Below are positions 1 to 64,000 of a stretch of DNA of 64,000 nt, piece by piece. This DNA is from Moniliella sp. 'wahieum' (Eukaryota), in assembly GCA_003971905.1 (NCBI GenBank), contig RSEE01000128.1:62001-126000 (forward strand), in the 5' to 3' direction. Position 1 is the stretch's first letter, and each line of letters begins with the position of its first letter. Below the pieces are notes generated by a model that worked only from the letters and a program-made list of their open reading frames with translations, had not been told where the DNA came from and did no database searches. The translations under genes and the position numbers were made by a program.

Positions 1-60
1 AAGCGCTGTCCACACTGCCCCCGCGCCGCGCACACGGGACACTGGGCTCAAGATTGAATT

Positions 61-3048
61 TCAATGCACAGCCATACCCATTGCGAGTGCGTTACACAAA
101 GATGCTGAACCGCCATCCGCCAGGCATCCGACGCGCCCCGTCTCCCTTCTCGTCGCCACCAACTGCCTCCTTCGCGCCGTCGTCGTCGTCGCCGTCGTGC
201 TCCTGCACCCCCCGCGCACCGCCCCCGTTGCAGGCGCAGGTGTAGGCGCAGTTGCACGTGTAGGCGCAGGTGTAGGCACAGGCGCACGTGTAGGCGCAGG
301 TGTAGGCACAGGCGCAGGCGGAAGCGCAGGCACTGCGGCCGCGGCCGATGGGACCGAAAGCGACGCCTCCTTCGAGCGGAGGGTGGACGACGAAGTGTGC
401 CTCGACAGGGCGCGCCGGAACTTGGTGACGGCATGGACCACAGCAAAGACGCCCTGGACGGACACGATGGAGTTTTGAAGATCCTCTTCGGTCAGTTGGT
501 CGTCCTGCACCACCGTCTTGACATTCTCCGCCTTGGACGGGAACGCCTCCTTGCCGTCCTGGGTCAGCCACGGGTCGGACCGAAGCGCATCAAGCGTTGT
601 CCGCTCCGATCCCTGTTTGCGCAGCAACCCTTGCAGCAACTGCGTGCACCCGCTCGGCAAGGTGGCTGGGTAAGTGGGTTCGTCCTGCCGGATCGAGGTG
701 TAGAGGTCGAGCAGGCTGGTCTGCCGAAACGGAAGCCGTCCGACCACCATGCAGTAAAACGTCACCCCCATGCTCCACAGGTCGTCTTGAAATCCATGAA
801 ACGCGCGCCGCTCCGGGACCCACTCGTACCCGATCCAGAGGCCGATGCCGAGCCCGTAGGCGAAGGAGACGAAGAAGACGAAGCCGGAGAAGACGAAGAA
901 GGATGGATAGGCGCAGTCGTCGGAGTCGTAGTAGTAGAAACCTGGACCAGTCAGGCGACATAAATGCCGGGGAGCCAGCGCCATGGAACAAGGCATCGTC
1001 CTCGCCCTTAACAACATTTCCGACACGCCAAAATCGACAATCTTGCATGTCTGGCGATCGCGGGTAAGCAAGATGTTTTCGGGCTTAAGGTCGCGATGGG
1101 CAATCTGGTTCGAATGAAGGTACTCGACGCCCATCACGATCTGACGCATATACTGTCGTGCAACCTCGGGGTCCAGCGGCGGCACAGTTTGGTCGACCTG
1201 CACCTCAATCACCCCGCCTCCAGGGCAAAACTCAAACACCATAAACAAACTGTCGCCGCCCGTTTGGTTCAGCACCTCGTACAGCCGGACCACATTGGGA
1301 TGGTGTAGCTTTTTCAAAATGGCCAGTTCACGCCGAATCAAATACAACGGATCTTTCCGACTTTGCTCCTCTTCCAAGCGAAGCCACTGCGAACGTTGCC
1401 GTCGCGCCGCTTCCAGAGTGGTCGCCTCCGTCGAAATCTCCTCCGTCCGGCTCCCAGCACCTGACGCAGCAGTGCCCGATCCCGACCCAACTCCCGACAC
1501 CGCGCCCGGTACGGATCCAGATCCGGTTGCCGAAGCCGAACCAGAGGGCGAGAGTGAGGCGGTGGGCTGGGCATGTGCAGGCGCGGGTGGACGCGCGGGC
1601 GGACGACGTTGGAGCAAGGCGGCACGTTGGGTCCGTCGCAACCGGGTCTTGCTAAACTCCTTGACGGCCTAGCTCGCGGGAAAGGCCGAATCAACAAGGG
1701 AAAAAAGAAAAGAAAAAATGCCCCATGAAGGACCCGCCCAGAACCAATGCCCAACCAGCAACGCCAACACCAAACCAGAACCGTAAAGCAAAAAGAAAAA
1801 AGAAAAAAGAGGAGGTTAGTAAGCCGCAACCGATGCCACCCACACATCCATACCCTCATCCACCGAGAAAAGGAAAGAGAAAGAGGGGAGGAGGGGAAGA
1901 GACGTACAAATTCCACACTCGGATCGTCGGCCAAAGTAGCCCGATGAACTGTGCCATACGCGCCTTGGCCAATAATCTCGTAAATCCGGTACTGGTTCAA
2001 TTGTCGACTGCCATCGTCCAACTCGCGCGCGTGCGCATCCAACGTTTCCTTGTACCCTCCCTCATACGCCCGTACCCGCGCGAAGACGAAGTCTCCTGCC
2101 GCCTCCTCGTCGCGGTCGAAGGCGGCGGCGACGACGAAGAGGAAGAAGCGGAAGGGGAAGACGAGCGGGGAGAAGTAGATGAGGTGGGTAAGTGCGCTTG
2201 CGCTTGCGCTTGGACGTGAGATCCCCTCGCACCATCCCGCTTGTTCGCTCCCCTGCCTCCTTCGGTCGTCGCAGGGGTAGCGGTCGTAGGGGGGAAAAGT
2301 AACGTGCTGCACGGCGACGCGGACAGCCCACCTCCTCCCCCACCCTCCTCTCCCCACCCAAATCCATTCGTCTCATCCGACGGCGACGCGGTCAATCCAT
2401 CCGCCACGCCAGCCCCTGCCCCTACTCCCTCACCCAATCCAAACCCATTCACTTCTTCCGATGGCGACGCGGCCAAAACAGGGCCGGAGGTCAGGTCGCC
2501 GTCGGGGCCGCCTGTCGCTTCAGCGCAGGAGAAGGAGAGGGGGAGGGGAGACTGTCACAGGCACGGGCAAGAGCGAGGCGGAAGGGGAGCACGACAAGAG
2601 CATCGTTGAAGTGGGCGACGCTGATATCAGCGTCCCCGCCGCATCACCACCACGCTCCCCCTCCCATCCGGCCGATGCGGGGGAGGAGGAGGCCAGGGCA
2701 CGCGCGTCGGATGTATCCAGGTGCGTGGGCGTGCGGGGTGTAGAAGTAGCAGTCGTCGTAGGGGCAGCGGGGCCCTGCTCGGTGGAGACCGCAGCGGGAG
2801 ACGGGAACGAGGGGGTGTCAGTGGTGGTGGAGGAAGGGGAAGCGACGAGCGGGGTATGCGGGGCAGGGGTCGCGGGGGAGGCGATGATGGTGGGCAGGGC
2901 GGGGGCGGGGGCGCGGAGCCGGGTGTGGAGCGGGGCGAGCGCGCGACGGCGTGGGTCGTCCGAGGGGGCGATGCAGACGCCATGGGAAGAGGGGTGGTGG
3001 TGGTGGTGGTGGTGGTGGTGACGGTGGTGGAGACGGTGGGGGGCCCAT
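61..3048 (-). CDS. Ser/Thr protein kinase, CaMKK/Ssp1/Sak1-like; frameshifted, one clear intron at 1669-1907; start approximate
   Basis: Motifs LNQYRIYEIIGQGAYGTV, AVKEFSK (joined across a GTACGT..TAG intron), RRELAILKKLHHPNVV, HRDLKPEN, DFGVSEM, GSPAFMSP and DLWSMGVTFY. There is a long insert between subdomains II and III, as in CaMKKs. The N-terminus is Pro/Ser-rich and low complexity. Confidence 0.88.
232..330. repeat. Imperfect tandem repeat (GTGTAGGCGCAG-type units) encoding the PAPT/PTRA-rich kinase tail
   Basis: Reiterated gtgtaggcgcagg / gtgtaggcacagg units are directly visible. Confidence 0.8.
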
Positions 3049-5784
3049 GAGGCAGATGGTGGTGGAGGGCAGGCCAAGCACTGCCCCTGCCCCGCCCCAT
3101 TCCGCCCTCCTCCTGATGCTGCGGGGCGGAATGGGAAGGCACCCCCGTCTGACGTAAGCGGCCGTCAACTTCAACAGGATTGTCGATCGAGAGAAAGAGA
3201 AACACCTTTCCGGTGCCGGCTCGTTGGTTTCTTTGGCCACAACCGCTGGCCGTTAACTACAGATCCAGGGCAGACGAGTCAGGCGACTCGTCTGCTCTTG
3301 ACTGTGGGGCTGCTTTCACATTGGGAACCGGAATGGACACGAGGCCACAGAGTGGTGGAAAAAGTCAAACGGGACGGATGGTTGATTGGTTGGACGCGGT
3401 TTCTGAACAAGGAAGGGAGAGGCGAGCGTTTGGGTTCAGATCGGAGCTGGCCACTGGCGTTGACGAGCAAGATCGCTCGCCACGGCCAGCCCGAGAGAAC
3501 GAAGTGCGCCCTCCATGGCCACGTGTGTGTGGATCATCACGGAGGGCATGCGCTTCTTCCCCTATCGGGAGGGGAGAATGTCCCTTTCCATCGTCTTTGC
3601 TAATCAGTGAGGCACATTGCTAGAAGGAGAAGGAACTTAAGAAGTTGCTGGTCCGCACCCTCATTCCCCTAGTTCTGGTTGAGCCATGATTGCCAACCAA
3701 AGGGGAGAGGCCAGGTGGTCGGAGCAGATTCCGGTGTCGCTGGACCTGCGCCCGCACGGTGCGCCAATTAGGTGGCTACAGACATGAGCAGACGAAGGGT
3801 GCAGTAGACAAGATCCGGACGGTCCCAGCCCGTGGCTGTCATCAGTACTATGACCGCCAGCATATCGTTGCGAAAACTGGTTTTTGGCCGGACCCTATGA
3901 AAGCAGGGGGCGGCCCACTTCTCATGTTTGACGCGTTTCGAGGTAGTTGTTGCAACCAGCTGACCCGTGGAGAATTCCCTCTCCCAACAGCCGCCTGCAC
4001 GAGGAGCAGACTGCAATTCGATTCGAGAACTGAGATTTGGCCGTTCCCTATTAAAACAGGGTGCAGTAGTATTCACATGTCGCTCAATCCATTGATACCT
4101 CCGGCTTGGGATGTTAAAAAAACCGCGGCCAAAAGAGCCGAAGCAGATTATTCCTCCTGGGGCTCGTCTTTCGCATCCTCCATTTCAGTAACTACAGCAA
4201 CATGGGTGAGCGCCAGTGGCTCACTCAGTGGGAAGCACCGGATCACAGACGAGCTCGTCAGTACATTGACTAACCAAGCGTGAGCACAGTGGCTCTCTCA
4301 GTGCGAAGCACCAGAGAGCAGATCAGCTGTTTTCATCCCACCGCCTGACCGCTTTCGGACCCCGCCAGTCTGGATATGGCTCCCATCAGACCCGATGTGG
4401 ATATTTTGATGACAGCCAGTGGCCTGGCGAGGTAACCAGACTGCATCCAGGACCAGCAGGACGACATCCGGGCACACCTCAGCCATACGTTTGTTCACCT
4501 CTTCTAAGCCGACTTCCAAGCTGTGGCCAGCGGCTTGTTGGAGAGCTTGACGTTCCCGACACCCCTATGTGGAGGGCCATGAGATCCGACTCCAAGATCA
4601 GATCGCAGACGTCCACGAAGCCCTAAGTGGAGTAAACGAAATGCAACATGAACTCCATGAAGCCCAAAACGGAAAGTTTTTCATGAGATCATGACGCGGA
4701 CGGCCACGCCGCCGGCCACTGCGAGCCAGGATGAAGACGCAGAAAAGCGGACTCGAGATGCTGTTGGCCAAGTCCGCCCTATATGTCTGTATGCCTCCAT
4801 TCTTCACCTTCAGACGATTAAGGCTGACCACAACAGCATCTTTTTCTGTTTAACCGCATTTTGGTTTTGCAGGGCAAGTACTAACATTAAACAGCTGGTC
4901 ATGCGTTCCATGAAGGCTCCCTGGCAAGCGTCCATCTAGGAGCCTTCTGTGCGGTATGTACCATCTACTATCTTGAATCGCTCGAGACCAGCTTTTTCTC
5001 TGACAAAAGGAAACAAAGAAGGTTGGGTTGAGCAGGAATGGGCCAAAACTCACGTTGCCAGACCGAGGCCTCCTGCCACCGTTATCGATGCTGCAACTGA
5101 TGATAAAGGGTGCCTGCTTAGGCAAAGAAGTACGGGCAAGAGTAACGCGAGCCATATAGTGGTCATGCGCTACGAGATCGTCATTAATGTGCGTATCTTC
5201 ATTTGCTTCCTTTCCTCTTCACGGTGTTCTTAACGCTTCTGCCTGAATCCACTTGCAGATGGAGACGCACCACTGGGTAAGTCAGGCCCGCGGGCCCTCG
5301 TCGGGTGCTGTCAGTGTCGCCTCATTTCACAAGAAGGTCGTCAAACAGAACCTGGGAGGGTACTAAGGACCACAACCTCAACGGCGTGGAGGGCAGCAAG
5401 GTTCAGTAGTGCGTCCTCCCCGTGCGCACAAATACATCGGCCTGCCCATCGCCCGTCCCAGCACGCACCCCACACCCACACTGCCCCCGCGCTGCCTCCC
5501 CTGTGGCGCCGCCTGTGCTGCCCCCCGTCCCCGCACTGCCCCCGTGCCGGCGCCCCATGCGCTGGGCTGCGCGGATGCAATGTTCAATGTGCAATTGCAA
5601 TGTTCATGTGCGTTGCAACGTTCAGTCCTGGCGGTGACTCGGGGCGACGATGGATGATTGGATGGCGGCTGTCTTTTTTTTTTCCGCCGGCTCTGCAGCT
5701 TTGGTTTTTTTTAGCCCGACCAGCAAGCAGTGTGTGAGGGTTACCACCACCACCACCTCCTCCTCCCCCTCCTCCGCCCCGACC

Positions 5785-7415
5785 ATGTCCGACTCCATCC
5801 ACAGCCAGTACGACACGCTCCTCATCCTCGACTTTGGCTCGCAGTACAGCCACCTCATCACGCGCCGCTGCCGCGAGCTCAATGTGTACTGCGAGATGCT
5901 GCCGTGCACGCAGCGCATCAAGGACCTCGACTGGACCCCCAAGGGCATCATCCTTTCCGGCTCGCCCTACTCGGTGTACGACGAGGGAGCGCCGCGCGTC
6001 GACCCAGACGTGTTTACCCTCGGTGTGCCTGTGCTTGGCATCTGCTACGGCCTGCAGGAGATTGCGTGGAACCATGGCGGGCGGGTGGACCCATGCGACC
6101 ACCGTGAATACGGCAGTGCCGATTTGGACATTGTCGTGACGGGCAATGCACACCTGGATGCGCTGTTTACCAATTTGGGGCCTAAGATGACCGTGTGGAT
6201 GTCGCACGGCGACCAGCTCAGTAAGTTGCCGGAGGACTTTGCTGTGATTGCCAAGACGCCCACGGCGCCCTATGCTGCGATTGCCCACAAGACCAAGCCC
6301 ATCTACGGTGTCCAATTCCATGCCGAGGTCACCCACTCGCAGCAGGGCGACAAGATCTTTGATTCGTTTGTCACCATTTGCCAGTGCCGCCGCGACTGGA
6401 CCATGTCGACGTTCATTGACAAGGAGATTGCGCGCATTCGCGAGCTGGTCGGTCCCAAGGGCCGTGTGTTGGGCGCGATTTCCGGCGGCGTCGACTCGTC
6501 CGTCGCGGCCAAGTTGATGCACGAGGCGATTGGCGACCGCTTCCACGCTGTCATGGTCGACAATGGCGTGCTGCGTGCCAACGAGGCGGCGCAGGTGGAG
6601 CAGATGCTGAGCAAGGACTTGGGTGTCAACTTGACTGTCGTTGACGCCTCGGACCTGTTCCTGTCTCGCCTCGAGGGAGTCGAGGACCCCGAGAAGAAGC
6701 GCAAGATCATCGGTAACACCTTTATCAACGTGTTCGAAGAAGAAGCGGCCAAGATTGAGGCCGAGGCAGACAAGGAGGAGACTGCTGCTTTGGCCGCTGG
6801 CAAGGCGTCCGAAGCCAAGGGCAAATTTGAGTGGCTTCTCCAAGGCACGTTGTACCCCGACGTGATCGAGTCCATCTCCTTCAAGGGACCTTCCGCGACG
6901 ATCAAGACGCACCACAATGTGGGTGGCCTGTTGGAGGACATGAAGCTCAAGCTGATTGAGCCGTTGCGTGAACTGTTCAAGGACGAAGTTCGTGCTCTAG
7001 GCCGCGTGATGGGCATTCCGGAGCACCTGGTCGGTCGGCACCCATTCCCCGGCCCCGGTCTGGCCATCCGTATCCTCGGTCCCGTCACGCGGGAGCAGGT
7101 CAAAATCCTCCAACAAGCCGACCAGATCTACATTGACGAGATTCGCAAGGGCGGGTTTTACGACCAGATCAGCCAAGCGTTTGCTGTGCTGCTGCCCGTG
7201 CGCGCAGTCGGGGTGCAGGGGGACAAGCGGACGTACGACCAAGTGATTGCACTCCGTGCTGCCCAGACCACCGACTTTATGACGGCCACCTGGTTCCCGT
7301 TCCCGTACGACTTCCTCTCCCGCGTGTCCAACCGCATCACCAACGAAGTCGCAGGCATCAACCGCGTCGTGCTCGATATCTCCTCAAGCCTCCCGCTACC
7401 ATCGAGTGGCTCTAG
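5785..7415 (+). CDS. GUA1: GMP synthase (glutamine-hydrolysing)
   Basis: Motifs [56 protein letters not shown] and HPFPGPGL. The canonical ending KPPATIEWL* is restored by one base at about 7385 (TAG 7413-7415). Confidence 0.97.
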
Positions 7416-7452
7416 GCCCTAGGTTCTAGGCTCTAGGTTCTAGGCTCTAGGT
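7411..7452. repeat. About 7-bp tandem CTAGG(NN) repeat starting at the GUA1 stop codon
   Basis: ctaggcc ctaggtt ctagggct ctaggtt ctaggct ctaggt. Confidence 0.8.
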
Positions 7453-8303
7453 CCCGGTGCGGTGGCGGGTCCAAATTACCGTACCCCCTCCCCCTCTCTC
7501 TCCTTTCTCCCCTCATTATTCCATCAACATGTACTTTTTTCTTCTTCTGTTTGCGGTCTGTCGGCCCTTCTCTCCCACCCCTCGGTAATGGTAACCTGCC
7601 TCTTCCCTCTCTCTTCGCCACCAACCTACTTTGTGTTCGTGTGGTGGCCCGATGGGGGCTATGAATAGACTCGGACATGGGCTAGTAGCCCCCCCCCTCC
7701 GAGCGACAGACGCACATACAGACCAGATGACACTCCTGCCTACCATGCCATCCTCCAGCTTTTGCTAGGCATACTGGGACCTATGGCACCTACACCTCGA
7801 GCGTTGATGGGGAGCGTGCTTCGACGAATGCTCGTTTCACCTTATGTTGGGAGGTGGGGGAGGGGGAGGGAGGCCCAGAGAGGCACATATGAACCTGGCT
7901 CTCTAGCTTGCCATATGACATGATGGCATGTGACGGGGGAGCGTTCTCAGAGGACCGGAACTGCGAGGTAGGAATTCACTCGCCTGCAGGCCCGGTGCCG
8001 AGGACGAATCGAATTGGCGTATTGCGGTGCGGTTCGGCCCGTGCGATGCGGATCACGATCAAACTGGCCTGGGAGAGCCGGCGCATCTGGTGAGGCCTGA
8101 GAATGATGGATGATCGATGGAGCAGGCCAAGCTGATGGCTCGGAGCGGAAACGACGGCTTGGCGTGCCCTCTCGTCCGTGCTGGGGTAACAACAACATGG
8201 GATGGACGCGGGGGGGTAAGTAGAAGAAAAGGAGAACAAGGTGGGGGAGTCAGAAACCAGCCCAAGCCCGAGCCCAAGCCCGAGCCTGAGCAAGATGTTT
8301 CTT

Positions 8304-10396
8304 TCAAAAGCTCGTCAAAATCAGATCGTTCTCGAGCATCGCCTGCCCCAGCACATGGCCTTCTGGGTCTGGCACGTTCCTTGCTAATTCGAGGCTTGCT
8401 GGTAGATCTGGGTGCGCTCATCGGGCGCTTGGATGGAAAATGTCTGGCGGAGCGAAACAGAAAAATAAAAGAACGGCAGGTGCATGCGTCAGTACGGTTT
8501 CCTTTTTCTGGGTTTTTGTGTGAGGTGAGAGTGGTGTGTGTGTTGGGGGAGGGGGGTCAGGGTGGCAAACAGGGGGGGGGGTACGCACGCGATTCACCAT
8601 GTCGATGCGGACTTTGACTTGGTCCTTTTCCCACAGATCCTTGACCTTGTCCAGGACCAGCGCCGCGGGGAGGGACAAGGTGGCGGCCATGTCGTCGATG
8701 CGGACAAAGTTGTAAGACTGGAGCAGGTCGCGCACTGACTGGGTCACAATCACATCGGAGATGGCCGCAAACAGGTGGGCGTGGCCCAGGTGCAAGTCGA
8801 GAGGGTTAAGCGGGACGTGTCGGGGCTAGTGGCGTCGCCGAGGATGGCACGGATAGGAGCAAACTCGCCCTCGTAGTACTTCCACAACAAGTCGCGTGCA
8901 TGTGGGTTGTACTCCAACAGACCTGTGATACCTTGTCCCGTCGCTGTGCCGCCCTCGGCATTGTTAGCGGCCGCACTGGCCACTTGGGTCGCCGCTTCCG
9001 ACTGCGGTCCTTCGCGCCCCAGCAGACGCAGCCCAATCTCCTTCCGCGACAGCGCCACCACCGCACACAGCGACGCGTACATCGCCACATCGGCAGGGAC
9101 GACATGTAGTTCCAATACGCTGCCGAGGCTGGATCGACGCGGCTGAAATAGAGCAGCGGGCGAGGTACCGGCGCAAGCCCAACGTCGCAATCCCTCGCAG
9201 CACATTCAATTGTCCCGGAACAAGCGCAGTTGTCGCGTCACCTGCGTTTCTTTCCGGCCACCGCAGCGCTCGGCCCGCCATCGGCCGCCGCACCATGCGT
9301 TGGTTGAAGCCGGTGCGACGGGGGAACGCATCCTCCTCCTCTCCGGTCATCGCGGAACCACCAGCACGATACAGATTCGCCAGCGCATTGTTCCCGCCCG
9401 CTGCTGACGTTGATGCCGAGGGGGCAGTGAGCAGGGACCGTTTGTACCCCATCCCGCCGTTGCGGGTGAGACCGAGCGAAAGCGCCGCCCGAGCTTCGTC
9501 CAACTTGGTCTCGTCCGACTTGGTTACTGCCTCGGCCAAGCCAGCCACAATGCCCTCGGCCCGATCGACCAGGGTGAGGATCGTGCCGTACGCGAGCTCG
9601 TCCAGGGCTACCTCAGCCAAGCCCATGGTCGTCTCGAGCGTCTGCGCGACAGACGAGGCAAATTCGCGCGCCTCTTGGTACTGCACCTGCGCCGCACGGT
9701 TCTGCCCCGTGGCGCGGTAAAATTCAGCGAGGTCCAGATGGGCAATCTGGGAAAAAAACATACAAAACACACAGCGCAGGTGAGCACGAGGGCCGGTTCA
9801 CAGAGGAGTACAATCGCATTGCATCGCACCACATCGCATCGCATCGCATCTCGGCAAGGCACGTACCCGGAGAGACTCTCCTTGATGCCATTGAAGCGAG
9901 CCTGGTTGAGCGCATGGGTCAGGTGGTCGGCATCGCGCTTGTTCTGCTCGACGGTTGCGTCGATCCATGCCTGGTCCGGGGCAAAGGCGGGCGCGTGGGG
10001 CGTTGTGGCGCGCAAGCGAGCCACTTTTTGGTACAGCGCCGCATTGGACGTTTGGCGGAGCAAGTCGAGCGCTGCTTCGCTGCAGGGCGCACGTAACGAC
10101 GGCACGCGCCGGGCGAGCTGGACCAGACGGGCCACCTTCGTCGCGCCCTGGTACGCGTCCATGTGGGTGTGCCAGTCCCACTCGCGCTCGTCAAGCGGCA
10201 CGGCGGGCTGGAGGAGCAGGTCCAGGTCCGGGTCTACGTCGGGGTCGAGGGGCGGGTCGAGGTCGAGGCGCTCGGCACTGGCCATCGCCGCGTCGGCCGC
10301 GCCGAGGTCGGGCAGGTGGGAGGCGCGGGGGCGGGCTGAGCGGCGAGGCGGCGGGCTGGGCGGGTCGGGCGTGCTGGGCGTCGAGTCGGACGGCAT
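8304..10396 (-). CDS. CSN1: COP9 signalosome subunit 1 (RPN7/PCI domain); introns about 9747-9866 and 8444-8588; frameshifts
   Basis: Segments YQGATKVARL, DQAWIDATVEQN..ARFNGIKESLR|IAHLDLAEFYRATG and DVAMYASLCAVVALSRKEI, plus the PCI end SYNFVRIDDMAATL..VKVRIDMVNR. Confidence 0.85.
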
Positions 10397-10493
10397 TGGC
10401 GGCGGCGGTGAGGGCACGCCGGCTGGCCCGAGCGGGCGGAGGGCGGCTAAAGTGCAACGCCTCACGACCGCCTGGCGCCTGCTGAGCTAAGCA

Positions 10494-10507
10494 CCGCACT
10501 AGGGTTG
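10494..10507 (-). promoter_or_regulatory. CAACCCTAGTGCGG element about 100 bp upstream of the CSN1 ATG
   Basis: Exact reverse complement of 13146-13159; contains the telobox-like core AACCCTA. Confidence 0.45.
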
Positions 10508-10658
10508 CGCTGTGCCTGCAATCTGGCCCAGCTTCTACCAGACACAAGGACTACCTCCAGAGCCACACACCGCACAGGAAATATAGAAAGTCGCATTGCA
10601 TAGCGCGGACACACCCGCGGTGAAAGACAGTCGTGATTGAGGGGGGGGAGAGGGCTGA

Positions 10659-12459
10659 TTAGTGCAGCGCCGTCTTGACATCCAACTCCTCACACGCCGG
10701 ATCGTAGTTGCTGGTAAACACGAGCGGCAGCAGCAGGTAGCACACCAGCACCGCCGCCACCGACCCGCCCAGCAAGGAGCGCGCCATGGTAATGTGCGTG
10801 GGCGTGGCAAACTTGTGCGTGCCGTGCTCGGCGGCAGTGGGGCCGGTCGCCCGGGTTGGTGGTGTTGGTGAGCCAGGGATTGCGCTGGTTGAAGCCGTCG
10901 TAAAACAGACGCAGCAGCGACGAGTGGCCGTGTACATGGCAAAGTCCATGTGGGTCGTGTTGGCGACAAAGTCGGCCGTGTGATTGGCCGGCCATTGGCC
11001 CCAAAGTCATTGGCCAGCGACTGGACAAAGTTGCACCGCGGTCAGATGGTTGGAGCCTTGCCACTGCGCCGCCGGCGCGTGGTACCCGTACCAATGTCAA
11101 ACAACGCCAACGCATACGACACGGTGCGGTTCCGGTACCGCTCCACCACTTCCAGTCCATTGTCGTGCATGGCATCCTTGCGTGCATACGCAGGCAGTTT
11201 GCTCGTGTTTTGGTGAATGCCGTACGGCCACGTGTCGTACGTTGCCTGGCTCGTCGCGTTGCTGTAGGGCCGTTTGGGCGAGAGCCAGCCCCAGGAACCT
11301 GGGTTGGCCACCCAGTAGCGCACATTGCTGTCGTAGTACTTGGTCTTTTTCAGCAGCGCGTACCGCTGTGCGCCCTGCCCGCCCCAACGAGTGGCCCGCC
11401 ACAACCACTTGGTTCAGGTTGGGGAAGGTGGAATTGTCAAAGAGCGCGTCGAGGATGGCGTCGAGCGCCGAGTAGGCACTGATCTTGTGCTTCATCACGG
11501 GTTGTGCGCCACACCGCCCATTTGCCACAACGACTTTTCAAAGCACAGCCAGCTGCTCAGGCACGAACCGGCATTCATGTCGTCCATGTTGAGGAACGCA
11601 GGCGCAATGATGCCGACGGAATCGTTGGTGATCCCCCACTGGTTAAACGGAGGAAAGTTCTGGGTAGTGACGATGGTCCGGCGCTGTCCATGTAGGTGGC
11701 ATACTTCCACACGTCGCGCGGTTTGCCTTGGAGCACAATGACAAACCGCTTGACCTTGGTCGGGTCGGTGTAGGACTGGTAAAAGGGCATGATGCCCGAC
11801 TCGTTGTGGTACTTGTTCCACACCACCAAGCTGGTATTGGTGGTAAGTTGGGCAGGTTGGGCAGCGTTTGCCAGCCAGTATCTTGGCTGCCGCCCACCTG
11901 GGCATTGACGGGGTTGGGCAGGTTGGCATTCCACCAGTACTGGATGCCATCGTCCCGCACGCTTTGGCCGGCACATTGGCCAAGTTGCCATGGGCGTCGT
12001 TCTTGACGCCCGGCAGGTTGTCGGCCAGCTGGGCCGCGGCCGCATACTTTTGGGCGGCAGCGTCGGCGAGAATGGGGGCCTGCTGGGCCTCCGAGGCGGG
12101 AAGCCGGCCAATTCGGGTCGGTGGTGGTGGCCGATGGGGAGGGGGCGGGGGCGGGGGGGGAGGAGGAGGGGGCAGGAGGTGGCGGGGCCCAGGTGGACGA
12201 GGACGGGGCCGGGGGGGGACCCAGGCGGAAGAAGAGGCGGGGGAGCTGCCGCTGCCGCCGTCGCTGCCGGAGCCCGAGCCCGAGTCAGAGCCCGAGTCGG
12301 AGCCGGAGCCCGAGTCGGAGCCGGAGCCAGCGGCGGGGTCCTGGCGCCGGGGGGGGAGGAGGCGGAAGGAGCTGGGATAACGAGCGTGGACCGAGGGCGA
12401 GGCTGGCCAGGGCGGTGAGCGAGCAGACGCGCAGGGCGCCGGCCGGCAGACACACGCAT
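10659..12459 (-). CDS. Secreted, C-terminally membrane-anchored alpha/beta-hydrolase-fold protein of unknown substrate; frameshifted
   Basis: Hydrophobic N-terminus (SLTALASLALG), then a Ser/Gly/Pro linker. Motifs RFVIVLQGKPRD, IIAPAFLNMDD, nucleophile elbow VVVAGHSLGGQGAQRYA and YWVANPGSW. C-terminal TM segment LLGGSVAAVLVCYLLLPLVF. Confidence 0.78.
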
Positions 12460-13145
12460 GGAGGTGGCGCTGGGGGGGGGAAGCGGCTGGCGATGGGGCG
12501 CGGTGGGGGGGTGCGGCCTGGGTCCACTTGCCCACGCGCCGCCTGCGATGCTGAGCGCTAACCAACACGCCGACACGGCCGCTGCCGGGCGGGGGCAGCA
12601 TGTGCACAGTGGCCTGCTGCTGCCTGCATCCGGTGGGCGCTGGGCCAGTGTGTGGGCCTGCCCTGGCGGCCGAACACCGCGGCGGCCGGGCAGGCACCAC
12701 ACCGCACGCGCCGCGCGGCACGCAGCGCACACAGCCCTCTGCGGGCCGGCCACGCACCGGCCGACGCAGCCAAGACGGCACAGACGGCCGCCGCGGTCGA
12801 TCCAGGCGGCAGGCGCTGGGGCGTGGTGCCTGCCGGGGCGTGGTGCCTGCCGGGGCGTGGGCACTGGGCCGCTGCGGAGTGTGCGTCTTGGCCGGCGCAG
12901 GGGGTGCTTGGCATTGGCCTGGGCGCGTGCCTGGCGCAGCGTGTGCATTGCATATTGCAGCCTGCATTGCATCCTGCATGGCATCCACCCCGCTGCCCTC
13001 CCGCCCAGCGGTCTTCCTTCCCCGCCCCACCGGCCATCCGCAGCGTCCCCCGCCCCACGGCGCCTGTCGTCTGCCACACATCACACGCCGCATGTCACGC
13101 ATGTCACATGTGATGTGCCCCATCCCCTTCCCGCGGCAGGCGCAC

Positions 13146-13159
13146 CAACCCTAGTGCGG
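13146..13159 (+). promoter_or_regulatory. CAACCCTAGTGCGG element about 125 bp upstream of the PFD6 ATG
   Basis: Exact inverted copy of 10494-10507. Confidence 0.45.
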
Positions 13160-13285
13160 CTGCGCAGCCTGTCCTCTGCCACGTCATCGCTCCCTCTGGT
13201 GTGGGCGTGCGTTCCGCCCCCGCGTTCCGCCCCAGGGCCTGCTCGCTTCCCGCCGCCGCCGCTCGCTCGCTCCGCAACCCCAACC

Positions 13286-13768
13286 ATGGCCGCCCTCCCG
13301 CCCGGCGCCACGCCGCGCAGGAAAAGCTGGTCGAGCTGAGCCGCGAGTTCAAGAAACAGCAGGCTGGTGCGTGCTTGTGCCCGGCGTGCGTCTGCGTCGC
13401 CCGCGCGCCCTCGACTGACCTTGGCGCCGATGCCTGATGCAGAGCTCGCGGCCCTCATCGATGCCCGCCAGCGGCTCGAGATGCAGGCCACCGAGAACGA
13501 AGGCGTGGAGACCCAGCTGCGCGCCCTCGCCGAGCACGACGTGGTGTACAAGCGCCTTGGCCCGGCGCTCCTGCCCACCCCGGCCGACGAGGCGCGGGAC
13601 AATGTGGCGAAGCGCCTGGGCCTGATCCGCGGCGAGCTGGAACGCACCGAGGCCAGATCGCGGCCGGGGACAAGGCACTGGCGGCGCAGCAGACGGCGAT
13701 TGCCACGGTTGCAGCAGGTGATTGCAGCGCTGACGGACGAGGGGAGTGTGTTGCCCGCGGCGGCGTAG
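13286..13768 (+). CDS. YKE2: Prefoldin subunit 6 (beta-type), intron 13367-13442
   Basis: EKLVELSREFKKQQA|ELAALIDARQRLEMQATENEGV..VVYKRLGPALL..EARDNVAKRLGLIRGELER. Confidence 0.9.
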
Positions 13769-13865
13769 GCGGCGGCGAGTGATGCTATGAGGATGCAGAC
13801 GCGTGTGCGTGTGTTTGGCTGGCTGGGGCGGGTAGGCCTGGATAGGACGGGAGACAGAGGGGGGT

Positions 13866-13940
13866 GGGCATGGGCATGGAGATGGAGATGGGCATGGCGA
13901 TGGCGATGGCGATGGCGATGGCGATGACGATGACGATGGG
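13866..13940. repeat. Hexanucleotide microsatellite (GATGGC/GATGGA)n
   Basis: Directly visible; it produces the spurious MGMEMAMAM ORF start. Confidence 0.9.
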
Positions 13941-14190
13941 CACGGACATGCCCATGGGCATGGCGCCCTTATTATGGCAGAAGACAGGCAGACGTGGGTT
14001 GGGCTGCGCTGTGCTCTGGGCCGCTCGGCCCGGAGCAGGGCAGTGTGCTTGGGGCGGGCACGGGGCCAGTGTGGCGGCTGGACAATGTGGCGCGCATCAG
14101 CCTCTGCGCGCATTCGCATTCACCCCGCCGGCCCAGCCAGCGTGCCCTGCGCCCCCACCACCACCACCACCGCCTCCTCCCCCCGCTCCC

Positions 14191-17100
14191 ATGCCTGCTG
14201 GCGCTCCCGGTGCCGCCGCTGCTCGTCCGGCGCCGCCTGGACCCCCCTCGGCACAGGCGCCGGCGTGCGCGGCGTCGGCGTGCTCGCCTACGCGCCTGGC
14301 CCCGACGCCCCCGCCCACGCCGCGCCTCTGCAGGTCGGCGACGAGGTGTACGCCATCGAGTCCCACCCGGCCGGCTGGCTGCGCGCCTTTGTCGCCCTGC
14401 CCCCCGCCGCCACCGCCGCCACCCACGCCCCGCCCCAGCTCGTCCTCGGCGTCCTGCCGGCCTCCCACGTCCACCTCCGCCCGGCCTCCGCCCCGCCGCC
14501 CCGCCGCGGCCACGCCGTCGCTCCCGCTGGCGCTGCCACTGCCCACGCTCGGCGCCTCCGACGCGACAGCCGCCCAGGAGCCCCTGGTCGACGAGATCGC
14601 GGCGGCCGTGCGCGAATGGCGCTCCCTTCTCTACGCCTACATGGACGCCCGCGAGTACTCCCTCTTCACCACCGTCAACACCCACATCACTGCACTCCTT
14701 CATATCCGCCGCCAGCTGCTCGCCCACACCCTCGCTCCCCACGAGCTCGCCCTCCTGCGCCGCACCGCTGTCTGGCGTCTGGTGCGTGCCAACATGGCCC
14801 AAGCACTCGATGTGATTGCGCGCCATCCGGCCACCGGCCAGCTCATTGATGTTGCCCGGCAAGCACAGCCGCCCCCGCCCCCACGCCTCTTGGCCCGTTC
14901 TCCCCATTCGGCTGGTAGCATTGCTTCTCCAGCCGCCGAGCCGGACGCTGCCTCGGTCGCTGCTGCTGCCGGCCGTCTTACATCTCTGGCGTCCGACTCT
15001 TCTCGCTTCAAGCCGCCCTTGCCTATGCCGATCAAGACGAGGCTGGCGCGGCCGAGTCGGTGGAACTGCTCGAAGCCTCCGCCCCTCCTCCTGGTGGCGG
15101 CGGTGCCTTTGGCTCTGCCCCGCAGGGCACGCCTGGATATGCATCCGCACTTAGCCCTGGACCAGCCCGCCGACGACGGCAGCTTCGGCGGCTGCGTCCA
15201 CCACAGCTTCCTCCCGCTCCCGTTCCATCTCCATGGCCGCTGGACGAGGTATGGGAAGCCATCGAAACTCACTCGTCCCCGTTTCTCGTCCCTCTGGCCT
15301 GCTCCCTTCGAGCTCGGCACCCACCGCCTCTACGCCCAGCAGCACGGGCCCCTACGGCGGCTCCGTCTCTGGTGGTGCGACGAACCCAGCGACGGGGGTG
15401 CCGCGTCAGATTCAGGCTCCGCCTCCTCGGCCCAGGCGCAGTATTTCCACGTTTACATGGACGTTCGCACCTTTTCGGCCTCGCTTGCGGCCCCCGGTGA
15501 ACTGGTCGAGCTGTACTTTAGTTTGTACAACCGCGCCGAGGGCACCTTTTTGACGGAGGAATACGTCATCATCCTCGGACCACCGGGCGTGCTCTAACGC
15601 GCCTCTGACGGCAAACGAACCACTTCACCACGACGGCGGCCATGCGCCCCCGCCGAGTCTGGCCCCGGCGGGTCGGGCGGTGGGATGAAGGTTCTGTTTA
15701 CCGATCTCAGTCCCAACGATCTGTCGGATCTCAACTTGGTCTGTCGCATCGTTCGCTGTGGTGCTCTGCGCAACTCGCCCGGAGACGTCCGCACGCCTCT
15801 CACTGGTGCGTCGTCGACACATCGTCCCCCCCACTCGCACCATTCCTTGTTGGGCGGGACCTCGGGCGAAGCTTCTGCCCACCCTACCGTGGCAGAACAG
15901 CGTGCCCGCTTGACGCACATGACTGCACCCAATGTCTTCCGTCGGCCCTTTGGTGCTGCAGTGCTCGAGTTGGGCGCCTACCATCAATTCTCTCTCGACG
16001 CTAGCACCTCGTCCCCCTTGCGGGACCATACCATGCCGATCTTGTGCCCCGCGCACGAGTCGGGCTTTGCCCACTTGCACAAGGACATCATCGCTTCTCG
16101 CACCAAGTTGCTCGAGAGCTCCTCGCGCGCCGACAATGTGCAAGTCCAGATCAAAGTCCTGTATGGGGACGTGCCCTCTCGTCCGCTCTCACTCGGCCCT
16201 CCTGGCGGATGCTACCCGTGCTGCGCGTCTGGGCTTCCCTGACGTCGTCTTCCCGGGTGACCAGCGCAACGAAGCGTACCTTACGCTCTGTGCGGGCGAG
16301 TTGCCGCTGCGTTGAGCGCCTCGGGCGGCATGACTTCGCTTCCTACGCGCAACATTCAGGTCTCAGTGGAAGTGCGGGACCGGGTAGGAAAGCGGATTGA
16401 GGGTGCTATCTCGCGCGGCGCAGGCGCACCCGCTGTCTCGATCTACGATTCGCTCGTGCTCCCTTCCAATGGCGCTCCCGTCTGGGACGAGCTGGTCAAG
16501 CTGGACTTGCCCGACGACCGTATGGAGCAGTGCCATCTATTCTTTACCGTGCGCAACCGCTCGCCTGGCCATGAGGAGAGCAAGGAGGAGGACGCAATTG
16601 CGTATGGGTTCCTTCCACTGTTTGAAAAGTCCAAAGCGTTCATTGCCGATGGCGCCCACCATCTCACCCTCTTCCGTTCTACCCGGCACGGCGCCTCGCT
16701 CAGCCCTGAACTCTACTTCCACGTCACGCCAGTCTTGCCATGCGCTCCTGCCCCCGGGCACGGCTCCCGTCGGCGCGGCTGGACCCACCTCGGCGCCAGC
16801 GACCACAGACCTCGTCCGCCGCACATCCAATCCGTCCTTGTGCCCCTCGCTGCGCGCCGGGCCCCACCCTCGCTCGCACCCGTCCGAGACGGAAGCCGGG
16901 GTGGTGGTGGGCGACCGCGACACGCTCGTGGTCAAAACGTTCCTTGTCTCCACACGCTACACGCAAAACGAGTGGGTGCTCAAGCTGATTCATTGGAACA
17001 CGGAGCTGGACAATACCCAAGTCGAAGCACAGCTGCGGCAAGTGTTGGCCCAATTTGCGTTTGTGGGCGAAGTGGAGATTGTCAAGTTTTTACGAGACAT

Positions 17101-20100
17101 TTTCGATGCGTTGTTTGCCATCCTTGTGTCCTCGTTGAACGTCGGCGGTGGCTTTGATCCCATCCTGTTCAATGCGCTGGTTACCGTGCTGGGCATCGTA
17201 CAGGACCGAAGGGTACGTTGTTGCATTTGTTGACCTTACTGTTTGCCATTCGGCTGCCCCCCCCCCCCGCCGCCATGCGGATGAGACGGTACTGATTTCT
17301 GTTCTTTTTTTTTGGTTTTTTGCCCACAGTTTATGAACTTTCGTGCTACGCTCGACGTGTATGTCGAACAGCACTTCCGCTTCACCAACGTGCATGTGCG
17401 CCTTATTAGCTCGCTGCTTCGCTTGCTCCATGACCCTGGGCAAGCCGCCACGTCAAAGGACTTGCGGGCATCAATCAAGGTGTGGCCCTACCTGTTCCGG
17501 TTCATTGTCCAGTCGCGTGAGAACCAAAAAGTGTCCGCCTCCTGTCAGATTGGCGCTGGCGCCGTCAACGAACACCTCGAGGCCAACTTTAAGCACGACC
17601 TCCGCCAGGTGCTCACCGGCATCAACCGTCTCATGTCGACGACCAAGCCGACGGCCATTATTGGTACCCAGACATTGGCCTTGCAACACTTTGCTGGCTC
17701 GTACCCTGATCTCCTCCGCGTTTTACCCTCGACGAGATGGTCCAGATCGCCACGTCGTTCACCGACGCAGCGTTCATAACCAAGGGCAAGATGGCGATCT
17801 GGAAGCTGCTCCACATTCTCCAGTTGGTCTCTGGGGTGCTCTTTGACCACCCCGTCTCACGAGCCGCGTTGATCCCCTCTGTCGTACGCTGGATCCGCCC
17901 TCATTTGGGCACGTTTGAGCCCCTCCACCGGGCGGGCCTGAGACGGAGCAGACCCAGGCGGCTTGCGACGGAGCGCGCGTGATTTGGCTCGAATCCGCCA
18001 CACTCGCCGTCAGCGTCTTGGCTGTCATCCTCGACCGTCTTCACGTCCAGATCGCATCTCTGCGCGCCGAGCCTTCCGAGTCGGCGCACGGCCACTTGCC
18101 TTCGGCACCTACCTCGGCTTCGGCCGTGGCAGAGTTACGGCAGGAACTGGATAACATTGATTACCTCTTGTCGTCGTTACCGCCGTTGCTGCAGACGTAC
18201 CAGGAGTTGGCTTCACCCGACACGGCACGCACGTTTGAGCGGCACCGAACGCCGAGCACCGTACCTTCCTCCATGCCGATCATCTTCCCTTCTTCCTACC
18301 CCTTTGCCCTGGTGGCCCGCCTGCCCATCGTGCAGCACGTCCCTTCGGCCGCACGCGCCGCGCATCGCCACCGCTCCACCTCCATCGCCTCGGCGCGCGA
18401 CATGCGCGACGAGCTGGCGCCTGCCCAGCCCTACCTCAATTGCGGCTTGGGCTCCATGGCAGCCGTGATGAACGTGCTGTTGGTCCTGAGCCCAACGCGG
18501 CACATTGCCCAGTTCTTGGAAGAACAGCTGGACGTCTCGGGCGCAGCGGCAGTAACGATGCTGATCAAAGAGTACTGTGCGGTAGCCCACTCGCTGCTGT
18601 CGCACCAGGCCTTCCCTTCCACGTGGCTCAACGTGACCATCTTGACGCACCAGATGGTGTTGAAGATGCTTGGCCCGCTGTCGGAACTGTTGTTGGATCG
18701 GTTTGTGCCCTTGCCGCCGCACGGCAAGCCTGAGGAGTTTGATGCGTCGCTCTGGTCGGCGGTGCTTTCGCTGCTGATGAAACTGTTGGCGTCGCCGCTG
18801 TTGGCTCCGGAACGGTTCGCACCCCAGCGACGCCGCGTCATCATCCAGTTGGCAGGCGACCTGCGCACGCAAGGTGGAGCTCTCCTGTTCCGTCTGTGGA
18901 ATGCGCTGGCTGCTTGTCCCCGCCGACGCTCGGGTCGGGATCAGCTTTGCGCGACGCTGCCCATCTGGCGCGCACGCAGGACGAAACGTTGGCAACGGGC
19001 GGATTCCAAGTGCAGTTCATTCCTTCCCTCGTCGAGCCCGTGGTGGAACTGTGCTTGTCGGCGCACGACGCGTTACGGACGTGCGCGGTGCGCATCTTGG
19101 CTACCATGATCACGTCCCAATGGCACTTTGAAGGGTCGTTCAGTGTGATTGTGGACCCCGTGATCGACAAGCTGGATGCCGTGTTCATGTCGGCTTCGGC
19201 GCCGCCGCTGGCGGAAGAAGAGGAGCGACGGACCTCGTGCCGTTCCTCGCGGAGCTGCGCACGCTGTTTGAGGGCGGCGAGGTGGATCCGGCGTTGCGCC
19301 AAGCAGTGCAGGAATCGCTCACGTCCGTGACCCAGTTTGTTGCCCTGATGGTTGCCGTGCGTGCCGTGCCGCCCGGCCCGGGGTTCGAGGACGAGCACAT
19401 TGCGGCCATGTTCAACTTGCTTGGCTTTTTGGAGCGGGCCAAGCGCCCTGCGGCCTTTGCCACGCATGTGCTCCACCTCGTCAACCTCCATCTCGCGCGC
19501 CAGTCCTGGACCGAGGCGGCGCTGACGCTCAAGCTGTATGCGGACCAATTGGAATGGTCGCCGAACGTGCCCGTTGCCGCTGCGCCCGAGAGGGGCTGCC
19601 GGCGCAGACCAGCTTTGCACGCAAAGAGACGCTGTGCTTGCTCATTCTCGACTACCTCAACCGCGCCCAGGCATGGGAAATCGCCACGGACATTTGTCGC
19701 GAGCTGGCGGCGCAGTACGAGTACACATCGATCAACTATGCGCGTCTGTCGGGCCTGCTGGTGTACCAAGCCGGTCTGTTCACCCGCATTGCCACGGCCG
19801 AACGGTCGTTCCCATCGTACTTTTTGGTGGGCTACGTGGGTGCCTCGTGGCCCATGTCGCTCCGCGGCCAGTTCTTCGTGTACCGCGGCGGCACGGGAGC
19901 GGGCGCATGGGACACCCTGCCCTCCTTTAGCGAAGCCATGCAACAGGCCCATCCGCGGCCACCGTGGTGCGCACCGCCGATCCTTTTGCCCCCGTGCGTA
20001 CGAGCGACGAGCGGACGCTGCTCATCACGACGCTCGAACCCGAACCGGATCGGTCCCAGCCCATGTTTACTTCGGCCGAGGCACCGGCGCTGGCGCGTGC

Positions 20101-21554
20101 CTACCGCGAACATTCCGCTACCGACACGTTCTCCTTTACCCGTCCTCTGCGTTCTCCCCGCCCGGCCGACCCGCAGGCCAGCTCCGACTCGGAGGGCGGC
20201 GCGACGCCCAAGGTTCGCCCGGGGCTCGACGCGACGGAAACGTGGATGGAAAAGACGTTTGTGCGGTGCGAGGATGCGTTGCCCACGGTGCTGCGCCGCT
20301 CCTTGGTGGAGCATACCGAGACGATTGTCATTTCTCCGCTGGAGAATGCGCTGGGCGATCTGACGCGCAAGACGACCGAGTTGGAGACCTTGGTCAACAA
20401 GTACGAGACCCAAACCGTCGCCAAGCCCACGACCAACCGATTGGCCATGGAACTCAATGCAGCCGTCGACGCGCCTGTCAATGGTGGGATTCCGTACGTG
20501 TGCTACTGCCCCCCCCCCCTCTTCTCGCTTGCGAGGCGTGTTCCTGCTTGGACGCGAGTACTGACCCAGCCGCAGAATGTACAAGCGCACGTTCTTCTCC
20601 GCCGACTATATCGCTGCGAATCCAGACAAGGCGCTTCAGCTCCAAGCGCTGCACGAGGCGATTGACCGCCAAGCCATGGTTCTGTATCGCGGCATCCGTA
20701 TCCACTCGGTGCTCTGTCCGCCCGAGATGCGTCCGTTCCACCATACGCTCGAACGCTTCTTCCGCCAAAACTTTGCCGAAGAGTTGACGCGCCTTGGCCT
20801 GGACCTGGACTTGGCCCCGCTCAGCCTATCTGCACTGGGCACCAACGCGTCGGACTCGACGGGCTCGCTACCGAGCGCACGTGCGCGCAACCTGCATGGT
20901 CGCGACGGCGAATTGCCACTGGCGACGCGCGCGCTGGGATCGACGCCATCGCCACTACAAGTGCACACGGACCATTTGCTTCGCGACATTCAGTACCGTG
21001 GTGGTGTGATTTTCTCTGCCGTGCCCGCCATGGACTCTACCACGCTTGTCCCCAGCACAGTGGATGACGCGACGACCATGGGCAGTTCCACCCAACTGCT
21101 CGAATCCTCTGCGCCCACCACGGTGTCCGCCTCGGTGCCTAGCTCGAGCCAACGTGCTGGCCCGCGTACCACGCGCGGCGCCACGTTTGGCTCGTCGGTC
21201 GTGTCCGTGTCGGCCAAAGGCGCGCCGGCGCCAAACAGTTCCCACCAACGCGCCGCGTCGATGCGTGCTCGGCCGGCCCAGCGCGCTGGTTCAACCCACA
21301 CCACGGGTACCGGCACCAGTTTCGATGCGCTCTCTGCGGGCGGGAGCACGATTGAAGAAGCGCCGTCTCCGCCGGCGTCGGGGCGGGGTGGCGCTGGCGA
21401 AAATGGGTACGCAGTCGCGTCGGGCGACGGGCCGGGGGGAAACGCGTACGGGTACCCGGCACCGGTCCGACCGCCTCCCGCGGCCTCATCCAAGTTGTGG
21501 GGGGGGCCGTCGAATCGGCTGTCGAAGCTGATGATGGGCCGGGCCAAGAAATGA
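14191..21554 (+). CDS. DOCK180-family Rac GEF (SH3-like, DOCK_N, C2/DHR-1, DHR-2); introns 17213-17329 and 20494-20575; many frameshifts
   Basis: SH3-like LQVGDEVYAIESHPAGWLRA; DOCK_N EPLVDEIAAAVREW..LDVIARHPATG; C2 segments FRRPFGAAVL and NGAPVWDELVKLDLP..CHLFFT; EIVKFLRDIFDALF; DHR-2 ISPLENA and AVDAPVNGGIP|MYK (nucleotide-sensor VNGG). Confidence 0.93.
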
Positions 21555-21708
21555 GGAGGATTTCGTCCCATGTTTCCCCCGCGGCGCGTGGGGCGTCGCT
21601 TGTGCCCTCTTGTTGGTGCTGGGCATGGCCATCGGTGTCCATCCCATCCCTCCCAGCGCATGCGGCAGAGAGCGAAGAAGATGTGCGAGACGTACCCGGT
21701 GCCCGTTG

Positions 21709-21760
21709 CTTTGCTTTGCTCTGCTGTGCTCGTCTCTGCTCTGCTCTGCTCTCTGCTTTC
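21709..21760. repeat. Pentanucleotide microsatellite (GCTTT/CTCTG)n in the DOCK 3' region
   Basis: gctttgctttgctctgctgtgct..ctctgctctgctctgctctctgct. Confidence 0.75.
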
Positions 21761-22325
21761 CCCTCTCCCCTCCTCTGTTCCTCCCCGCCTCGCCTCTGTA
21801 TCCTCCCTTGGCTCTGTTTCGCTCCTTTTTCCCAACCCATCTTTCCTTGGCTTCTCCCCTTTTCCCCTGGCATACCCTTCCTTTTTCCCCTGCCCCCCCT
21901 GTGCCCCTGCAATCCGATCGATCGTCTGGGGCCTCAGCCAAGCGTCTGAGCGGGTGCACAGAGGGCGTGTGGGGACGCGCAAGTGGTAGTAGACGCGCCA
22001 ATAACGCGTAAGGAGCAGTAGATCGGATTCCTTGCCCGCCAGACGTAGCTGACCCGATGCAGGCCCAGGACGGCGCACATCAGGATGGATAGGTGATGGC
22101 CAGGAAGGACAGGATGGACAGGAGGCGAAGGTGCAGTGGCAAGCCCAACCCGTCCTCGCCATCTCGCCTCTCGCAGCGGATGGGCCGATGTGCGCGCCAC
22201 ACGCTACGCCTGCTACAGCACATGCGCCGCCGCGCGCCCATCCGGCTCGGTGCACTTCTCTCTCCTGCTGTCGTGCTGGCCAGTCGCCATCGCCATCGCC
22301 ACCATCCGCGACGAATGCGAATCAC

Positions 22326-23090
22326 ATGGATCCCCAGTCTCTTGATCATAGCTCTCCACTGTACAACTCCAAGTCGTTCCCCCCGCCGGCGCCATCAGCG
22401 CACCAGCCCCGGCGGAGCGGAGGCTACAACGTCCCCTCGTCTCATCCACGGGTCGCGGCACAACGCCCCTGCCGCAGTCCCGATGATTGTAACGCCGACG
22501 ACGACCATGACCACGACGACGTCGAGGAGAGAAGCTGCTGCCCATGGTGTTCCTGAGTCGGCACAGCGGCCGCGCCTACATTTCTACCAGTCAGTCCCGC
22601 GAGTCCGTTGGTTTCTCCCTCTTCGCACGTTGGCCTACGTTGCACGGCTGACCTACCTGTTTCCTTGGTTCCTAGGACTGTGCTTCTTTGTGCCAAAAAG
22701 CACTCTCGTTTCGATTGCCTCTTCCCCGGTAAGCACAGAGATCGTGGCAAGCCTTGCACGGCTAGGCAGGACCCCAGCAACGCTGCCTACAATGTTTCCA
22801 TCCCGTCACCCCCCCGTCTCACCGTTTCTGTCGCTCTGCGCTGGCCACGCCACGCGCCACTCTGGCCATCTCCCCGATCGCTCGAACCCATCCGGGATGT
22901 AGATCCTGCTAGTGGGCCAGCGGGGTTGGTATTGTCAGTACGCCGGCAAGGCGCGAATGCAAGCTTTGCATTTTTAGATAGAGGGCCGTCGGCCAAGTTG
23001 CCAACCACGTCCCACCCTTTCTCTAGCACATCCGCCACTGCATCCACTGCCGCCACCAGGGAGGCTGCCAGGCCGTGGTGGCGCACATAG
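22326..23090 (+). CDS. Hypothetical spliced protein with a probable CX2CX3HX4C zinc knuckle; intron 22590-22675
   Basis: GTCAGT donor, GCTGAC branch and TAG acceptor. The spliced frame reads SGRAYISTRLCFF, and one extra T in the run at 22687-22689 gives CFFCAKKHSRFDC. Confidence 0.45.
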
Positions 23091-23298
23091 GCGCCTGCGC
23101 CTTGGAGATGGTGGCCAGCCGAGGCGGCGGCTAGGTAGGTGGTGTGGGCTAGGGAGAGGGACTGGTCTCTCCATCGCGTTGTGGGCGGGGATGTCCACCA
23201 AGGTTGGCGCGCCAGACGGTGGCCGGCATACGACCCCCAGACGTCAGTTGCGATCCAGGGTGGTCCTCGGTGGGGTGCGTGGGGTGGGCGGCACCAGG

Positions 23299-24769
23299 CT
23301 ACTTTCCCGCGACGGGTCGGGCGGGTGGTGGGACGCACGAGCGGTCCGTGCCGCCACGGGCAAAGTGACGAGCGCGAGCGTCGGCAACGAGGAAACTGTA
23401 CCAGATGAGCGTGATGGGGATGGTGGCGCAGTGCCAGAGAGCGTGTGCGTCCAACAAGCCACAGCGCGGGAAAGTCCAGCAGTTCCAACGAGCTGGCAGC
23501 GACCATGGCCACGGCCAGGAGGTAGAGCGTGCGCTGCGTCGCGCAGCGGCGTTATCTCTGGTTGGCTCGGCCAGGAAGCGGGGAAAGCGGACTTGGCCGA
23601 GGGCCGCAGGTCGTGCAGGGGGAGCGACGCCTGTCGCGGTGAGCCGCGGACCATCGTCCGGCTCAAAGGCAGAGGTGTGGCCGTGGACGGGGCGGAGACC
23701 CATCTCAAACTGCTGCGGTTCCTCGTGCAGAGGCACGCTGGAGGGAAGCGGGAGATGCGCACGGCCGGCTTCCCACCCGCCCGTAGAGCGAGGGGCGAAT
23801 GGCGTAGGCCAACAGCGCCAGATCTGCGCCAGGGCCACCACAACATTGGCCGTCATGTTGTACTGGTAGTCGAACCGGCCCAGGGAGAGGTAAGAGACGT
23901 GCAGGATGTAGGCCAGCACGCACACGAGGGCCAGTTGGTAGTACCCCGTTGCGGTCGGCCGTCGACCGTGTCGGTGGCGGGGAGGGAGGTGGCGGGGCGG
24001 GCGGCCCAGCGCAAGAGGCGGACGATGGTGAGGAAGAAGAGGTGCAGGACGGCGGCGCCGGCCGAGAAGTAGTCCATCTTCTCGGTCCAGGCCTTGTCGC
24101 GCGTGTGGAAGACGGCGGACCAGGTCCAGGCATTGAGGTTGACCAGTGCGTGGCCGAGGTAGAGGGGCTTGAGCGGGAAGGCGTCGGGGACCTCGGTCCA
24201 GACGCGCTGCAGGCCGTACAGGTGGGGCCCAGTTGCCCAGGCTAAACAGGACGCTCATCGGCTCTTGGGCGCCGGCGAGACGGACAAAGACCCACTTGCC
24301 GTGGTACTGCACCATCTCCTTCTGGATCAACGGCAGGCCGGCCAAGGAGGCAGTCACCAGCTCCTCCTCCTGCTGCGTGCGCGGGGTCGGCCGGGGGTCG
24401 GCCAGGCGGCACGGCGCCGGCGCCGCCGAGGAGGGCGAGCCGATGGCGGACCTGGGCGCGGATGTTGGCGACACGGCTCTCGGCCTCGTTGGTGATCTGG
24501 TGCATGCAGTGGTACTCGCAGTCCTCCTCGCATGTCCACCCGGTCAGGCGGAGGAAGAAGGGGAGGCGGCGGGGGTGTTTGGCGAAGCGGCCGGTGCGGC
24601 CATCGTCAACGCCGTCGGGGCCACAGACGTCGGCGATGCGGGAGGCGACGCAGCGCTGGAACTCGTCGGAGCGGTCGCCGAGGGAGGCGGAGGCGGAGGC
24701 GGCGCAGAAGAGGAGGGCGAGGAGGAAGAGGAGGAGGCGGGCGGAGGAAGGCAGCGTGGTCGGGGCCAT
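23299..24769 (-). CDS. PER1: Per1/PGAP3 GPI-remodelling phospholipase A2-like membrane protein; frameshifted
   Basis: Signal peptide followed by ASLGDRSDEFQRCV, LRLTGWTCEEDCEYHCMH, QYHGKWVFVRLAGAQEPMSVLFSLGN, EKMDYFSAGA, FDYQYNM and LDAHALWHCATIP. Confidence 0.95.
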
Positions 24770-25147
24770 GGCGGGGGCGCCCGGGCGGAGGCGGGGGCGG
24801 AGGCGGAGGCGCTGGCGGACACGGCGCTGGCGATGGTGATGGCGTGGCTGGCGCGGCGATGGCGGGAGCGGGCGGGAGCGGGCGGGAGCCAGCGGGAGCA
24901 GCCGGAATCTCCACGTCATTCGTCACTTGTCACTTGCAATCGCCCGATCTTCTTGGGGCTGTCGAGTGTTAGTTCCATTTGACGACGGATGGCAATGCAA
25001 CGAATGACGCAAGCGGCCAAGTGCCGGCTGAGATCAGGCGAGATGGTCGGCCGACGGTTCCTGCCGACCGGGGTTGATAAACGAGCGTCTCCGCCTCCGC
25101 CTCCGCCTCCGCCTCCATCTCCGCCTCCATCTCCACACCCCCCCCCC

Positions 25148-27342
25148 ATGGCCGCCCGCCGCCCCGGACGTCTGGCCATCATCGGCGCCGGCAGCGCCGG
25201 CCTGAGCGCCATCAAGGAGGCGCTCGATCGGAGGTGCGTCCCCGTCGTGCTCTCCCCTCGCCCCGCTAACCTCCCCGCTGCCCCCCGCCAGGCTTCCAGA
25301 TTACCGTGTACGAGCGCCGCGCCAAGACCGGCGGCCTGTGGGACCTGGACCGCCTCGAGCTGCTCCCCCCCGAGCCCGGTGCGCCCGCGAGCGAGGAGCG
25401 CTTCCCCGCCACGCTCGTGTTTGACAAGTACGGTGCGCCGCTCATCACCTGGTCCCGCGCCGCCGCTGCCGCCGCTCGGGGCGAGACGATTGCGCCGGGC
25501 CAGGCCGAGGCTGAGGAGGCAGCTCGCCGTCCCCCTCGGCCATCTACGAGGGCCTGCGTACCAACATCCCTTCTGACCTGATGAGTTTCCGCGACGATCC
25601 GTTCCCCGATGACGCTGCCCTCTTCCCCAGCGCACCCAAGTCTTGGCCTACCTCCAAGCCCGCCCGCAAGCTGGGCCTCGAGCCGCCGTCTGGAGAGCAA
25701 GCGACTGCTGCTACTACCGCGGCCACGGCGGCAGCGGCCGATGCTGCGGTGCAGCACCTGAACCCCGAGCAGGTCGACGTGCGTTTCCTCACCCGCGTCA
25801 AGACCCTCCACCGGTCCGTCCAAGGCCGAGGACCAGACAATGTGGATGGGCTCAAGCCCGGGACCAAATGGACGATCGTCAGTGAGACGGTGGCGCCGAC
25901 CGAAGAAAAGGACGGCAGCGCCGCCCCCTCTACTCCGACCGAGCGGGTGGACGAGTTTGATCAGGTGATTGTCGCGTCGGGGCGGTGCAATACGCCGGCG
26001 CTGCCCTTTATCCCAGGGCTGTGGAACTTTCGGGGAAAAGTGTTGCATTCGGCGTGGTACCGCCACCCCTATGCGTTTGCCCACCTGAACGTGGTGGTGG
26101 TGGGCAATGCTTCGTCGGGCTTTGACATTGCCGTGAAATGGTGGGCAAGGTAGCTCGCACTTTGCCCCTGCCTGAGCCATGGGAGAAAAACGCGTCGCCC
26201 TTCTCGGCCTCGCTCTTGGACACGGCCTCGCCCGAGGCAGCGACGGCAGCTTGGGTGGCCGGGTGTGGCAGCGAAGCGTACGGGGGAAGAGTGGTGCAGT
26301 CCGTGTTAGATTACGACCGCCCCCCCGGTCTCGACTTTGATCCGCGTGACCGGCGTCGCCAGCTTGGGCACGGCGCATCCGCGTCGTGCCTCGCATCGAC
26401 CACATTGATCCTCCCGACGAAGGCGGTGGACGCAGTACTGGCAAGATCTACTTTGCCGACGGTCGCTGTCTGGAGGATGTAGACGTGATTATCTTTGCCA
26501 CGGGGTACTACTACGAGTTCCCCTTTCTGGACCAGACCAAGGCCCCCTTCGCCAAGCGCCCGTTGCTGCCGCCGCCGCCGCCCAAGACAGCGATGGTGGA
26601 CGGAATTGGCGATGGACATTTTGCCCATGAAGCCCACGGCGGATACAAGAACGCGGTTTCGCCCAAGGCCATCCAGCAGCTGGCTGGCTACATCCAAGAG
26701 CGCCAGAACGGCCGTCCTTTCCACCGGTTGTGGCCGACGGGCCGGACTGCAGAACATGGATGAATGGCAGCTGTTTTACCGGTACGACGAGTCGCTGGCG
26801 TTTCTGGGCATGCCACTGCGCATTGTGCCCTTCCCACTGACGCAGGTGCAGAGCCGGTACATCATCCAGTACTGGGCGGCCTCTCTCCGCGCCTAACCAA
26901 GCTCAACCCCAACACGCCCCCGACCGATATCAATCGATGGGCCTACCGCCCGGCGCCCATTCCTCGTCCGGGCGAGAGCTGGGCGCAGGCCGATGCCGCC
27001 GCACGCGCACGGATCCCCGATGCGCCGCCCAACAACTTGACCCAGCACGACATTGGCACCCCGAGCGACATTCGCTACATCGACGGCTTGGTCCGCCACA
27101 TCAACCCGTCGCTGAACCCGTCTTGTCCGCCAGCAGCAATGGCATGGGCGATGGCGCAGTCCACCGCCCCGAGCGATGGGACCTCGTTCCGGTTTGGCGG
27201 CAGGAACGCCGTGCCCATGGCAAGTCCCTCCGTCGGCGCGAGCTGGGGTACTGAGGACGCTCGTCCCCACCGCCTTCCCCGATTGGTGCACTGGGACCGA
27301 CCTGATCGAGATTCTGCGACCGACCTGCTCTGGATTGTGCTA
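25148..27342 (+). CDS. Flavin-containing monooxygenase (class B, Fmo1-like); intron about 25234-25291; end approximate
   Basis: FAD motif IIGAGSAG, YERRAKTGGLW, IYEGLRTN, FMO signature FRGKVLHSAWY, NADPH motif VVVGNASSGFDIA and FATGY. Confidence 0.92.
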
Positions 27343-27497
27343 GGACCCACACCTGCATCTACGTTGATTCTTCTTTCCCTTGCTAGAGATACTTGGCCTG
27401 GCGGTGGCCTGCGCAGGGGGCACTGGGACAGAACGCGTGCTAGGCACAGGAGATAGATAACGGGGACAGGTAGGAGCAGGGAGAGGGAGGGTGGGGA

Positions 27498-28372
27498 CTA
27501 GGCATCGTCCGCCTGGAAGACCATACCATGGAACGCCGTCTCAGCCCGACCGAGATCGATGATGCCCTCGTCGCGAAGACCTTGTTTTTTGTAGAACCCC
27601 ACTGCGGTCGGGACCGCATTGAGCAAGAGGGGATCCCCTTCTTTCCAGCCTGCACCACGCCAGCGGGCTTGTCCCCGTCCTGAGGCTGCGCCTCGAGCGC
27701 CTCAACCTTGGCCTGGGCAAACAGTTTGGCGCCCACGCCCATTCCTTGGGCCGAGGGATCCACAACGAAAATGTTCACCACTGCGACAGAAGCGGTCAGC
27801 AGTCAGCGTACCCAAAGAAGGAAGGACGTACAGAGAAGACTATGGCTCGGTACATGCGCACGTTCCACGTCTTGCATCCCTGGATCATATCCTGAAACGC
27901 GGGACGATTGAAGCCAGGCGGGTCGGCCCAACGGGCGGCAAAAGCGCATCGGCCTCGTCCAACTTTTCTTGGCCTCCTCGTTTTGCGGACTGGGAGCAAA
28001 ATGTAGACCATCGCACCGACCAGACGGGTGGAGGCGTGCTGGAGCGCGGTGGCCTTCCACAAATACGTGCGGTACGGGCCGCGGAGCGCGAGCTGCGTGG
28101 GATCGGTCATGGCGAGGTAGGCGCGCTGCAGACACGTTGTCGCCATGCGTACAGCTCGGCCTTGGGGGCGGCCGGCCGGGAAGTGGGCGGGGACCGAGGC
28201 GCCGAGGGCTGCAAGCGGGGAGCGGCGGGAGGGGAGCGGGTTAGCGCAGTTCGCACGGCACAGGCAGGGAATCGGACGCGTGCGCACCATCCTCAAAGAT
28301 CTCGGCGAGACGAGGCAGGTCCGCGGCACGCCGGGCGGGGCCGCAGACGACCTGAGATGGGGAGGAAGCCAT
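27498..28372 (-). CDS. GNAT-family N-acetyltransferase; intron about 27781-27831
   Basis: ADLPRLAEIF; motif A FVVDPSAQGMGVGAKL; motif B (after a frameshift) NAVPTAVGFYKKQGL. Confidence 0.8.
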
Positions 28373-29653
28373 GGCACGTGCACGCGCAGCAGGGGCGAAG
28401 GCGAAGGAGATGGTGGTCGGGGCAGACAAGCCCAGTCCAGCGACGTGGGGCAGAAATATTTGGTTTCCAGTAGCGCATGTCGAGTCACTCATAGTCAGGC
28501 CTCAGGCCCGGTGCGGTCGGCGGCGATGCGCGGCACAAACCAATCTCCCAAGCGCCACGCTTCCCGGCGCGCTGGACTGGCCTGAGCGCCTGCGCGCTGA
28601 GCCTGAGCCTGACCGCTCGGAATCACACGAGTCATCCAACGCGTCCGGCCAGATCCCAGACCAGGATCAGACGCAGCACCCACGCCCTCGCAGCTCCGAA
28701 ATCTGCCTCGGACATACACTTCGTATCTCCGCTTCGAGCGGGGCCGCCGGGATGTACATGATGTGCTTCATGACTTGAGGCGCAGGCAGCAACACCTCAG
28801 CCGCTCACCCTCCACCCCCCTCATCGCCTCATCCCATCCCATCCCTGGCACGACCCATCACTGCCTTCTCTCAGATCCCGCGCCCACTGGGCACCAGGAC
28901 CGCCGGCATAGGTACAAACCAACCCGCATCCGCCCCCCAAGCCACTCTGGGTCTTCTAGAGGTGTTGGTGACGCCGTGTGATGGGGCCGATGGCAGATGC
29001 ACATGGCTATGGAAATCACGACGGCAGAGGCAACCAGAAACCACAGTGGAGGGAAAAAGCGGTAACGTGTGGTAAACCCCAACGCCCTGCTACATCAACA
29101 TCGCAGCAGCTGGCCCATGCTCTGGGTGTTGGTGATCCATTACTAGTTACTGCTTGTCCGTACAAACACATTCGCACAACCTATGGCGAGACCCACAGTG
29201 ATTCATGATCCAGCCACCACGAGCCTGCCTGGGCAGACCATCGCTCTCCACGACGAAGAACGACACGTTCTACACAACAGAGGCTGAGGTGGAACATGTG
29301 CAGGATCCATCCGCGCATGGTGGCCACTAGGAATGCCTACTCACCGCTCCTCCCCAGTGCTGTCACCACGGCCGGCAGCAGTGGCTCGACGCTTCGTCTT
29401 CGCTTGCTGAAGTGGAGCAGGCTCGAGCTCGGCGAGGCTCACGGCGAACTACAATGGAGTAGCGGTCGGCCGGGACAGAGGAAGGGCGAGTAGGTTGGCC
29501 TGCCGTTCGTACCCAAACAACGATGGCCATGGCGTCAGACAGGACGAAGACGGTGCGTGGCACTGCTGTGGCGCCCAGTGCGTAGGCGCTGGCACTTGGT
29601 CTTGCTCTGTTCTGTCCGTACGGGACCCGACCATGGTGCAGATGTTGGTTGAG

Positions 29654-30339
29654 TCAGTCGTCGCGCTGGACCGGGTCGCCCTTGGTATAGATGATTGTAT
29701 CCTGAGCCACAAAGCAGTAGTCGCCCGGGTGCATGTCGATGAGCTTGAATGTGACGTGGCACAGGCCGCGGCGGACAGTGAACGTGTCGCCGCGGTGGAC
29801 AGGGCGATAGGCTTCTTCGAAAAAGTAAGGCTGGAGAAACGTGTCGAGGAGGTCGTCGAGCTCATCATCTCCCATGCCCTCAACTGAGTCGGCCAAGGGC
29901 AGGACGTGGATGTACTCGCCGTACGGAACGTCGGTGCAAGCCGAGAGAAAAACCAGGCTGCCGCTGGACGCGCAGGTTGCCACATGCGCCCGTGGTCAGG
30001 CCAATCTGGCTGTCCTCCATGTCGGGGTCAGACAAGGCAAGCAACACCGTGTCCGTTTCTCCTCGCCCTGGAGCAGGATGGTGTCCCCACGGGCCAACCC
30101 CAGCTGCCGCATCGTCGTTTCGGACAGGCAGGCGACCGAGTCGTCGTCCATCGTCGACGCTTCGACAAAGAGTAGGTTGGCGGCTGGAATGCCAGCGGTG
30201 GGGGGTCAGATGCCCCGCACGGAATAGGAGGCGAGCGAGCCCGAGACAAGAGGCACGTACCGCGCTGCTGGCGCACGGGCGCCGTCGCCGTCGGCTCGGC
30301 TGTGGCGGACTTTGCTGCGGGACTGGCGTCGCCGGTCAT
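29654..30339 (-). CDS. Cdc48/p97 N-domain-only paralog (no AAA ATPase modules); intron 30184-30260; two frameshifts
   Basis: NLLFVEASTMDDDSVACLSETTMRQLGLARGDTILLQG..DTVLLALSDPDMEDSQIGL..NLRV..CTDVPYGEYIHVLPLADSVEG..FLQPYFFEEAYRPVHRGDTFTVR..VTFKLIDMHPGDYCFVAQDTIIYTKGDPVQRDD* is collinear with the whole Cdc48 N domain. Confidence 0.85.
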
Positions 30340-30351
30340 CGTCGCAGCAGG

Positions 30352-30480
30352 TGGGCAGGTGGGCAGGGGGCAGGGAGCAGGGGGCAGGGGGCAGGGAGCA
30401 GGGGGCAGGGGGCAGGAGCAGGGGGCAGGGGCAGGGAGCAGGGGGCAGGGAGCAGGGGGCAGGGGGCAGGGGGCAGGGGG
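30352..30480. repeat. G-rich 7-bp tandem array (GGGGCAG/GGAGCAG)n, about 18 units
   Basis: Directly visible, immediately upstream of the Cdc48-N ATG. Confidence 0.92.
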
Positions 30481-31005
30481 GAGGAGTGGAGTGGATGGTC
30501 GATGGGCGATGGAGCCCACCTAAGGCCTAGCCGCTGGCCACGCGGGGCGGGTGAGCAGTGTGTGCACCGGTGACTGGCTGCGCTGCCATCAACGTTGAAG
30601 TTCAGCTGAACCGAAGCGACCAGCGAGCGTTCTGCTCCCACCGAACCGCCTTCGGACAGGGCGAGGGGCGAATGGAGTGGGCCACATGCCATCTACGCCA
30701 AGAAGTATCCGGCTGTGACTACCTCGATTCTGTCGCCGTCTTGACCGCCGTCGTCTCTGGCAGCGGGAGGGGGCGGAAATGGGGGGTGCGGCCACTCTCT
30801 CCGCGTCGGCTGCTGCCACTGTGCGCTTCTTGGCATGCTACTGAAGCTACGCCCGCAGCTACGCGCCATGTCCATGTGCCCTTCTTCCCGCCGATGGGAC
30901 GCAGGCCGTCTGGAGGAGGAGGAGGAGGCGGCGGCGGCGGCGCCCGAGGTTGCCGTCGTCTGTCCCGACATCTCCGATGGCCCCAGCGCAATTCGCCGCT
31001 CGAGC

Positions 31006-31014
31006 TCACGTGAC
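31006..31014. promoter_or_regulatory. TCACGTGAC E-box (Cbf1/bHLH-type) upstream of HAT1
   Basis: The motif recurs at 32621, 43136 and 57103, all in intergenic promoter positions. Confidence 0.4.
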
Positions 31015-31131
31015 ATGTGATACGCCGTGGCAGGGCGGCAGATGACATAAGCAGCGCGACGCGTGCGCATGCGCGATGCTCGCGGCGCGCCTCGCTCCTT
31101 CTTCGGCCACCATCCGACCAAGATCCTACCA

Positions 31132-32604
31132 ATGACCGACGACTGGACCGCGTCGACGAACGAGGCCACGACGCTTGCGCTCGTCGGCACCCCCCACACC
31201 TTCCCCCGACCTTCACCTACCCATCTTTGGCGACGCCGAGGCCGTGTGGGGCTACCGCCACCCGCGCATCCGCCTCGCCCTCGGCTCGGCCAACCTGCGC
31301 ACCCTCCTCCACGTCGACTGGGCCGCACGCAACGACCAGGCAGGCAAGACGGTGGACGATGTGGCGGGGACGCTGCTGCCGTTTCTTGCGCCCGACGCGC
31401 GCCTCGCCTCGTCCGACGAGGACTACCAACTCTGTGCCGAGCTCGAGTCCGAGCAGGCCGCCTTCCGCCCGCCGGGCGAGGTCATTGCCCAATCACCCTA
31501 CCGCGTAAAAAAAGGCAAGGCGCGCTGGGCTTTCCTCCCGTGGTGCGGGGGTCGGGCGCGGGGCCGGAACTGGCGCCGACGCCGGAGCCTCGTCCACCGC
31601 CCCTCCACCCCAAGACGGACGGAAGTTCGAGATTGTGCGCTGTACCTGGCAGACGCCTGGGTTTGCGCCGCTGTTTCTTCGGTTGCGGGTACTTACGCTG
31701 CTCTTCATCGAGGGTGCGTCGTACTTTAGCCTGGACGAGCCTGGGTGGGAATTCCTGCTGTTGTACGAGCGGGTGGGCGAGGCAGGCTACGTGTTTGCTG
31801 GCTTTACCTCGCTCTATCACTTTTGGGTGTTCCCGGCCACGTCACGCGTGCGTCTGTCGCAGTTTCTCATCCTTCCCCGTTCCAGCACCAAGGCCTGGGC
31901 AGTCACCTGTACGCAGCGGTGCACAACCTTGTCCTCCGTGCTGGGCCGGGACCTTTCCCGCCCGCGCCGGGGGTGGAGGTGAGTGTGGCTGAGTTGACGG
32001 TCGAAGATCCGTCCGAAGCGTTTGATGCGCTCCGGGACCAAAACGATTTGCTCCGTCTGCTCCGGCCGGCCGAGGCGGCAGCGCTAGCGCCGATGGATGG
32101 CGTGCCCGTAGTGACCGAGGTGCGCGACGCGCTCGAGGCGGGCAAACTGGTGCCGCCGCTGGACGATGGCTGGGCGCGCGCCCAGCGCGCCACGCTCCGC
32201 CTCGCCGAGCGGCAGTGGGAACGCCTGCTGGAAATGGTGTCGCTCATGGCGGTCGTGCGCGCCGGACGGAGGGAAGGGTGGCGCATGTACCGGCGCATGG
32301 TCAAGCAGCGTCTCTACGCAAGAACGCCGACTGCGCCCAGCTCGACGCGATCACACGGCGGGTGAAGCTGCAGGAGACGTATGAGAATGTGGTGCGCGAG
32401 TATGGGGAGCGGGTGGGGGTGGCGGTGGCGGAGGCGGAGCTGCGGGAGGGGCTGCCGGCGGACCTTGTGCCGGTGGCGGAGGAGGAGGAGGAGGAGGAGG
32501 AAGAAGACGAAGACGAAACCCCCGGTGTGGGCGACAAGCGGACGCTGGCGTGGCTGCAGCAGCAGCTGGGCGCTAACAAGCGTTCTCGCCTCGACGAGCA
32601 ATAA
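31132..32604 (+). CDS. HAT1: Histone acetyltransferase type B catalytic subunit; frameshifted
   Basis: [57 protein letters not shown] and [16 protein letters not shown]. Confidence 0.95.
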
Positions 32605-32620
32605 ATAATGTGTGTCGCAT

Positions 32621-32630
32621 GTCACGTGAC
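32621..32630. promoter_or_regulatory. Palindromic GTCACGTGAC E-box in the short HAT1-ISWI gap
   Basis: Perfect 10-bp palindrome about 90 bp upstream of the ISWI ATG. Confidence 0.45.
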
Positions 32631-32721
32631 GCAGCTCGTAGCTCTTACCTCATCCCTGCGTCATCGATCATCCCCTCCCAGCCGCCGACGCGCCACCATC
32701 CGTCGTCCTCCCTCGTCCCCC

Positions 32722-35700
32722 ATGCCGTCCCCGTCCCCGCCGCCGCCCGAGCACGCGCCCCGCGCTCCAGCGCCAACACCGACACCGACGCCGACGTCGA
32801 TGCCGACGACGACGTCGACGCCAAGCCGCCGACGGCCGAGGCGCAGCGGCAAGCCGCCGAGTCGATGCGGCGGTTCAGCTACCTGCTAGGCCAGACCGAC
32901 CTGTTCCAGCACTTTCTGCGCCTCAAGCAGCAGCGCGACCCTGCCTTTGCCGCCGCCGTCGCGCGTGCTTCTCCGCACCTCGCCGCGCCGTCTGCCGCGG
33001 GCAGCGGGGGCCACACGCGCCGCGCGCTCCCCGCCTCCTCGTCCTCCGCCCCCCGCCGACGCAAGACCGAGAAGGAGGAGGACGCGGAGCTGCTGCAGAC
33101 CGAGGACGATGTGATGTGTTTTTCGGAGTCGCCGGCGTACGTGCATGGCACTCTACGACCGTACCAGATCGACGGGCTGAACTGGCTCGTCTCGCTCTAC
33201 CACAACCACCTCAATGGCATTCTGGCCGACGAGATGGGTCTGGGCAAGACGCTACAGACGATTTCCTTCCTTGGCTATCTCAAGCACGTCGCCGGTCTGC
33301 CGCGCTACTACCTCGTGATCGTGCCCAAGTCCACGCTGGACAATTGGCGACGCGAATTCACCCGCTGGGTACCCACGTTTGACACGCTCGTCTTGACTGG
33401 CACCAAGGAAGAACGCGCCGAGACAATTGCGACGCGCTTGGTGCCCGGTACATTTGATGTGCTGATCACGACGTACGAAGTATGTCTGCGGGAAAAGGCT
33501 GCGTTGCACAAGATCACATGGGAGTACATTGTGATTGATGAGGCGCACCGGATCAAAAATGCCAGCTCGCAATTGGCCCAGATTGTCCGCTCTTTCCCCT
33601 CGCGCGGCCGGTTGCTGATTACCGGGACGCCGTTGCAAAACAATTTGTTGGAACTCTGGGCGCTGCTCAACTTTCTCCTCCCGGACGTTTTTGCCTCCGA
33701 AGCCGACTTTCATGAATGGTTTGCCGGTTCTGGTTCCGGCTCGGATTCCGGTTCGGCTCGGATGCTGGATCCGCCGCCGAAGAAGGGGTGGTGCAGCAGT
33801 TGCACCAGGTGCTGCGGCCGTTTTTGCTGCGCCGGGTCAAGGCGGATGTGGAGAAGAGTTTGTTGCCGAAAAAGGAGGTGAATCTGTACGTGGGCATGAC
33901 GGAGATGCAGCGGAAATGGTACAAGGCCTTGTTGGAAAAGGACATTGATGCTGTCAATGGTTCGGTCGGCAGCAAGGAAGGCAAGACGCGACTGCTGAAC
34001 ATTGTGATGCAGCTGCGCAAGTGCTGCAACCATCCGTACCTGTTTGATGGCGCCGAGCCCGGACCGCCCTATACCACAGCACGAACCCTGGTCCAGAACG
34101 CGGGCAAGATGCTGGTGCTGGACAAGCTATTGCGCTACCTCAAGGCCAAGCAGTCTCGTGTCCTCATCTTTTCCCAAATGAGCCGCATGCTGGACATTCT
34201 GGAGGATTACTGTTACCTCCGCGAGTATGGTACGTCCCGCTCCTGTTTTTTTTTTTGGTTGTTTGTTTCTCTGTTCTTGCCTTGCTCACCTGCCCCCTCC
34301 CCCCACACCAGAGTACTGCCGAATCGACGGCAGCACGGCGCACGAGGACCGCGTGACGGCGATTGACGAGTACAATGCGCCGGGCAGCAGCAAATTTGTG
34401 TTTTTGCTCACGACGCGCGCGGGCGGGTTGGGCATCAACCTGACGTCGGCGGATGTGGTGGTGCTCTTTGACAGCGACTGGAACCCGCAGGCGGATTTGC
34501 AAGCGATGGACCGTGCGCACCGGATCGGGCAGACGAAACAGGTGTACGTGTATCGGCTGGTAACGGAGCACGCGGTGGAGGAACGTGTGCTGGAACGGGC
34601 GCAGCAAAAGCTTCGGTTGGACCAGCTTGTGATCCAGCAGGGACGCACCGTGCCCAAGGGACAGAGTAAGGCCGAGTTGGTGGATATGCTGCAGCATGGT
34701 GCCGAGCAGATCATCCGTAACGATGCGCCGCTCTTGGCCGACGAGCAAATTGAGCGCATCATTGCCGAGGGGGAAGAGCGCACACAGGCACTGCAAGCCA
34801 AGTATGCGCATTTGGGACTCGACGCACTCACGGCACACAGCGAGGGCGGGACGTACGAATGGGAAGGCAAGGATTTCCGTCCGGACGCGACCGGACCCAA
34901 GCGACTGTGGATCGAACCGGGCAAACGAGAACGTCATACCAACTACAACATTGATGGGTACTATCGTCAGATTTCCGGTGTGCCCGCGCGCCAAGCCCAC
35001 GGCCCCCGACCACATGGCCTGCTCGCGCTCAACGAGTGGCAGTTCTTCCCGCCCCGCCTCGCCGAGCTGCAGGAGAAGGAAGTGCTGGCATACCAAAAGA
35101 GCGTGGGGTACGTGCCGCCGGTGCGGGTCAAGGAGGGGGAAAGCGAGGCGGAAGCCGAGGCGGCGCAGCAGGCCGAGCAGGCGCAGATTGAGCAGGCAGA
35201 AGCGTTGACGGAGGAGGAGCAAGCCGAGAAGGCGCAGCTGGCCCAGCAGGGGTTCCCCACGTGGTCCAAGCGCGACCTGAGCTACTTTGTGCGCGGGTGC
35301 GAAAAGTACGGCCGCGGGGCGTACCGCGAGATGGCGGCCGACTGGCTCGACGGCGAGGGCGGCAAGACAGAGGCGGAGATCCGGGCGTATGCGCGGTGTT
35401 TTTTGTGCGCGGGGCGCGGCGGAGCTGGAAGGATGGGACAAGTATGTGGCGCGGATCGAGGAGGCGGCCGGGCGGCGCAAGAAGACGCAGGCGCAGGAGA
35501 AGGCGCTGCGGGCGTGGGTGGCGCAGTACGGCGGGCAGATGGGCGCGATGGAGCTGCCGTATGCGAGCGGCACGTCGGCGTACAGCGAGACGGAGGACAA
35601 GTTTCTGCTTGTGCGGCTCGCGCACCACGGGCTGGGCGAGGGCGTGTACGACACGATCCGCCACGAGATCCTCGCCTCGCCGCTCTTCCGCTTCGACTGG

Positions 35701-35901
35701 TTCTTCAAGGCGCGCGTGCCGGCCGAGCTGGCGCGGCGGGGCGCGTTCCTGCTGGGCATGCTCGACGGCAAGCGGCGGCGCGACGACAGCCGTGGTGGGA
35801 CGCCGACGGGGGGGGGAAGCGGCGCCGGCGGTGAGGCTGGTGAGGAGGGGGGAAATGTAATGGCATGGCATTGTCACCGGCCGATGGACGGTAGATGGTA
35901 G
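32722..35901 (+). CDS. ISW2: ISWI chromatin-remodelling ATPase (SNF2_N, HelicC, HAND-SANT-SLIDE); intron 34230-34311; end approximate
   Basis: [58 protein letters not shown] and [39 protein letters not shown]. Confidence 0.95.
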
Positions 35902-36192
35902 ATGGTCGAAGTACAATGTGCGATCGGAGGTCAGAGATCGGAGAGCAGCGCCACGGCGCGTGTGGTTTGGGTGTGTGTTGGCGCGGCGCGAACTTTCAGC
36001 CATGGTGTTTCGGCGGGGGCTGTGCCGCAGTGGCGCTCCGAGCGCGTCGTCGGAGCCCGCCGTCCAGCAGGCACCAGCGCGTGTACTGCCCACCGGACGC
36101 AGCTCAAGCCATCTTGGGCCTGTCGTGCGCACTGACACTAGTCACCGCCCTCTCCCCCCACTGCACCAGCAAACCAAGCCGCAGACCTGTGT

Positions 36193-36198
36193 TATAAA
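36193..36198 (+). promoter_or_regulatory. TATA box
   Basis: TATAAA about 60 bp upstream of ATG 36257, in very GC-rich context. Confidence 0.55.
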
Positions 36199-36256
36199 CC
36201 CCCAGCCGCAGCACCCGCCCGCCATCTTCTCGTCTTCCCCCCCCCCCCACCCCATC

Positions 36257-36894
36257 ATGCTCGCCCCCTCCTTCTCCCGCTCGCCGCGCTCCTCCTCCCG
36301 CTCGCCGGCGCCCTCGCCCCCCCTCCCGCCCCCGCGCCCAGACCGACCTCGTGTCCAAGGCCTACAACTCCTCGGGCACCCTCCACTTTGGCGACTTTGG
36401 CGACACGTGCGCGCCCGGCATCTGCTGGAACGCCAGCTTTGGCTCCGTCCGCAACGCCAGTGGCGCCGTCGAGCTGGCCCTGCGCGACCACGGCGCCCTC
36501 ATTGCCGCGAGACGTTCAGTTTCTGGGAAGTCGTCTCCACCACCCGCGGCACCAAGCGCGGCGACGGCTACGGCGTGCTCCAGTCCGAGCGCGGCAACTG
36601 CATCTCGCTCTCGCGCATGCCCACCTCGACCCCGACGTTGTGCCGTTCACTGCGGCGCCGTGCGTGTGGGAGGACGAGATGACGCTGCAGATGTGGCACA
36701 TGTTCGTCATGAACGAAAACGTCACCTACTTTGGCTTCTTTGGCGATAAGAAGGTCACTGGCACCGACACGCTCTATGGCTACAACCAACTCCTCCGACA
36801 GCAAAGCGATCATGGGCATGTACCTGCTGTCGGAGCAGTACCCGGCCACCGACTGGCTCTGGTACCGCACACCAACACCACCAACTCGGCCTGA
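36257..36894 (+). CDS. Small secreted Cys-containing protein (about 210 aa), unknown function; frameshifted
   Basis: Stitched frames give the signal peptide LAALLLPLAGALA, then SKAYNSSGTLHFGDFGDTCAPGICWNAS..GYGVLQSERGNCISL..FTAAPCVWEDEMTLQMWH, with several NxS/T sequons. Confidence 0.65.
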
Positions 36895-37417
36895 GGAGAA
36901 CTGATTCTGAGTCCTCATTCCTCCCCATCCGCCTCGCTTGCTTGCGTTTTTGTTTGATCTTTTTCTTTGGTTGGATGGGGTCGTCATTTAGCCCCACTGT
37001 TTGAACCTGTTGCTGTGCGGACAGTCGAGCGCACTGCGCTCCCCGCGAATCGAATTGCAGTCGCAATTCCATCCTCGTAGTCAGCCTCCCTGGGCCCATC
37101 CGTCCCGCCCGCACCGCCGTGCTCCATAGCCCCTCGCCAGGCCTCACGCCTCACGCGACTGCCTAGCGTCCCAGAACGAGCAGGGGGCAGGTCCCCTGGG
37201 CAAGGTGGCGACGTGCACACACACGGCGGAGAGCAATGCAACAACCGACTGAGTTAGCCAGCCCCCCCGAGGACAGGTGGGCTGGAATTGCACAGGGCAC
37301 CCCGACGAAGGTTTAGGTAAGCCCCCCCCCCCCAGTTACTTTTTTCGCCTCGCCCCTCCTCCGCCCTTGGGCTGCTCGGCCACCCCGAACGCCTCTGCTC
37401 GCAGCGCCTCCTCCGCC

Positions 37418-38873
37418 ATGGCTACCTGGAGCGGCGGCCACGTCACCCTCGCCCAGCTCAGCGCGTGTCTGGCACCAACCTGGCGCTGCTCCAGAGCGTC
37501 GGCAAGCAGCTGCAGCACCGCCACATTGCCGGCTCGGCCGCCGTGACCGAGACGACGATCAAGACGCTTCGCTCGGTCGTGCGACAAGCAAGTTCTGGGA
37601 CGTGGAGCGTCTGCTGCTCATCCTGCGTCTGTCCGGCCGCTACTTGCAGCAGTGCCAGCCGGCCGAGCCGGCGGTGGGCAATGCGACGCTGCGTGTGCTG
37701 GCGCTGTTGCGCGAAGAACTCGTTTCGCTCGACTCGACGGCGCCGCGGAAAGATGCGCGCGGGACGACGATGCGTGGCTTGCTGGCCAGCGACCCGGAAC
37801 CTTTCAAGTTGTCCGCCACTGCTCCCCACCACTCCCGCTCCGCTCCGCTATCGCTACCGCTACCGCTACCGCTACGCCACTGCGACCGCCCCGCCGCCGC
37901 GGCCGGTTCCAAGTCCGATCCCAAATCCGACTATGGCACGTTGGGCAACAAGTTCCTCGCTGATCCTGCCCAAGAAGGCGGGAGCAACACGAGCGAAAGC
38001 GACTCGGACTCGGACTCGGACCACCGCCCACAACAGCTCAACCGTGGCATCTCCCACCAACTCAAGCCCGTCCTGGCTGAGATGATGCAGGAGATGATTG
38101 ATGAGCTGGAGTTGACCAACTCCAACATCTCCAAGCTGGCTAAACAACAGGTCCACTCTGGGTACGTAACCCCCCCCCCCCCCCCTTCAGTCCCTTTCTC
38201 TTGTTCGTTCGTGCCGTAGTGCACAACTGACCCGTCCGGCATGCTGCAGCGAGCTCATCCTCACCCTCGGCCGGTCGTCGGCGGTGGAAGCGTTCCTCAA
38301 GGCGGCCGCCAAGGACCGCACGTTTTCCGTCCTGGTGCTTGAAAGTTCGCCGGGCATGTGGGGCCACAGCACGGCGGCGAACCTAGCCAAGGCGGGGATC
38401 CATACGATGCTCATCTCAGATGCGAGTTTGTACGCGTGGATGCCCAAGGTGAGCAAGGTATTGCTCGGGCGCACTTTATCTTGGCCACTGGTGCCGCGGT
38501 GGTCGAGGCGGGTGGGGCGGTGGTAGCAACAGCGGCCAAGATGCACTCTACGCCACTTCACCATCGTCGCTGGCACATACAAGATTTGTCCCAACTGGGA
38601 CGATTCCCAGCGCAGACGACGCATTCGCCCGCTTTGCCCTACCTTGCAGCTGCGCTCGAACTTGCCCTGCCGCCCGCCCAGGCTTTGCCCATCGACGACC
38701 AAATTTCCTCCCGCGCAGTGGAACAGACGGAAATCGTCGCTCCCATGTACGATCTCGTCCCACCCCACCTCATCCAGGCCCTCTTCACCAACATGGGCGG
38801 CTTCCCCACCTCCCACGTCTCCCGCCTGGTCAAGGACCAGTACCACAACGACGATGTCAGCGCCTTGGCCTAA
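37418..38873 (+). CDS. GCD7: Translation initiation factor eIF2B beta subunit; intron 38162-38249
   Basis: LQHRHIAGSAAVTETT, QPAEPAVGNATLRVLALLREE, QVHSG|ELILTLGRSSAVEAFL, PKVSKVLLG and PMYDLVPPHLIQALFTNMGG. Confidence 0.92.
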
Positions 38874-39996
38874 CCCCCTCGGGCTCTGCCTCCGTCGCAC
38901 CCTCTCCTCCCTCTCTCTCTCTCTCCCTCTCTTCTCACGCGTCTGTCCACCTGTCCACTGCTAGCCAATCCCACAGTCCCACTCCCACTCCCTCCGTGAC
39001 CATCCCCCGCATGGGCGCACCAGCCCCACCCCGAGAGGGAAGCCCACCGCCCAGGGCCCGAAACACAGGCAGGATGCATAGATTCTCCCGGGACCCCAGT
39101 CCGCTTTTGTTGCCCGCCCCGCGCTAGCTCTAGCTCTCGCCGTCAGGTTCTTGCCAGCCTGGTTTCCCACCCAGCGCTCCGCCACACAAGTATCCACCGC
39201 ACCGCTGCCCACCGCCCACCGGCACACAGGTCCCGCACCGAGACCAGCACCTGTTGGTCAGCCTCCTGGACTGGACGCACCATTGCTTCCTCCTCGCCCA
39301 CGTCCCAACCGCTTGGCCGTGGCCCTGTCCGAGGCCGAACAGGAATCCCGTGGCGGCCCATTCATTCGCCCGTGGGCAACTGAACGTGGGGCGCAGGAGG
39401 GTACCGTGCGTCGGCCTACCCGCTCAGGGCTGTGCCTGTACCGCCGCTCCCACACACAGCACTTAGTACCGTCAGTGCTCAGTCGCTCTCGTCGTGGGCG
39501 TCGCTGCGGCCCGTCGGGGGAAGGGGTCTAGGCGGCATCTCGTGAGGGGGCGCACAGCCCGACTCCGAGGCGCTTGGACCGCAGCCGACCGTGGCACAGG
39601 TAGGAGGTCGTGGACATGACGCCGGGGATCCCACGCAGGCTACGATCCAATGCTTGTGGTGCATTCGGATCCACCGTGCGTCAGCTCTGGGTACGTGTCA
39701 GTACGTGTCAGTCCCACTGGCACCACCAGACGAGGGAAGCAGGAGCGAACGACCGAGCACGGCGCACGGCGCACCGTTCATCTTGCCGCTGGCCGCTCTC
39801 TGCCCGCCGGGGTAGCGTGTAGTGCCTCGTGTGGCACGTCTGGACCAGAGGAGCGAGGTCTATCTAGAGTATAGTCGCTCTCTGGTCCCCTACTACTAAC
39901 CATCACTGCAGTGCGGCTGGCCAGCTCCTTGTTGGTGTCAGTCTGTGGCCCCCGTCCACCCCGGGTGGCGCTCTGCAGCGCTTCGTAACGCTTCCT

Positions 39997-39997
<1 letters not shown>

Positions 39998-40035
<38 letters not shown>

Positions 40036-40041
40036 CTCTCT
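39998..40041. repeat. (CT)n/(CTTT)n microsatellite
   Basis: Directly visible. Confidence 0.9.
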
Positions 40042-40666
40042 CTGGGGGGGCGCAACCTCGCCATGCACACCAATGGCGCAATGTAGTCTGCTGAATCCAA
40101 AACAGGTAGAGGGGGGGTGCACGTCCCCACGGGACGCGAGACGATCAGAAACGAGCGAGATGAAGGGATTCGCCGCGGGCAGCCTGCGTCCATCAATAGC
40201 TTTTCTGCAACGTGAGCCGCGGGTGGACGTATATCCAGCATGGTGGCATTGCACTGACGCCCATCCGAACTCGCCGCCTATAGTATACGAGACGATGAGA
40301 AGAAGAGAGCCGGAGAAGAAGCAGGAGCGCATGGACTGGGTAGGTCGGTGGGTGGACGACGAACAACTCAGACGACTTCGGTACGTTGAGTTGACCTGGT
40401 AGCGGGTAGGGGAGAGCAGTGCTAAAGCTGGAACTCCAGCGGAGCAGTGGATGGGAGGGTAAGCAAAGGGGCTACAGTAGAGCCTGTGGGCCCTAAACAA
40501 GGATATGAGCATTGTAACAACAAAGTAAGGAGGCCGAGAGGGGGGGTGGGGTATGGACAACAAGTGGTGTGAACCAGACACAACAAAACAAAACAATAAA
40601 GCGAAATCTGTGGGGAGGTATATAAGGGGGGTGAGCAACCCTGGGCCGTGGGCGAGGGGGGGGGGG

Positions 40667-41171
40667 TTAGATCAAGGAAGATAAGTGCGATCGTCGTGCG
40701 TTCCAGCAGGTGGAGCAGTACGCTGCGAATTCGTTTGGGCGCGGTAGGCCAGGTGGCAAAACACGTCGCACTGTGAACACTGCATGTTCTTGATCCGGCT
40801 CCTCGACCTGGGCGATCAAAGGGGGACGAAGCATTGGGTTAGCTGCTACAGTGTGCGTGGGGTGTGCGTGGCCCGTGCACAGGCGGCGGTACCGGGGGGG
40901 GCGTACCATCCAATGTAAGGCCCAGCGGGGGAGCGCGCGGGGTGTGCCTGGGTGGCGCGCAGGGGGGAGGTGGCGACGGGCGAGTGGGGCGGGGCGAGCA
41001 TGATGCGCCCAGGCGGCGAGGGGGAGGAGGAAGAGGAGGCGGAAGAGGAGACGAAGAGCAAGAGCAAGAGGCTGATGGCGTTGGCGCCGAGAGAGCGGAG
41101 GAGGACGGGGAGGAAGCGGGAGGACCCGTGCCGGGGGGGCGGGTGGAGCTGGCAGCAGGGAGGGTGGACAT
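40667..41171 (-). CDS. Small spliced protein (about 135 aa) with a C-terminal C-x2-C-x17-C-x2-C zinc finger; intron 40808-40906
   Basis: TATAAT at 41254-41259; GTACGC donor, GCTAAC branch and CAG acceptor. The spliced read is GPYIGW|SRSRIKNMQCSQCDVFCHLAYRA, and one homopolymer base adds (P/Q)NEFAAYCSTCWNARRSHLSSLI*. Confidence 0.55.
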
Positions 41172-43689
41172 GCTGGTGGGAGGTGCAATGCGCAGAGCAA
41201 GCAGCGGACAGAGCAGGCGGTCGCATGGACATCTACACCGAAAGGGCTGGGTTATTATAAGGGCTTGTGAGGCTATAGCAGGGTGCGGTGGAGCAGCGCG
41301 GGAGCAGTGCAGTCGACTCTCATCCTGTGCAGTGGGTTTCTGCGGCGCATCCACATGTCTTTTTGTGGGTGGACACGGAAAGGGGAAGAAGGGATTTTGC
41401 TCACAGGCCGTTCAGGGGTGGCGATTTTGATGAATGGCCGAGAGACGGGAGGAGCAGCAGAGCGCTCGTTGGATCCAGACGACAAAGAGAGGGCCGGCAG
41501 GATGGCGCAGCCGATGAACGGGCTGTGGAATCCTCCACAACAACTCATATGTGTTCCGTTGATGTGTGCGTTGTATTCGCTACCGGGGGGGCGCCACACA
41601 ACCGCACGCCCACACGGCAGGAGCACGCAGCGCAAACCGGACAGAGCCCCCTTTTGCGATTCAAGAGTGGGTCTGGACACCAAGAGGGGCCGCCGCGCAG
41701 GCACGTTTATAGATGGCCCAGCTGTTCCCAGCCAAACGAGAGCTAATTGGCCGGAGCATCCGCTGGACAGAAATGATATGGGCTGGACCGCCGGCATCAC
41801 TGCCCTGGGGCAGCAGCTCTGTCTCCCCGCCCTCGGTTGTTTCCAGCATTACTGTCACTGATGAACATCTCAACGTCCACAGCGCCTACTATAGTTGCCC
41901 GTTTCGACATACCTGTGTGGATGCATCCTTTGGCGTGTGTCGCACAGCGGATGGACAGCTACGTGCGCCAACCTGTGCGTCTACAGCGGGGGTGCGGGTG
42001 TGTTGCGCGCAAGACGAAAAGGGGGCAAAGGGGGGGCAAGGGGGGGCAGCACGAATGGCCAAACAAGAGAGGAGGTAGAGAGGGGGCCGGAGGCAGGCGG
42101 GAGCAGAGAGACAGGCACGGGGGGAGCGTCATCGGCTCCTCACTGCCCCCTTCCGCGGGCCGATCGCAGACGCAATATTGATAGGAAGGCAATCGGGCAT
42201 GAGAAACGTTCAACCGCAGCTCCACAGGGTACTCTACACTTGCTGTACTTGGCGTTCCTCAGGATTCAATGTCCGCAGCAACTGCCACCTTTGCCACCGC
42301 CACTTCTTCGCTCTACTGATCACCTCGTTTCCGCTTACATTGCTACCGTCGGAGTAGCCCTCTACTTGAAGGCGATTGCCGAATAGAGTGCTCTGCCTCC
42401 ATGCCGCAGCGCTACATACTTTCGACTTGTCGGAGCAAAAGCGGAATGCGATAGGAGACCACAATACGCTTCCTGCGGGCCACACTCCAAAAGCCGTTCT
42501 CCCCCCTGGTCATGATGAAGCGCGTGGTATTACCGCTATGCGAAGACGGCCCAGAAGATGTTTTCGGAAGCACGGTGAAGAAGGAATTGACGATGAGCCA
42601 GCGGCGGATACAAGTGCGCAGCATTTCTTTGGTCATCCAGCTTGAGACTCTTGAGGAGCTCTGCAAACGACACAAGAACACACACCTGTGTTGGGAGCAA
42701 TATTATGGAGCCCCATCGGACCTGCCTGGGTTGGACGTTGGGCGGTGGATACTATTTTGCTTGGGGCTTTGTTTTCGTCGAGCGGCAGAGTAAGCACCGC
42801 CCACCGTATCCTATTCCGGTGGGGGGGCAGTCGATATGATCTACTTGACCGCACGTCTCCCAGCAGCGTTTCCTTTTGGCGACACAGCTTTTGTTTTCCT
42901 TGGTACTGGGCGGGTGAGCAGGCGGGCCAAGGGCATGTCGATCGTGGCGGATCCGGGATGGACGGGGGCAGTCGAGGGTGGGTTGGAGGGGGGCCTGGGC
43001 GATCAGGATGCAGGCGAGAGAGGAGAGGGCCGATGGGGATGGGGATGACGATGAGGGTGGGGACGGGGCAGAGCGATGAGCCTGGCCAGCGCGCCACACG
43101 GCGTGAGACGCGGGCAGAACCCACTGGGGGCGCCACACGTGACACGTGTGATGGGCCGCTGTCACCGTCACGCCGAGCACGTGGTCCTTGGCCTGGCTGG
43201 GTGCTGCGCCCGCCTGCGCCACTCCGCCGGCGCCACACGGAAGACACCCGTCAGCGTCCCCGACGCTGCGTCTGCCGCCATCCCGTCCAGCACATCCCCC
43301 GGCCAAACTACAAACCGAGGCAAGCCCACGCAAGGGTCCGCCCTGCGTGTCTGCGGCGCAACCGACCAGCCGTGTGAGATGGAGAGACGCGGGTGACACG
43401 GGCACAGACAGACGACGCGAGGGACGAGTGAAGCCTGACACTTGACGCTGGAAGCTTGGATTCGGCACAGACAGGCGGAGGTGGGCGGCCTGGGTGCGGT
43501 TGCGCAGGGAAGGGTGCTGGGGCAGCATGGCTTTGGTAAGGGCAGGGGGTTTGGTTTGTTCCCCGTAGCAGACAGCAACCGCAGCCGTTGGTTGCTAGTT
43601 ATACTTGCTCGTCGTGCCCTCCACCACCCACACCCCAACACACCGCCTCTTCCGCCGCCCTCTTGCTCGTGGGGTTGAGTGCCACCGCC

Positions 43690-46600
43690 ATGCACCCCGC
43701 TCCGCTGTCGACCAGCACCGCCTCGGCCAGCACCGCCTCGGCCAGCCACCTCGTCCCGCTCCGACCGCTCCTCTGTCGACGCCGACGCCGATGCCGATGC
43801 TGATGCCGTCGGTGCGTCCCCCCCCCACGCCGCGTGCGCCTCGGCGGACGAGGCAGGCGCGGCGGGCGGGTACGGCTGCCCCACGTGCGGCCACCGCTTC
43901 CGGCGCAAGAACGGGCTGAGCCGGCACATGCGCTCCCACACGGGCGAGAAGCCGTTCGGGTGTCTGCTCTGCAACTTCCGCTCCACCCGCACCGACAGCC
44001 TCCAGCGCCACATGAAGCTCCACACCACCCGCCGCCCTCGCGCTTCCACCGCGCCTGGGCCACCAGCCTCCTCCCGCCGCCGCCGCCGCCGCCGCGCCTC
44101 GCGCGACGCCGCCCACCACCGCCTCTCCCACCCCTACTACCCCTGGGCCTCCGCCCGCGCGCCCCGCGCCCACGCCCACCACGCCGACGCGCCTGCCTTT
44201 CGCCCCGGCGCCACCTACCCCGCCGCGCCCCTCCAGACCGTCAGCCCGGCTTCCCGGCGCCCACCCTGGCCCACGCCGACGGACGCGGCCAGTTCGGCAC
44301 TCTGGACAGCTTCGGCCCCGACGCTGCCTCGGCCATGGCCTCCATCCTCAAGCCAACCACGGGGCCCATGGCCGCAGCCGCCGCTCTCCCGCCCGCGCGC
44401 CTCTCGTCCGACTCGTACTCTGGCTCCCTCTCCTCTCGCTCTGGCAGCTCCGGCTCTATCCACAGCCACGCCGCCCGCGCAGCTTGGACCTGAGTCTGGG
44501 CGCAGCCCCTGGCGGCGTGTACGCGCCGCTGCCTCCGTCGGGCAGCCCGTGGAGCGCCGCCGGTGCGATGGCCCCGGGCCAACCGGCGAGAGGCGACGGA
44601 ACGACAGCACGCAGTGCATTTAGTTCGCCTCGCAATAGCTTTGCCCTGCCCCCGGCGCCTTCGCACCATCGGTCCGTGTGGAATGCCCAGCAACAAGAGA
44701 AGTCCACCACGTTGATCCCATCTGCCTCGTCTTCCGTCGGCACCACTGCGTCCACCACCATCTCCTCGTCTGCCTTGGCACCGCCGCCTCCGCCCCCGCC
44801 TGCGCCCGCACCGGCGCCCGGATCCGTGTCTGCGCCCGCGCCCCGCCATCCCCCAAATCCACATTACCGAGGGGTTTCCCTCCTCGACCGATTTCGACTT
44901 TGGCCAACTCTTCACCTCGGCCCTGGCGGAAGAGTCGGCGGGGGGATTTGACTCGTACATGGCCCAAGCCGCCAGCCTTTTCTCGCCGAAAAACAAGTCA
45001 GTATGGAAGATACACAGCAAACGTCTCTCTCTACTTTCCTCTCTGGTGGCGCTGTCTACCCTCCGCCTCTGGAGACGGATACGCACACGCACACGCACAC
45101 GCACAAGCACGCCGAATTGCTTGGCCCGCGCCCGTTCTGTCCACCAACGCACGCCTCCCTACCCCACACAACAGCCAAGTCCCCCACTCCAACCGACACT
45201 TGTCCTCTTTGTGCTCAACTTTAATCGACACCTTCCCTTTATCCATGTTGCCACCATCCCGCAACTGTTCGACGACATTTTGGATGCAAGCGGCGAGGTC
45301 AAGATGACCAGCCAAGCCAAGCAGATTGACCATCTCAAGCCATGCACAGAAGATGTTCTGCGGGCCATGGCGATCGTCGGAGCTTCGTACGATAGCATGG
45401 CTCCCTCGGACCACGGTGGCTTTGTCCCTGTGGCAGGAGAGGCACAGAGCGGTGGCCAGGTGGCCGAGGCGACGCCGCTGTCGGTGGATTGGTACGGTGC
45501 GTCAGAGCTAAAGAACAAGTTGTTGGCCGACCTGGCGGACCATCCACCGTCCACCGTACGAGCCACGTTTGCCCCGGCCCCGATTCGCTGTTTAAAGACT
45601 TTTTGCACGAACCCACCCTTCTCCGTCGCGCCCAGGCCTTGGTGCTTCTCCAACTTGTCTCGCTCTTTCGCAGTCCCGCGCGCACCAGAACCATGCGCGC
45701 CTTCTCCATGGCGCCCTGGTTGCGATCGGAAGAGAGCTTCTGACGGAAACTGCGCAACGCGAAGCGCTCGACCAGCAACTCGCCCTTCAGTCCGGCCAAC
45801 TGAGCGCGCACGAAACCTGGCGCCAATGGGCTCGGCACATGGAACGCAAACGTACCATCTGGGCCATCGCGATTTGCGATGCGCTTCAATCCGTCCTGTT
45901 CCGTGTCCCGCCGTTTCTGCAGCCCACCGAGCTGAGCCAGATCGACTTGGCCAACTTGGGTGACCCAGCCATGTGGCAGGCCTCGTCCGAGGCCAGCTGG
46001 AGCGCGTTGCGCCATGCCGCTTCCCCGCCCCGCCGCGGCGCAGCGTCGGCACCTCCTCCGCCTCCATCCCCTCGGTCCTGACTGCGCTCTTGGACGCCCA
46101 CTGACGAGCCGGCGGCAGCACAACTGGCCTTGCTTGGGCCCTGTGGCAACTTGGCCATCGCCCTGTCGCTCCTGGCTGCCGTCACACAGGCGCTGCGCGT
46201 TGAAAGTCAACGCTGGCACAGTGTACGGGAAGCGGCGGGGCGTTGCGCTGCTTGAGCGCGACGGGCAGCAGGAACGGGTGGTGCAAGTGCAGTTGTCGCT
46301 ACTGCAACTCGACGCGACGCAGCACACGACGCTGCAGACGACGGTTGAGGCGTTGAAAAGCGACATGGCACGTGAACGGCAGCGCTTGCACCGTGGCCTG
46401 ACGCGGTTCCGCACCTTGGCGCGGATGGACGTGCCGGGCCCGAGGCGGGGGCAGCCGGGTGGGTGGAGGAAAGTGCGTCGGTACTGTGTGCGGGGGAGAC
46501 GCTGGTGCGGACGCTCGGTCCGAGCGAGCACGAGCAGGAGCACGAGCGTGAGACGCCACGCGAGCTAGCGGAACAAGTGGCCCTAGCCCCGTCGGCACCA

Positions 46601-46800
46601 GTGCGCCACTCGCCCGATCCGACTGCTCGCCTGCTCGTCTCGCTCCGTCGGGCGCTTCGTACGTGCGCTTGCCCCGCTCGTACGCGCTTGTACCCCCAAC
46701 TGCCCACCCGCTCGCCCCGCCCATGCACACGGGGCTGCCCGACGACCCGTCCGTCGAACCACCTCGTTCCGCGGCTTCTTCCCGCGCCTCCACTAGTCTA
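43690..46800 (+). CDS. C2H2 zinc-finger transcription factor with a fungal-specific TF middle-homology domain; 3' end uncertain
   Basis: CPTCGHRFRRKNGLSRHMRSH-TGEKPF-GCLLCNFRSTRTDSLQRHMKLH; middle-homology segments FNRHLPFIHVAT, LRAMAIVGASY and ERKRTIWAIAICD. Confidence 0.88.
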
Positions 46801-47573
46801 CTCCCCCCGACCCCCGCTCGCTTCCTACCCCTTTCTTGTCTCGCGCCGTACGCCCGTCGGGCCCAGATCTCGAATTTTCTTGGGCCCGGTACCTCCTTCT
46901 TCCCCTCCCCGGCTTCTCCCGTCGGGCCCCGCTGTCGTTCGTCGGGCACCGTGCGAACCGACCCGCAGGGCCCCAGAGGAGCCCCCGCCCACAGTAGTGT
47001 CGTGTGCCTCGGTAGCTTTGTTTTTGTTCGGGGGGAAGCACCTCAACTCCCTTCTCCCCCCCCCCCTGCTCTGTTGCCTGCTTCTATCTATCGTTTCTAC
47101 CTATCGTCTCTTCCTATCGTCTTCCTATCGTTTCGTGTCCCGTCCCCCCTTGTCCCCACGTGGCGGGGTGCTGCAAGCATGCCATCACATACCGCTCGCT
47201 TTGCCGCTTAGGGTGGCGTCCATCCATCTCGCTCCGCTGGCACCACCTGCCTTCCTAGCACGCTAGACTAGACCAGAACAGTGACTAGTCACTAGTCACT
47301 AATCAAGCTTCAAGCTTCACGCTTCATGTTTGCTCTTTACGCTTCACACCACCCCCCGCCCAGAGCACTTGCGCTCCCCTCTTGTTTGGTCCCACCATGC
47401 CATGCCAACGGCGACGGTCGCGCGTGGCACGCTTGGAACGTGGCACCGTACCGCTGGACACCCGCTCGGTAGCATGGCCAGGCCACGCTCCCGCCCAACC
47501 GATGACCTTGCCAGGCCCAGCCCCCGAACGAAGCAAGGGAGGCAACAGCCCAGTGCGGTGCGTCGAGACGCAA

Positions 47574-48372
47574 TCAAAAGTCCAACCGCATCGCATATGC
47601 ATCTTCGCCGTCGGCGTCTGGACAAGGAGGAAAGAAAAAGAAAAAGGAGAATCGAAACAGAAACGAAAAGAGAAGGTTGGGTCAGTGCCTGTCGCTCATA
47701 GCTCGTTCAAGAAGGGAAGGGCGAAAGCAATTGGGCAAAGAGGATAACCCCTTCGTGCTTCGCCTCGTAGCCCCTCCCTCCCTCTGGTGCCGTACGCCCC
47801 GCGCGCTCAACGTTCTGACGTGCGTCTGCTTGGGAGAGCGGTGCAGGGGGGAGGCGGGGGCGTCAACGTACAGTAACCCTTCTCCACTCCGCCCGGCTTG
47901 AAGCCGAGTGCGTCGCGGTACAAGCCAATCGCTGCCCGGTTGGTTTCCCGCACATGCAGCGTGACGTACTTGGCATCAAACACCTCCTTCATCGCTCGTT
48001 CTATGCCGTGTCAGCTCCGGTGCCCATCAGCTGAACGGGGAAACAGGGACGAATCCACGGGAGGAGAGGGGGGGGGGCACGTACGACTTTGGCGCATAGT
48101 TTCTGCGCAATGCCCAGCCGGCGGTACGTCCTCAACACCGAGATGGAGGTGACGTGACCATGCGGGATACCATCTTCCGGGTTCTCATCCATCTTGCCCA
48201 AGATGTACCCGACAATCTTGCCCGTCTCGGGGTCCTCGGCGACGTAGGTGAGCTGCGGCCAGGTCAGCGCATGGTACAGGTAGTACTGCATCGTGTAGTT
48301 CTCAGGCAGGTCGTGCAGGTTCACGTCCTGGCACCCGGCCATGTCCTTCACGGTGGCCTCGCGGATGTTCAT
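47574..48372 (-). CDS. ARD1: NatA catalytic subunit (N-terminal acetyltransferase); introns about 48002-48083 and 47618-47871
   Basis: [57 protein letters not shown] and [16 protein letters not shown]. Confidence 0.96.
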
Positions 48373-48678
48373 CGTGCGCGGTGGCGGTGGCGATGGGGTG
48401 GTGGTGGTGGTGGTAGGGGTGGTAGTGGTTGTGGTGGTAGTCAGGGGGGGGGGGAAGGCCGGGCGAGGGCCAACACGCCAGACGGAACGTTTGATCGTTT
48501 CATCCTTTCAGCCCATTTCGTCCGCCTGGCGCCCACTGGGCCACTCGGTGTCGATGCAAACCGCACCCACTATTTTTTTTCCTGCCCCCCGTTGCCCCGT
48601 TGCCCCCGCCCCACCGCACCACCACTACCACCACCACCACCAGCCCCCCGCTTTGGACACTGGAAGGGGACGCGAGCC

Positions 48679-51600
48679 ATGGCGCTCAACGTCAAGCAGT
48701 TCGGAAGCACCAATGTGCGGTGCGTGACGCTGATTGGCCATGTGGACCACGGCAAGTCGTCCTATGCCGACTCGCTGCTGGCCGCCAACGGGATCATTAG
48801 TTCGCGCATGGCGGGCCAGGTGCGGTACCTGGATGCGCGCGAGGACGAGCAAGAGCGCGGGATCACAATGGAAGCAAGTGCGGTGAGTCTTGTGTTCAAG
48901 CTGCGCAAACATGCTGCTTTGACTGCCCGCTCGCACGACGCTCCGCCCGGGGCAGAGGCCAAGGCGGAGGCCAAGGCAGAGCCCGACCCGGTCGAGGTGG
49001 AGGACTACATGATCAACCTCATCGATACCCCGGGCCATGTCGACTTCTCCTCCGAGGTGTCTTCGGCGAGCAGGCTGTGCGATGGCGCACTGGTGATTGT
49101 GGATGTGGTCGAGGGCGTCTGCACGCAGACCATCACGGTGCTGCGGCAAGCATGGACCGATCGGTTGCGGCCCATCTTGGTGCTCAACAAGATGGACCGG
49201 TTGGTGACTGACTTGCGCCTCACCCCGATTGAGGCGTACCACCACCTGACCCAGGTGTTGGAGAATGTGAATGCAGTCATGGGTTCTTTCTTTGCGTCGG
49301 AGCGGATGGAGGTGGACGAGCGGTGGCACGAGGAGCGCGACAAGCGTCTTGCCGCCCGCCGCGACACGGCCGTTGCCGAGCCCGAGGAAGAGACCGAGCC
49401 AGCGTTTGAGGAACTGAACGACGAAGACATTTACTTTGACCCGGCGCGCGGAAATGTGATTTTTGCCAGTGCGATCGACAACTGGGCGTTCCGGCTGGAG
49501 CGGTTCAGTGTCCTGTATGCCAAAAAGCTCGGGATCGAGGAGGCGCGTTTCCGCAAAGTGTTGTGGGGCGACTACTTTTTCGACCCCAAGGCCAAGCGCG
49601 TACTCACCCTCAAGCAAAAGGAAAAGGAAAACGCAACTTGAAGCCCATGTTTGTCCAGTTTGTCTTGGAAAACCTCTGGGCCGTGTACGAGTCGATGGTT
49701 GTCGATCGCGACCAGGAGAAGATCGAGAAGATTGTCAAGACGTTGGGGATCAAGGTCCTGCCGCGCGACCTGCGCGCCAAGGATACCTCGGCCTTGCGTA
49801 CCACCGTCTTCTCCCAATGGTTGCCTCTCGCCGCTTGCACATTCAGTGCCGTGGTGTCCAACGTGCCTTCGCCCCAGGAGGCGCAGGCCTACCGTGTGCC
49901 CAAGATCCTCCAGCCCGACCTGCCCTACTTCACCACCCCCGAGCAGCTTGCGCCCAAGACCGACGTGGAGAAGGACATGTTTGCCTCCCATGCCGGGCCC
50001 ACCGCGTACGGCGTGGCGTACGTGAGCAAGATGTTTGCTGTGCCGGCGCAGGACATGCCCGAGGCTAAGAAACGCCCGCTCACCGCGGCCGAGATGCGGG
50101 CCAAGGCACAAGAAGCACGCGAACGTGCGCGTGCCATCTCGGCTGCTACGGGCGCAGCGGTGGCAGACAAGCCGACGGAGCCCACGGAGCAGAACGGGAC
50201 CCGGGGCATCGACTTGGAGGCCCACGGCGCTGTGCCCGCTGCCACCACAGCAAGGGAGGAACGCAAACCCGACCCACCGCCAACGGGGGAGGTGCTAATG
50301 GGCTTTGCCCGGCTCTATAGCGGTACGCTCCAAGCCGGCCAGGCGATCCTTGCTGTCCTACCCAAGTACCGCCCCGAGCTCGGTCCGCGCCACCCTGCCA
50401 ACGCGCGCCACCTCAAGCGCGCCACGGTCGAGGCACTGTACATGCTCATGGGCCGGGAACTGGTGGCGGTGCGCGAGGTGCCAGCCGGCAACGTGTTTGG
50501 CATTCGTGGTTTGGACGGTACCGTCTTGCGCAACGCTACGCTCTTTGCGCCGCCCTCGGCCGGCTATGCCGACTTGGACGCCTACCTCGATGCGCCACCA
50601 GCCGTGACGCAGCAGCTTGTCAACTTGTCCACCGTCACCTCCTCGGCCGCGCCCATTGTGCGGGTAGCGTTGGAGCCTGTGAATCCTTGTGCGTATCTTG
50701 AGTCCCTTATCTTTGTGGGTGGTGGAGCGGGGCAGAGACTGACCTTGTGACGATCAAACCAACCAACGAACCAACCAACGAATCCAGCCGAGATCCCCAA
50801 GTTGGTCGAGGGCCTCAAGCTACTGAACCAGTCGGATCCGTGTGTGCAGGTGCTGGTACAGGAGACGGGAGAACATGTGATCATCGGTGCTGGGGAACTG
50901 CATGTGGAACGGTGCGTGCGCGACTTGGAGGAACGCTTTGCCAAGATCAAGATCCAAGTCTCGCCGCCGATTGTGCCCTTTCGTGAGACGGCGGTCAAGG
51001 CGGCCGACATGGCTGCGCCCAAGACCGAAGGCGCCCAACGCGGTACGGTACGTGGCAGCGTGGTGAATGGACTGGTGCAGTTCCAGTTGCGTGCCGTGCC
51101 GCTTCCCACGACCGTGACCGACTTTTTGCTCAAGCACGCGCCTCGATCCAACTCATGCTCCGCCGCGCCCTGCACGGCATGGAGGTCGGAGAGCAAGAGG
51201 ACGAGACAGAGGCCGAGGGTGAGGCCAAGGCTGCCGTCTCTCTCGCCGCGACTGGCGGGGAACGTCTGCTGGACCCCGAGGGCTTGTGGAGTGCCTTCCA
51301 CGCCGTTCTTGCCGCACTTCGCGAGCCCGAATGGAAAGGCGTGGCAGAACAGATTTGGGCATAGGACCGAAACAGGTAGGACCCAATTTGCTGATTGACC
51401 GGTCTGGCGTGCATCCGCTCGGCCTCAAGGCTCGCACCCTCAAGACCCCACGGGCTTGTCCGATGCGCTGGACACGGTGCATCTCGGCGCGGAGGCAGGT
51501 CCCATCCCAGTCCGTGCCGTGACCGATGCCGTGGAGGCGGGGTGGCAGATGGCCATGCAGGCGGGCCCGATGGCGGCCGAGCCGGTGCAGGGCATGGCGT

Positions 51601-52148
51601 ATTTCCTCGAAAAGGTCGAGGTGGAGCAGGGGGAGGAAGGCGCGCATGTGCCGCTGGCCCAGGTCGCTGGCCAAGTGCTCTCGGCCGTGCGGGAGGCGTC
51701 GCGGCAGGCACTGCTGGACTGGTCGCCTCGGCTGATGCTGGCCATGTTTCGTGCGACATCCAGGCATCGACAGAGGTGGTGGGCTGGGAAGGTGCATGCC
51801 TTGCCCGTCGCCGCGGCCGATCACCAGCGAGGAAATGAAGGAGGCACCTCCTTCTTCACCTGTCGGCGCGCTCCTGCCGTGGTGGAGAGCTTTGGGTTTG
51901 CAGATGAGATCCGCAAGCGCACCTCGGGCAACGCGTCGCCGCAGCTGTCTTTGCGGGCTTTGAGCTGTTCGACCTCGACCCGTTCTGGGTGCCGGGACGA
52001 AGACGAGCTGGAAGAGCTCGGGGAAAAGGGCGACCGGGAAAACCTGGCGGAGCGGTACATGAACCAGGTGCGCCGCCGCAAGGGCTTGACCGTCAAGAAG
52101 CGCATTGTCGAGGCGGCCGACAAGCAGCGCACACTCAAGTCCAACTAA
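48679..52148 (+). CDS. RIA1: Elongation factor-like GTPase EFL1 (60S maturation); intron 50689-50787; frameshifts
   Basis: [70 protein letters not shown] and [15 protein letters not shown], ending KQRTLKSN*. Confidence 0.96.
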
Positions 52149-52313
52149 GCTAATCCATCCCCCCTGCGCTGCTGCTCTCTTCTCTCGCTCTCTCTCTTTC
52201 CTTCTGTTCGGGAGGTCTGCCGGTCTGTTTACTTTATAGAAGGAAATACACTTGCTTGATTGAAAGGGGCATCCTAGCAGCACGTGCACGCGGGCGGAAG
52301 GGAGGCGGAGGAT

Positions 52314-52818
52314 TTATTCCTCGGCGGGGTAGTTGTACCTAGCAAACACGGGGGGTCAGCAAGCAGCAGGGCAGGGCAGACGCGCAGACGCAAGGAAAAT
52401 ACTTGGGGTTGAAGAAGAGGCTCTGCGGGCCCCAGGGGAAGTGGGACCTTGTGGTTGAGGTGCTCGTCTTGGGGCGCGGGGCAGCTCGCCGCCGTTCTCA
52501 GCGAGTTCGTGCTTGGTGCTTGGCGTGGGCCAGCTCCTTGCGCCAAAGTAGAAGATGGCCGAGGTGACGGCGGGGACGGCGCAAAGAAGGTGATCTTGGC
52601 CCAGAGCTTGCCGAGTGGGCGGCGTGGCCGCGTACTGCTCCTGGTGCTTGTGAAGGCGGCGGCCTTGGCGGGGTCGGGGGGGACAAAGCCAAAGTACTCC
52701 TGCGGGATGGGTGCGCCGGGGGGAACTCCTTGATGGGGGCGGAGTGGGCGAGGCGGGGAGACGCGCTGGCGGTGCGCGTGGCGGTCGGGGCGGGGCGGGT
52801 GGCGGAGCGGGGGAGCAT
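52314..52818 (-). CDS. COX13: Cytochrome c oxidase subunit VIa; intron near the 3' end
   Basis: Presequence, then HAAHSAS(L)WAKITFF..VPAV TM region, ELAHAKH, EHLNHKVPLP and SLFFNPK|YNYPAEE* (GTATTT..GCTGAC..TAG intron). Confidence 0.85.
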
Positions 52819-53140
52819 GGCGGTGGGTGGTGGTGGTGGTGCTGGTGGTGGTGCGGCTGGTGGTGGTGGTGCGGCTGGTGGTGCGCTACTCGAGAGCAGT
52901 CAGTCTGTCCGTCAGTCGGCAGCACCCAGCGGCCCAAGTGGGCTGCTTTTGCGTTCTGCGGCCGCCTCTTGCCGGGCCCGCCCGCCGACACTCGCCCCGT
53001 GCCGCCAGCGCTGCCGGCCGTGCTGGATTAGTAAACGGCATCCATCACCCGCCAGCCGCGGTGATCTCCGTTCCGCCTGTTCCGCCCGGCTGTTTCCTCT
53101 GGGTTACATGTTACAGGCACCTGAGCCCACAAAACCACAG

Positions 53141-54508
53141 CTAGATATACCACCGCACGGACGTCAGAACAACTGGCAGCATCGCGTCTTCGTCCATTGC
53201 ATTCTCACAGCTCGGCGGTGGCGCGGTGGCGGTGGACTGGTGCATCAGACTCAGGAACGCCGCCTCGCCCGCCGCGGCGGCTGGCTTTGGGCTGCTGGTG
53301 GTGGTGCTGGTGACGCTGCTGCTGGCGGTGGTGGTAGTGCTGCTGCTGCTTGGCCCATGGGAGCACGCGTGGGCAGCGGCCAGGCCCGCCCTCTGGGCGT
53401 GGCGGCCTCTTGGCTGTGCCCTGGGCGCGGCTCGGGCGCGGCGTGTGCTCCGTGACGAGCATCTGGACAAACTGGGCCAGGGTGCGGCACTGGCCTGCCT
53501 CGCTACTGCGCTCATGCGCCACGTGGAACGCCTCCTGCACCACCAGCAGTCGCTGCAGATGCGCATGTAGCTCCGCCAAGCCTTCGCCCGAGCCCGCCAC
53601 GGCCGCGGCAAACGCACCGGCTTCGACGGCCCGTTGGAGCGAGGGGGGTCTACCACTTGCTCCTCCCGCTCCTCCCGCTCCTCCCGCTCCTCCCCCTCCG
53701 CACGCTCCGCGACGTACGCCGCATACTCTCCCCCCACGGCGGGCGATCGAGCTGGGCCAAGGCGGCTGCACAAGGGTGCGCGCGCATAGGGCCAACAATG
53801 GCCAGGAAGAGGTTCTTGGGGCCCTCGGCGCGCGGCCGCTTGGGCAAGAGCGTGGGAAGTAGCAGCCCCGGCGCGCCCACTTTGCGCTTTTGCGGCGAGG
53901 GACTGGCTTCGGCAATGTTGTTCTGTCGTCCGGTACGCAGGGACGGGGACGCGTCCGGACTGGCAAGCTGCAGTGCCGCTTTGGGTGAAGGAGGTGACGC
54001 TACAGAACCAGACATGGTCCATGGTTCGGCGCAAGCTACCGGACCAACATCGGTGTCGCCTGCTGCCGCTGCCTGCGCATCGGCTCCAACCGTCGTTGGC
54101 ACCGTGTCCGTTTCCGTTTCCGTGGCCGTGTGCGTTCCGGTTCCTGTTTCCGGTTGCATCGCGGGCGCGGGAGGAGCCAGAGGCTCGGCCACGAGAAGTG
54201 CTGAGGACCGAGTGCCTTGCGTGACTGCATCCCCCGTGCCTGTAGGAGTGGCAGTGACTTGCGTATCGGCGCGCGTAGGGGTCGTCTCCTCTGCTGGGGC
54301 AGGCAAGATCGTAGTAGGAGAGCAAGCCAGGCCTGACTCGGACACGGGCGTGTTCCCGCGTCCTGGTCCTGGGTCGAGGGGAAGACAGAGACGAGGCCTG
54401 GGCATCTTCGTCCGACCGGGCTGGGTGCGGGGAGTGAGGTAGAGGCGGAGGTGGGGGCGACAGGGGCTGCGCGTCACACTGCTGAGACGACTGGGGCGTA
54501 GGCTGGGG

Positions 54509-54539
<31 letters not shown>

Positions 54540-55206
54540 AGCTGCGATGGCGACGACTGAGACGATGCAAGCGGGGGCGGGGGCGACGCGGGTGACTGGT
54601 AGGCGCGCAACACGGCGCGCTCAGCCTTTTCGGCGGCGGCTTGCTGGGCTAGGCGCTCCAACGTGCTTAGCACATGCCGCTTGCGCCCGCTACCCCCGCT
54701 GTAGCGGATGGAGCCAGGTGCCTCGGTGGCGACGGGCCCGCGTTCGGGGGGAGGGGCAGGCCAGCGTGCGGGGCCAGGCCCAGCTGGGGTCGCGGTGGCG
54801 GTGGCGGGCGAGGAAGGGCTGGTGCGAGGGGCGTGGGAGCGATGGAGGAGCGAGTGGGGGGGGCGGTGGGCGGGGTACGGGGGTGCTGGGGGTGGAGGTA
54901 GGAGTGGAAGTGGAGGGCGTGGCGGTGGGCGCGCTGGCCAGGTCGGCATGCACCACCACCACCTCGCGGTCGCGCAGGAAGGGCAGTGCGTCTTCGCAGA
55001 TCTCCACCCGCTCGTCGGCGAGCGTGAGGCGGAGCGGCGCCTGGGCCGGCAGCGCAAACAGCACGCGTGCTTTGGCGCGCAGCTCGTCGGCGGTGCGGCG
55101 GGCAGGGCGGTGAGGAAGGTCTGGGCGGTGGGGAGGGCCCGCGCAGCTGGACGGCCTGCACGCCGCGCCCGCTGCGCGACGAGGACGACGAGGACGAAGG
55201 CCGCAT
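53141..55206 (-). CDS. Hypothetical protein: N-terminal ubiquitin-like/PB1-like segment, long low-complexity middle, C-terminal degenerate bromodomain-like segment
   Basis: Coding-like ordered blocks TFLTALPARRTADELRAKARVLFAL..LRLTLADERVEICEDALPFLRDREVVVV and SLQRAVEAGAF..LAELHAHLQRLL..SSEAGQCRTLAQFV. Fold assignments are by eye. Confidence 0.55.
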
Positions 55207-55520
55207 CGGGGGGGACGCCGGCGGTGGTGGCGGTGCGCCCAAGCCGGCGGCGCGGCCTCGGCGGTCGGCCTGTCGGCGCCGCGTCGCGTTGGTCGCGTCG
55301 CGTGGCGCGCCAGTCGCAGGCGTGATTGCAATTTTCACTTCTATTCCGAGTTCCGCGCGCGGCCGTCGCGGTGCTATCGTACATCGCACTAACGTCTCGC
55401 TCGTCTATCCAAGGGCGGGGCAGCGGGCAGCAATAAGCATGGATGGTATGGAAGCAGCACAGCGCTCCAGGCCCAGCCGTTTTGGGACACAACACAACAC
55501 ACGAGAGCACCGCACAGCGC

Positions 55521-56907
55521 CTACTCGTCCTCGGCAAACGCCCCCGGCGGCAGCTCCCCCGGGTGCTCCTTCTCCCACTCGGCCACCTCGTGCGCCGCCG
55601 CGTTCTGCGCCGTGCCGAGGTAGATCAGGTCGATCAGAATGCTCGTCGACACCGCCAGCATCAGCAGCGCCGACAGCACAACCAGACCCTTGCGTTCCTC
55701 GGGGTTGAACGGGCGCGGGAGCGCGCCCGGGTGGAAGCGGAACTCGGTTTGGCCCTGCGCCGTCTGACCGGGTCGACGGCGACCATGTAGCCGTCGGGAA
55801 GAGCGAGTAGAAGTGCTTGCTGGCCTTGTCAAAGAAGACGACGGCATGGGCCAGCACAGCGGGGGGCACCCCGGCTTGCTGCAAAAACGCCGTCTGCGGC
55901 GGCGTGACATACTTCTCTTCCAGCTCCGTCTCCTCGCGCGCCGTCAGGCCAGCGTCGGCCACGGGGCTGTGGACCTTGTCCTCCTCCACCACCTGGTGCA
56001 CCGCAGGCGGCTTGACTGTCTTGGGCGTCTCGGGCACAGCGTGCAGAATGGGGATCGCAGAGGGAATCACCGCGGGGCCGAAACGGTCTTGGGCTTGGCA
56101 GGGAAGGGGATCTGAATGTTGAACGTCTCTGGCGCCTGCTTCAGTGCCCGCGGCGGCATCCCAGGCGCATTTTCCCCCGCCTTACGCAGCTGGTTCCCAG
56201 TCGGAGGCACCCGGCCCGACGAAGCCGGCGTCTCGGCAGTGGAGGCTACGACCACCTCGGGATCGATGGCCAAGTCCTTGTGCGCAAGACTGGCGTCAGA
56301 AAGCGTCGACGTTCCTCTTGGGGGGATCGGCGGGGGGGAGGGTGGCCTTTGGCTTGGCCTCGGGCGCAGAACGGGCGGGCGAGGGTGTGTCTGGGGGGGG
56401 AGGGGGGGCTCGGGTACACGTTCTGGCTCCTGGGGGGGCGCTGGTGCCGGAGCAGGGGTAGGTGCCGGTGCCGGAGCTGGTGTTGGTGCTGGGGCTGGGG
56501 CCGTGGCGGGAGCAGACGCCGGTTCGGCGGCGGCCTCTGCCTTCTTGGGTGGGGCAGCTTTCTTGGGGGTGGGCTCCTTGGGTGCGTCCTTGGGAGACGA
56601 GGGCTTGGGCGCGGCCTTGGCCGGGGCCTTGGGCGGCGGCGAGGGCTTGGCGGCGGCCTTGGGCGGGGACTTGGGCGCGGGCTTGGCCGACTCGTCAGAC
56701 GCGTCCTTGGCCTTGGGAGCGGCGGCGGCGGCGGCCGCAGCAGCAGCGGCGGCCTTGGGCTTGCGCTTTTTCTTGGCGGCCCAGTCGCTGGCGGAGGAGG
56801 AGAGGGTGCGGGCGGCGGGTGTGGGCGTGGGCGGGGAGGGGCGCGCGGGCGGCGGGGACGCGGGGCAGGGCGCGCGCGGTGGCGGCGAGGAGGCGCGGGC
56901 GGAACAT
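55521..56907 (-). CDS. Hypothetical mitochondrial membrane protein
   Basis: Arg/Ala-rich presequence MFRPRLLAATARALPRV, a Lys/Pro/Ala-rich linker, and a C-terminal TM segment GLVVLSALLMLAVSTSILIDLIYLG. Confidence 0.65.
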
Positions 56908-57217
56908 GGTGGGCAGCAGCAGGAGGAGCGCCGACTAACAAAGAGAAGAAGTGAAGCTTCATTGATGCGGCTGCCCAGGCGGCCGGAAGAGGCTGCGCAC
57001 CCGCCGGCACTGGCGCCGTGCCCCGCGCCGCTCCCGATCCCACCCGGCGGCCGCCTGCGATTTGAAATCTGTCGCGCCGAAGAAAAAAAAAGAAGAGGCG
57101 CGCACGTGACGGGGCGGCTTCCGCCGGCGGAACCAGCCGCGCCGCCTTCTGGCGCTTCGCCCGCTCTTTGCCGCCAATCTTCTTGCCCCCGACCGTAGAC
57201 GACGCTTCCACCCGGCC

Positions 57218-58313
57218 ATGGCGACCATGCTCGTGCGCGCCCCCGCCACCGCCGCCGGCGCGTCGCCGCCCACACCTCGCGCCCACACGCCCCCGCCCTC
57301 GCCCACACGCGCGCCCTCGCCACCTCCGCCGCCGCGCGCCTCGACCACGTGTACCCGCGCTACGTCACCCCCCCCCCGTGCTCCAGATCGGCCCACCGTG
57401 CCCAGCCGGCTCAACGAGGCCTTCCACACCCTCTCCCGCGACCTGATGTACATCACCTACGACGGCACCACCCTCGAGGACTCCTTCCGCCAGCAGGCCG
57501 AGTGGGCCAAGAAGCTCACCCGCACCCTCGACCCCAACAACCCCTACTCCAAGAACCATGCTTCGCCCGGCCTCCGCGGCGTCAGCGCCCTCCCCCCCAC
57601 GCCACCGTGCTCAACCCCCGCCACCTCCTCAAGTCTCTCCCGCCGTCGAAAAGGTCTACATCCACTGCGTCGTCCAGAGCGCCATCTACCAGAAGGCCAA
57701 GCTCGTCCCCGTCATGGCCCAGCTGCGCGCCATCACCGGCCTGCCCATCCTCAAGTCCGCCCTCTCCCCGATGGCGGCACCAAGGAAACTTTTACCGAGG
57801 GCTACATTGGCGTCATGCTTGCTAAGCGTAACGTGGCCCGTCGCAAGGTCCGTGTGGGCATGCCCATTGGTGTCGCTGCCGAGCTCAACGGCCCCTTTGC
57901 CCTCGAGTTCCTCGACACGCTCGCCACGTGCGTCTTGCCCCGCATGCGCTCCTTCCAGGGCATCAAGCTGCCCCCGCCCAGGGCCTACCTCTTGTCCAAC
58001 TCGGCCATGTCCGGCTCGGTCCAGATCAACCTCGAGGCAGAGGCCATGCCCCTCTTCCCCCAGACCGAAGTCAACTGGGACTCCTACCCGGGCACGCCCT
58101 TTGGCATTGCAGTACGTTTTGTTTCTCCTTGGTTTGCGCTCCCCCCCCCCATTCGCTATGGCTCGTATGGAAGAACTAACCATCCCCCCGCTCGTCCGCC
58201 CGGCTCAGATCACCATCCAGACCAACCAACGTGGCCCTGGAGGAACCGAAAAGGCACGCCTTCTTCTCAGTGGAATGGGCTTGCCCTTTGTCCGTCCCGG
58301 CGATATCGCCTAA
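57218..58313 (+). CDS. MRPL7: Mitochondrial ribosomal protein uL5m; intron 58112-58208
   Basis: SRLNEAFHTLSRDLMYITY, PNNPYSKN, AQLRAITG, KVRVGMPIGVAAEL, FLDTLATCVLPRMRSFQGI, LFPQTEVNWDSYP and ARLLLSGMGLPF. Confidence 0.93.
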
Positions 58314-59170
58314 GGGGTGGCAACGCGTAGGACTAATGGATATGCTTGCTATTCTGCACTCTCGTTTTGGTTCATGTACATGTACATGACATGCACGTGT
58401 ACATGCACATCCATCCATACTCCTCCCGCGCAGCAAACACAGATAGACTCCCAACCGGGCGGGCTCATAACGGCTCCTCTGCCACCCGAGCACCGCCACC
58501 ACAACCACAACCCCCTCCGGCCGAGCGAGAGAGGCATGGGAGGATAACATGTTTTGCGGCGTCGGGGGGATGATATGGATTAGTAGCTGGCCTAGCCACA
58601 CTCCCGGCGGGCGCAGCCCGCTTTCCTTCTCCCTTTCTCTCAGTGTTTCTAGCTGCTTGTGTCCTTGCCGCCATCACGCTCTTGGCTCTATACTCTTAAC
58701 CTCGTTACCACTCATTGATTTTGATTCGCTCTCGATTAGCCTCTAGCTTAACGTTTAACCACCGCCACGGTTTAAGGTATCTGAGTAGCAGGGCAATAGT
58801 GTATTCGACACGGAGGTGTCAAGAGCCTGTAAGTAAGGACGTTAACGCCGTGAATGACGCTGTTTCGGCCTTTGGCCTCACCGAGGCGTCAAGAGAAACC
58901 TTAAAGATGCGTGATGAGGCGTATTGGCCCGCCCGCCCCGCCTACTCAGTAATCACTCCCTTGTTTGCTTTCCTGAGCAGCTTGGCTTAGACAGCGCAGC
59001 CGTTGGCGCACGCTCTCTCGATCTCATAAGGCATAAGGCTGCCTTGCTACGTCGATGCGCCACCCATGAGCAGCTACTGTGCCCTTGCTCGCCTCCTAGA
59101 TGAAGGCAGGAAGAAATACAAAAGCGTGGCAGGACTACAGCCCCTGAATCTGTTAACGATCTCCTCGCCC

Positions 59171-59177
59171 TATAAAA
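59171..59177 (+). promoter_or_regulatory. TATA box TATAAAA followed by a CT-rich tract
   Basis: About 80 bp upstream of ATG 59252. Confidence 0.5.
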
Positions 59178-59251
59178 GGTGTAGCGAAGCGCTAAGAGCT
59201 CTCTCCGCCCAACCGCGCCATTCTTCGCTCCCGACTCCTGTCCCTTCTCAC

Positions 59252-60098
59252 ATGATCACCACAGACATCGACATCCCCCGTCAAGAGGGGAGACACCAGG
59301 AGGCCATGATGGTTGCCGTACTGAACGCCGAGTTGGCACACCCGATGCCGCGTCCTCTCTGGAATGAAATCGTGGGTCCCTCGGTGGTCAAGACGCTACC
59401 GAAGCTGGAGGGTGAAGCGGCAAGGCCAGATGTATGAGTTGGTGCAGGTCCAGAACCAGGTGGTTACGGACCTACACTCCATTTCGGGAATTATAGTTCC
59501 AGCCTTAATCAACGGTGAGGTGCTCACACCGACGAGAGTCCTCGTCGACCTGGCCGCTTCGCCATGGCGCAAACAGACATTGGGCTGGGAGACCGGGCCC
59601 AGCGGTTGGTGTTTGTCGAAGAAGTCTTTGGCCCAGTCTTTCAAATAGAAGAGCAATGTGGTCGTCTGCTCTCGGATCTAACGAGACGCTTCGCCCTGGA
59701 GGTCCGCGGCGAGTTGTTTCAGGGGTGGGGGATATTGTAGTGCATGCGCTCTCGGACCCCAAATTTCAGGAAGCATTTGAGGTGTACAGCCTGTCCTACC
59801 GGGCGAGAAAGGCTCGCATTACCAAGCAGATTGAGACCAATGCACCCTTCAAAGTACTCTGGGATGAACTGTGTCGCGCCCAGAACTCCGCTTGAATCAT
59901 GGAGCGCAACATCCCATCACGGGCCCAAGGCCGACTTCTATTATCAATCTATGAGGCTTTAATTGGAAGGTCATCGACAGTCCTACCGACTCGGACGAAC
60001 TTGACAACCTGAGAGAAGCCCGGTCGTTGACAAGGAACATGATGGCGCGGATCGATGCTAATAAGTTCAGGGGCGCTCCCACACCTGGGACCTACTGA
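59252..60098 (+). CDS. Orphan hypothetical protein (about 280 aa, stitched from overlapping ORFs)
   Basis: Chain of overlapping + strand frames 59066-59437, 59364-59648, 59515-59895 and onward to KFRGAPTPGTY*, with TATA upstream. No motif recognised. Confidence 0.4.
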
Positions 60099-61125
60099 TG
60101 GCATGTGACATCTGCAAAGACCAAGGATGTTCCCCTTCACCACCGTTCTTTCTCGATGACGTGTTGCCCATTTTCTTCATTATTTCTTCGGGGGCTTGTC
60201 TACATCTGTTTCTTTCGTCGGAGCGACCTTGCACAACTGTGGCGGCAATCAAGGTGAGCGGTGTAGACAAAAGGCCATGCGTGACGACTTCGCGGTTCGT
60301 CAGGCTCGGACCTTGCACACCGTCGGTGCGATGAAGACAATTGACGTGGCCGGCTGGGTGTGTATGCGCGTATTAACTTTTTTCTCTTCTACAACCGCAC
60401 CCGACTCCTCTTGTGTTTGGCCACCAGGATAGCTTCGTGGGACCGTTCATCAGCAAGCACCACTCGGAAGCGCTTGCCGCTCGAACACATTCATTCCATA
60501 CACGGAAGTCGTCGTCTTTCGTGGGTCTATGCACCAACAAGGCTTTGTTCATGACAATCCGCCGCCAATCCTATCCTACTTGACAGTCTCATTCACCTGT
60601 CAGATCCGTCGATACAGATGAAAAAAGCTAAAAGCAAACCTTACAACAATAGTAGAGAGTGGCATAGGAAGACAACGATGGCATAGTACTAGGGCGGAAG
60701 TAGATCTCCGTCGATAACACGACTATTCCGTTGCGAACAAAGAAAAACGAAAAATGGACGATAAGGAGACAAGAGGCAGGATTCCTGACCCTAGTCAATA
60801 GGACAAGAACAGACCAAAAGGCGAGCACAGGTGTTGAAAGAGAATGGGGCGACAGACAGAGGAAATCAAGATCATTGGTGTAAGCAGGACGGAATCCAAA
60901 CAAGAACGAGACGAAACGTGGCGACAAAGCAGTTGGAATCAGGGAACATGGAGCAGGCAGAGCGCCCCCGCCTGTGCCAGCAGGGCGGGGGGAAGAAAAT
61001 CGGAACGCATCCAAATCGAGCAGACGATATTCTTTTCGTTGAGGACGATGGGGAAAATGGGGGACAGCAGGGCGCCTTACAGCCTAGCAAGAAACTGACG
61101 GAAGGCGAAGACACAAACTCCTGCA

Positions 61126-62383
61126 TTACTTCTCTTCCGGCTCTCATTCCCTTCCTCGGCATCAAAGTCGACAATATCAGCATCATGCTGGTTGTCCTCC
61201 TCGTCCTCCCTTCGAACGGGAGATCCGGGTCAAAGGCACCGTCTTGGGAGGTGGCGAGCCAAGCGTCGCGCGCTGGCATACCTCGTCGCACATCGTTCCA
61301 TTCGGGTGGTTGTCCCATAACTCCTCGTCCTCCGGGTCGGGCATCTCAAGTCGCTTGAGCATCCGTTCGTGTCGGCGCATCAGCGATGATGAGGACATGC
61401 CTCGCGACCCATGCGAGCGCTTGGAAGCAACGTGTACGCACGGTACCATTTGCCCAGCGAGCGCAAGTCGCCACTCGCCCGAAACGCTGCGTTCTGCCTC
61501 GACCCAAAGCTGTCGGGGGGTGGGCAACATGCCAAAGGGGAAAGCAGCCTTGACGTAGCCGTTGAAGCAAGGAACTTGGTCGCGTCAACCATAAATTGCT
61601 TGGCCTGCGCCGCCGACGGATTGGAAGAGGAGGTAACGCCGTATTCGGTCACGTAGATGGGCTTGTTGGGCCACCGGCTGTGGATGCGGGAGATGTAGGA
61701 CTTGAACTTGTTGAGACTGCCATGTCCCAACCACCATAAAAGTGCCGACAAAAAGTCGACATCGCCACCTAGAAGAGCACCAGCGATGTGTCAGCGTTCA
61801 AACCACCTCGCCGTATGCACGCATCAACGGGGAGGGGGGGTCTGAGGACGTACCTTGCTTGTGAAGAATGCGCATAATATAAATCTCGAGCCACTGACAT
61901 TGTAGCAGATGGAGGGGGAGGAGATGCGCGATCCATACGCCTGCCGGAGCGGTGCAAGCTCACGCTGGAACGCCTTGGCAGCGCAGACGGTGTGTAGTCT
62001 GATTGGGTCGACACGTCCGGCTCGTTGTAGGCGAGCACAGCGTGGGGCGGGATTGCGCAAACGTACTCTCACCTGCTTCCACGCCGCGTTTTGCTGGCGG
62101 CCCAGCTGTGTAAAAAAGGGGGTCAGAACAAGAGGGGGGGGAGGGGAGAAGGAAGGAGGGTGCGTACCGCATGGGAATGAAACGGATGCCGCTGTCGCTC
62201 AGCGACGACACGGCACCCATCTGCCAGTGGTGGTAGAGGTCAATGTTGGCATTGCCAGTCAACTGGTGGGCCCACTCGTTGTCGGCGGCCCAGGCAAGGC
62301 CGAGAGGAAGGCATTGGCGGGGGAGGCGAGGAGGGCGAGCACTGCCAGCAGCGCTGCGAGGAGGGGGAGGAGGGAGTGCGCAT
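61126..62383 (-). CDS. Secreted GH128 (Asl1-like) beta-1,3-glucanase with an acidic C-terminal tail; several short introns
   Basis: Signal peptide LLAALLAVLALLASPANA, IRFIPM, acid/base AYNEPD, RISSPS, nucleophile KPIYVTEYG and LRSLGKWY. Confidence 0.88.
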
Positions 62384-64000
62384 GGGGCAGGCGTGGATGG
62401 CCGTCAGACCAAAGAGAATGTGGGGGGCGGGGTCGGGGATGAAGGGGAAGATGAAGATGGAGAGGGTGGGAGATGGGGCTACCGGTTCCCATCTTCGGAT
62501 CTCAGGCCTCTGAGGCTGAGGCGTCACAATCAGAGCTTCCAGTGCCTCCACTCCGCCCTCAGGCATCATATCATCGATCATCGACATGGGGATCATCGAG
62601 ATCATCTCGGGCATCCCCAGACACGCCGCGATGGGCATCCCAACGCACCGAGCCACGCAAGACCAGAGCGGCGGTTACGCTGAGGCACAGCAAGACACTG
62701 CCGGGCGAACAATGGCCCCGAACTGCCGTTGGGCTGGGCCACAAGACAGGCCCGTGCGGTCCCCGCGCCACGAGCGATCCCGCGCGGGGGCAGTATGGCC
62801 GCCTCGCGTGCCAGAGCGGCGGGGGGCGATCCTGATCAGCATGATCGATGATGCACGATGCATGATGCTCAGTGCCATGGAGGCGAAAACTGCCCCCCAC
62901 TCGCCACTGTCCGAGCAACTGGCTTGCCCGCCGATCACACTGCCCGTCTGCCCGTCCGAACACCTGCACAGCTCGCCCATCTCCCATGCCACATGTGCCA
63001 TGTTCCTTTCGGCCCGCCTGGCGGTTGTGCGTGCTGTGCTGCCCCCACCGGGTGTGTATATTCTCCTCGATCTCCTCGCTTACGCTGGGCCGACCCCTTC
63101 GATTCGATCACCCATCCCGCCGTTCAGTACGTTCAGTAGGCTCGGTACGTTCAACGTTCTGTGTCTCAGCAGACCAGCTGAGTTGCTCACCAGTGCTCTT
63201 GTCACCGCAATTATGGCCGTAATGCATACTCGGTATCCGCGGTAACCGGTAACCGGTAATCGATAATCCAGAGACCCCTGAATACATGATGCACGATGCG
63301 TGATCGACTTGATCCCCATCCCAGCACTGCTTTGGGCGTGAACCTGTGCGGGTGCAGAGCAGACAGACAGAAGGTGTAAACGAATGGATGAAGAGAAGAA
63401 AGGGCAGAACCCGCCGGACTGGGAACGGAACCCGGGCGGAATCACCCAGGAGCCCGTGCCCATCCACACAGAACCATCCTTCTCGTCATGTTTGGGTGGT
63501 GGGTATCGAAGACCTTTACTTCCATACGTGCCTATACTCTTTGCCCATCCTCCATCTCCCGCACCCTCCAGAAAGCACATACTGGTATTGGCTGATTATT
63601 AGTGCCCGTGGGCACTTCCTCACCGTATGTATATGTTCAGTCCGTTCAACCGAATGGTGTGCTCACGCACCTCCACCATCACTGCAGTACAGATAAATAT
63701 TGGTCTACGTTCTCTCAGCCACTCTATTGGGATAGCAGAACTGAATAAAGCTGGTGGTTCAAAGAAAAGTGTGTTTGGGCCTAGAGAGGAAATTGGAGGA
63801 ACGAATCAGAGAAAGTGGCCCTAGGTCACCAGAAGCCGGAGTGAGCTGTGGGTTCAATCCGGCGGTCGGAACCAGACGCTGTTCTCTGATCTCGGTGCGT
63901 ACTCAGTACTGATCCAGCAGGCCAGAAGTACCCTTTTTGGGAGCTTTCAACTCACCTATATCTGACGTTAAACTATGTTTTGTTCTGCTACAAATAGACG

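Follow-up and report, generated by a model that had tools for sequence, protein, structure and literature searches.

We show herein that a 64-kb stretch of DNA (the whole of which is called the window below) encodes on its minus strand, at 30339-29654, the N-terminal region of Cdc48/p97 alone. The locus is organized as a gene: it opens with a start codon and an N-terminal tail, is interrupted by one 77-nt intron, and continues through both N subdomains to a stop codon in the linker. It is a domain-only paralogue of a well-known machine. The explanation that we favor, and to which we give about an even chance, is that it represents a lineage-specific partial duplicate of CDC48, coding under relaxed purifying selection, which would specify a free N domain and whose frame breaks are most likely errors of the assembly. 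The argument is built on the anatomy of the locus, its homology, the lack of an ATPase, the signatures of constraint that it carries and the error-prone state of the assembly, each of which can be read directly from the data.

Organization of the locus

The features of the copy and of its immediate surroundings are collected in Table 1. The tail encoded by exon 1 aligns to the N terminus of canonical Cdc48, with TATAPVR standing against the (V/P)ATAILR motif just before the splice, and homology crosses the predicted splice and reaches Met1. Taken alone, exon 1 has a codon-usage signal that is about neutral. The original prediction had called an intron from its GTACGT, CTGAC and CAG signals, and this call is supported. 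The CTGAC branch sequence lies at about 30209-30205, about 20 nt upstream of the 3' CAG, and the same GTACGT hexamer and the same architecture are found in an intron of the ISWI gene in the window (about 34230-34310) that lies between exons anchored by PDB alignments. Moreover, splicing out 30260-30184 preserves the frame and makes homologous residues adjacent. The locus does not have the form of a retro-pseudogene: the coding sequence is split by an intron with canonical signals and is homologous on both sides of it, and no poly(A) tract was seen after the stop on reading of the sequence.

Table 1. Features of the Cdc48 N-domain locus (positions are those of the window)
Feature	Position	Strand	Description
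Exon 1	30261..30339	-	ATG at 30339-30337, 26 codons and 1 base; N-terminal tail MTGDASPAAKSATAEPTATAPVRQQR
Predicted intron, 77 nt	30184..30260	-	GTACGT 5' site at 30260-30255; CAG 3' end at 30184
Exon 2	29657..30183	-	Both N subdomains (Nn double-psi barrel, Nc) and the beginning of the N-D1 linker
Frame break 1	30050..30055	-	Reads AAACGGACACGG; as if one base (a G of CGG/GAC) were missing
In-frame TGA of the assembled sequence	29996..29998	-	Inside the 30-codon shifted stretch
Frame break 2	29960..29963	-	Reads CAGCGGCAGC; two bases missing or one extra at CGG/C
Stop codon TGA	29654..29656	-	Directly after GDPVQRDD (p97 G186-D193, N-D1 linker)
Minisatellite	30347..30484		7-nt GCAGGGG x 19.7 (Tandem Repeats Finder)

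Exon 2 has its counterpart in human p97 residues about 22-193, as judged from tblastn, PDB alignment and a local hidden Markov model (HMM). Reading ends six residues into the N-D1 linker, at human p97 residue 193, and both the sequence and the p97 alignment thereby put the stop codon where it had been claimed to be, at the boundary between the N domain and D1.

The copy lies between two pairs of ordinary single-copy genes, namely HAT1 with ISWI and Per1 with an FMO-like gene. The G+C content of the window is 63.6%. The GCAGGGG minisatellite starts eight bases upstream of the ATG, within a 0.8-kb spacer that the locus shares with the divergent HAT1, the domains of which begin at about 31200 on the plus strand. 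A long open reading frame (ORF) on the opposite strand (29782-30573) was considered as a gene and rejected; it has no Pfam match, and its codons score below or close to zero, the strand reaching at most +0.015 (over exon 1 and the first stretch of exon 2).

Homology to the Cdc48 N domain and absence of the ATPase modules

When five full-length Cdc48 proteins were compared with the window by tblastn, each gave one significant match, at 30178..29657 (E of 1e-30 to 5e-44; query residues about 32-211), and all matches elsewhere in the 64-kb window had E values of at least 1.4. A phmmer search of the PDB matched human p97 N-domain chains with E = 4.9e-37, and in 806-residue p97 chains the match spans p97 residues 24-193. 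An HMM was also built locally from 66 full-length Cdc48 proteins and run with --max on every one of the 1472 six-frame ORF pieces in the window. It matched three pieces only, and these tile the N domain, at profile positions 28-74, 66-100 and 101-198. The three approaches agree with the original prediction that a spliced frame aligns along the whole of the Cdc48 N domain, and exon 1 is homologous as well.

Scored as separate pieces, the domains fall below the Pfam gathering scores (25.5 against 35.1 bits for CDC48_N and 16.6 against 22.4 bits for CDC48_2) because the frame breaks split them. Despite these scores the homology itself is, on the sequence comparisons given above, beyond doubt. The N domains of Ufd1, Pex1, NSF/Sec18 and archaeal VAT belong to the same double-psi barrel/beta-clam fold class as the copy; however, the level of identity together with the PYF-EAYRP and DTII/DTVI motifs places the copy specifically with Cdc48. 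A feature search of the ESM Atlas with the unbroken 113-residue piece returned fragment clusters of the CDC48_2, UFD1_N2 and PEX-1N kinds only, and added nothing further.

The likeness to Cdc48/p97/VCP consists of the whole-domain alignment to p97 24-193 and the N-terminal tail. No D1 or D2 module, even a degenerate one, was found in the 64-kb window with the 66-sequence HMM (1472 pieces; next best i-E 1.4). The absence of an ATPase downstream, as originally predicted, therefore extends to the whole 64 kb by tblastn and HMM alike, and a downstream exon encoding D1 and D2, which would have spoken against the prediction, was looked for in the window with the HMM and not found. Among the elements of a Cdc48 protein, the N domain is present, and the D1 AAA module, the D2 AAA module and the C-terminal tail were not found. 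Since D1 and D2 were tested for and not found, the copy does not fully qualify as a Cdc48-family ATPase. It is, in contrast to Cdc48/p97/VCP, a natural separate gene without D1, D2 and the C-terminal tail, and its end point is that of the isolated human N-domain constructs 5epp, 5x4l and 3qc8.

The two exons might instead be the first exons of a larger gene, in which the N domain is spliced to exons other than D1 and D2 in a new fusion architecture. Some representative protein models do have a Cdc48 N domain followed by unrelated sequence (P0096 and P0100), and indel errors of the assembly could in principle make false stops. However, in-frame homology reaches the TGA, no usable 5' splice site before it was seen on reading of the sequence, and all three frames score negative for coding between 29650 and about 28200 (~1.4 kb). 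In addition, among the 20 ORFs scanned, the 13 that lie wholly or mostly within 27.4-29.9 kb have no Pfam domain, apart from a weak GNAT match at 27443-27802. A larger gene is thus highly improbable.

Frame breaks in the copy and in neighboring genes

The reading frame of exon 2 is broken twice. Break 1 reads CGG/AC at 30055-30051 and follows ...GEEKR (codon CGG at 30055-30053); past it, the homology to KKRRDTVLI runs EEKR/(D)TVLL and continues as (D)TVLLALSD... after a one-base shift. Break 2 follows ...NLRVQ and puts the homology back in the first frame. The 30 codons between the breaks are homologous in the shifted frame only. The breaks together take out three bases (deficits of one and two), and once two residues are restored the length is equal to that of canonical NLRVKLGDMITVHAC exactly. 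Both frameshifts are present as features of the assembled sequence, and both sit at short G runs. The idea that the breaks are small introns was rejected, as the 30 codons between them are homologous coding sequence with the full codon-usage signal.

Similar breaks occur in other genes of the window. In the GMP synthase gene the frame breaks at about 7385, after TCCTCAAG, and the C-terminal nine residues (KPPATIEWL) that a 95%-identical homolog also has are here encoded in another frame. ISWI has two breaks. The first, in the ATPase core, is a frame switch between 33746 and 33779, at GGTTCGGCTCGG, across which the residues of the PDB chain are contiguous (300 in one frame and 299 in the other). 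At the second, which lies beside a T6 run and a G run, the frame changes between residues 153 and 154 of the 1ofc_X chain, the former ending at 35396 and the latter starting at 35398. EFL1/RIA1 switches frame at 49614/49617, within AAAAGGAAAAGGAAAA. A break at about 31877-31880 in HAT1 is probable, the argument there resting partly on what we take to be a GNAT motif. The breaks of the control genes are all at short homopolymer runs and leave no space for an intron. Thus, the original suspicion that the frameshifts of the copy need polishing gains weight from four homopolymer breaks in three housekeeping genes and a probable fifth in HAT1.

The four firm breaks (one in GMP synthase, two in ISWI and one in EFL1) were found in ~5 kb of coding sequence examined, or roughly 0.8 per kb. 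The copy has two in 0.6 kb, and these lie within 90 nt of each other, which is denser than in the control genes; given four per ~5 kb, the Poisson probability of two breaks in 0.6 kb is about 0.09. Base-level assembly error at homopolymers is the most economical and most likely cause of the two breaks in the copy, given that like breaks are seen in GMP synthase, ISWI and EFL1, and it is very improbable that these genes are dead.

If, on the contrary, both frameshifts are real, the copy would be a recently dead pseudogene, derived from an N-only paralogue (or from what was left of a once full-length one) that selection had long maintained, and its product would be at most about 95 residues long, ending at the TGA at 29998-29996. 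The assembled sequence does contain both breaks and that in-frame TGA, the breaks are denser than the roughly 0.8 per kb of the controls, and the protein databases searched contain neither an ortholog nor an annotated model of the copy. Moreover, signals of codon usage and conservative replacement, such as those described below, would outlast a recent death. Against this, the breaks at G runs are of the same kind as those of GMP synthase, ISWI and EFL1, which cannot all be dead, the stretch between the breaks has the full coding signal (+0.35 bits per codon, with a GC3 of 0.80), and there are no other lesions. We consider a recent death possible but somewhat unlikely.

Constraint versus decay

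The divergence of the copy was compared with 500 neutral simulations, each run to the observed divergence. The parent was represented by the consensus of present-day Ustilaginomycotina proteins, which is a stand-in and not the true parent, and invariance was scored on 27 canonical sequences, with P0015 and P0088 left out (one a duplicate and the other incomplete). The 74 replacements in the copy have a mean BLOSUM62 score of +0.23, as compared with -0.65 +/- 0.19 under neutrality, and none of the 500 simulations reached the observed value. Invariant sites were retained at 35 of 47 positions and variable sites at 58 of 120 (Fisher p = 0.003), a contrast reached in 0.4% of the neutral simulations. 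The absence of stop codons was dropped as a sign of selection, since 18% of the neutral simulations are also without stops.

Codon usage behaves as in a gene. The GC content at the three codon positions is 0.65/0.43/0.81 in the copy and 0.64/0.44/0.78 in 8.2 kb of verified coding sequence of the window. Each of the three pieces scores +0.32 to +0.35 bits per codon (log-odds) in the homologous frame, with +0.33 for exon 2, and the GC3 of 0.80 between the breaks likewise belongs to that frame; the log-odds of the other frames are nearly all negative, with the exception of one reverse-strand frame in the first piece (+0.015). Past the stop, the same frame drops to -0.39 bits per codon with flat positional GC. 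Apart from the two breaks, the remaining length differences from canonical Cdc48 are in-frame, being insertions of four codons and of one codon.

The neutral substitution pattern of a pseudogene was thus found neither in the replacements and invariant sites nor in the codon usage. As far as such patterns can be read from a stand-in parent, the divergence rejects pure neutral decay, and here the original prediction, that the copy looks selected rather than randomly decayed, fares well (0 of 500 simulations, 35/47 against 58/120, and codon usage). Its further statement that the copy is well diverged yet keeps the core motifs stands in part: EAYRP, Tyr110 and Tyr143 are indeed kept, but 12 of 47 universally invariant N-domain positions, Phe52 among them, are replaced. 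Because of these 12 replacements, constraint on the copy is clearly relaxed. The signatures of constraint could also be left over from an earlier phase in which the copy still functioned or had its full length.

These data also bear on the idea that the copy is a neutral relic, that is, a chance copy of a CDC48 fragment that never had a function and has been decaying from then on. Such a relic would agree with its orphan status and very long branch, with the 12 lost invariant residues and with the share of simulations that stay free of stops. Nonetheless, the replacements are far more conservative than drift would give, invariant sites are preferentially retained (p = 0.003-0.004), and gene-like codon usage ends exactly at the stop. 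Furthermore, there are just two frame-changing indels at about 44% amino-acid divergence, the others being in-frame, and the start codon and the intron signals are intact. A relic of this kind is very unlikely, if a little less so than the larger gene discussed above.

Relationship to Ustilaginomycotina Cdc48

The window belongs to a fungus of the Ustilaginomycotina, a smut-related one. Its GMP synthase is 84-86% identical to the best-scoring named ones (those of Sympodiomycopsis, Ustilago and Pseudozyma) and 83% identical to those of Parajaminaea and Jaminaea. Two further records, from short contigs, reach 96% and 92%; none is identical to it, so the protein database does not include the proteome of this genome. 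For comparison with other Cdc48 proteins, a frame-corrected read-through of the copy was built with X at both breaks, and identities were taken over 167 positions (145 to 167 for four rows). The read-through is 55-57% identical to the N domains of seven Ustilaginomycotina Cdc48 proteins (plus one duplicate record) and 40-50% identical to those of 21 other eukaryotes. The copy has three of six diagnostic Ustilaginomycotina states and one of the states of other fungi. In a maximum-likelihood tree it attaches in the unresolved Ustilaginomycotina part, where its exact place is unsure, on a branch of 1.11 changes per site as compared with a median of 0.061.

The Ustilaginomycotina N domains are 92-96% identical among themselves, and this conservation weighs on the view that the locus is an assembly artefact, in which the 5' end of the genuine CDC48 was misjoined or collapsed into the contig. 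The base-level sequence of the assembly is demonstrably prone to error, as such a view would have it; however, the genuine N domain is 92-96% conserved in the subphylum and the copy is only about 56% identical to it, 74 mostly conservative replacements are beyond what base-level errors can yield, and the flanks are ordinary single-copy genes. The locus is almost certainly not an artefact of this sort.

The search for N-only orthologs that had been proposed with the original prediction came back empty in the protein databases searched. Among proteins of 100-321 residues, a word-indexed search gave 12 matches among 90 candidates, at 32-55% identity, with no ortholog; among longer proteins the same kind of search gave 78 matches, the best at 48-49%, all of which are canonical Cdc48. 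An exhaustive search of 1.84 billion cluster representatives gave 925 matches with E <= 1e-3, the best 150 of which are 29-55% identical to the copy. Among the 70 that were compared out of these best 150, no closer relative of the copy was found; all 70 are nearer to canonical Cdc48 (44-94%) than to the copy (30-51%). As the lineage is poorly sampled in protein databases, little can be concluded in either direction from the absence of orthologs.

Short N-only models of other eukaryotes, P0004, P0096, P0098 and P0100 among them, resemble the copy in having CDC48_N and CDC48_2 without an AAA domain. P0004, of 263 residues, is from Favolaschia claudopus, where it lies on a 2.6-Mb contig, and it is 40% identical to the frame-1 read-through. 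P0096 (458 residues), P0098 (237 residues) and P0100 (394 residues) are 67-77% identical to canonical Cdc48 and about 42% identical to the copy. Being nearer to canonical Cdc48 than to the copy, the latter three therefore do not form one family with it. Judged from these identities, the N-only models are independent events or truncated models, and not kin of the copy.

Adaptor-facing and D1-facing surfaces

Residues of the copy were numbered as in p97 through the PDB alignment, and through the multiple alignment in the shifted stretch. Asp35, Val38, Arg53, Arg93, Tyr110, Tyr143, Arg155 and Arg191 are kept, as is the 141-EAYRP-145 loop. Substitutions are seen at Phe52 (now Ala), Arg86 (Thr), Arg89 (Cys), Arg95 (Gln) and Arg159 (Cys); Phe131-to-Leu, Ile175-to-Phe and His183-to-Tyr are conservative changes. 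R89C and R159C hit positions that are invariant across all 27 canonical sequences, and helix 84-91 is almost wholly rewritten (from MNRVVRNN to LTTGACGN). The four inserted residues follow Gly125-Ile126, and the single inserted residue precedes EAYRP. Asp35, Val38, Phe52 and Arg53 presumably belong to the adaptor-binding cleft, and Arg159 is, we assume, a disease site.

According to passages of the review PMC5389986, Tyr110 and Tyr143 are key residues for binding of UBX and UBX-like (UBXL) domains, and competition of some 30 adaptors for two sites on the N domain is the main control of Cdc48/p97. Passages of PMC5356007 describe contacts of Arg86 with Asp204 and Asp205 of the N-D1 linker, similar linker contacts predicted for Arg93 and Arg95, and disease substitutions at the N-D1 interface. 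Much of the adaptor surface is thus kept in the copy and several contacts to D1 and the linker are lost, a pattern that would fit an N domain living without a D1 ring; concerning a handful of residues, it is suggestive only. Since 12 of the 47 invariant positions are replaced, including Phe52 by Ala, and helix 84-91 is changed, folding and adaptor affinity may be impaired.

Discussion

In the scheme that we favor, the CDC48 gene of a Ustilaginomycotina fungus would have been partly duplicated, the duplicate retaining only what lies between Met1 and the N-D1 linker, together with one intron and a stop codon of its own. After the duplication it would have evolved at about 18 times the rate of canonical Cdc48 N domains. 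At the true locus, an uninterrupted ORF of about 205 codons would encode a free N domain; we infer that this ORF is expressed, and that its product could bind adaptors and have a physiological role.

Formation of the p97 hexamer requires D1. Because of this requirement, a product without D1 would be unable to join or form a hexamer and would be monomeric. Its most likely activity would be to form one-to-one complexes with some UBX, UBX-like or SHP adaptors and so to compete with, or buffer, the Cdc48 hexamer. Such competition is predicted because the Tyr110/Tyr143/EAYRP surface is kept and arginines that pack against D1 and the linker are lost. A function as a decoy or an adaptor is, on these sequence features, plausible. 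The roles put forward in the original prediction (cofactor sink, dominant-negative regulator or new adaptor), like binding to Shp1/UBX or Ufd1-Npl4, are hypothetical. A stronger form of the proposal makes the expressed N domain of ~205 residues a microProtein-type regulator, which would titrate or re-route UBX/SHP adaptors and, because its D1-facing arginines have been shed, would never dock on the ATPase ring. We hold this form only tentatively and regard it as rather unlikely, less so than a neutral relic but more so than a recent death.

MicroProteins, or domain-only competitors, are a concept of regulators derived from multidomain proteins. By analogy, the copy would be alike in that one interaction domain has been separated from a larger, oligomeric protein and could titrate the partners of its parent. 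It is also like partial duplicates and gene relics, in that it comprises the 5' part of its parent, is lineage-restricted and fast-evolving, and is absent from annotation. Unlike gene relics, however, it terminates at a domain boundary, through a stop codon of its own, and it has a start codon, an intron, gene-like codon usage and non-neutral replacements. No natural stand-alone Cdc48 N-domain gene or regulator was found in the literature searched, including a term search of PMC5070193, a paper on the evolution of the family, subscription journals lying outside the scope of that literature.

An assembly with frequent homopolymer frame breaks in essential genes also means that apparent pseudogenes in it are not to be trusted at face value. 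The locus itself illustrates cleanly how an essential gene that is duplicated in part can leave behind a lasting copy cut at a domain boundary. If the free N domain is made, it would be a natural competitor for the adaptor sites on Cdc48, and in that case its deletion or overexpression would provide a simple genetic handle on adaptor competition.

Frame breaks in conserved genes of the window

Three conserved housekeeping genes in the window, coding for GMP synthase, ISWI and EFL1/RIA1, are interrupted by frame breaks, each of which is located at a short homopolymer run (see the table). The assembly looks unpolished, so any apparent pseudogene found in it calls for confirmation at the level of reads.

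Table. Features of the window discussed in this section
Feature	Position (nt)	Strand	Remark
GMP synthase C terminus, frame break	7380-7395		no space for intron
ISWI, first frame break	33746-33779		no space for intron
ISWI, second frame break	35396-35398		no space for intron
EFL1/RIA1, frame break	49614-49617		no space for intron
EFL1, stretch breaking the alignment	48898-49000		ORF residues 267-300
Two overlapping ORFs	27443-27802	minus	different frames
HAT1, frame change after SQFLILP	31877-31980		
HAT1, earlier frame change	31492-31620		
7-nt minisatellite (GCAGGGG)	30347-30484		19.7 copies, 87% matches; G-rich on the plus strand

A fifth frame break is probably present in HAT1, the divergently oriented neighbor of the copy (the minus-strand gene that codes for a Cdc48/p97 N domain only). 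Directly after SQFLILP the HAT1 reading frame changes, and the next 11 residues are encoded in another frame; as only 81-99 nt are available at this switch for the 16 remaining chain residues, an intron cannot fit. HAT1 contains a second frame change, earlier in the gene, which could be a real intron. The spacer common to HAT1 and the copy holds a G-rich minisatellite, positioned eight bases upstream of the ATG of the copy.

The two overlapping ORFs bear a weak joint resemblance to one small GNAT acetyltransferase, with a single piece matching Acetyltransf_7 (E = 0.004), and may, tentatively, represent another frame break. In EFL1, the alignment of the GTPase domain to the human protein is contiguous except for a stretch of 34 residues, where the gap falls at chain residues 79 to 84. 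This stretch could be an unspliced intron that keeps the frame, or else an insertion specific to the lineage.

Database records with unexpected labels or layouts

Ustilaginomycotina-type Cdc48 and GMP synthase are carried by records P0015 and P0277 (both named Adiantum nelumboides, a fern) and P0290 (named Actinomycetota bacterium). In the search of longer proteins, the Cdc48 among these records had the same E value, bit score, identity and length as a jgi fungal protein, and their GMP synthases are 79-80% identical to that of the window. Fungal contamination or mislabelling in the Adiantum nelumboides and Actinomycetota bacterium assemblies is the probable origin of these records.

The two best hits in the search of 1.84 billion representative proteins, P0093 (501 aa) and P0094 (880 aa), have unusual layouts. 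P0093 contains two partial N-domain matches without an AAA domain, and P0094 carries an AAA module, a second N domain and a further AAA module, in that order. Each may derive from a Cdc48 gene that was mis-assembled or duplicated in tandem.
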